In this document: piece after piece, positions 1 to 30,168 of the stretch
How positions within the stretch are numbered: the stretch's first letter is position 1
Layout: every line of letters starts with the position of its first letter
DNA from: a virus
Lineage: Duplodnaviria; Heunggongvirae; Uroviricota; Caudoviricetes
DNA length: 30,168 bases
Strand: one strand, 5' to 3'
Virus record (IMG/VR): IMGVR_UViG_2778261166_000009
Location: 1-30,168 of that record
The notes under the pieces: generated by a model
Database searches by the model: none
Told to the model about the DNA's origin: nothing
Seen by the model: the letters and a program-made list of their open reading frames with translations, nothing else
Program-made: the position numbers and the translations under genes

Positions 1-296
1 CTATTTATCGGAAGGTTTATCTTGCTGCGGTTTGTTGTTGACCATATCGCACAACATAGAGAGCAGCATTAACCGTACTTTAAAGGGAGAATGACTAAAC
101 ACGCGCATACACCTCTTGAACTCATTCATAAGACCTCCTGACTTGCTAATCCCGTCGATCCTTGAGGGATGATTGCATTACATACAGATATAGCACAGGC
201 TATATTATAAAGCATCAACTATCTACGAAAAACAATAACTTACATTGTTATCAATAAGTTACGTTAGTTAATATCTGTGAGTATTCGGCAGTATTT

Positions 297-1337
297 CTAA
301 GCTGTCGCGACATTTTTGCGACATTTTAAGGGGTTAAGTCGCACGGCATCTTCAAGGTGGCTTGGGGCGAAATGGGCATAACGCATTGTCATAGTGATGT
401 CAGCGTGGCCGAGAATTTTTTGCAGAACCAGAATGTTCCCGCCGTTCATCATAAAGTGGCTGGCAAATGTATGGCGCAGTACATGGGTAAGCTGGCCGGA
501 GGGGAGTTCAATGCCTGCGCGTTCCAAAGCAGAGCGGAACGCGTTATAGCAGGGTTTGGGGAACAGAGCGCCTTTCGTTTCAGGCAATTCGGATAGAAGT
601 TCATCATCAAGGGGGATTGTTCTGTTGCGCTTCCCTTTGGTTTTGACGAACGTAACTTTATCGCCTGCGATCTGAGAGCTTTTCAGCGTTGCCGCTTCAT
701 TCCATCTTGCGCCGGTCGCAAGACAGATTTTTACGACTAGCTCCAAGTATTTTACTTTGCTTCGTTTGCATTCCAGCAAAAGCAGCTCAATTTCTTCAGC
801 AGTGAGGAAAGCCATTTCGGTTTCATCAGTACGATACTGTCTGACGTTTTCCAGTGGGTTGGGGGCTGACCATTCCCCGATTCGTTTCAGCTCGTTGAAC
901 ATAGCCAGGAAGTAAGCATGTTCAAGGTTCATTGTTTTCGGGGAAACCTTGGATACTCTGCTAGTGCGGGCATAATGCCCATCAAGCCTTTTTGCGCGGT
1001 AGGCCGTGAACAGCTGGGCATTAAACTCTGTAGCTAGCGGGAATCCCATGCACTCTGCCGCCCAGGTCATAGCGTCTTTGCGCTTTTGACCATTGCGCAA
1101 AGCTACTCCGTGGCGTTCATACCACATTGTGATCAGGTCTATTAAAGTTCGTTTGTCCTTCCCTTCACCCAGCCAGGGCGCACTGTCTACTTTCTGAAGC
1201 GTATGGTTCTCAAATGCCAGGGCTTCCCCCTTCGTGGCAAATTTTTTACGTATGCGCTTCCCGTTCTTACCATTACTACGGTTGACGGTGTAGAAGTCGG
1301 CGATCCATTCGCCTGTCGGAAGTTTACGAACACTCAT
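297..1337 (-). CDS. int: Tyrosine recombinase / phage integrase
   Basis: C-terminal catalytic region with HxxR...Y-type motifs (LRHTFASH..., MTMRYAHF); sits at the prophage edge downstream of the repressor. ATG at 1337 preferred over the TTG at 1346. Confidence 0.85.
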   Translation of the reverse strand: MSVRKLPTGEWIADFYTVNRSNGKNGKRIRKKFATKGEALAFENHTLQKVDSAPWLGEGKDKRTLIDLITMWYERHGVALRNGQKRKDAMTWAAECMGFPLATEFNAQLFTAYRAKRLDGHYARTSRVSKVSPKTMNLEHAYFLAMFNELKRIGEWSAPNPLENVRQYRTDETEMAFLTAEEIELLLLECKRSKVKYLELVVKICLATGARWNEAATLKSSQIAGDKVTFVKTKGKRNRTIPLDDELLSELPETKGALFPKPCYNAFRSALERAGIELPSGQLTHVLRHTFASHFMMNGGNILVLQKILGHADITMTMRYAHFAPSHLEDAVRLNPLKCRKNVATA

Positions 1338-1338
1338 T

Positions 1339-1917
1339 TCATTCAATCGTCAGAACAATGCGGCCGATGATTTTTATATCGTCAATACCGCAGTCAAAAG
1401 CCATACCTACGCCGCTTACTCTAACTTTTCCCACAGGGATGCGTGTTAGTGTTCTAACGCTGGTTTTACCTTCAACTTCGACAAGCCAAACATCGTCATA
1501 AACTTCAGTAAAGTGTTGATCAACAATGTATTGCATTGTGTTATCAATCACACAGATAGGATTCTGCGGTAAAGGTTTGCCAGGTAAAAAAGTAACCTTA
1601 TCGAGCATTAGGAAACCAGACTCATAGAGTTTTCCGTCCACAATCTTCTTGCGTGGCAATTTCATGATGTCTAATTCGTCATCGTTAAACTTTCTACCTT
1701 GTCCAGTCGCAAGCCATTCCAGAGTAGCTCCTGTTTCAGCCATACATCTAACAACGATATCAGCTGGAAAAAAATCCCTCTTATACCGGTTAGCCAGACT
1801 GCTGCTTGCTATATCAAGATGTTCGGCTAGGGCTAGTTTTGTGTTGAATCCATACGCTTGGATAACTCTATCTAGTACCTCAGCTCCGCCATGAGAAAAC
1901 TCAATTTGTAGATTCAC
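1339..1917 (-). CDS. cI: CI-type immunity repressor (phage 186 CI-like, 192 aa)
   Basis: Size and position match 186 CI; N-terminal HTH-like segment; GTG start at 1917; its stop abuts the int start (cI-int operon as in 186). Confidence 0.65.
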   Translation of the reverse strand: MNLQIEFSHGGAEVLDRVIQAYGFNTKLALAEHLDIASSSLANRYKRDFFPADIVVRCMAETGATLEWLATGQGRKFNDDELDIMKLPRKKIVDGKLYESGFLMLDKVTFLPGKPLPQNPICVIDNTMQYIVDQHFTEVYDDVWLVEVEGKTSVRTLTRIPVGKVRVSGVGMAFDCGIDDIKIIGRIVLTIE

Positions 1918-1941
1918 GAAAGTTTTACCTTGAAATCTTGC

Positions 1942-1963
1942 GCGGAGTGAGTTTAAACTCCGC
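1942..1963. promoter_or_regulatory. Dyad symmetry element in the divergent cI/apl switch region (candidate operator)
   Basis: GCGGAGT-N8-ACTCCGC with a palindromic centre GAGTTTAAACTC, lying between the cI start (1917) and the apl start (2037). Confidence 0.4.
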
Positions 1964-2036
1964 TTTGTAGGTTTAAGTGAATATTGACAGTTACAGCCCT
2001 GTATTGCCGTACAGGTTAACTTATGGAGTTTGCCTC

Positions 2037-2258
2037 ATGCGTCCGAACATTACAATCATCATCCCAGAGCCATACCTGCCTTTAGACGAGTATTGCCGCC
2101 GTACTGGTACCAACAAAGAAACCGCCAGGAACCTGATCGAATACGGGAAATTACCTATTAAGCCGAAGGGTAAGCAGAAGAAAGGCCTGGTCGAAGTCAA
2201 CATGGCCGCGCTCACTATTCAGGCTTTAAGCGAATGTGACATTTCGCTTAAAGCGTAA
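2037..2258 (+). CDS. apl: Apl/Cox-like excisionase / lytic-switch regulator
   Basis: Small basic protein, first gene of the rightward early operon, divergent from cI; GGAG ribosome-binding site before the ATG at 2037. Confidence 0.5.
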   Translation: MRPNITIIIPEPYLPLDEYCRRTGTNKETARNLIEYGKLPIKPKGKQKKGLVEVNMAALTIQALSECDISLKA

Positions 2259-2288
2259 TCCATCCTACGGATTAGGGAGAGGCAAACA

Positions 2289-2792
2289 ATGTTTGATTAC
2301 CAGACCTCTAAACATGCGCACTTTGATGCGGCTTGCCGAGCATTTGCAATTGAGCACAATCTTGAAGATGTGGCCGCTGCCGTTGGTATGAGGCCACAGA
2401 TCCTGCGTAATAAACTGAACCCAGCGCAACCGCACCGCCTGACCTGTGATGAACTTTTGGCTATCACGGATTACACCGAAGATGCGCGTTTACTGGATGG
2501 GATGCTGGGGCAGATTAACTGCCTTCCATCCGTACCGGTGAACAATGCAACAGAAGGCAACATGCAACTGTGTGCACTGAGCGCCACAGCCAGTGTGGGC
2601 GCGATTGCTGGGGAAGCCGTATCAGCTGGTCATATGACCGCCGCCCGCCGTACTCAAATTCTGGATCGTGCCCGAGATGCAATCCGTAGCTTATCCGTGC
2701 TGGCTTATACCGTTGAAAGCCGTATTCACTCTGCGCCGGTTTTGGCCGCTGCGGTGGATCTGGTCACAACCAACGCCACCGGCCTGATGTGA
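2289..2792 (+). CDS. cII: CII-like lysogeny-establishment regulator
   Basis: 167 aa ORF directly after apl, the position and size of 186 CII; sequence identity not verified. Confidence 0.5.
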   Translation: MFDYQTSKHAHFDAACRAFAIEHNLEDVAAAVGMRPQILRNKLNPAQPHRLTCDELLAITDYTEDARLLDGMLGQINCLPSVPVNNATEGNMQLCALSATASVGAIAGEAVSAGHMTAARRTQILDRARDAIRSLSVLAYTVESRIHSAPVLAAAVDLVTTNATGLM

Positions 2793-2801
2793 GGGAGAAC
2801 C

Positions 2802-2975
2802 ATGAAAGCGTTTGTCACTTACCTGAAAAACGAATCACCGGCCATGCAATTGCCCAGTGGTTCAACGGGCTGGATTGAACTGCCGAACGGTCAGCGCTGG
2901 AACCCTGGCCACATGTACAAATTCAATGGCCAGCAGCCGCGTCGCCCGTGGTGGCGTCGTCTGATGGGGCTATAG
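2802..2975 (+). CDS. Small hypothetical early protein (57 aa, fil position)
   Basis: ATG at 2802 preceded by GAGGGAG; open to TAG at 2973-2975; below the ORF-track length cutoff. Confidence 0.3.
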   Translation: MKAFVTYLKNESPAMQLPSGSTGWIELPNGQRWNPGHMYKFNGQQPRRPWWRRLMGL

Positions 2976-2984
2976 GGGGACGCT

Positions 2985-3413
2985 ATGGCGATTAGCCAGG
3001 AACAGCAAAAGCGCGGGCTGGAGCATTTAAAACAGATCCGCCGCAAATACTTCAGCGAAAGCAGCGAGGCCGCTGAATGGTGGGACAACTTGACACCGGA
3101 GTGGCGCGGCGTAGTACTTCATGCTGCTGCGGTTACTTCTGGTACCGGGGCATTTAAAGCCCATTTAAGCAAGTGCTGCTGGCGTGAGCTTTATGAACGC
3201 CTGGGCTATCGGGACATGATTCAACTGCGCCAGGGCATTTCACGGGCGCGGTTAACGTTTGAAGGTTTCGGCAGTTTACGTGACAGCGATTTTTCGAAAC
3301 GTACCGCGAACCGCCCAATCAAGAAGGTTCATCCAATTTATAGCAGCAGCGGGGTGCAGATGGTGGTTGCACCTCATATTGTCCAGAAGTTACAGCAACA
3401 GGGGAATCACTGA
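2985..3413 (+). CDS. Hypothetical early protein (142 aa)
   Basis: ATG with upstream AGGGGGA; stop overlaps the start of the next ORF (TGATG). Confidence 0.5.
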   Translation: MAISQEQQKRGLEHLKQIRRKYFSESSEAAEWWDNLTPEWRGVVLHAAAVTSGTGAFKAHLSKCCWRELYERLGYRDMIQLRQGISRARLTFEGFGSLRDSDFSKRTANRPIKKVHPIYSSSGVQMVVAPHIVQKLQQQGNH

Positions 3414-3814
3414 TGTCCATTATTTCGGTTGAAGGTAAATCACTAGGGGCAGAGCTGGCTGTGTGGGGCGTCCCGCATAACTACGCATTAGCGTTTGCAG
3501 AGAAAAGCACCAGTAAAAATGGGCGTATCGCTTTGCATCCGTTCTTCTTCAACGACACTGAACACATGACAAATCCGCGTCACTGGCTGGCGATCAATGC
3601 TGCTTTCTGGTGCTGCGTATATCGCGAAGCGAAAAGCAAAGAAGCCCAGATAGAAGCGCTGGCGGGGATTCGTGCAATTTTCTATACAGCCGGGGCGTTG
3701 GGCGTTGGCGAGATAAAAGCGCTGATCCAGGAGTGGTGGCGGATAACCTATGAGCTGCACCTGATTCCGGCACCGAACTACTCAGCCGCCACAGTACAAC
3801 CCACTTTTCACTAA
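3413..3814 (+). CDS. Hypothetical early protein (133 aa)
   Basis: Translationally coupled to the preceding ORF; no recognisable motif. Confidence 0.5.
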   Translation: MSIISVEGKSLGAELAVWGVPHNYALAFAEKSTSKNGRIALHPFFFNDTEHMTNPRHWLAINAAFWCCVYREAKSKEAQIEALAGIRAIFYTAGALGVGEIKALIQEWWRITYELHLIPAPNYSAATVQPTFH

Positions 3815-3881
3815 TTAACAGCCTGAATTTTTTGGCCACGGTTCAAGTGGCCGGGGATTCTTTTGCCTTAAGGAAACCAAA

Positions 3882-4115
3882 ATGCACATGACACGTCAGG
3901 ATTTACCCGCAACAAAATCAGGCACCGACCTGCTGGCCATGCTCACCAAAGCCACGCAGGAAGGTAAAGCCGCAGCAGCTGATCTGTGTTCCACCCGTCT
4001 GGATAAGCTGGCCACTCATGCGGCCAATGAAGGTTTAAGCGCAACGGAAATCGTTGAGTTAATCCGCGAAGAAGCCGCAGCGATTTGCAGCAAAGGCGGT
4101 GCGGCATGGAATTGA
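3882..4115 (+). CDS. Hypothetical small helical protein (77 aa)
   Basis: ATG ORF whose stop overlaps the exonuclease start; preceded by the inverted repeat GGCCAC-N7-GTGGCC. Confidence 0.4.
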   Translation: MHMTRQDLPATKSGTDLLAMLTKATQEGKAAAADLCSTRLDKLATHAANEGLSATEIVELIREEAAAICSKGGAAWN

Positions 4116-4810
4116 GCACTCGCAATCAACTTTTTTCGGCCATTTTGGGTGGGGTGGTTTCTGGTGCCAGAGCTAAAGAAGGGGCTTCGTTGCGCGATGT
4201 GATTCGCCAGTGTTGGAGGATCACCGATCAGTCTCTGTATTTTTCCGACCGTCTGGAAACCGAACAACAGATAGCAAAGCGCTGGATTGATAAGGGCTTT
4301 GTCATTCTTGATACAGAAACCACAGGACTAGGATTTGATGATGAAATTGTAGAAATTTCGATCATCGACTGTGCTGGTTACGTTTTGCTTAATACGCTGG
4401 TCAAGCCATCGAAATCTATTCCAGAAGCGGCAACTGCAATTCACGGTATTACGGATGAAATGGTTGCTAATGCACCATCATGGTTGGAAATTCTGCCGAA
4501 AGTATTGGAGTTAACAAGTAAAGGCTGGGTCGCATATAACGCAAAATTTGATGCGCGTATGTTGCGCCAGTCTGGTGGGGATTATGAACAGCATGAGGAT
4601 ATATGCACCCCTGAGTGCGTAATGCAGCTGTACGCAGATTATAACGGTGAATGGGATGTTGTACGCCGTAAAACCCGCTGGAAACGACTTGTGGATGCAG
4701 CGGCGGCGCTTAAGGTTGATGCCGGAGAAGGTGCACCACATAGAGCGTTGTATGACTGCAATCTGACGCTTGGTGTGATCCTTGCTATTGCAGAAGGCGG
4801 TGCAAAATGA
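4106..4810 (+). CDS. DnaQ-like 3'-5' exonuclease (DEDDh family)
   Basis: Exo I ILDTETTG, Exo [12 protein letters not shown], Exo III HRALYDC motifs; lower GC than neighbouring genes. Confidence 0.75.
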
Positions 4811-5136
4811 CAATCAAAATCCACACGATAAAGATTGCGCCGAAATACCTTGATGCAGTAGTGGCTGGCCAGAAAAAGGCCGAACTGCGAAAAAACGATC
4901 GCGGGTACAAAACCGGTAATGTTCTTTCACTTTGTGAGTGGAAGCACGGGAAATACACCGGGCGTGAGTGGGCGGCGGTTATCACCCATGTTTTTCCTGT
5001 AAATGAAATTATCGCTGATACCGAAAACTGGGCGGTTTTGTCCATCTGTTCACTGTCGCCGCTTGAAGTGCTGGAATACATCATTTCAAACGGTGTCACT
5101 GAGGCGTTAGCTGGCGGAGGTCAATATGGCCGTTAA
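4807..5136 (+). CDS. ASCH (PUA-like) domain protein
   Basis: Motif [25 protein letters not shown] matches the ASCH GxKxxExR core; ATGA overlap with the exonuclease stop. Confidence 0.6.
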
Positions 5137-5986
5137 AACTCCGCTTAAATGGGTGGGCAGCAAAGCCCGCCTTATGCCTAAGCTGCGTCCGCACCTTCCA
5201 GAAGGTAAACGCCTGGTTGAACCGTTCGCAGGTTCCTGCGCCGTCATGATGAATACGGATTATGACGAGTATCTGATCGCAGATGTGAATCCTGATCTGG
5301 TTAATCTTTATAAGGCGATGGCGTATCACACTGATGCGCTGCTGAATGAGCTGGAGATCCTGTTTACTGCCAGTTCGTTAGGTGATGAAGAAAGCCGTGC
5401 CGTTTTCTATTACGCCGTGCGTGATGCTTTCAATCTTTCTGGTGGTAAGGCTGGTTCTGAATCTGTTGAAAATGCTGCGCGTTTCCTGTACCTGAATCGC
5501 CACTGCTTCAATGGCCTGTGCCGGTATAACCGCCGAGGACAGTTCAACGTCCCGTTCGGTAAGTACAAAAAGCCTTATTTCCCCGCTGATGAAATCCGCG
5601 CCTTTGCTGAAAAAGCGAAACGCGCAACGTTCATTACTGCCCACTATTCAGAAACACTCGATTTGGTTCGGGACGGGAATGACGTTGTTTACTGTGATCC
5701 GCCTTATCTGACTGAAAGCGACAATTTCACCGCTTACCATGAGCGCGGTTTTACGCATATGGATCAGGGGAGGCTGGCGCGTAAGTTGCGCCGTCTGGCC
5801 AGAAAAGGTGTGCCGGTTGTGGCCTCTAACGCCGATCTGGAAATGGTTCATTACCTGTACGCCGGATTTGAAGCCGTTCGCGTTAATGCCCCGCGAAGTA
5901 TTGGTGCCGCAGCTACATGCCAAAAGACGGCCGCTGAGTTGATTCTGAAGTCTCCGCTTGATTCCATTGTGGTGGCTTGTGCATGA
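5126..5986 (+). CDS. dam: DNA adenine methyltransferase (Dam family)
   Basis: N-terminal LKWVGSK and EPFAGS (AdoMet binding) plus the catalytic DPPY motif (VVYCDPPYL). Confidence 0.85.
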
Positions 5987-8004
5987 CGCTGGCAATAAAC
6001 GAACAATGCTATGCCGTTGATGCCTGGAGGCGGGAAACATTCGCGCCAGGCACTCCGGCAGACGCGACAATCACAGAACGCCGCCTGTGGGCTGTAAACC
6101 CGCAGGATTATGAATGGCGATCCCGGTACCTGCATGAGATACCCGACTGGTTAGCCGGGTATTTTGGCCGTCGTTACGAAAAGCTTTTTTCTGGCCGTGA
6201 CGGGCGTCGCCGTGCCAATACATTCCTGCGCAAAACAATCGGTGAGAATGTATTGCCACGTCTGCGCAAAGTGGCTGCGCGTTACTCGCTGGCCGCTGAT
6301 GCTGCTGATCTTCCTTTTGGTAAGTCGCTGGAGCGCTTGCCGTCACTAGACCGTCCTGATCTTAAAAAACTGGCTGGCCAGATATCTGGCTGGATTTCCC
6401 AGTCACTTTATGACTTCACCGAACAGTTTGATTCCGGCGCTGACGACGCCAGAGAGCTGCATCGCCGCACCCTGGAATCATACCGCCATCTTTGTGCCTG
6501 TTGCCTGATGCTGAATAACCAGCCGCCGTACTGGGCTGAACATGAGGCCAATGAAGGTCAACTGGAAATGCGTAAGGCGGAATCCGGGATACTGCGCATG
6601 ATGGCGCCGGAATGGTGGTACCTGCGTTTTAAACGTGCTCGTGATACGCAGCGCGAGCACATGGCCATTACGGTGGGACAGGTGCAAAAAGCGGCCAGCG
6701 CTTATGTATCTCGCAAAACACTGGGCGAATGGATAGACCAGAAAAAGCGGAATCTGGAGTTCTTTAAAAAGTTTGATCTGCTGAATGATGAGGGGCTGCG
6801 CATTGCACTGGACAGCATGGTGCACCGCAGCGTTGCAAATCCGGCGATCCGTCGATGTGAACTAATGGTAAGAATGCGAGGGTTCGAAGATATGGCCAAT
6901 GAAGAAGGGCTGGCCGGTGAGTTTTACACTATCACCGCGCCATCACGTTTCCATGCGGTTCACAGCAAAGGGGGCTTTGTATCGCAATGGGATGGAAGTA
7001 CACCGCAGGATACCCAGCGCTATTTATGCGGCGTATGGGCAAAAGCACGCGCAGCGATCTCGCGTGCGGGTATTCATGTATTTGGGTTTCGGGTTGTTGA
7101 GCCTCACCATGACGGGACACCGCACTGGCATATGTTGCTTTTTATGCGTCCGCAGGACGTGGACACGGTGCGCGATATTCTTTGCTATCACGCCAGAATT
7201 ACCGATTCTGAAGAACTGCAATCTGAAAAGGCGCTGAAGGCACGTTTTCATGTTGAAGCTATCGATCCCGCCAAAGGTTCGGCCACGGGCTACATCGCGA
7301 AATACATTTCAAAAAATATTGATGGTTTTGCGCTTGATGGTGAGCAGGACGAAGAAACCGGCGAAAACCTGCGTGATATGGCTAAGTCCGTTTCCGCGTG
7401 GGCTTCACGCTGGCGTATTCGCCAGTTTCAGCAGATTGGTGGTGCGCCGGTAACCGTCTGGCGTGAGCTGCGTCGGTTGCGGGATCAGGTACTGACAGAT
7501 CGCAGAATGGATGCGGTTCTGGCCGCTGCTGATGTCGGGGACTGGGCTGCATATACCCAGGCGCAGGGAGGGGCACTGGTTGCCCGCCGTGATCTGGTTG
7601 TTCGTCTGGCCTATGAAATTACGGAACAGGGCAACGAATACGCGGAGGACGTGCAGCGCGTACAGGGTGTTTATTCTCCTTTGGTTCCTGATTCAGAAGT
7701 TTGCACCCGTCTGGTTAAGTGGCAAAAGGTTGCGAAGTTGGCCGAAGCGCCAGCGGAGGCGGGTTTTTCTGGCGGCAACGCCGCCCCTTGGAGTTCTGTC
7801 AATAACTGTACGGAAGGGGGAACCCGCAGACGGTTAAAACTGGAATTATGCAGTCGGGGTTTTGATGGTTCTGATGAAGAAATAGCGATTCTCCTGCGGG
7901 GTAGTGGTTTGAGATTTGGTCAGGGCGCTCTGATTTACCGCAACGGACGGCTTAAAGAGACTCAAAACGAGCCATTACAGGAGCTGTGGCCGGGGTGGTT
8001 ATAG
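5983..8004 (+). CDS. A: Rolling-circle replication initiator endonuclease (P2 gpA-like)
   Basis: HUH-type motif HWHMLLF and tyrosine pair GYIAKYISK; ATGA overlap with the dam stop; position matches P2/186 gene A. Confidence 0.8.
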   Translation: MTLAINEQCYAVDAWRRETFAPGTPADATITERRLWAVNPQDYEWRSRYLHEIPDWLAGYFGRRYEKLFSGRDGRRRANTFLRKTIGENVLPRLRKVAARYSLAADAADLPFGKSLERLPSLDRPDLKKLAGQISGWISQSLYDFTEQFDSGADDARELHRRTLESYRHLCACCLMLNNQPPYWAEHEANEGQLEMRKAESGILRMMAPEWWYLRFKRARDTQREHMAITVGQVQKAASAYVSRKTLGEWIDQKKRNLEFFKKFDLLNDEGLRIALDSMVHRSVANPAIRRCELMVRMRGFEDMANEEGLAGEFYTITAPSRFHAVHSKGGFVSQWDGSTPQDTQRYLCGVWAKARAAISRAGIHVFGFRVVEPHHDGTPHWHMLLFMRPQDVDTVRDILCYHARITDSEELQSEKALKARFHVEAIDPAKGSATGYIAKYISKNIDGFALDGEQDEETGENLRDMAKSVSAWASRWRIRQFQQIGGAPVTVWRELRRLRDQVLTDRRMDAVLAAADVGDWAAYTQAQGGALVARRDLVVRLAYEITEQGNEYAEDVQRVQGVYSPLVPDSEVCTRLVKWQKVAKLAEAPAEAGFSGGNAAPWSSVNNCTEGGTRRRLKLELCSRGFDGSDEEIAILLRGSGLRFGQGALIYRNGRLKETQNEPLQELWPGWL

Positions 8005-8081
8005 CGGTGTAAGTATGTGAAAGGCATTCATTTGTCAGTAGATGGCAGGAAATTAAATTTCACAATTCGTGCTTTAAGGTG

Positions 8082-8101
8082 TACTGTATGTATATCCAGT
8101 T
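8082..8101. promoter_or_regulatory. LexA (SOS) box candidate
   Basis: TACTGTATGTATATCCAGTT against the consensus CTGT-N8-ACAG with one arm mismatch (CCAG); about 25 bp upstream of the ORF starting at 8124. Confidence 0.5.
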
Positions 8102-8123
8102 ATTTATTGCTTGTGGGGGCTAA

Positions 8124-8330
8124 ATGGATCTTTTGGAGGCGTCGGCACAGCTGGAACGCATTGAGTTATTGGCCAAAATTGCCCATATTTACGAAAGTAA
8201 CCAGAGAGAGAAAACAATCGCTTTGGCCTGGATTGGAGAGCTTGCGGGAGAGGTTCGCGAAATGGTAAAAAAGGAAGGGCAACGCCCCCAGAATGGGGGC
8301 ATTTTAGGCGGCGGGGGGCGTTTTCAGTAG
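8124..8330 (+). CDS. Small SOS-controlled protein, candidate Tum-like antirepressor (68 aa)
   Basis: ATG preceded by GGGGG; LexA-box candidate just upstream; lies after gene A where 186 carries tum. No sequence similarity to Tum was verified. Confidence 0.4.
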   Translation: MDLLEASAQLERIELLAKIAHIYESNQREKTIALAWIGELAGEVREMVKKEGQRPQNGGILGGGGRFQ

Positions 8331-8573
8331 GTCTAATGCCATCTGGCGCTGATCGGGTGAAAGTGCATTCAGTATTTTTTGCACCATCGCATCACCCGTT
8401 TTAGCGCTGGGGCTGAGAGTGTGGGAGAACGTCAGATTCATAACAAACGTGTGGCCACACTCAACATCTGAACAGGCGCAGTAAATATCCGCAATCTGCC
8501 GGTGCTTCCGGTTCGTTTTACGAATAACAGCCTTTGAGCCGCATTCCGGGCATTCGATTTTCAGAACTCGCAT
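8304..8573 (-). CDS. Ogr/Delta-family zinc-finger late-gene activator
   Basis: CPECG-x18-YCAC-x4-CGHTF matches the Ogr/Delta C4 pattern; ATG at 8573 has a GGAG site upstream; an alternative coupled start at 8627 overlaps the portal stop. Confidence 0.6.
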   Translation of the reverse strand: MRVLKIECPECGSKAVIRKTNRKHRQIADIYCACSDVECGHTFVMNLTFSHTLSPSAKTGDAMVQKILNALSPDQRQMALDLLKTPPAA

Positions 8574-8623
8574 ATTCCATGCTCCAGCTGTTAAATGATG
8601 CCTGGATTTTAGCCTGTTTCGCC

Positions 8624-9685
8624 TCATGCCGCACCCTTATCCGTTGATTCTGTGTAACTTAAATCAAAGTTAAGGTGTAGCCTTTTCGGTATTTCGGGAT
8701 CGCCGTTAACGGCCAGCATGAAACGGCGCTGGATGGGGGCTATTTCGCTTTTCTTGTAAATGCGTTCAGCCTTTTCAACATCCCCCAGTCCGGCAGTGTT
8801 CTGCGGGACAATACCGGCGAGGCCAGCAGGGAAACGGTGCGCGTTCAGAATGTCCTGGGCGCTGATGTTTTTGATATTGGCAAATTCATCTTTTGCAGAA
8901 ATATCCCCCATTTCGATGAACTTGATTGCATCCCCATCCCCGCCTGGTATGTTCACCAGAATAGTGGAGAAGTTACCGATACCTTTGCTGTCACGCAGCT
9001 GCTGTTCAATTTCTTCTTCCATTTCATCCGTCATACTGGGATCGCGGGTATAAAGAATACCGCCTGTGTGCGCACCGTTGTGGTAATAGCGGCGTCGGAA
9101 AATGACCGCTTCACTGTTAAGTAACGCGGAATGCACACCGCCGATGTAGTCTGGCAGTCCGTAGATATGCTGTTGCGGGTCATACATTTTGATAAAGATA
9201 ATATCTTCTTCTGGCCATACCTGCGGTTCCCCTTCCTGTAACACCACGTAGTCACCGGGTTTATCCTGGGCGTTATCTCTGACTTTGCGGCGGCGAATAT
9301 ACAGACCGGGCAAGGGTTCAAGTGCGATCACGTCGCCCCAGCCGTTACGAATTTTGGCAATCGCAATATCCCCAAAGGTTATATAGTCAAACGCTGCCGC
9401 TTCCAGCTGGTCGTGAATAAGCCCGCCCCCCTGATAGTCTGAAACAATCATGTTTTTACGGGCGTGAATGATGCCGCCGTGCTGACCGTTAAGATTAATC
9501 AGTTGTGCGAGTGCCAGCCGGTCAATCGGCTGGGTGAAGTGATCGGCGGCATTGTCGTACCAGATATCACGGTAATCTGTGCCGGTAGTCAGAACCGGTT
9601 CAGGTTTGCCGAATGTGATAATGCTCATCTTTTTTGATTTGTCGCCGCGCTGGTCGCGCTTAACAAAGCGTTTCTTTTTACTCAT
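8624..9685 (-). CDS. Q: Portal protein (P2 gpQ-like)
   Basis: 353 aa, leftward, coupled to the upstream terminase gene; Q-P divergent from O-N-M-L exactly as in P2. Confidence 0.8.
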   Translation of the reverse strand: MSKKKRFVKRDQRGDKSKKMSIITFGKPEPVLTTGTDYRDIWYDNAADHFTQPIDRLALAQLINLNGQHGGIIHARKNMIVSDYQGGGLIHDQLEAAAFDYITFGDIAIAKIRNGWGDVIALEPLPGLYIRRRKVRDNAQDKPGDYVVLQEGEPQVWPEEDIIFIKMYDPQQHIYGLPDYIGGVHSALLNSEAVIFRRRYYHNGAHTGGILYTRDPSMTDEMEEEIEQQLRDSKGIGNFSTILVNIPGGDGDAIKFIEMGDISAKDEFANIKNISAQDILNAHRFPAGLAGIVPQNTAGLGDVEKAERIYKKSEIAPIQRRFMLAVNGDPEIPKRLHLNFDLSYTESTDKGAA

Positions 9686-11457
9686 GCTGCCTCTTTCCTT
9701 ACACCCCAGCGGGATTTCGGTTTGTTTTCATAGTTAAGGGGTTCGTTATGCAGACCGTGGGTAATCGCCCAGAATGCCTCTGCGTGGCCGGTATCCTGGC
9801 TGCGGTCAGCGACAAACGTCATGGTGTTGCCGCTTTGTGTGGTGGTTCGGCGCACAGACATAAAGCTGGCGGCGATCTCTTTCATATTTTTATCCCACTC
9901 AATACGCTGGCTTTCCACCACGTCCACCGCTTTCAGTACCAGCTTATTTTTTGTGTTCAGGTCGTAACGAATGGGGACGGCCACGCGCATGGCAAAATGC
10001 TGAATGTTGTCAAAAACACCCTGGCCAATGCCGGTAACGTCCACCCCCAGATAAGTGAAGTTGTATTTTTTGAACAACTGCTCGATCTGTTTTGCCTGGT
10101 ACCGGAAGTTCATGCCTTTCCAGTAAATCACCTTCAGAACGCGGAACTTCTCCACGGCGAGCATCGGTGGGGCGATGATGACAAAACAGGACAAATCCCC
10201 GCTGCGAGCCGGGTCAAAGCCACCCCACACTGGCCTGTCACCGAATGGCCGCGCTGCATCAGGGTTGTGATCCTGCCAGGTGTCGATTTCAACTCCGCAG
10301 GCTTCCAGGTCGGAAAAGCTGAAAACGGAGTCTTTGCTGTCAACGAACACGCACATATAGAGCATGTTAAAAGTGGCGTCGTTGTAGCGGTTGCGAAGTT
10401 TCTCGATGTTCGCCAGGTTGAAACCGCCCGTAATGGCATCTTCCATCGTAATGACGTAGCGCCATTGCCCATCCGGGCAGAGTCGCCCGCCGTCACGCAT
10501 TTCGTTAAAAGACGGAAACTTAATGGCCGCACGTTTTTTACTGCCCTGTTTCCACTCATCGCCCGTCCAGAACGGGTAAGCCTGGTGCGTTTTTGCTGAT
10601 GGCGTTGAAAAATAGGTGGTACGCCACTTGTCATGTGTGGCCATTGCGCTGGCCACTTCGTTAAGTTTTGCAAAGTTTGGCACCCAGAAATATTCGTCAC
10701 AGTACAGGTGGCCACTGTAGGACTGGGCGGTGTTTTTGTTGGTGGAGAGAAAACGCAGTTCTGCGCCGTTGCTTAAGCGGATCGGGTTGCCGGTCAGCGT
10801 AATACCGAAATACTGCTCTGCAATATTCACGATGTAAGACCGGAACACTTCAGCCTGAGCCTTTGACGCTGACAGAAAGATTTGCGGAGCGCCGGTCATC
10901 ACCGCGTTTTCAAACGCTTCAAACGCAAAATACCAGGTCGCACCGATCTGGCGGCTTTTCAGGATGTTCCTGACAAGCTGGCCAATGTTATTGCGCAGGT
11001 GTTTCTGATATTCAAAAAGATGTTCCTCAGCCCATGCGTCAAAGTCCTCCTGCGTCAGCGAGGTAATATCGTTTTTCTTGTATTTCCGTTTACTGCGCGG
11101 TTCGTCGTCATTGTTGTCTCGTGCAGCTGCTTGCCCGGAACTCTGACCGCTGGCCATTTTCTCTTTGTGTTTATTACTCTGCGCACGCAGTTTCGTGGCA
11201 TGAGCAATGAGCATGTCCATTTCTTTCAGGTCTAGATCGGTTTTGTTATCGCGGCTGGCCAGCAGCTGGTAACGGCGTTCAATTGCTTCCTCTGTGCTTT
11301 CAAAACTGAGCAAATCCGCCCAGCTGTATTTCTCCGCCCAGTAGTAAACGATCCGCGCATTCGGCAGATTTAATTCAGATGCGATTTCCTTTGGCGTATA
11401 GCGGCGCAGATAAAGTGCGCGAACAACGCCTTTTAATTCTTCAGAGTATTTAGCCAT
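9682..11457 (-). CDS. P: Terminase large (ATPase) subunit (P2 gpP-like)
   Basis: 591 aa with an N-terminal HTH-like region and nucleotide-binding core; synteny with portal and scaffold genes. Confidence 0.85.
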   Translation of the reverse strand: MAKYSEELKGVVRALYLRRYTPKEIASELNLPNARIVYYWAEKYSWADLLSFESTEEAIERRYQLLASRDNKTDLDLKEMDMLIAHATKLRAQSNKHKEKMASGQSSGQAAARDNNDDEPRSKRKYKKNDITSLTQEDFDAWAEEHLFEYQKHLRNNIGQLVRNILKSRQIGATWYFAFEAFENAVMTGAPQIFLSASKAQAEVFRSYIVNIAEQYFGITLTGNPIRLSNGAELRFLSTNKNTAQSYSGHLYCDEYFWVPNFAKLNEVASAMATHDKWRTTYFSTPSAKTHQAYPFWTGDEWKQGSKKRAAIKFPSFNEMRDGGRLCPDGQWRYVITMEDAITGGFNLANIEKLRNRYNDATFNMLYMCVFVDSKDSVFSFSDLEACGVEIDTWQDHNPDAARPFGDRPVWGGFDPARSGDLSCFVIIAPPMLAVEKFRVLKVIYWKGMNFRYQAKQIEQLFKKYNFTYLGVDVTGIGQGVFDNIQHFAMRVAVPIRYDLNTKNKLVLKAVDVVESQRIEWDKNMKEIAASFMSVRRTTTQSGNTMTFVADRSQDTGHAEAFWAITHGLHNEPLNYENKPKSRWGVRKEAA

Positions 11458-11510
11458 ACGGATAATTATGCCGTGGTTGTGATGAAAAAACGGTGGTGTT
11501 AATTCGTGTC

Positions 11511-11538
11511 TGTTCGGTAAAGCGTTATAACCGAACTG
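11511..11538. promoter_or_regulatory. Dyad in the divergent late-promoter region (candidate late-activator binding site)
   Basis: CTGTTCGGT-N11-ACCGAACTG imperfect inverted repeat between terminase (-) and scaffold (+), about 85-110 bp upstream of the scaffold start. Confidence 0.35.
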
Positions 11539-11619
11539 TTCAGAATAAAGCGTAATGCAGTGGCGGTTTTATTTGGCAATAATTGAGTTCGCAGGGTCAG
11601 TGAATAAATCAGGGGGGAT

Positions 11620-12420
11620 ATGTCGCATTTAAAAACTGACTGGCTGTGTGTTGCCACAGAAGGCGATACGGTTGATGGCAGGGTCATGGAACGGCAATGG
11701 ATTATTGACATGGGGGAAACCTATGATGTCACCAATTATGCCGCACTAATCTGGCCTGAACATGAACGATATGCCGGTAATTTTGGCGAAGTGCTAAAGG
11801 CGATGTGGCAGGACGGGGAAGATGGGCTGGCACGATTATATGTGAGCCTGTGTCCTAACAAGCGCCTGTTGTATGCCAATGATGAAGGGCAATTGCTTTA
11901 TTTCTCTGTTGAGCCAGAACTTAACTGGCGCGGAGGTGAGCGAACGTATCTGGGCGGACTGGCCGTAACGGACAATCCCGCCAGTGTGGGCACTACACGG
12001 TTGCGCTTTAGTCGGCGCAGACTATCAAAACAGGGATATTACAGTTGCGTAATTTCCCGTGACGGAAAAATTAAGCAGGAAGAACTGATGAAAAAAACCT
12101 GGCACCATTTATTTGGCATTAAGCCAAAGTTTGAAAGCGAAGGTCAGCAGGATGATACGCAGCAGGGTGATGATAAATTGCAGGCGCTTGCGAATGCTGT
12201 TAACGATCTGGAAGCGCGAGTGGGGGCAATTGAAACACAACTGAGCACTGTTCAGGAAGATGTGGATACTATTGTTGAAGTTGTGGACACGGAAGAGTTT
12301 GCGGCCATTCGTGATAATGCGAAAGAAATCGTAACCCGTTTTAACGATCTGGATAATAAGAATACCCGCTCACCGGGGCGTAAAATTTCAGAAAAAGCCG
12401 GGAAATATAATTTTCTGTAA
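11620..12420 (+). CDS. O: Capsid scaffolding protein (P2 gpO-like)
   Basis: Motifs EGDTVDGRV and YLGGLAVTDNPAS resemble those I recall from P2 gpO; correct position. Confidence 0.8.
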   Translation: MSHLKTDWLCVATEGDTVDGRVMERQWIIDMGETYDVTNYAALIWPEHERYAGNFGEVLKAMWQDGEDGLARLYVSLCPNKRLLYANDEGQLLYFSVEPELNWRGGERTYLGGLAVTDNPASVGTTRLRFSRRRLSKQGYYSCVISRDGKIKQEELMKKTWHHLFGIKPKFESEGQQDDTQQGDDKLQALANAVNDLEARVGAIETQLSTVQEDVDTIVEVVDTEEFAAIRDNAKEIVTRFNDLDNKNTRSPGRKISEKAGKYNFL

Positions 12421-12483
12421 TTCGCTTTAACGCTGATTAGCCCAGAATAAATTTTATATATCGCTTAATTGCGAGGGAGTTTT

Positions 12484-13506
12484 ATGCACCTTAATAATCG
12501 TGCGCGGGATTTACTGGATAAATATTCGGCGGGGATGGCGCAGCATTTTGGCGCACGTGATACCAGTCGTTATTTTTCCCTGAATGACCCGCAGGAAAAT
12601 GCGCTGCGTCTTGCGTTGCTGGAGTCCGTCGAGTTCCTGAACATGATCACCTGTCTGGATGTTGACCAGCTGAGTGGTCAGGTGATTTCTGTCGGTTCTT
12701 CCGTGCTGCATACCGGCCGCAGTGAGAATGGCCGTTTTATTCGTCGTGTGGGTGTTGACGGTAATGACTATTCGCTGGTTGAGACAGACAGCTGCGCCGC
12801 GTTGCGCTGGGATCTGCTTTCGGTTTGGGCAAATGCGGGTAAGGATGAAAACGAGTTTTTCAATCTTGTCCAGGCATTCACCACACAGGCTTTTGCACTG
12901 GATATGCTGCGTATTGGTTTTAATGGTAAAAGCCGCGCAAAAACCACTGACCCGGAAGCCAACCCGAACGGCGAGGATGTGAACGTTGGCTGGCATGAGC
13001 GTATGAAAACGCTGCTGGGCGGCAATCAGATTATGACCGATCCCGTGGTGCTCGATGAGGCCGGGGATTACAAGTCACTGGATGCAATGGCGTCCGATCT
13101 GATTAACGCCAAAATCCCGGCGCAGTTCCGCAATGACCCGCGTCTGGTTGTCCTTGTCGGTGCCGATCTGGTCGCTGCTGAACAGTACCGACTGTATCAG
13201 GCAGCTGACCGTCCGACTGAAAAAATTGCTGCGCAGATGCTGGGGAGCACCATTGCTGGCCGTCAGGCCATTATCCCGCCGTTTATGCCGGGTAAACGCA
13301 TGGTGGTTACGCCGCTTTCTAACCTGCACATCTACACCCAGCGCAATACCCGTATGCGTAAGGCGGAGTTTGTTGAAGATCGTAAGCAGTTCGAAAACAA
13401 ATACCTGCGGAATGAAGGTTACGCGGTGGAAGTGCCGGAGCTGTATGCGGCCATTGATGAATCCGCAGTGACGATCGGCAAAGTCTCCGAACCGGTGGAG
13501 GGCTGA
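12484..13506 (+). CDS. N: Major capsid protein (P2 gpN-like)
   Basis: About 340 aa following the scaffold gene; ATG at 12484 preceded by GAGGGAG (the track start at 12469 is a TTG). Confidence 0.8.
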   Translation: MHLNNRARDLLDKYSAGMAQHFGARDTSRYFSLNDPQENALRLALLESVEFLNMITCLDVDQLSGQVISVGSSVLHTGRSENGRFIRRVGVDGNDYSLVETDSCAALRWDLLSVWANAGKDENEFFNLVQAFTTQAFALDMLRIGFNGKSRAKTTDPEANPNGEDVNVGWHERMKTLLGGNQIMTDPVVLDEAGDYKSLDAMASDLINAKIPAQFRNDPRLVVLVGADLVAAEQYRLYQAADRPTEKIAAQMLGSTIAGRQAIIPPFMPGKRMVVTPLSNLHIYTQRNTRMRKAEFVEDRKQFENKYLRNEGYAVEVPELYAAIDESAVTIGKVSEPVEG

Positions 13507-13509
13507 TAA

Positions 13510-14211
13510 ATGGCACTTTCCCCCGCGCAGCGTCACAGCCAGCGCATTGCGATGGAACAAAAGCTGAAACGCAGCCAGGCACTGGAAACCACGGAAAGTA
13601 TGCACCTGCTGATCAGGGCGCTGGAAACGGATGTGGAACACGTTCGAAGTCTGCCTACCATCGCCGATCGCGTCGAGTATAAACGCGATGTGCTGTTGCC
13701 GCGCTGGGTTCCCACTGTGGAAGCCTATCTGGAGAGTGGCCAGGTGTATGCCAACCCGGTTTTCGCCTGGTGTGTTATCTGGCTGTTTGACGTGGGCGAT
13801 CTGGATAAGGCGCTGGACTGGGCTGACATTGCAATCAGTCAGCAGCAGGCAACCCCGGATCGGTTGCGCAGCAATTTCCCCACGTTTGTGGCGGATACGA
13901 TGCTGGCATGGGCGCAGGAAACCGCAGGGCGCGGGGAAAGTGTTGAGCCTTATTTCACCCGCACGTTTGAGCGGGTGGCAAACACCTGGCGACTGCATGA
14001 GCAGGTGACAGCCAAATGGTTCAAGTTTGCCGGTCAGGAGTTGCTACGCAATGACGATGGCCAGAAAACTGCGGCGGGCGTGGATGATATTGAAACGCTG
14101 GAAAAGGCCGATCAGCTGCTGGCTTTTGCAGAAAAACACTACTCAAAAATTGGCGTCAGAACGGCGCGGCAGACAATTGCCGCCCGTATCAGAAAACTGA
14201 CACAAGGGTAA
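13510..14211 (+). CDS. M: Terminase small / endonuclease subunit (P2 gpM-like)
   Basis: 233 aa immediately after the capsid gene, as in P2. Confidence 0.65.
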   Translation: MALSPAQRHSQRIAMEQKLKRSQALETTESMHLLIRALETDVEHVRSLPTIADRVEYKRDVLLPRWVPTVEAYLESGQVYANPVFAWCVIWLFDVGDLDKALDWADIAISQQQATPDRLRSNFPTFVADTMLAWAQETAGRGESVEPYFTRTFERVANTWRLHEQVTAKWFKFAGQELLRNDDGQKTAAGVDDIETLEKADQLLAFAEKHYSKIGVRTARQTIAARIRKLTQG

Positions 14212-14307
14212 AGACTATCGCAAGCCAGGCGGACGCGGTGGAGGGCAGAACACCTTGTGTGTAACTGCGCCGTGGAAACCGGCCAGTCCGCCTTTTTCGG
14301 GGGATTT

Positions 14308-14760
14308 ATGTTTAGCGGAAAGCCGCTGGATTATCAGGATGAACCGCTGACCAATAACGGATTCTGGCCAGACCTGAATCTGAAGGATTTTCAGGCGCAG
14401 CGGTCACTACCGCCAGATATTGACGCTGACACCATCAGCCAGGCGCTACTTGCGGCAGTGGCGGAGGTGAATGCGGAGCTGGAAAACGTGGAGGCCAGCT
14501 GGAAAGCGAAAGGCCACACGCTGGCGGCAGAGGTGCCAGGCGTAAAAATGGGCGGACTGAACAGCCTGTGCGGCCAGTATATGAAGGCCGTTTTTGCCAG
14601 GGCAAAAGCGGATCTGCTGGGGGAGTTTGCCACGATCGGGCGGCGTGATACCCATCCGGGACAGGAAAGCATGGAAACCCGTGCCGGGTTACTGGCTGAA
14701 GCGTCAGTGGTTATCCGCCGTATGAAAGGGCTGAAACGGGCAACGGTGAAAAAAGTATGA
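14308..14760 (+). CDS. L: Head completion protein (P2 gpL-like)
   Basis: ATG at 14308 (the track ORF starts at an upstream GTG); about 150 aa in the gpL position. Confidence 0.55.
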   Translation: MFSGKPLDYQDEPLTNNGFWPDLNLKDFQAQRSLPPDIDADTISQALLAAVAEVNAELENVEASWKAKGHTLAAEVPGVKMGGLNSLCGQYMKAVFARAKADLLGEFATIGRRDTHPGQESMETRAGLLAEASVVIRRMKGLKRATVKKV

Positions 14761-15263
14761 GCCAGACGCAGATCCAGAGCCTGACCGCATTTTTTAAAGA
14801 GAACGTCCCGCCCCGCGCGATGAAGTCATTTGACAGTGTACTGGATGAGATGAAGTTCATTCCTGCGGCGAAAGATTACGGGCTGGGACAATATCGCCAG
14901 GCGGTTATCCGATATGACGCAGTTCTGAGCTGGGAGCGTTTCCCATATCGCCTTTGCCCGCCGCAGTTGCTTATGTCCTTACTGGCTGCGTGGCTGGATG
15001 ATGCTGACAGGGAACTACTGGATGAAGTGGGGCTGAGTGAAGCTGAACCTGACTGGGATGTGTCGGTGGAGGATGAGGAAGTGGCCACTGTGGTGCTGAC
15101 TGTTCCGATGGTGGAAGAACTGGTGATCAGGCAGGACGAAAACGGGGCTATTCCGTGGCGGGGTGAGCGCTGGTCACTGGTTGAGCCTGAAATCTGGACG
15201 GCACTGACCGCCAGTATTTACAGCGTGGATGAGGCTGGTGCGCCGGTGGGGGATAGCGAATGA
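14757..15263 (+). CDS. Acidic head-tail joining / tail completion protein (putative)
   Basis: ATGA overlap with the L-like stop; acidic 168 aa protein between head and tail genes. Confidence 0.35.
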   Translation: MSQTQIQSLTAFFKENVPPRAMKSFDSVLDEMKFIPAAKDYGLGQYRQAVIRYDAVLSWERFPYRLCPPQLLMSLLAAWLDDADRELLDEVGLSEAEPDWDVSVEDEEVATVVLTVPMVEELVIRQDENGAIPWRGERWSLVEPEIWTALTASIYSVDEAGAPVGDSE

Positions 15264-15967
15264 TTGCCGGTGGCGAGCTGAATAAAAAACAGCTGGCCGA
15301 ATTGCGCAAGGCACTGGCCAGCATGGAGCTGCCGCCGAGAAAACGGCAGCGTCTGATCTGGCGTCTGGCCAAATATGGCGTGATTGCTGCGGCAAAACGG
15401 CATGTGCGCAATCAGGAATTCCCGGATGGCCAGAAGTGGCCGGGACGTAAGACAAAACGCAAAGGGAAGATGCTGCGCAACCTGCCAAAGCTGCTGCATA
15501 TCCGTGAAATGCCAGAAATTCAGGCTGTGCGGATCTATTTGCAGGGCGGCGGATACCGAAACGGGGAAACGCCGGTACCAGCCGGAACAGTGGGTTACGC
15601 GCAACAAAACGGAATGCGCGTGAAAGTCAGCCGCAGTAATCAGCCACGGAAGGCGGAGGCAGGGAAAATGGCGACACCTGCCCAGGCCAAAAAATTACGG
15701 GCGCTGGGGTACCGGGTGAAAACCGGTAAGCGATGGAAAAAGCCCACACTGGGCGAGATCACCAAAACGATGCCGTACAGCCAGGCGGGGCTGCTGATTC
15801 GAAAACTCAGTGGTAAAGCCGTGAAAACCAGCTGGACAGTGGATCTTCCTGCCCGTGTGTTTCTGGGCATGAATGATGATGAATTTGACAAGGCGCTGGC
15901 GCGTCAGCTTCAGGCCATCGGCTTTGGCTGGGACGTTAAAGCGCAGGATATTAAGGGGAAAGCATGA
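15260..15967 (+). CDS. Virion morphogenesis / tail completion protein (putative), strongly basic
   Basis: ATGA-coupled; Lys/Arg-rich 235 aa protein; assigned by position. Confidence 0.4.
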   Translation: MIAGGELNKKQLAELRKALASMELPPRKRQRLIWRLAKYGVIAAAKRHVRNQEFPDGQKWPGRKTKRKGKMLRNLPKLLHIREMPEIQAVRIYLQGGGYRNGETPVPAGTVGYAQQNGMRVKVSRSNQPRKAEAGKMATPAQAKKLRALGYRVKTGKRWKKPTLGEITKTMPYSQAGLLIRKLSGKAVKTSWTVDLPARVFLGMNDDEFDKALARQLQAIGFGWDVKAQDIKGKA

Positions 15968-17091
15968 CCTGGCCAATTGTGACCGTAAACCAGGTAAATC
16001 AGCTGCTGGGTGAAACCAATGAAGTGGAACGCACACTGCTGTTTATCGGTTCGGGTACCAAAAATGTGGGGAAAACGCTGGCGGTGAATGCCCAGAGTGA
16101 TTTTGATTCACTGCTGGGCGAGGAAGCCAGCCCGCTGAAAAATGATGTTCTGGCTGCGCTGGCGAACGCTGGCCAGAACTGGTGGGGGTTCATTCATGTC
16201 CTGCCAACTGACGCGGAGGCAGATGCCTGGGTGAAAGCGGTTCTGGCCGCGCAGGTGGTGTGCTCTGTGGAAGGTGTGGTGCTGTCTGACGATGTGACCG
16301 CTAAAGCGCAGGTAAATCAGGCCGTGACGTTACGATCCACCCTGATTTCAAAATATGGCCGCTGGGTGTGGTTCATTCTGGTCGCACAGGGAATGCAGGA
16401 CGAAGAAGCCCAGGCGGATTATCTGGTACGCATGGCCACCCTTCAGGATGGCATTGCAGAAAAGGCGGTGCAGCTGGTTCCCCGCCTGTGGGGAAATGAA
16501 CCGGGTGTGCTGGCTGGTCGCCTGTGTAGCCGTGCGGTAACCATTGCTGACAGTCCGGCGCGGGTTAAAACCGGTGCTCTGATGAATCTTGGCAGTGATG
16601 ACATGCCGGTTGATGGTACCGGAGAAGTGCTGGAACTGGCCACACTTCAGGCGCTTGAAGCACAGCGTTTCAGTGTGCCGATGTGGTACCCGGATTATGA
16701 CGGTTTTTACTGGGCAGATGGCCGCACGCTGGATGTTGAGGGCGGCGATTACCAGTCGATTGAAACCCTGCGCGTTGCGGATAAAGCTGCCCGCCGTGTT
16801 CGTCTGCTGGCTATCAGCAAAATCGCGGATCGCTCGCTGAACAGTACGCCGGGAAGTATCGCCGCACATCAGACACTGTTTGCCCGTCCACTGCGTGAAA
16901 TGTCCACTGCGGCCAGCATTAACGGTGTGTCATTTCCGGGTGAGGTGAAGCCGCCGCAGGATGGTGATGTGACCATTGTCTGGAAGAACAAAAAGGCGGT
17001 GGATATTTACATTGTGGTACGCACCTGGGAAGTGCCGCTGCAAATCACCATCAGTCTGTTACTGGATGCCAGTCTGGAGGCCACAGCATGA
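15964..17091 (+). CDS. Putative tail sheath protein
   Basis: 375 aa, ATGA-coupled, directly upstream of a small tube-sized protein; called by size and order only. Confidence 0.45.
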   Translation: MTWPIVTVNQVNQLLGETNEVERTLLFIGSGTKNVGKTLAVNAQSDFDSLLGEEASPLKNDVLAALANAGQNWWGFIHVLPTDAEADAWVKAVLAAQVVCSVEGVVLSDDVTAKAQVNQAVTLRSTLISKYGRWVWFILVAQGMQDEEAQADYLVRMATLQDGIAEKAVQLVPRLWGNEPGVLAGRLCSRAVTIADSPARVKTGALMNLGSDDMPVDGTGEVLELATLQALEAQRFSVPMWYPDYDGFYWADGRTLDVEGGDYQSIETLRVADKAARRVRLLAISKIADRSLNSTPGSIAAHQTLFARPLREMSTAASINGVSFPGEVKPPQDGDVTIVWKNKKAVDIYIVVRTWEVPLQITISLLLDASLEATA

Positions 17092-17543
17092 CTAAACGTA
17101 TTTCGGGTATGTCGTTTGACACCTATATGGACGGCGATCTGATCCATATCGAGAAAATCACGCTCGATATTACGGATAACAGCGCTGCCGCCCAGACGCG
17201 TGGCGTCCCTGACGGGTATGTGGATGGCGATGTTGCCGCCGAAGGGGAAATTGAAGTCAGTTCAAAAACACTTCAGGTGCTGACAGCCAAAGCCCGTGCA
17301 GCGGGTTCATGGCGTGGGCTTCCCCCACTTGATTTTCTTTTCTATGCCAAAGCCAGTAGCGAAGAAATGAAGGTGGAGACGTTCGGCAATAAATTGCAGG
17401 TCAGCAACCTGCTGGATATTGATCCGAAAGGTGGCGGTGTGACCACGCACAAAATCAAATATTTCGTGACCAGTCCGAAATTCGTCAACATCAACGGTGT
17501 GCCGTATCTGGAAGCGGAAGCCACAGAAAACCTGATCGGATAA
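17088..17543 (+). CDS. Putative tail tube protein
   Basis: 151 aa, ATGA-coupled to the sheath candidate; called by size and order. Confidence 0.45.
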   Translation: MTKRISGMSFDTYMDGDLIHIEKITLDITDNSAAAQTRGVPDGYVDGDVAAEGEIEVSSKTLQVLTAKARAAGSWRGLPPLDFLFYAKASSEEMKVETFGNKLQVSNLLDIDPKGGGVTTHKIKYFVTSPKFVNINGVPYLEAEATENLIG

Positions 17544-17552
17544 GGGGCAGGG

Positions 17553-17855
17553 ATGCAGGAGCATGAAAAGAGCCTTTATTCACTGCTGATCATTGGCGCA
17601 CTGATTGCCATCGGCAATGTGCTGACCAGTAATGACCCCATCACGCCGCGCCTGTTTGCTGGTCGCGTGATCCTGGGCAGTCTGGTTTCAGTGGTGGCCG
17701 GGGCGGTGCTGATTCAGATCCCGGATGCCAGCCCGCTGGCCATTCAAGGGCTGGGGGCGGCGCTGGGGATTGCCGGTTATCAGGCGGTGGAAGTGTGGCT
17801 GCGCAGACGTGCAGCGGGAAAGCAGAACGGGAGCAAGACAAATGACCCTGAGTGA
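17553..17855 (+). CDS. Holin
   Basis: 100 aa with hydrophobic helices (LLIIGALIAIGNVL, VILGSLVSVVAGAVLI, LGAALGIAGY) and a charged C-terminus; overlaps the endolysin start. Confidence 0.6.
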   Translation: MQEHEKSLYSLLIIGALIAIGNVLTSNDPITPRLFAGRVILGSLVSVVAGAVLIQIPDASPLAIQGLGAALGIAGYQAVEVWLRRRAAGKQNGSKTNDPE

Positions 17856-18183
17856 AAAACAGCAATTATTCACAGTCATGGTGGCCAGTCTGATCCACTG
17901 GGCAGAAGAACATGGCTACAGACTGACGTTCGGTGAGGCTTACCGTACACCAGAACAGGCCGCGCTGAATGCGAAGAAAGGCAGCGGCATTTCTAACAGT
18001 CTGCACACCCAGCGGTTGGCGGTGGATTTCAATCTGTTCGTGAACGGTCAGTACAAAACCCGCACAGAAGATTATCTGCCTCTGGGGGAATACTGGGAAT
18101 CACTGGGTGGTGCCTGGGGCGGACGCTTCAAATCCAGACCGGATGGCAATCATTTCAGTCTGGAACATAACGGGGTGCGCTGA
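17842..18183 (+). CDS. Endolysin, peptidase M15-type zinc endopeptidase
   Basis: H-x6-D (SLHTQRLAVD) and downstream DGNHFSLE motifs; ATG at 17842 inside the longer track ORF; overlaps the holin stop. Confidence 0.65.
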   Translation: MTLSEKQQLFTVMVASLIHWAEEHGYRLTFGEAYRTPEQAALNAKKGSGISNSLHTQRLAVDFNLFVNGQYKTRTEDYLPLGEYWESLGGAWGGRFKSRPDGNHFSLEHNGVR

Positions 18184-18521
18184 TGAGCAGCGGGCAGTGG
18201 CTGGTTGTGGTGGCGCTGGCGTTTGTCTGGGGCTGGCTGACCGCTGACTGGCGGCGTGACAGCTTAGAGCTGGCAATCAATACAGCGGCGCAGGTGGCCG
18301 GTAATGAATCGCGAAAAGCAATGCAGGGTATTGCCAGTGATTCGGCCAGAGCGCTGGAAGATAAACTGGAGGCGTTAAAAAATGTGGCACCGCGAGAGAT
18401 ACGCACGGAAATACTTAAGCCCGTTTTTACCAATCGTTGTCTGTCTGATGAGTTTGTCAGCATGTACAACAGCGCCGCAGCCGGTACCGAACGTGCGTTA
18501 TCAGGAAAACCTGAAAACTAA
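18183..18521 (+). CDS. Rz-like i-spanin
   Basis: N-terminal transmembrane segment (WLVVVALAFVWGWL) followed by a helical periplasmic domain; start overlaps the endolysin stop. Confidence 0.6.
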   Translation: MSSGQWLVVVALAFVWGWLTADWRRDSLELAINTAAQVAGNESRKAMQGIASDSARALEDKLEALKNVAPREIRTEILKPVFTNRCLSDEFVSMYNSAAAGTERALSGKPEN

Positions 18522-28397: not shown

Positions 28398-28730
28398 ATG
28401 AAAAATTTCATTATATTAGCTGTAGGAGCAGCAGTTTCATTCAATGTGTTTGCGGCTGAGGTTGTTTATGTGCCAACAGATACGAAGGCTAGTTACACGA
28501 TTTTAGATAAGACTCGCGACGGCAGCATGGCTACTATAACAACCGAAAGAAAGGGGCCGTCTGGAACATCATATTCAAAGCGGCTGTACGACTGTACTGC
28601 CGGGACAGTTAAATATCTTGGAGACGGTGAGACCATCGAGCAGATGAATAACTCGGCACCAGATCCAAATATGGCCCCTATAGTTGACCGCTCAATTGCA
28701 TACTACATTGGACAAAAAGCCTGTCAGTAA
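28398..28730 (+). CDS. Small secreted/periplasmic protein (cargo gene), two Cys
   Basis: Signal peptide MKNFIILAVGAAVSFNVFAAE; lower GC than the tail genes; own terminator downstream. Confidence 0.55.
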   Translation: MKNFIILAVGAAVSFNVFAAEVVYVPTDTKASYTILDKTRDGSMATITTERKGPSGTSYSKRLYDCTAGTVKYLGDGETIEQMNNSAPDPNMAPIVDRSIAYYIGQKACQ

Positions 28731-28771
28731 CTACGTTCTTATATCGGTTGATATGAATTGAACACACCTTA

Positions 28772-28795
28772 ACCCGCATTGTGCGGGTTTTTTTG
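28772..28795 (+). terminator. Rho-independent terminator
   Basis: ACCCGCA-TTG-TGCGGGT hairpin followed by a run of seven T. Confidence 0.65.
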
Positions 28796-29243
28796 TACCC
28801 ACCACCAGACCGCACAGAACGCTCTCAGCAGGCGGGACAACACTAGGGTAACCACTGCGACACCGCAATAAGATCAAATTCACAGCGACGCTCTGAGGTA
28901 GCCACATGCAGACAAAATAAATCTTTCGCAGACAAAAACGGCACTACACCGCACCCGCCTGCGGTTTCTGGATCGATAAATTTTTTCAGTTTTATTTTTC
29001 TACAAACCAGACTGTCATCTCGCGCCAGCACTGGTGGCTTTGCGGAAAACCCAAACTGAAAAGATTGAAAAGAATTTCAGTGTTTATCAGTTTTTCGTGG
29101 GGATAAGGTTGTTGTGAGTATTCTATCTTTATGATTTATATATATTATTTTTATTTTCTTTGATGTTATATCGAAGTCGTGTTTCAGCCTGATTTATTGA
29201 ACTGATTGATTTTATGGCAATTTACCATATAGATGGCTTGGAT

Positions 29244-29257
29244 TTTATTGCAATAAA
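29244..29257. promoter_or_regulatory. 14-bp perfect palindrome upstream of the DprA-like gene (candidate operator)
   Basis: TTTATTGCAATAAA, about 50 bp upstream of the ATG at 29308, in an extremely AT-rich intergenic tract. Confidence 0.3.
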
Positions 29258-29307
29258 TCATAAAATAGATCATTCAAAAATCAATCATTCTTTATGCTAG
29301 GTATCTT

Positions 29308-30168
29308 ATGGATAGCAAGTTGAATCTTGATGAGGCAGGTAGAATCGCTTGGCAGCATGCAGCACTTGTTTTGAGCAAGAAAATTGGTATCGGTTCTAAA
29401 AAATTTAATGAAGACCTGAAGGTTTTAATTAATCAATTTGGGAATATTGAAAACATTTATCAATATCACTTTGGCATGGTTCCAATCGATCCTGATTTGA
29501 TTCGCGTACTCGATAAAAAATTTTCCAACCTAAATTTTAAGTTTGAAGTATTACAATTTAATGATGAACTATATCCCAACGCATTGAGACAAATTTATGG
29601 GATTCCCCCAATCTATTATTATAGAGGCGATGTCAGTTTGTTGGGGATTGAGGATAGTATCTCTTTTGTTGGGACGCGAAATCTTGATGAAAAAGCGTAT
29701 ATTGAACATGGTGTTGATGTTATAAAAAGATTATTTTCTGCGGGCTATAAGGTCATCGTAAGTGGATTGGCTAAAGGTTCGGATACCCTCGGACATAAAA
29801 CAGCAATAGAATTAGGGGGGCGAACCATTGCTGTATTAGGAACACCTCTTGATGTATCTTATCCAGCGGAAAATAAAGTGTTGCAAAATCAAATAGCAAC
29901 TGAGCATTTAGTAATTACTGAATATCCTATCGGGATTGGTAGTTTTGGAACATACTTCGCAAATAGAAACCTCACTACCGTAAGTTTATCGCACAAAGGA
30001 ATAGTAGTTGCACGTGCTGGTGATAAAAGCGGTACTCAATATGCGATCAAAACTTGTATTGAGCAAGGTAAGCCGGTTTACGTTTTGGAAAATAATATCT
30101 ATGAGCCTGATTTTAAATGGGTAGAAAAATATAAAGATAAAATAAAAGTAATTAGAATGACAAAATAA
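29308..30168 (+). CDS. dprA: Short-form DprA/Smf DNA-processing protein (SAM-like N-domain plus Rossmann-fold domain)
   Basis: Rossmann core VSGLAKGSDTLGHKTAIELGGRTIAVLGTPLDVSYPAENK matches the DprA signature SGxAxGxD...GGxTIAVLG...D..YP.EN; N-terminal GIGSKKF...FGNIENIY resembles the DprA SAM-like domain; stop codon is the last three bases of the window. Confidence 0.8.
   Translation: MDSKLNLDEAGRIAWQHAALVLSKKIGIGSKKFNEDLKVLINQFGNIENIYQYHFGMVPIDPDLIRVLDKKFSNLNFKFEVLQFNDELYPNALRQIYGIPPIYYYRGDVSLLGIEDSISFVGTRNLDEKAYIEHGVDVIKRLFSAGYKVIVSGLAKGSDTLGHKTAIELGGRTIAVLGTPLDVSYPAENKVLQNQIATEHLVITEYPIGIGSFGTYFANRNLTTVSLSHKGIVVARAGDKSGTQYAIKTCIEQGKPVYVLENNIYEPDFKWVEKYKDKIKVIRMTK

Follow-up and report, generated by a model that had tools for sequence, protein, structure and literature searches.

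In phage P2, gene A lies in an overlapping chain with the gene for Orf91, a 109-aa DUF3850 protein, and a putative terminator is annotated between gene B and the gene for Orf80, a DUF2732 protein; no methylase is present (PMC3091744). Elsewhere ASCH domains are reported as fusion partners or operon neighbours of N6-adenine methylases, and the idea that such partners act as writer and reader of the modification was proposed in general form by Iyer, Zhang and Aravind in 2016 (PMC4738411), while recognition of 6mA by any ASCH domain was still unconfirmed as of 2024 (PMC11037411). Among the characterised ASCH proteins, YqfB is an ac4C amidohydrolase, and TthASCH and other GKER-type proteins are erasers of ac4C in tRNA, with a K23/E26 catalytic dyad in TthASCH (preprint 10.64898/2026.02.27.708502). 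The DUF3850 family is represented by a solved structure (3IUW), and a search of the literature found no tested function for any of its members. For Dam-type methylases, the roles of the GATC-contacting residues have been described in the E. coli enzyme, EcoDam (PMC4417163).

The window, by which we mean the whole stretch of 30,168 nucleotides that was analysed, is an Escherichia coli prophage of the Peduoviridae, a 186/HP1-like member of the P2 family integrated beside mntS. Sequenced E. coli strains match it at 100% identity, with identical prophages in EC101, 20KM0223N and MEI148-20EC, and the RefSeq annotation in these strains is already the same. In addition, the region is 92-95% identical in the Escherichia phages ESSI2_ev129, ev040 and ev015 (Peduoviridae, Quadragintavirus). 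Across these phages and prophages the order DUF2732, exonuclease, DUF3850, Dam, gpA is kept at 92-100% nucleotide identity, under the labels 3'-5' exonuclease, DUF3850 protein, DNA adenine methylase and replication endonuclease; ESSI2_ev040 and ev015 carry another exonuclease allele (198 aa, 52% identical to that of the window), and ESSI2_ev129 has an additional Dcm gene between Dam and gpA. In the early (replication) operon, positions 3882-8004 form the distal portion; for an E. coli prophage of the P2/186-like kind this operon is ordinary, and it was annotated before (Table 1). An Rfam scan of the whole window found no RNA family at threshold, and the only matches to PADLOC defence models were generic ones for DEDDh and methyltransferase, together with a chance-level hit of 23 residues in the ASCH protein.

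Table 1. Genes, junctions and motifs of the segment between the DUF2732 gene and the replication initiator gene, in window coordinates
Feature	Position	Strand	Basis or remark
Terminator-like hairpin	3829..3857	+	Consensus scan; upstream of the overlapping chain
DUF2732 gene, homologue of P2 Orf80	3882..4115	+	Pfam DUF2732 2.8e-12
DUF2732/exonuclease overlap, 10 nt	4106..4115	+	Sequence reading
DEDDh (DnaQ/ExoX-like) 3'-5' exonuclease, 234 aa	4106..4810	+	Pfam RNase_T 3.3e-20
Exonuclease motif DTETTG	4310-4327
Exonuclease motif YNAKFD	4535-4552
Exonuclease motif HRALYD	4739-4756
Exonuclease/ASCH overlap, ATGA	4807..4810	+	Sequence reading
DUF3850/ASCH (PUA-like) protein, 109 aa	4807..5136	+	Pfam DUF3850 3.8e-21, ASCH 1e-4
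ASCH octapeptide GxKxxExR	4867-4890
Shine-Dalgarno sequence GGAGG	5116-5120		Ahead of the ASCH/Dam overlap
ASCH/Dam overlap, 11 nt, ATGGCCGTTAA	5126..5136	+	Sequence reading
Orphan Dam-type N6-adenine methyltransferase, 286 aa	5126..5986	+	Pfam D12 9.6e-67
Dam motif NGLCRYN	5510-5530
Dam motif DPPY	5696-5707
Dam/gpA overlap, ATGA	5983..5986	+	Sequence reading; ESSI2_ev040 annotated identically
gpA HUH rolling-circle replication initiator, 673 aa	5983..8004	+	Pfam Phage_GPA 4.4e-104
gpA motif HHDGTPHWH (holding the HUH motif PHWH)	7105-7131
gpA motif YIAKYISK	7291-7314

The original prediction had described a chain of four genes, for an exonuclease, an ASCH protein, a Dam methylase and a gpA-like initiator, joined by ATGA/TGATG junctions and translationally coupled. 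Pfam profiles and motifs confirm all four identities, the span given for the three accessory genes (4106-5986) has the exonuclease start and the Dam stop as its exact ends, and the translational coupling is supported. The four genes do overlap, and two of their junctions are ATGA; the ASCH/Dam junction is instead an 11-nt overlap, none of the junctions is TGATG, and the chain has five members rather than four, with the DUF2732 gene joining by a 10-nt overlap. A consensus scan of the plus strand over 3882-8004 found no promoter- or terminator-like site inside the chain, which together with the head-to-tail overlap of five genes points to the layout of a single transcript along which ribosomes move on from each gene to the next. 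The hairpin upstream of the chain stands at the place equivalent to that of the annotated P2 terminator. When junctions were compared across loci, the 3' end of the DUF2732 gene, which contains AAAGGCGGTGCGGCATGG, was found to be a shared docking junction for whichever gene comes next. A 10-nt repeat, AAGGCGGTGC, before the starts of the exonuclease and ASCH genes was not significant alone (five matches with at most one mismatch against 2.6 expected, a count reached in 11 of 100 shuffles) and is better explained as a conserved junction that includes the Shine-Dalgarno sequence. A programmed frameshift fusing ASCH to Dam was also rejected, since the frame of the overlap varies among relatives (4, 7, 11 or 1 nt).

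The explanation that we prefer, and to which as a whole we assign a probability of about one half, is that of a replication operon with a gpA-coupled Dam methylase, an optional and autonomous ASCH protein and a swappable exonuclease. The gpA protein matches its profile at 348.4 bits (PF05840), with the HUH motif and the paired tyrosines Y437-x3-Y441 present, and would nick the origin and thereby start rolling-circle replication. The EcoDam-like GATC methylase, made together with gpA in time, may ensure that new phage DNA, made in a burst, is fully methylated at times when host Dam runs short, in which case MutH nicking and SeqA binding would be avoided and the packaged DNA would be pre-methylated.

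The methylase scores 225.8 bits against PF02086, carries DPPY at residues 191-194 and is 44% identical to EcoDam (PDB 2G1P, 4RTJ; 1.2e-60). The GATC-contacting EcoDam residues K9, N120, L122, R124, P134 and Y138 are identical in the phage enzyme, whereas Y119 is replaced by Phe and R137 by Lys. Moreover, the AdoMet motif reads FAGSC as against FVGAG in EcoDam, the last Gly being Cys, and the FAGSC form also occurs in diverged relatives (e.g., locus L032). GATC specificity is to be expected from the retained contact residues and DPPY, and the enzyme is probably GATC-specific. Unlike EcoDam, it is phage-encoded and coupled to gpA. It is also an orphan, with ASCH and gpA as neighbours and no adjacent restriction endonuclease, and its best PADLOC model is that of an orphan methyltransferase (9.7e-93). 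Anti-restriction as the main job of the methylase, whereby progeny would be pre-methylated against GATC-cleaving systems in the next host, is consistent with this orphan state, with the general role proposed for phage methylases (PMC3091744) and with the further Dcm or PAPS-reductase-like DNA-modification genes found in the neighbouring slot of relatives. We nevertheless regard this role as doubtful, because the predicted specificity is the same as that of host Dam, so that growth in E. coli already gives the DNA most of this protection, because GATC is at or above expectation in the prophage rather than depleted (118 sites against 94 +/- 10 in shuffles), and because the position of Dam and its coupling to gpA point to a replication-linked role. 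Protection against restriction, to which the original prediction had appealed, is therefore left with a weak rationale, and under the replication-operon explanation it would bring no more than a secondary advantage in hosts that have Dam.

The relation between ASCH and Dam was followed in a comparison of about 220 related loci, based on IMG/VR viral contigs many of which are closely related (a scan of genome contigs gave three loci), so that all counts given here are non-independent. In this lineage ASCH is an optional add-on that always stands immediately before Dam and overlaps it. An overlapping Dam gene directly follows ASCH in 80 of the 83 ASCH-anchored loci, and the other three, which might have passed for ASCH without Dam, are a contig end (L016) and two internal deletions joining ASCH to prophage baseplate genes (L074 and L079); a further candidate of this kind, L004, is a remnant that breaks off within DUF3850. 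Each of the 74 unique pairs overlaps, 49 of them by ATGA and 23 by the 11-nt junction class of the window, and no gene was ever inserted between ASCH and Dam in the surveyed loci, despite cassettes inserted on either side. This invariant adjacency is what a functional pair would show, and it counts against our main explanation.

Seen from Dam, the association is different: ASCH is missing from 58 of the 79 related loci with Dam, it precedes only about 25% of the related Dam genes, and its presence changes by gain or loss at least 18 times on the Dam tree. Excess co-divergence of ASCH with Dam was not found (rho 0.71, against 0.69 with gpA and 0.69 with CII). A conserved operonic linkage between ASCH and an N6-adenine methyltransferase was thus observed, and mutual dependence or co-evolution was not. 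As in the association described by Iyer et al. (PMC4738411), a stand-alone ASCH gene shares an operon with a Dam-type methylase; the linkage here is however one-sided, in that ASCH implies Dam and not the reverse, it shows no co-divergence, and the same DUF3850 family is also found without methylases.

The ASCH protein matches both DUF3850 (PF12961, 75.5 bits against a cut-off of 22.9) and ASCH (PF04266, 23.3 bits against 21.2), and has a PUA-like beta-barrel fold. Its octapeptide (G21-Q-K23-K-A-E26-L-R28) contains three nearly invariant residues, K23, E26 and R28, conserved in at least 90% of 49 diverse DUF3850 members, and TthASCH uses the equivalent K23/E26 dyad for catalysis (preprint 10.64898/2026.02.27.708502); the octapeptide is a catalytic element in the ASCH hydrolases characterised so far. 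Position 38 is Asn in the window and Asp in at least 90% of relatives. Overall, the conserved DUF3850 residues are charged (K, E, R, D, H) and resemble a catalytic ASCH site, not an aromatic cage. In the comparison with YqfB, TthASCH, the other GKER-type erasers and 3IUW, similarity to YqfB was marginal (E 0.05), with Glu at the position of YqfB Thr24, and DUF3850 differs from the characterised ASCH proteins in additional conserved residues of its own, N-D-R and E44.

The DUF3850 family comprises 13,794 clusters at 50% identity, mostly stand-alone. Ten long relatives showed no other recognisable domain, hence no methyltransferase or nuclease fusion, and the phiEf11 protein consists of DUF1642 and DUF3850. 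An Enterococcus phage protein annotated as an exonuclease proved, by Pfam, to have an N-terminal region without a family match followed by DUF3850, and no nuclease domain. The family also occurs without an adjacent methylase in the unrelated contexts of T7-like (Kayfunavirus), T1-like (Tunavirus) and Gram-positive phages, and in Listeria and Enterococcus phages without gpA. Orf91 of P2 is 45% identical to the window protein over residues 1-71, but lies downstream of A, whereas the window gene lies upstream, and Dam is found in none of 59 P2-type loci. The state of P2, with no phage Dam, is compatible with a 6mA-reading role, since the E. coli host supplies GATC methylation.

These observations bear on the suggestion of the original prediction that ASCH and Dam form a unit of writer and reader. 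On this proposal Dam writes 6mA at GATC and ASCH flips out and reads the base, as YTH, EVE and SRA domains do, which would tie ASCH to Dam, for example in targeting, regulating or shielding methylated phage DNA. In its favour is the overlapping Dam that always follows ASCH in this lineage. On the other side, some 75% of related Dam genes manage without ASCH, the turnover on the Dam tree is high and the co-divergence nothing special, P2-type phages have DUF3850 but no phage methylase (PMC3091744), and Kayfunavirus, Tunavirus and Gram-positive phages have it with no methylase adjacent, the conserved residues are those of a catalytic site, and no ASCH domain had gained experimental support as a reader by 2024 (PMC11037411). 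Support for the writer-plus-reader idea is therefore mixed, and it is neither excluded nor favoured here; as an account of this locus we rate it unlikely. It is distinctly unlikely that ASCH is a true partner of Dam, whether as a G(6mA)TC reader or as a Dam modulator, that possibly also guides the DEDDh exonuclease. Under the replication-operon explanation, the ASCH protein would most likely act alone through the K23/E26/R28 pocket, as a small GKER-type ASCH hydrolase or binder of nucleic acids or nucleosides, with dedicated reading of the 6mA mark of Dam as a less likely role, and its place beside Dam would reflect descent and the slot structure of the operon.

ASCH could also serve replication through gpA, as a small protein that binds single-stranded nucleic acid and that translational coupling keeps in dose with gpA, on either side of A. 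DUF3850 indeed occurs in the overlapping chain of gpA both ways, as ASCH-Dam-gpA here and as A-Orf91 in P2 and in 59 of 59 P2-type loci. However, this association is uninformative because all P2-like phages have gpA, DUF3850 is common in gpA-less phages (T7-like, T1-like, Listeria and Enterococcus), and most related phages replicate without ASCH, which makes such a role improbable.

Two variable slots between DUF2732 and gpA flank the more stable Dam gene, and both hold alternative cassettes in relatives. Several interchangeable cassettes share the upstream slot, among them the exonuclease. Closely related backbones carry Dam only, ASCH and Dam, exonuclease, ASCH and Dam, or these three with Dcm, and near-identical backbones have in the slot no cassette, either of two 52%-identical exonuclease alleles, or an unrelated 189-aa gene. 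Strain CM2010-0578/1 represents the Dam-only state, and EC101 that with exonuclease, ASCH and Dam. Across loci the exonuclease is present or absent independently, with four diverged alleles. Its modular acquisition, which had been proposed from a lower GC content than that of its neighbours, is well supported by this presence/absence and cassette exchange, far more strongly than by base composition. The dip is real (GC 0.471 and GC3 0.413, against 0.51-0.54 for DUF2732, Dam and gpA) but modest, ASCH being equally low (0.479); at the 18th percentile of all 705-nt stretches in the 30 kb, about 0.8 sd below the mean, it is weak evidence of acquisition, and presence/absence was used instead.

The exonuclease scores 73.7 bits against RNase_T (PF00929; cut-off 24) and has the Exo I, II and III residues (D69-T-E71, D149 in YNAKFD, and H212-x4-D217) in alignment with ExoX and PolC. 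Among solved structures it is closest to the exonuclease domain of PolC and to ExoX of E. coli (E ~1e-13); the DEDDh fold and motifs are common to exonuclease X and the DnaQ epsilon/PolC proofreading domains, and HRALYDC is identical to that of ExoX. It differs from these relatives in that no gene for a partner polymerase is present and in about 60 extra N-terminal residues, which the 198-aa allele lacks. ExoX is a mismatch-repair exonuclease. Judging by these similarities, the window protein may be an independent ExoX/epsilon-like 3'-5' DNase serving replication or recombination. It may not be fully independent, since ASCH is present in 7 of 9 exonuclease loci against 13 of 70 exonuclease-less loci (Fisher p = 7e-4, not corrected for phylogeny). 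This enrichment, the three diverged exonuclease alleles (50-78% identical) each found upstream of ASCH, the place of ExoX among the closest solved relatives, and the known design of fusions between PUA-superfamily sensors and nucleases (PMC7897488) would fit a modification-guided nuclease made of exonuclease, ASCH and Dam, with a PUA-like sensor and a nuclease as in type IV restriction enzymes, that processes or degrades DNA by methylation state, but we consider such a module very improbable, given that about 70 of 83 ASCH-Dam loci are without the exonuclease, that two loci (L141 and L151) have exonuclease and Dam without ASCH, that the same slot is occupied by unrelated cassettes, that the enrichment is uncorrected for shared ancestry, and that a fusion of DUF3850 to a nuclease domain was not found among the relatives tested.

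As it stands, the segment is accessory DNA of a routine kind in a well-known phage family, and public genomes already carry its annotation. The loci compared show how cassettes are exchanged in a phage operon at overlapping start/stop junctions that serve as fixed docking points. Besides, near-isogenic natural variants exist with Dam alone, with ASCH and Dam, with exonuclease, ASCH and Dam, and with the same set plus Dcm, and the host offers dam, mutH and seqA mutants as well as methylase-free strains, so that the reader and hydrolase hypotheses are separable by simple experiments. If ASCH were truly a partner of Dam, the prediction, now a decade old, that adenine methylation is sensed by ASCH domains would find its first tractable test system in this family of E. 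coli prophages.

The window is an Escherichia coli prophage belonging to the P2 family. Over segment 3800-6100 it matches the chromosomes of E. coli EC101, 20KM0223N, and MEI148-20EC at 100% identity and the Escherichia phages ESSI2_ev129, ev040, and ev015 (Peduoviridae, Quadragintavirus) at 92-95%, and mntS adjoins the prophage. The genes run in the order integrase, CI repressor, Cox-like, CII (CP76 family), Fil, two uncharacterised genes, DUF2732, exonuclease, DUF3850 (the ASCH protein), Dam, gpA, and Ogr, followed by portal and terminase. Pfam matches and motifs bore out the identities originally predicted for exonuclease, ASCH, Dam, and gpA, labelled in RefSeq as '3'-5' exonuclease', 'DUF3850 domain-containing protein', 'DNA adenine methylase', and 'replication endonuclease', and this four-gene segment contains no gene of a kind new to phages. 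Among solved structures, the exonuclease is nearest to E. coli ExoX and the exonuclease domain of PolC (~1e-13). Outside the right end of the prophage, a low-GC island (minimum 0.316) contains a 130-aa ORF and a DprA/Smf-like gene that runs past the window end.

Coordinates of features in the window and in related phage and prophage loci
Feature	Sequence	Position	Strand	Evidence or content
Terminator-like hairpin	window	3829-3857	+	consensus scan
Exonuclease	window	4106-4810	+	Pfam RNase_T 3.3e-20; DEDDh motifs DTETTG, YNAKFD, HRALYD
Exonuclease residues 1-60	window	4106-4285	+	N-terminal extension
ASCH	window	4807-5136	+	109-aa DUF3850/ASCH protein
ASCH residue 38	window	4918-4920	+	Asn
Dam	window	5126-5986	+	D12-class adenine methylase 9.6e-67; 44% identity to EcoDam
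gpA	window	5983-8004	+	match 4.4e-104; HUH motif and paired tyrosines
Low-GC island	window	28278-30168		130-aa ORF and DprA/Smf-like gene
DprA/Smf-like gene	window	29308-30168		PF02481 1.8e-44
Orf91	P2 (L168)	3501-3830		DUF3850
189-aa gene in exonuclease slot	L010	4436-5005		no reliable Pfam match
Truncated DUF3850	L004 (E. coli PSS-07)	5008-5106
Split Dam	L077	6216-7145		two ORFs
Dam-gpA slot	ev129			Dcm gene
Dam-gpA slot	L001	4696-5706		C5-cytosine methylase
Dam-gpA slot	L032	7139-8149		PAPS-reductase-like PP-loop protein, PF01507 6e-35
Dam-gpA slot	L037			PAPS-reductase-like PP-loop protein

The coupling of the four genes by ATGA or TGATG junctions, as first described, was recovered in part: exonuclease/ASCH and Dam/gpA meet at ATGA, ASCH and Dam share instead an 11-nt overlap (ATGGCCGTTAA) with a GGAGG Shine-Dalgarno sequence upstream, and no TGATG was read at any junction of the chain. 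Because DUF2732 also overlaps the exonuclease, by 10 nt, the overlapping chain comprises five genes. Between 3882 and 8004, the + strand carried no site resembling a promoter or terminator in a consensus scan. The terminator-like hairpin lies between the 133-aa gene and DUF2732, matching the position of the annotated putative terminator before Orf80 in P2, and may lower expression of the entire DUF2732-to-gpA chain.

Related loci were collected in three sets, anchored on ASCH (83 loci), Dam (80), and P2 Orf91 (59), and their neighbouring genes were classified by phmmer with the window's own proteins as queries. The presence of ASCH implies Dam, and not vice versa. In the ASCH-anchored set, Dam directly followed ASCH at 80 of 83 loci; of the three exceptions, L016 reaches a contig end, and L074 and L079 carry internal deletions that fuse the ASCH stop to HP1-ORF34-type baseplate genes homologous to window 25326-28307. 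ASCH and Dam overlapped in all 74 unique sequences of the pair (4 nt, n = 49; 11 nt, n = 23; 7 nt, n = 1; 1 nt, n = 1). ASCH was absent from 58 of the 79 closest Dam loci, and most of those 58 have the layout DUF2732-Dam-gpA, with Dam docked straight onto the DUF2732 stop. Mapped onto a neighbour-joining tree built from 123 unique Dam sequences, ASCH presence requires at least 18 changes and exonuclease presence at least nine. Moreover, distance matrices over 65 unique loci revealed no special co-divergence of ASCH with Dam (rho 0.71; 0.69 with gpA, 0.69 with CII, and 0.67 with DUF2732), while Dam itself gave 0.88 with DUF2732 and 0.83 with gpA. The evidence leans towards a reading of ASCH as an optional and autonomous accessory, placed beside Dam by ancestry and by the operon's slot structure.

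Deletions in three prophage remnants (L004, L074, and L079) begin within or just past the ASCH gene; the L004 remnant, in E. coli PSS-07, is flanked by the same low-GC dprA island as the window, to which its truncated DUF3850 gene is joined. At L077 the Dam gene is broken into two ORFs and is apparently a pseudogene; the upstream ASCH is intact.

Searching 1.84 billion cluster representatives with a DUF3850 profile returned 13,794 clusters at E <= 1e-3, mostly stand-alone proteins of 75-140 residues, with no second recognisable domain in 10 longer members, and 481 records of the annotated phage collection held a homologue. Orf91 of P2 is likewise a 109-aa DUF3850 protein, with 45% identity to the ASCH of the window, but it overlaps the 3' end of gene A, whereas the window's ASCH precedes Dam. 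The order gene A then Orf91 was kept in all 59 P2-type loci (L174-L232), none of which had Dam within 5 kb; P2 lacks a methylase and Orf91 has no assigned function (PMC3091744). The DUF3850 gene is placed between tail genes in Kayfunavirus, among uncharacterised early genes in one Tunavirus, and in yet other contexts in Enterococcus, Klebsiella, and Listeria phages, and no methylase adjoined it in the six loci inspected. Since DUF3850 occurs in P2-type and other phages without a neighbouring methylase, a phage-encoded methylase is not generally needed by the family, although in enterobacterial hosts the host Dam could supply the methyl mark.

The original prediction that Dam writes 6mA and ASCH reads it is an idea already published, hence not new here; it was put forward on the basis of gene neighbourhoods and fusions (PMC4738411) and called unconfirmed in 2024 (PMC11037411). 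Our data neither establish nor exclude such a pairing, which we consider unlikely. Near-invariant residues among 49 diverse members (H6, K9, K23, E26, R28, D31, R32, D38, E44, G52, and S79) include the ASCH octapeptide GxKxxExR (K23, E26, R28), and a profile alignment with YqfB places K23 on the essential Lys21, E26 on Thr24, and R28 on Arg26 (PMC6972931). According to a 2026 preprint (10.64898/2026.02.27.708502), ASCH proteins of the GKER type remove the acetyl group of ac4C, both in tRNA and from the free nucleoside, and TthASCH has Lys23/Glu26 as its catalytic dyad, so that a hydrolase reading has an experimental precedent, whereas the 6mA-reader reading is without one. Residue 38 of the window's ASCH is Asn; Asp occupies this position in at least 90% of the 49 diverse DUF3850 proteins and in most close relatives, including the 97%-identical P0001.

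The exonuclease is a cassette that about 12 of the 83 ASCH loci carry; its modular acquisition was rightly anticipated, given its presence/absence, its diverged clusters, and the unrelated genes in the same slot. The low GC first cited for it is a real dip (GC 0.471 and GC3 0.413 vs 0.51-0.54 in neighbours) that is unremarkable, at the 18th percentile among equal-sized windows. Its sequences form four clusters with mutual identity of 50-83%; the window's form (234 aa) and that of ev040 (198 aa) share 52% identity. The 234-aa allele has roughly 60 additional residues at its N-terminus, outside the RNase_T domain, which the 198-aa allele lacks. Two loci (L141 and L151) carry the exonuclease immediately before Dam, without ASCH; elsewhere its slot holds a TraR/DksA zinc finger (L032) or an unrelated 189-aa gene (L010 and L022) that opens with the exonuclease's M-E-L codons and closes with its GGAK codons and the ATGA junction. 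All genes placed after DUF2732 share one start ATG, which lies within AAAGGCGGTGCGGCATGG. Dam and gpA flank a second variable slot, where relatives carry further genes of the DNA-modification type, either Dcm or PAPS-reductase-like. The exonuclease co-occurs with ASCH above the rate in exonuclease-free loci (7/9 vs 13/70; p = 7e-4, uncorrected for shared ancestry), a residual signal that deserves note.

The phage Dam keeps K9, N120, L122, R124, P134, and Y138 of EcoDam together with DPPY, and replaces Y119 by Phe and R137 by Lys (residue roles in PMC4417163). Judging from the conservation of the GATC-related residues and DPPY, it is likely specific for GATC. Its AdoMet motif reads FAGSC, unlike FVGAG in EcoDam, and this form is retained in diverged relatives. 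The 30,168 bases contain 118 GATC sites, where dinucleotide-preserving shuffles give 94 +/- 10 (1/100 reaches 118); being slightly in excess, the site is not avoided. The E. coli host methylates GATC itself, and with no avoidance of the site, restriction protection cannot be the whole story for Dam. Given its tight coupling to gpA, the phage Dam may have a role linked to replication, in which it would keep fast-made rolling-circle products methylated while host Dam is limiting.

Overall, the main value of the finding is that the prophage variants form a convenient natural experimental series for probing ASCH/DUF3850 function.

Follow-up and report, generated by a model that had tools for sequence, protein, structure and literature searches.

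In coliphage 186, the p95-tum module is the SOS induction module and Tum acts by sequestering the CI repressor (PMC7708051). According to the 186 sequence record, LexA represses expression, full-length Tum inhibits the binding of CI to DNA, and N-terminally truncated forms only modulate induction. Lemire et al. (2011) described Tum as an antirepressor fused to DinI (PMC3121763). In PSP3 the antirepressor activity is encoded by the upstream half-gene, and both PSP3 tumA and Fels-2 were already covered in that work (PMC3121763). In the prophage DuoHS of Escherichia coli HS, either deletion of the 62-aa tum gene (ECHS_RS04495) or a lexA(Ind-) background abolishes induction by mitomycin C (PMC12055606). 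ECHS_RS04495 lies directly after gene A and encodes a Fels-2-type protein, of which STM2728 of Fels-2 is a nearly identical version. Small LexA-repressed antirepressors that bind a non-cleavable repressor are also found outside this group, namely GfoA and GftA of the Gifsy prophages and AntC of N15 (PMC3121763). These follow the same logic as the locus described here, but they belong to lambdoid or N15-type phages and act on other repressor families.

The present analysis concerns a 30,168-nt stretch of DNA, which we call the window. It is a P2/186-like prophage with matches at 100% in three complete genomes of E. coli, and the sequenced phages nearest to it are those of the ESSI2_ev040 group (genus Quadragintavirus, Peduoviridae). 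A survey of 5426 complete E. coli genomes finds the window-type region in 29. Strains EC101 and 20KM0223N have the tum region at 100% identity. In this 186-like E. coli prophage (Peduoviridae), the locus that follows gene A is very probably the SOS operon, cut to one gene, which encodes a LexA-controlled Tum antirepressor. The relevant genes are as follows.

297-1346, minus strand: int
1339-1917, minus strand: cI, 186-type immunity repressor (41% identity to 186 CI; PF07022 and PF16452)
2289-2792, plus strand: cII
5977-8004, plus strand: replication gene A, the upstream neighbour of tum (Pfam Phage_GPA, E 4.5e-104)
8124-8330, plus strand: 68-aa ORF, a short, tumA-like tum (phrog_698, E 3e-22; phrog_8554, E 6e-11; phrog_1993, E 2.7e-4)
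8304-8573, minus strand: ogr, gene for an Ogr/Delta-like zinc-finger late activator (Pfam Ogr_Delta, E 9e-20)
8624-9685, minus strand: portal gene Q
9682-11457, minus strand: terminase gene P

The position of tum, following gene A, is the order also seen in the maps of 186, PSP3, Fels-2 and DuoHS. An 83-aa ORF in another frame (8017-8268) overlaps tum and covers the promoter and the LexA box; relatives show indels there, and it was rejected as spurious.

The initial annotation had recognized a near-consensus LexA box at 8082-8101, lying upstream of a 68-aa ORF with a ribosome-binding site. Both the coordinates and the sequence of the box are correct, it is the only such box in the 30-kb window, and the gene behind it is real. 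The control elements can be listed in order.

8059-8064, plus strand: -35 hexamer TTCACA of a p95-like promoter, the same as the annotated -35 of 186 p95
8082-8087, plus strand: -10 hexamer TACTGT; these six bases also make up the left half of the LexA box and agree with the -10 annotated for 186 p95
8082-8101, no strand: LexA (SOS) box TACTGTATGTATATCCAGTT, unique in the window, heterology index (HI) 2.33
8115-8119, plus strand: Shine-Dalgarno-like GGGGG, 4 nt before the ATG, read off the sequence

The box is separated by 22 nt from the ATG of tum (8124), and an in-frame TAA stands immediately 5' of this ATG. In the 186 record, p95 has the -35 TTCACA and the -10 TACTGT, and the LexA site begins at the -10, its first six bases being the -10 itself. 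The window box stands in the same register, the two hexamers being 17 nt apart in the window and 18 nt apart in 186. A generic sigma-70 scan of the window did not call the p95-like promoter. Across aligned related loci, however, the -35 TTCACA is kept, as is a GGGG/GGAG motif followed by ATGGA. Scoring of the site with a LexA matrix, which the initial annotation had proposed as a check, was done with an HI built from 27 E. coli SOS boxes. On this approximate matrix, the window box (2.33) is on par with that of 186 p95 scored in the matching orientation (2.35) and outscores 23 of the 27 training sites. Taken together, these features predict that tum is expressed from a LexA-repressed promoter in which the SOS box lies over the -10.

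A short palindrome can arise by chance, in which case the ORF would be constitutive or silent, and CTGT-N9-CAG indeed matches 12 times in the window against about 3 expected. Against this stands the quality of the full site. A search of the 30-kb window with TACTGTATATATATACAGTA, allowing up to three mismatches, returned a single match, and none of 100 shuffles contained any match. Similarly, no shuffle out of 200 equalled the HI of the window box, and the second-best site in the window reaches only HI 9.9. Moreover, the box hardly differs from the LexA site annotated at the SOS-dependent 186 p95, and it recurs at the same distance from tum in relatives while its central bases vary. A chance origin is thus scarcely credible. 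The second-best site itself (TACTGGATAAATATTCGGCG, 12512-12531) falls where the capsid gene region begins and is probably fortuitous.

The recurrence of the box was assessed in 187 non-redundant loci that carry three types of Tum, and 183 of them have, in the 160 nt upstream of tum, a box whose HI does not exceed 8. Over the 1.28 Mb that all loci comprise, there are only 80 sites of HI 7.5 or less, nearly all of them upstream of tum. In window-type loci, drawn from genome and viral collections, the box has an HI of 0.6-7.5 and lies 14-27 nt 5' of the start codon, and its central bases differ from locus to locus. The sole window-type exception, locus L020, has an insertion of about 1.3 kb inside the LexA box. 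This insertion (8022-9337 of IMGVR_UViG_2791354791_000011; equivalent to window positions 8088-8095) contains a gene for a 406-aa transposase and sits between the two copies of an 8-bp duplication (ATGTATAT). It is putatively an ISL3-family insertion sequence. The prophage is otherwise near-identical to the window (CI 100%, gene A 99%); its tum is cut off from the promoter, and it may therefore be non-inducible or misregulated.

The arrangement of LexA sites differs somewhat among the relatives. The tum genes of DuoHS (locus L077, 9550-9595) and Fels-2 (locus L012) are each preceded by two overlapping LexA boxes (TACTGTAAATATAAACAGTGGTTATACATACAGTA), whereas the window and 186 have one. Two overlapping LexA boxes resemble the layout of colicin promoters. 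DuoHS has a further good LexA-like site (3335-3354 of the same locus, HI 3.7) between int and a small hypothetical gene adjoining cI, and the window has no equivalent of it. In the intergenic region between cI and apl, the window carries a perfect palindrome, CTGTATTGCCGTACAG, at 1999-2014. It has the form CTGT...ACAG but was rejected as a LexA box on its HI of 13.3; the palindrome may be an operator for CI or Apl.

The 68-aa ORF is a real gene because it matches phrog_698, has 65 homologues and shows a codon-position bias, substitutions at positions 1, 2 and 3 numbering 497, 337 and 1019 among 47 distinct relatives. The homologues are all from Enterobacteriaceae (Escherichia, Citrobacter, Salmonella, Pluralibacter, Raoultella and Cronobacter), and all are without a gene name. 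Of the first 39 residues, 17 are invariant, and the conserved positions include L4, E5, L10-L16, A33, L34, W36, I37 and E39. The initial annotation had seen no similarity to Tum, a statement that several comparisons contradict. BLASTP aligns window residues 4-41 with residues 5-42 of 186 Tum (32% identity over 38 aa, E 2e-5). The window ORF matches PHROGs 698, 8554 and 1993, as does 186 Tum with its N-terminus; among the short proteins, Fels-2 STM2728 matches phrog_698, the tum protein (60 aa) of Yersinia phage vB_YenM_06.16-2 matches phrog_8554, and PSP3 TumA matches phrog_1993. Furthermore, we made an HMM from window-clade sequences only and scored it on reference proteins and on 386 decoy stretches of the window. 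The Tum of ESSI2_ev040 scored 40.5 bits, the Yersinia phage protein 40.3, the Tum proteins of DuoHS and Fels-2 38, and 186 Tum 23.1, against 2.7 for the best of the decoys. PSP3 TumA scored 4.0, which is not significant, and is tied to the window Tum only via phrog_1993. A comparison by hhalign with an alignment of the Yersinia/186 type gave 99.2% probability over 52 columns, a partly circular value in that most members of that alignment were retrieved with the window profile.

On the strength of these alignments and profiles, homology of residues 1-52 is recognized both with the antirepressor part at the N-terminus of 186 Tum and with the 60-62-aa Tum proteins that stand alone in Fels-2, DuoHS and the Yersinia phage. 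Among 1.8 billion representative proteins, searched with a profile, 80 clusters were recovered, including Fels-2-type proteins, Yersinia-type proteins and a 65-aa protein of the 186 N-terminal type. Almost all of these clusters are 45-112 aa long; thus the short standalone Tum is the rule, and the 146-aa fusion of 186 is the exception. That the window protein is much shorter than 186 Tum (68 against 146 aa) had been noted correctly, but the suggestion that it is a distinct minimal antirepressor is not supported, as short standalone Tum has already been described in PSP3, Fels-2 and DuoHS and is the usual form. Judged in this way, the locus is an unannotated, putatively LexA-controlled member of the known Tum/TumA family. 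No sequence relationship was found between the 68-aa protein and GfoA, GftA or AntC, and a Pfam scan of it returned only DUF2989 (E 0.18, below the family cut-off) and no antirepressor domain of the Ant, KilAC or Bro type.

The window resembles 186 in several respects: the gene follows A, the promoter is of the p95 type (TTCACA/TACTGT) with the LexA box over its -10, the N-terminal ~45 residues are homologous, and the CI that goes with it is 186-type and has no peptidase domain. In contrast to 186, the window has no DinI-like C-terminal half, no internal starts for truncated Tum and no orf97 downstream. Specifically, residues 72-145 of 186 Tum match DinI, whereas neither Pfam nor NCBIfam finds a DinI-like domain (PF06183) in the window ORF. 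DuoHS Tum (62 aa), Fels-2 STM2728 (62 aa) and PSP3 TumA (60 aa) consist, like the window protein, of the Tum N-terminal domain alone, and their genes also follow A and have a LexA box upstream. Fels-2 and DuoHS have phrog_698 in common with the window; identity to the Fels-2 protein is ~31%. In these three, however, a separate DinI-like gene (tumB) lies immediately 3'. No match to the DinI of 186 or Fels-2 was obtained by tblastn in the window or in the 54 window-type loci. The window tum has neither a fused DinI nor a neighbouring DinI gene.

The Yersinia phage vB_YenM_06.16-2 offers a further comparison. Its short tum gene, so named in its annotation, has a LexA box of HI 1.2 upstream, and its product is 41% identical to the window protein over residues 4-47. 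As in the window, no DinI homologue is present in the 3.1-kb stretch fetched. Unlike in the window, other small genes follow tum rather than a convergent ogr, and the protein belongs to another PHROG.

In the AlphaFold2 (AF2) model, the window protein forms a helical hairpin (helices 3-21 and 27-53; mean pLDDT 80) with a tail that is disordered from about residue 54 and has a pLDDT below 50 from residue 58. The modelled hairpin, residues 1-53, would be the conserved antirepressor domain. A Foldseek search of the PDB with this model returned generic helical hairpins only (best E 0.76), and a sequence search of the PDB with the 68-aa protein gave no match.

The presence of a 186-like CI in this prophage, part of the original reasoning, is borne out: the window CI is 41% identical to 186 CI over 178 aa, contains PF07022 and PF16452, and shows no S24 peptidase domain in a Pfam scan. 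With no self-cleavage domain in its CI, the prophage needs an antirepressor to be induced by the SOS response. Tum and CI also diverge jointly. The window and ESSI2_ev040 are 97% identical in gene A and 98% in Ogr but only 40% in Tum and 44% in CI; similarly, 186 and PSP3 are 90% identical in A, but their Tum proteins look unrelated and their CI proteins are 32% identical. Simple linkage does not explain this joint divergence, as gene A sits between cI and tum. When the 187 loci were clustered, window-type Tum proteins shared at least 48% identity with each other and at most 38% with others, and the window-type CI cluster had at least 60% identity within and at most 51% to others. Window-type Tum is paired with window-type CI in 54 of 54 non-redundant loci, four of which have other gene-A backbones. 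On the window gene-A backbone, the contingency table of Tum and CI types is [[50,0],[1,17]] (Fisher p = 4e-15, a statistic that ignores shared ancestry). By these comparisons, the window Tum and CI form a specificity group of their own. The single discordant case, locus L097 (IMGVR_UViG_2617271157_000001), is the only one with an ESSI2_ev040-type Tum and a window-type CI, the latter 63% identical to the window CI; nature provides here a mismatch on which Tum-CI specificity could be tested.

At finer scale the picture is different. Within the window clade, Tum identity tracks that of the adjacent gene A (rho 0.79) and not that of CI (rho ~0.3), and near-identical Tum proteins stand beside CI proteins that are only 54-87% identical per domain. 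Residue-level co-evolution of Tum and CI, or a particular target domain in CI, was considered and is unsupported, rho being ~0.3 for the N-terminal and C-terminal CI domains alike. The weak correlation within the clade, together with the mismatch at L097, means that the pairing is supported at the level of types only.

These data bear on whether the product of this LexA-controlled gene acts on CI at all. It could instead modulate RecA or the SOS response in the manner of DinI, block host replication or cell division, or exclude other phages, with the prophage induced by some other route. Such a role would fit the lack of fine-scale covariation with CI, and it gains from the fact that antirepression is here deduced and that neither PHROGs nor RefSeq assigns a function to the family. 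We consider it quite unlikely, however, given that the homology is to the antirepressor half of Tum and not to the DinI half, that the DuoHS homologue is required for induction, that this CI calls for an antirepressor, and that the Tum and CI types co-occur. By homology, the 68-aa protein is expected to have antirepressor activity. The original proposal of an SOS-box-controlled, Tum-like antirepressor after gene A, beside a 186-like CI, is thus well supported at the sequence level by the box, the homology and the CI pairing.

A model for the Tum antirepressor can be put forward from the sequence and from 186. In the lysogen, LexA would occupy the box over the p95-type -10 and keep tum silent. 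Upon DNA damage, RecA would be activated, LexA would cleave itself, and the 68-aa protein would be made. By homology, its N-terminal hairpin would bind the non-cleavable 186-type CI and keep it off its operators, and the loss of CI from the operators would derepress the early lytic promoter, leading to excision and lytic growth. The prophage is therefore predicted to be SOS-inducible via an antirepressor. The known picture of 186-type induction is unchanged by this model, which nevertheless offers a likely function for a family that is of unknown function in PHROGs (698, 8554 and 1993) and labelled "hypothetical" in RefSeq, where, among the matches listed, the tum gene is a "hypothetical protein" or uncalled. 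DNA of the region with the related Fels-2/DuoHS-type short tum is found in 1254 of the 5426 complete E. coli genomes. In addition, the Tum-CI group could be used to test how a hairpin of ~50 residues recognizes a 186-type repressor, and whether DinI is dispensable.

Besides the lack of a DinI partner, a feature that sets the window apart from 186, PSP3, Fels-2 and DuoHS is that tum converges on ogr and overlaps it, the 3' ends of the two genes sharing 27 bp. The overlap region contains one further element.

8281-8303, minus strand: GC-rich hairpin with a 10-bp stem when the minus strand is folded, also called by a terminator scan; terminator of ogr and of the late P-Q-ogr transcript

This hairpin lies within the 3' tail of tum, at about codons 53-60, and is followed by ATTTT on the plus strand. 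In an alignment read by eye, relatives have canonical hairpin-plus-T-run terminators at the same position on the ogr strand, with differing stems. The codons AAA-AAx-CCC-CAG-xxx-GGG-GGx encode the conserved tail motif K-x-P-Q-x-G-G and are the terminator sequence as read in the frame of tum, and ESSI2_ev040 has another Tum domain with the same tail. Thus, read from the minus strand, the DNA of the C-terminal tail (8262-8330) is at once the terminator hairpin of ogr and the 3' end of that gene. For this reason the last ~15 residues (54-68), which are disordered in the model, are probably a passenger tail, dispensable for antirepression.

This arrangement also raises the idea that the active product is the SOS transcript, which would oppose ogr or the late P-Q-ogr transcript by interference or antisense pairing, the ORF being incidental. 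The convergence and overlap of the two genes and the presence of the ogr terminator inside the ORF speak for this reading. It is, however, the protein that is conserved, as seen in the 17 invariant residues of its N-terminal 39 and in the third-position bias of the substitutions. Moreover, the same family is found in Fels-2, DuoHS and 186, in which ogr has another location and tum is followed by DinI, and Rfam has no match anywhere in the window. We regard a transcript-only function as very improbable and retain the reading in which the Tum protein is the active product.

The overlap might still affect how much Tum is made, although we think this unlikely. The tum ORF passes through a bidirectional terminator hairpin, at which some of the SOS-induced transcripts could end ahead of the stop codon, giving non-stop messages whose product would be tmRNA-tagged and short-lived. 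Alternatively, tum could be silenced by late P-Q-ogr transcription, through collision or antisense pairing. By either route, the pulse of antirepressor would be self-limiting without the DinI module of other Tum systems. In the window, portal gene Q is immediately followed by ogr, read from the same strand, whereas in 186, PSP3 and DuoHS ogr/B follows gene D near att; from this location, ogr may be co-transcribed with the late P-Q operon. PGAP calls a longer version of the gene (8304-8627, minus strand, 107 aa), which overlaps the Q stop by 4 nt. At the other end of ogr, the T-run after the hairpin is displaced in the window (GTTGCCCTTCCTTTTTT), whereas that of the relatives is canonical.

What the first reader, a model, noticed from the sequence alone, without database searches (positions are those of the whole stretch)
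29040..30168. AT-rich island at the prophage edge carrying a complete short-form DprA
Base composition drops sharply (roughly one third GC by hand count, against about 50-55% in the phage core) across an intergenic tract with a perfect 14-bp palindrome (29244-29257), followed by a 286-aa protein with a full DprA Rossmann signature and a SAM-like N-domain. This domain architecture is the short DprA form I associate with low-GC Firmicutes and epsilonproteobacteria, whereas the enterobacterial Smf form is longer. An extra, horizontally acquired DprA-like gene next to a prophage end could act in ssDNA handling, recombination or as a defence/anti-defence component. The gene ends at the window edge, so any partner genes downstream are unseen.
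Basis: partly seen in the sequence, partly recalled or inferred. Interest (0 to 1): 0.6.

Follow-up and report, generated by a model that had tools for sequence, protein, structure and literature searches.

The report
Prophage-borne ShosTA-like toxin-antitoxin defence cassette
The "extra DprA" is the antitoxin-like first gene of a divergent ShosTA-type anti-phage toxin-antitoxin pair, carried as swappable AT-rich cargo near the right end of a P2-family prophage; this is a known kind of system and a familiar kind of location.

Summary
From window position 29091, GC falls to 0.34, against 0.51 for the rest of the window. The 14-bp palindrome and the complete 286-aa DprA-fold ORF (29308-30168) are real.

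The gene is not the host smf, which is present in all 5426 E. coli genomes searched and is only 28% identical. It matches the PADLOC ShosA model (2e-52). Twelve bp past the window edge lies a 437-aa HAD + phosphoribosyltransferase protein that matches ShosT. In 22 of 22 genomes carrying a full-length relative, such a gene follows directly on the same strand.

The pair, plus an unrelated DUF6680 gene, lies inside an ESSI-2-like P2-family prophage at mntS/mntR, between a probable cos site and attR. Sister prophages carry other genes in this slot.

It resembles the characterised E. coli APEC O1 ShosTA, which sits in the cos-adjacent hotspot of a P2-like prophage, but it is a distant subtype:
- ShosA is 30% identical.
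- ShosT is barely alignable.
- The HAD catalytic motifs are intact here.
- ShosA lacks the C-terminal tail tied to antitoxin instability.

Function is inferred, not tested. I rate it a new member of a known kind, of modest interest.

The parts
29308..30168 (+). shosA-like gene (286 aa): DprA-fold protein with an N-terminal helical SAM-like domain and a Rossmann domain; predicted antitoxin and ssDNA-binding component
   Evidence: ORF. Pfam PF02481 1.8e-44. PADLOC ShosA PDLC03961 2e-52. Below the NCBIfam dprA equivalog cut-offs. AF2 pLDDT 92.5, with Foldseek matches to 3uqz and 8zva over the full length. ssDNA-binding arginines conserved: R124 and R220, plus K248.
29091..29307 (+). AT-rich leader and presumed promoter region of the cassette; the left boundary of the variable cargo is at 29090/29091
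   Evidence: GC 0.28. Homology to sister prophages ends at window 29090-29091. The consensus scan called no + strand sigma-70 site, so the promoter is inferred only.
29244..29257 (.). Perfect 14-bp palindrome TTTATTGCAATAAA, 51-64 bp upstream of the start codon; possibly an operator or promoter element, unproven
   Evidence: about 4% of shuffles. Not conserved in relatives.
28890..29090 (.). Conserved non-coding flank of this phage lineage (probable cos region) immediately left of the cargo slot
   Evidence: Matched in about 450 E. coli genomes with no annotated feature and in ESSI-2-like phages. No Rfam family.
28944..28958 (-). Probable cohesive-end (cos) sequence; its reverse complement is GCGGGTGCGGTGTAG
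   Evidence: Identical to the 15-nt sequence present at both ends of the linear record of Cronobacter phage ESSI-2. The joined ends align across this point. This is an inference, not a mapped end.
28338..28730 (+). Last conserved phage gene before the slot (phrog_13843, function unknown), followed by a terminator-like hairpin at 28771-28789
   Evidence: Annotated as a 110-aa hypothetical protein in RefSeq.
199..209 (.). attL core GCTATATTATA. The matching attR core lies outside the window, at window-extended 32592-32602 (L001 16293-16303).
   Evidence: The empty K-12 mntS-mntR site has one copy. Window and K-12 are identical to the left of it, and L001 and K-12 to the right.
307..325 (.). GCGACATT-TTT-GCGACATT repeat, also present 100 bp inside attR (L001 16175-16193); probably integrase arm-type sites
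   Evidence: I first mistook it for the att core.

Best explanation
The 286-aa ORF is the ShosA-like gene of a two-gene ShosTA-type cassette. Its partner starts 12 bp after the window ends (window-extended 30180-31493). [quoted passage not shown]

By analogy with the characterised E. coli APEC O1/KTE181 ShosTA, the PRTase protein would use PRPP to disturb nucleotide metabolism and DNA replication. The DprA-like protein would bind ssDNA and counteract that damage without binding the toxin, which makes it a type IV toxin-antitoxin system. Phage infection would tip the balance, through host shut-off or through phage ssDNA and replication intermediates, and the infected cell would stop growing or die before phage are released.

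Shown here: the fold, the domain architecture, the catalytic motifs, the strict gene pairing and order, and the location inside the prophage in a variable slot. Inferred: toxicity, antitoxicity, anti-phage activity and the trigger.

The cassette is AT-rich foreign cargo (GC 0.35) in the slot between the probable cos site and attR of an ESSI-2-like (Seongnamvirus-like) P2-family prophage at mntS/mntR. There it would protect the lysogen, and therefore the prophage, from competing phages.
For: - PADLOC: ShosA 2e-52 for the window protein and ShosT 4.7e-10 for the downstream protein. The same broad models also hit the validated APEC O1 proteins.
- Pairing: in 22 of 22 GTDB loci with a full-length relative, a full-length ShosT-like gene lies at most about 110 bp downstream on the same strand. 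Among 58 ordinary DprA loci there were only 2 weak partial hits.
- Gene order A then T and the protein sizes match APEC O1.
- AF2 models are confident: pLDDT 92.5 and 92.2.
- ShosA model: full-length match to 3uqz and 8zva.
- The PRPP-loop aspartates D379/D380 are invariant and align with D331/D332, whose mutation abolishes ShosT toxicity (PMC11961720).
- ShosA R124 and R220 align with R139 and R234, which are essential for ssDNA binding and antitoxicity.
- It is not the host smf.
- It lies inside attL-attR.
- The slot is variable in sister prophages.
- A second allele of the pair, 61% and 48% identical, sits in the same slot without DUF6680.
- An 80%-identical pair sits in a conjugative-element region of Dickeya.
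Against: - No experiment exists for this subtype. Both validated ShosTA systems found in the literature searched are of the APEC O1 type.
- ShosA is only 30% identical to the validated one. Each ShosA type is closer to S. pneumoniae DprA than the two are to each other.
- ShosT homology is weak: BLASTP is not significant; a profile of this family does not find the ShosT crystal sequences at E <= 1; hhalign gives 52% probability for the full length and 80% for the C-domain.
- The RecA-contact residues K200 and R206 of ShosA are A187 and Q193 here.
- The C-terminal helix and disordered tail linked to ShosA instability are absent.
Confidence: 0.78

Rival explanations
1. The pair is mainly a prophage-stabilising addiction module. 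It would be a toxin-antitoxin pair that penalises loss of the element, with no real anti-phage role.
For: It has the same TA architecture as in the best explanation. In strain PSS-07 a roughly 24-kb deletion removed the prophage structural genes but kept int, cI, the cos region and the cassette. The pair also occurs on a conjugative element in Dickeya.
Against: The validated relatives protect against T7, lambda and other phages (PMC9122126, PMC11961720). The slot holds other defence-like cargo in sister prophages, such as a PIN-domain protein and an AAA ATPase. The two roles are not mutually exclusive.
Confidence: 0.1
2. The DprA-fold protein does not act on DNA. Together with the HAD phosphatase-PRTase protein it would form a nucleotide-modifying or nucleotide-signalling module in which the Rossmann (SLOG/LOG-like) domain processes a nucleotide product. 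The mechanism would then differ from that of characterised ShosTA.
For: More distant fold matches are LOG and Moco-carrier nucleotide-binding proteins. The HAD catalytic motifs are fully canonical here (D7, D9, T11, S68, K97, D117, D121 invariant), whereas APEC O1 ShosT has substitutions at motifs I and IV. The ShosA RecA contacts are not conserved.
Against: The ssDNA-binding arginines of DprA and ShosA are invariant in this family. The closest solved relatives by far are DNA-binding DprA proteins.
Confidence: 0.08
3. It is a phage-encoded genuine DprA, a recombination mediator that loads RecA and serves phage or prophage recombination or host transformation. The downstream gene would be unrelated.
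For: The Pfam DprA match is strong, and the protein is 43% identical to S. pneumoniae DprA across the Rossmann domain.
Against: It scores below both NCBIfam DprA equivalog cut-offs: 122 vs 191 and 94 vs 495. It is strictly coupled to the HAD-PRTase gene in 22 of 22 loci. It sits in a cargo slot rather than the phage replication or recombination module. Only 4 of 5426 E. coli genomes carry this allele.
Confidence: 0.04

Closest known systems
ShosTA of E. coli APEC O1 / KTE181 (Rousset 2022 pFR105 'DprA + PRTase'; Millman 2022; Pu 2025, PDB 8ZVA-8ZVD; Yang 2026, PDB 9VZO, 9W2P, 9W2Q)
   Same: - Two co-oriented genes in the order A then T.
- ShosA is a SAM-like plus Rossmann DprA fold with the ssDNA-binding arginines.
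- ShosT is an N-terminal HAD-fold hydrolase plus a C-terminal PRTase with the DD PRPP-loop motif.
- Protein sizes are similar: 286 and 437 aa here, 327 and 424 aa there.
- Both are carried as cargo next to cos in a P2-family prophage.
   Different: - ShosA is 30% identical and 41 aa shorter. It lacks helix alpha14 and the disordered C-terminal tail, and K200 and R206 are A187 and Q193.
- ShosT is barely alignable (hhalign 52-80% probability).
- The HAD motifs are canonical here but substituted in APEC O1.
- The slot lies between cos and attR rather than between cos and the replication gene.
- This subtype is untested experimentally.
Canonical DprA/Smf (S. pneumoniae DprA 3UQZ; E. coli Smf)
   Same: Same Pfam family and fold. 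The two-domain SAM + Rossmann layout of S. pneumoniae DprA is the best solved match (1e-29).
   Different: Below the NCBIfam equivalog thresholds. It lacks the C-terminal domain of the 374-aa Smf and is 28% identical to Smf. It is not in the smf-def context. It is always paired with a HAD-PRTase gene.
PsyrTA / RqlHI
   Same: A DprA-like antitoxin paired with a PRTase-containing toxin. The window protein matches PsyrA weakly (66.8 bits).
   Different: The PsyrT model is 689 positions long, and the partner here matches only its last ~40 positions at E 0.064. The partner here has a HAD domain and matches ShosT, not PsyrT. From memory, PsyrT carries a helicase-type N-terminal region.
cos-adjacent defence hotspots of P2-like phages and P4 satellites (Rousset 2022, PMC9122126)
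   Same: A variable, AT-rich cargo slot next to a (probable) cos site in a P2-family prophage, holding different defence-like genes in different strains.
   Different: The phage lineage differs: ESSI-2-like, with a tail-module gene matching the Pfam family HP1_ORF34. The position also differs: after the tail genes, between cos and attP/attR. The classical P2 position between the replication gene and the portal gene is essentially empty here.

Membership tests
ShosTA (ShosA component) | DprA-fold protein with an N-terminal SAM-like helical domain and a C-terminal Rossmann domain | tested here: met
   AF2 pLDDT 92.5. There are four N-terminal helices followed by an alpha/beta domain. Foldseek aligns 307 columns with 8zva (TM 0.71) and 279 columns with 3uqz.
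ShosTA (ShosA component) | Match to ShosA profile models | tested here: met
   PADLOC broad model PDLC03961: 2e-52, 176 bits. Narrow APEC O1-type model PDLC02997: only 51.5 bits. The broad model gives 285 bits for APEC O1 ShosA.
ShosTA (ShosA component) | ssDNA-binding arginines (R139, R234; R261 dispensable) | tested here: met
   These align with R124, R220 and K248. R124 and R220 are invariant in 17 family members.
ShosTA (ShosA component) | RecA-contact residues K200 and R206 | tested here: not met
   These align with A187 and Q193. Q193 is invariant in this clade, and the K200 position is K in many relatives but A here. RecA binding itself was not tested.
ShosTA (ShosA component) | C-terminal helix alpha14 and a disordered tail that confer antitoxin instability | tested here: not met
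   The protein ends at residue 286, shortly after the Rossmann domain. The profile alignment to APEC O1 ShosA stops at 252/265, and no low-confidence tail appears in the model (PMC11961720, PMC12961424).
ShosTA (ShosT component) | Two-domain toxin: N-terminal HAD-fold hydrolase/pyrophosphatase plus C-terminal PRTase | tested here: met
ShosTA (ShosT component) | Sequence homology to characterised ShosT | tested here: inconclusive
   - PADLOC broad ShosT model: 4.7e-10, 38 bits.
- BLASTP: not significant.
- The family profile misses 8ZVB at E <= 1.
- hhalign: 52% for the full length, 80% for the C-domain.
- 8ZVB is absent from the top fold-search lists.
ShosTA (ShosT component) | PRPP-loop aspartates required for toxicity (D331/D332) | tested here: met
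   VIIIDDVVTSG aligns with ILVIDDFCTEG. D379, D380, T383, S384 and G385 are invariant in 19 members.
ShosTA (system) | Adjacent, co-oriented two-gene unit | tested here: met
   A 12-bp gap with a strong ribosome-binding site. Paired in 22 of 22 loci. Same order as APEC O1. Terminator-like hairpin after shosT.
ShosTA (system) | ShosT toxic, ShosA neutralises it, and the pair protects against phage | not testable with these tools
   Needs expression and plaque assays.
Canonical DprA/Smf | Score above the curated equivalog thresholds, and the conserved smf-def context | tested here: not met
   TIGR00732 scores 122 against a cut-off of 191. PRK10736 scores 94 against 495. Host smf is present in 5426 of 5426 genomes at its own locus.
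PsyrTA/RqlHI | Partner toxin matching the PsyrT model (689 positions; from memory, a helicase-type N-terminal region plus PRTase) | tested here: not met
   The partner is a 437-aa HAD + PRTase protein. It matches PsyrT at E 0.064, and only at the extreme C-terminus of the model.
Prophage cos-adjacent defence hotspot | Same flanks with different cargo across related prophages, next to cos | tested here: met
   Seven different gene contents were seen downstream of the conserved 28890-29090 flank. The cos assignment is inferred from the ESSI-2 termini.

The most novel reading that the evidence does not exclude
This clade may be a second, separately assembled type of ShosTA rather than a diverged copy of the characterised one. 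Five observations point that way:
- Its DprA-like protein branches nearer to genuine DprA than to characterised ShosA.
- Its HAD domain keeps a full catalytic motif set.
- Its ShosA lacks the instability tail and the RecA-contact residues.
- Its toxin is almost unalignable with ShosT.
- Fourteen of the 22 genomes with the pair are labelled as archaeal (mostly DPANN lineages), at 37-49% identity to the E. coli protein.

If so, sensing and neutralisation could work differently, and the repeated pairing of a DprA fold with a PRTase fold would be a convergent design. That would be reminiscent of the DprA-ComF(C) partnership in natural transformation, which I recall from memory and did not test beyond a weak Foldseek hit to ComF.
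Probability: 0.3. Interest if true: 0.5.

Novelty: new member of a known kind. Interest (0 to 1): 0.3.

Why it matters
It turns a puzzling "second DprA" in a non-competent enterobacterium into an identifiable anti-phage toxin-antitoxin cassette. It also shows that ESSI-2-like P2-family prophages have their own swappable cargo slot between cos and attR, comparable to the P2 and P4 hotspots.

The practical value is an untested, divergent ShosTA subtype with an intact HAD active site and no antitoxin tail. Comparing it with the characterised system could help settle two open questions raised in the literature: what ShosT actually does with PRPP, and how ShosA senses infection.

Tried and rejected
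- **att core.** I first took the 19-bp repeat GCGACATTTTTGCGACATT (window 307; L001 16175) for the att core. Comparison with the empty K-12 site showed the true core is GCTATATTATA. The 19-mer is probably a pair of arm-type integrase sites.
- **DUF6680 as a third component.** Rejected. It is absent from 22 of 22 related loci and from the second E. coli allele in the same slot, and a hairpin separates it from shosT.
- **Palindrome as a conserved operator.** No conservation in relatives.
- **Rfam on the whole window.** No hits.
- **Promoter scan.** No + strand site upstream of the gene.
- **Original shosTA paper (Kimelman 2012).** It is not held in the library, so I could not tell which clade the founding example belongs to.
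- **Rousset supplement.** The text held does not contain this subtype's sequences.
- **Archaeal context.** Neighbours of one homologue labelled Nanoarchaeota were uninformative orphan genes.

Full report
**Observation**

The window matches E. coli EC101 (NZ_CP196707.1) at 100% over the region queried. It runs from mntS through a P2-family prophage.

GC is 0.513 for positions 1-29090 and 0.336 for 29091-30168. No 1078-bp window elsewhere falls below 0.432. The palindrome TTTATTGCAATAAA at 29244-29257 is perfect. About 4% of shuffles of the AT-rich tract do as well, and it is not conserved upstream of related genes.

The ORF at 29308-30168 encodes 286 aa and stops on the last base of the window. 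It matches Pfam DNA_processg_A at 1.8e-44.

An AlphaFold model (pLDDT 92.5) has an N-terminal helical domain followed by a Rossmann domain. It aligns end to end with S. pneumoniae DprA and with ShosA.

**What the gene is**

It is not the host dprA/smf:
- It scores below both curated NCBIfam DprA thresholds.
- smf is present in 5426 of 5426 complete E. coli genomes at its usual place next to def.
- The two proteins are 28% identical.

Against the PADLOC defence library the best match is ShosA (2e-52).

**The partner gene**

The complete genome shows what the window cuts off. Twelve bp after the stop codon, behind a strong ribosome-binding site, a 437-aa gene begins.

- It matches the PADLOC ShosT model (4.7e-10).
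- It gives weak Pfam HAD and phosphoribosyltransferase hits.
- Its C-terminal domain matches PRTases.

A hairpin followed by a T-run comes after this gene. A DUF6680 gene follows, then attR and mntR.

**Is the pairing real?**

A scan of one genome per species found 22 loci with a full-length relative of the window protein (37-62% identity). All 22 have a full-length relative of the 437-aa gene no more than about 110 bp downstream on the same strand. Among 58 loci of ordinary DprA there were only two weak partial hits. DUF6680 was found in none.

A second E. coli allele of the pair (61% and 48% identity) sits in the same prophage slot without DUF6680. An 80%-identical pair lies in a conjugative-element region of Dickeya dadantii. 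The unit is thus a mobile two-gene cassette, and DUF6680 is separate cargo.

**Where it sits**

Comparison with the empty K-12 site gives the att core GCTATATTATA. attL is at window 199-209 and attR at window-extended 32592-32602, so the prophage is about 32.4 kb and the cassette is inside it.

The phage resembles Cronobacter phage ESSI-2 (Peduoviridae, Seongnamvirus). A tail-module gene in the sister prophage matches the Pfam family HP1_ORF34.

The ends of the linear ESSI-2 record carry the same 15 nt, GCGGGTGCGGTGTAG. This is the reverse complement of window 28944-28958, and the joined ends align across that point. I take this as the probable cos site; it is an inference.

The surrounding non-coding stretch, 28890-29090, is conserved in about 450 E. 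coli genomes. Homology to sister prophages ends at 29090/29091. Beyond that point, related prophages carry other genes:
- a serine acetyltransferase, with or without an AAA ATPase;
- a PIN-domain protein plus a hypothetical protein;
- a DUF6338 protein plus hypothetical proteins;
- other hypothetical proteins.

This allele of the cassette is in 4 of 5426 genomes. One of these is a deletion remnant that kept int, cI, the cos region and the cassette.

**Comparison with known systems**

ShosTA was noted as a toxin-antitoxin pair in 2012. It was shown to protect against T7 and lambda as the 'DprA + PRTase' system of the cos-adjacent hotspot of a P2-like prophage in E. coli APEC O1 (PMC9122126).

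Pu et al. (PMC11961720) reported the following:
- ShosT has a hydrolase/pyrophosphatase domain and a PRTase domain.
- It binds PRPP and perturbs purine metabolism.
- It causes DNA duplication, filamentation and death.
- D331A/D332A abolishes toxicity.
- ShosA is a SAM + Rossmann DprA-like ssDNA binder that does not bind ShosT.
- ShosA is unstable through its C-terminus, so T7 Gp0.7-driven host shut-off releases the toxin.

Yang et al. (PMC12961424) added three points. R139 and R234 are needed for ssDNA binding. Dimerisation is required. A RecA interaction through K200 and R206 is displaced by ssDNA.

The pair found here shares the following with that system:
- the architecture, the gene order and the protein sizes;
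- the ssDNA arginines, R124 and R220;
- the PRPP-loop aspartates, D379 and D380.

It is nevertheless a distant subtype:
- ShosA is 30% identical. Each ShosA type scores higher against S. pneumoniae DprA (107 and 83 bits) than the two score against each other (48 bits).
- The K200 and R206 positions are A187 and Q193.
- The C-terminal helix and tail are missing.
- The two ShosT families align only at the profile level, at 52% probability for the full length and 80% for the C-domain.
- A profile of this family does not retrieve the ShosT crystal sequences.
- The HAD motifs are canonical and invariant here (DxDxT, S68, K97, D117, D121). APEC O1 ShosT has serine for the nucleophile aspartate and arginine in motif IV.

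**Verdict**

The best explanation is a ShosTA-type toxin-antitoxin and abortive-infection cassette carried as prophage cargo (confidence about 0.78). The fold, motifs, pairing and location are shown. Toxicity, neutralisation, phage protection and the trigger are inferred from the characterised relatives.

The rivals rank lower: a pure addiction module, a nucleotide-processing mechanism rather than a DNA-binding one, or a genuine phage DprA.

I rate the finding a new member of a known kind, found in a cos-adjacent prophage slot analogous to the published P2 and P4 hotspots. Interest is modest. What remains open is whether this subtype works, and is triggered, in the same way as the characterised one.

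Noticed in passing
window 28890-29090 (core 28944-28958): A conserved non-coding stretch is found in about 450 E. coli genomes with no annotation. Its centre equals the 15-nt sequence repeated at both ends of the Cronobacter phage ESSI-2 record, so it is probably the cos site of this phage lineage.
   Followed up: partly
right of window 29091, in sister prophages (L003, L004, L005, L088, L091, L092, L093, L095): The slot between this flank and attR holds different cargo in each prophage examined: serine acetyltransferase with or without an AAA ATPase, a PIN-domain protein, a DUF6338 protein, several hypothetical proteins, and a second ShosTA allele. It looks like an undescribed hotspot of the ESSI-2-like lineage.
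   Followed up: partly
L001 15328-16053 (window-extended 31627-32352): A DUF6680 gene with an apparently hydrophobic N-terminal segment (judged by eye from the translation) lies between shosT and attR. It has no PADLOC or PHROG match, no paper in the library mentions the domain, and it is not linked to ShosTA elsewhere.
   Followed up: partly
L015-L028: Fourteen of the 22 genomes carrying the ShosA-ShosT-like pair are labelled as archaeal: Nano-, Woese- and Pacearchaeota, an unclassified archaeon, and 'Methanosarcinales' MAGs. Identity to the E. coli protein is 37-49%. The neighbours in one locus were uninformative, so the host assignment rests on record titles only.
   Followed up: partly
L002 (E. 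coli PSS-07): A prophage remnant has a deletion joining a truncated DUF3850 gene to window position 28846. This removes the methylase, the replication gene and all structural genes. It keeps int, cI, the early genes, the probable cos site and the ShosTA-DUF6680 cargo.
   Followed up: no
window 307-325 and L001 16175-16193: The tandem GCGACATT-TTT-GCGACATT motif is present on both arms of the attachment region, about 100 bp from the core on each side. These are probably integrase arm-type binding sites.
   Followed up: partly
L096 (Dickeya dadantii CP076386.1): An 80%-identical ShosA/ShosT pair lies among IS elements and type IV secretion/conjugation genes. The cassette therefore moves between different kinds of mobile element. 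Nucleotide homology to the window begins only at the start codon.
   Followed up: no
window 29308 vs 29320: RefSeq annotates the same gene with two different starts: 286 aa from ATG in PSS-07 and 282 aa from TTG in EC101. Conservation of the N-terminus (MDS.L.L) in relatives favours the ATG at 29308.
   Followed up: yes
window 6377-6390, 20863-20880, 25846-25861: Three other perfect palindromes of 14, 18 and 16 bp lie inside the phage body.
   Followed up: no
window 1501-2000, 12001-12500, 18501-19000, 24501-25000: Local GC dips to 0.41-0.42 occur within the prophage. They are milder than the cargo island.
   Followed up: no
AF2 model of the 437-aa protein (rank 15): There is a weak Foldseek match of the PRTase domain to H. 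pylori ComF. From memory, ComF(C) is a PRTase-fold competence protein that works with DprA, so a DprA/PRTase pairing may have an older parallel in transformation. This is a lead only.
   Followed up: no
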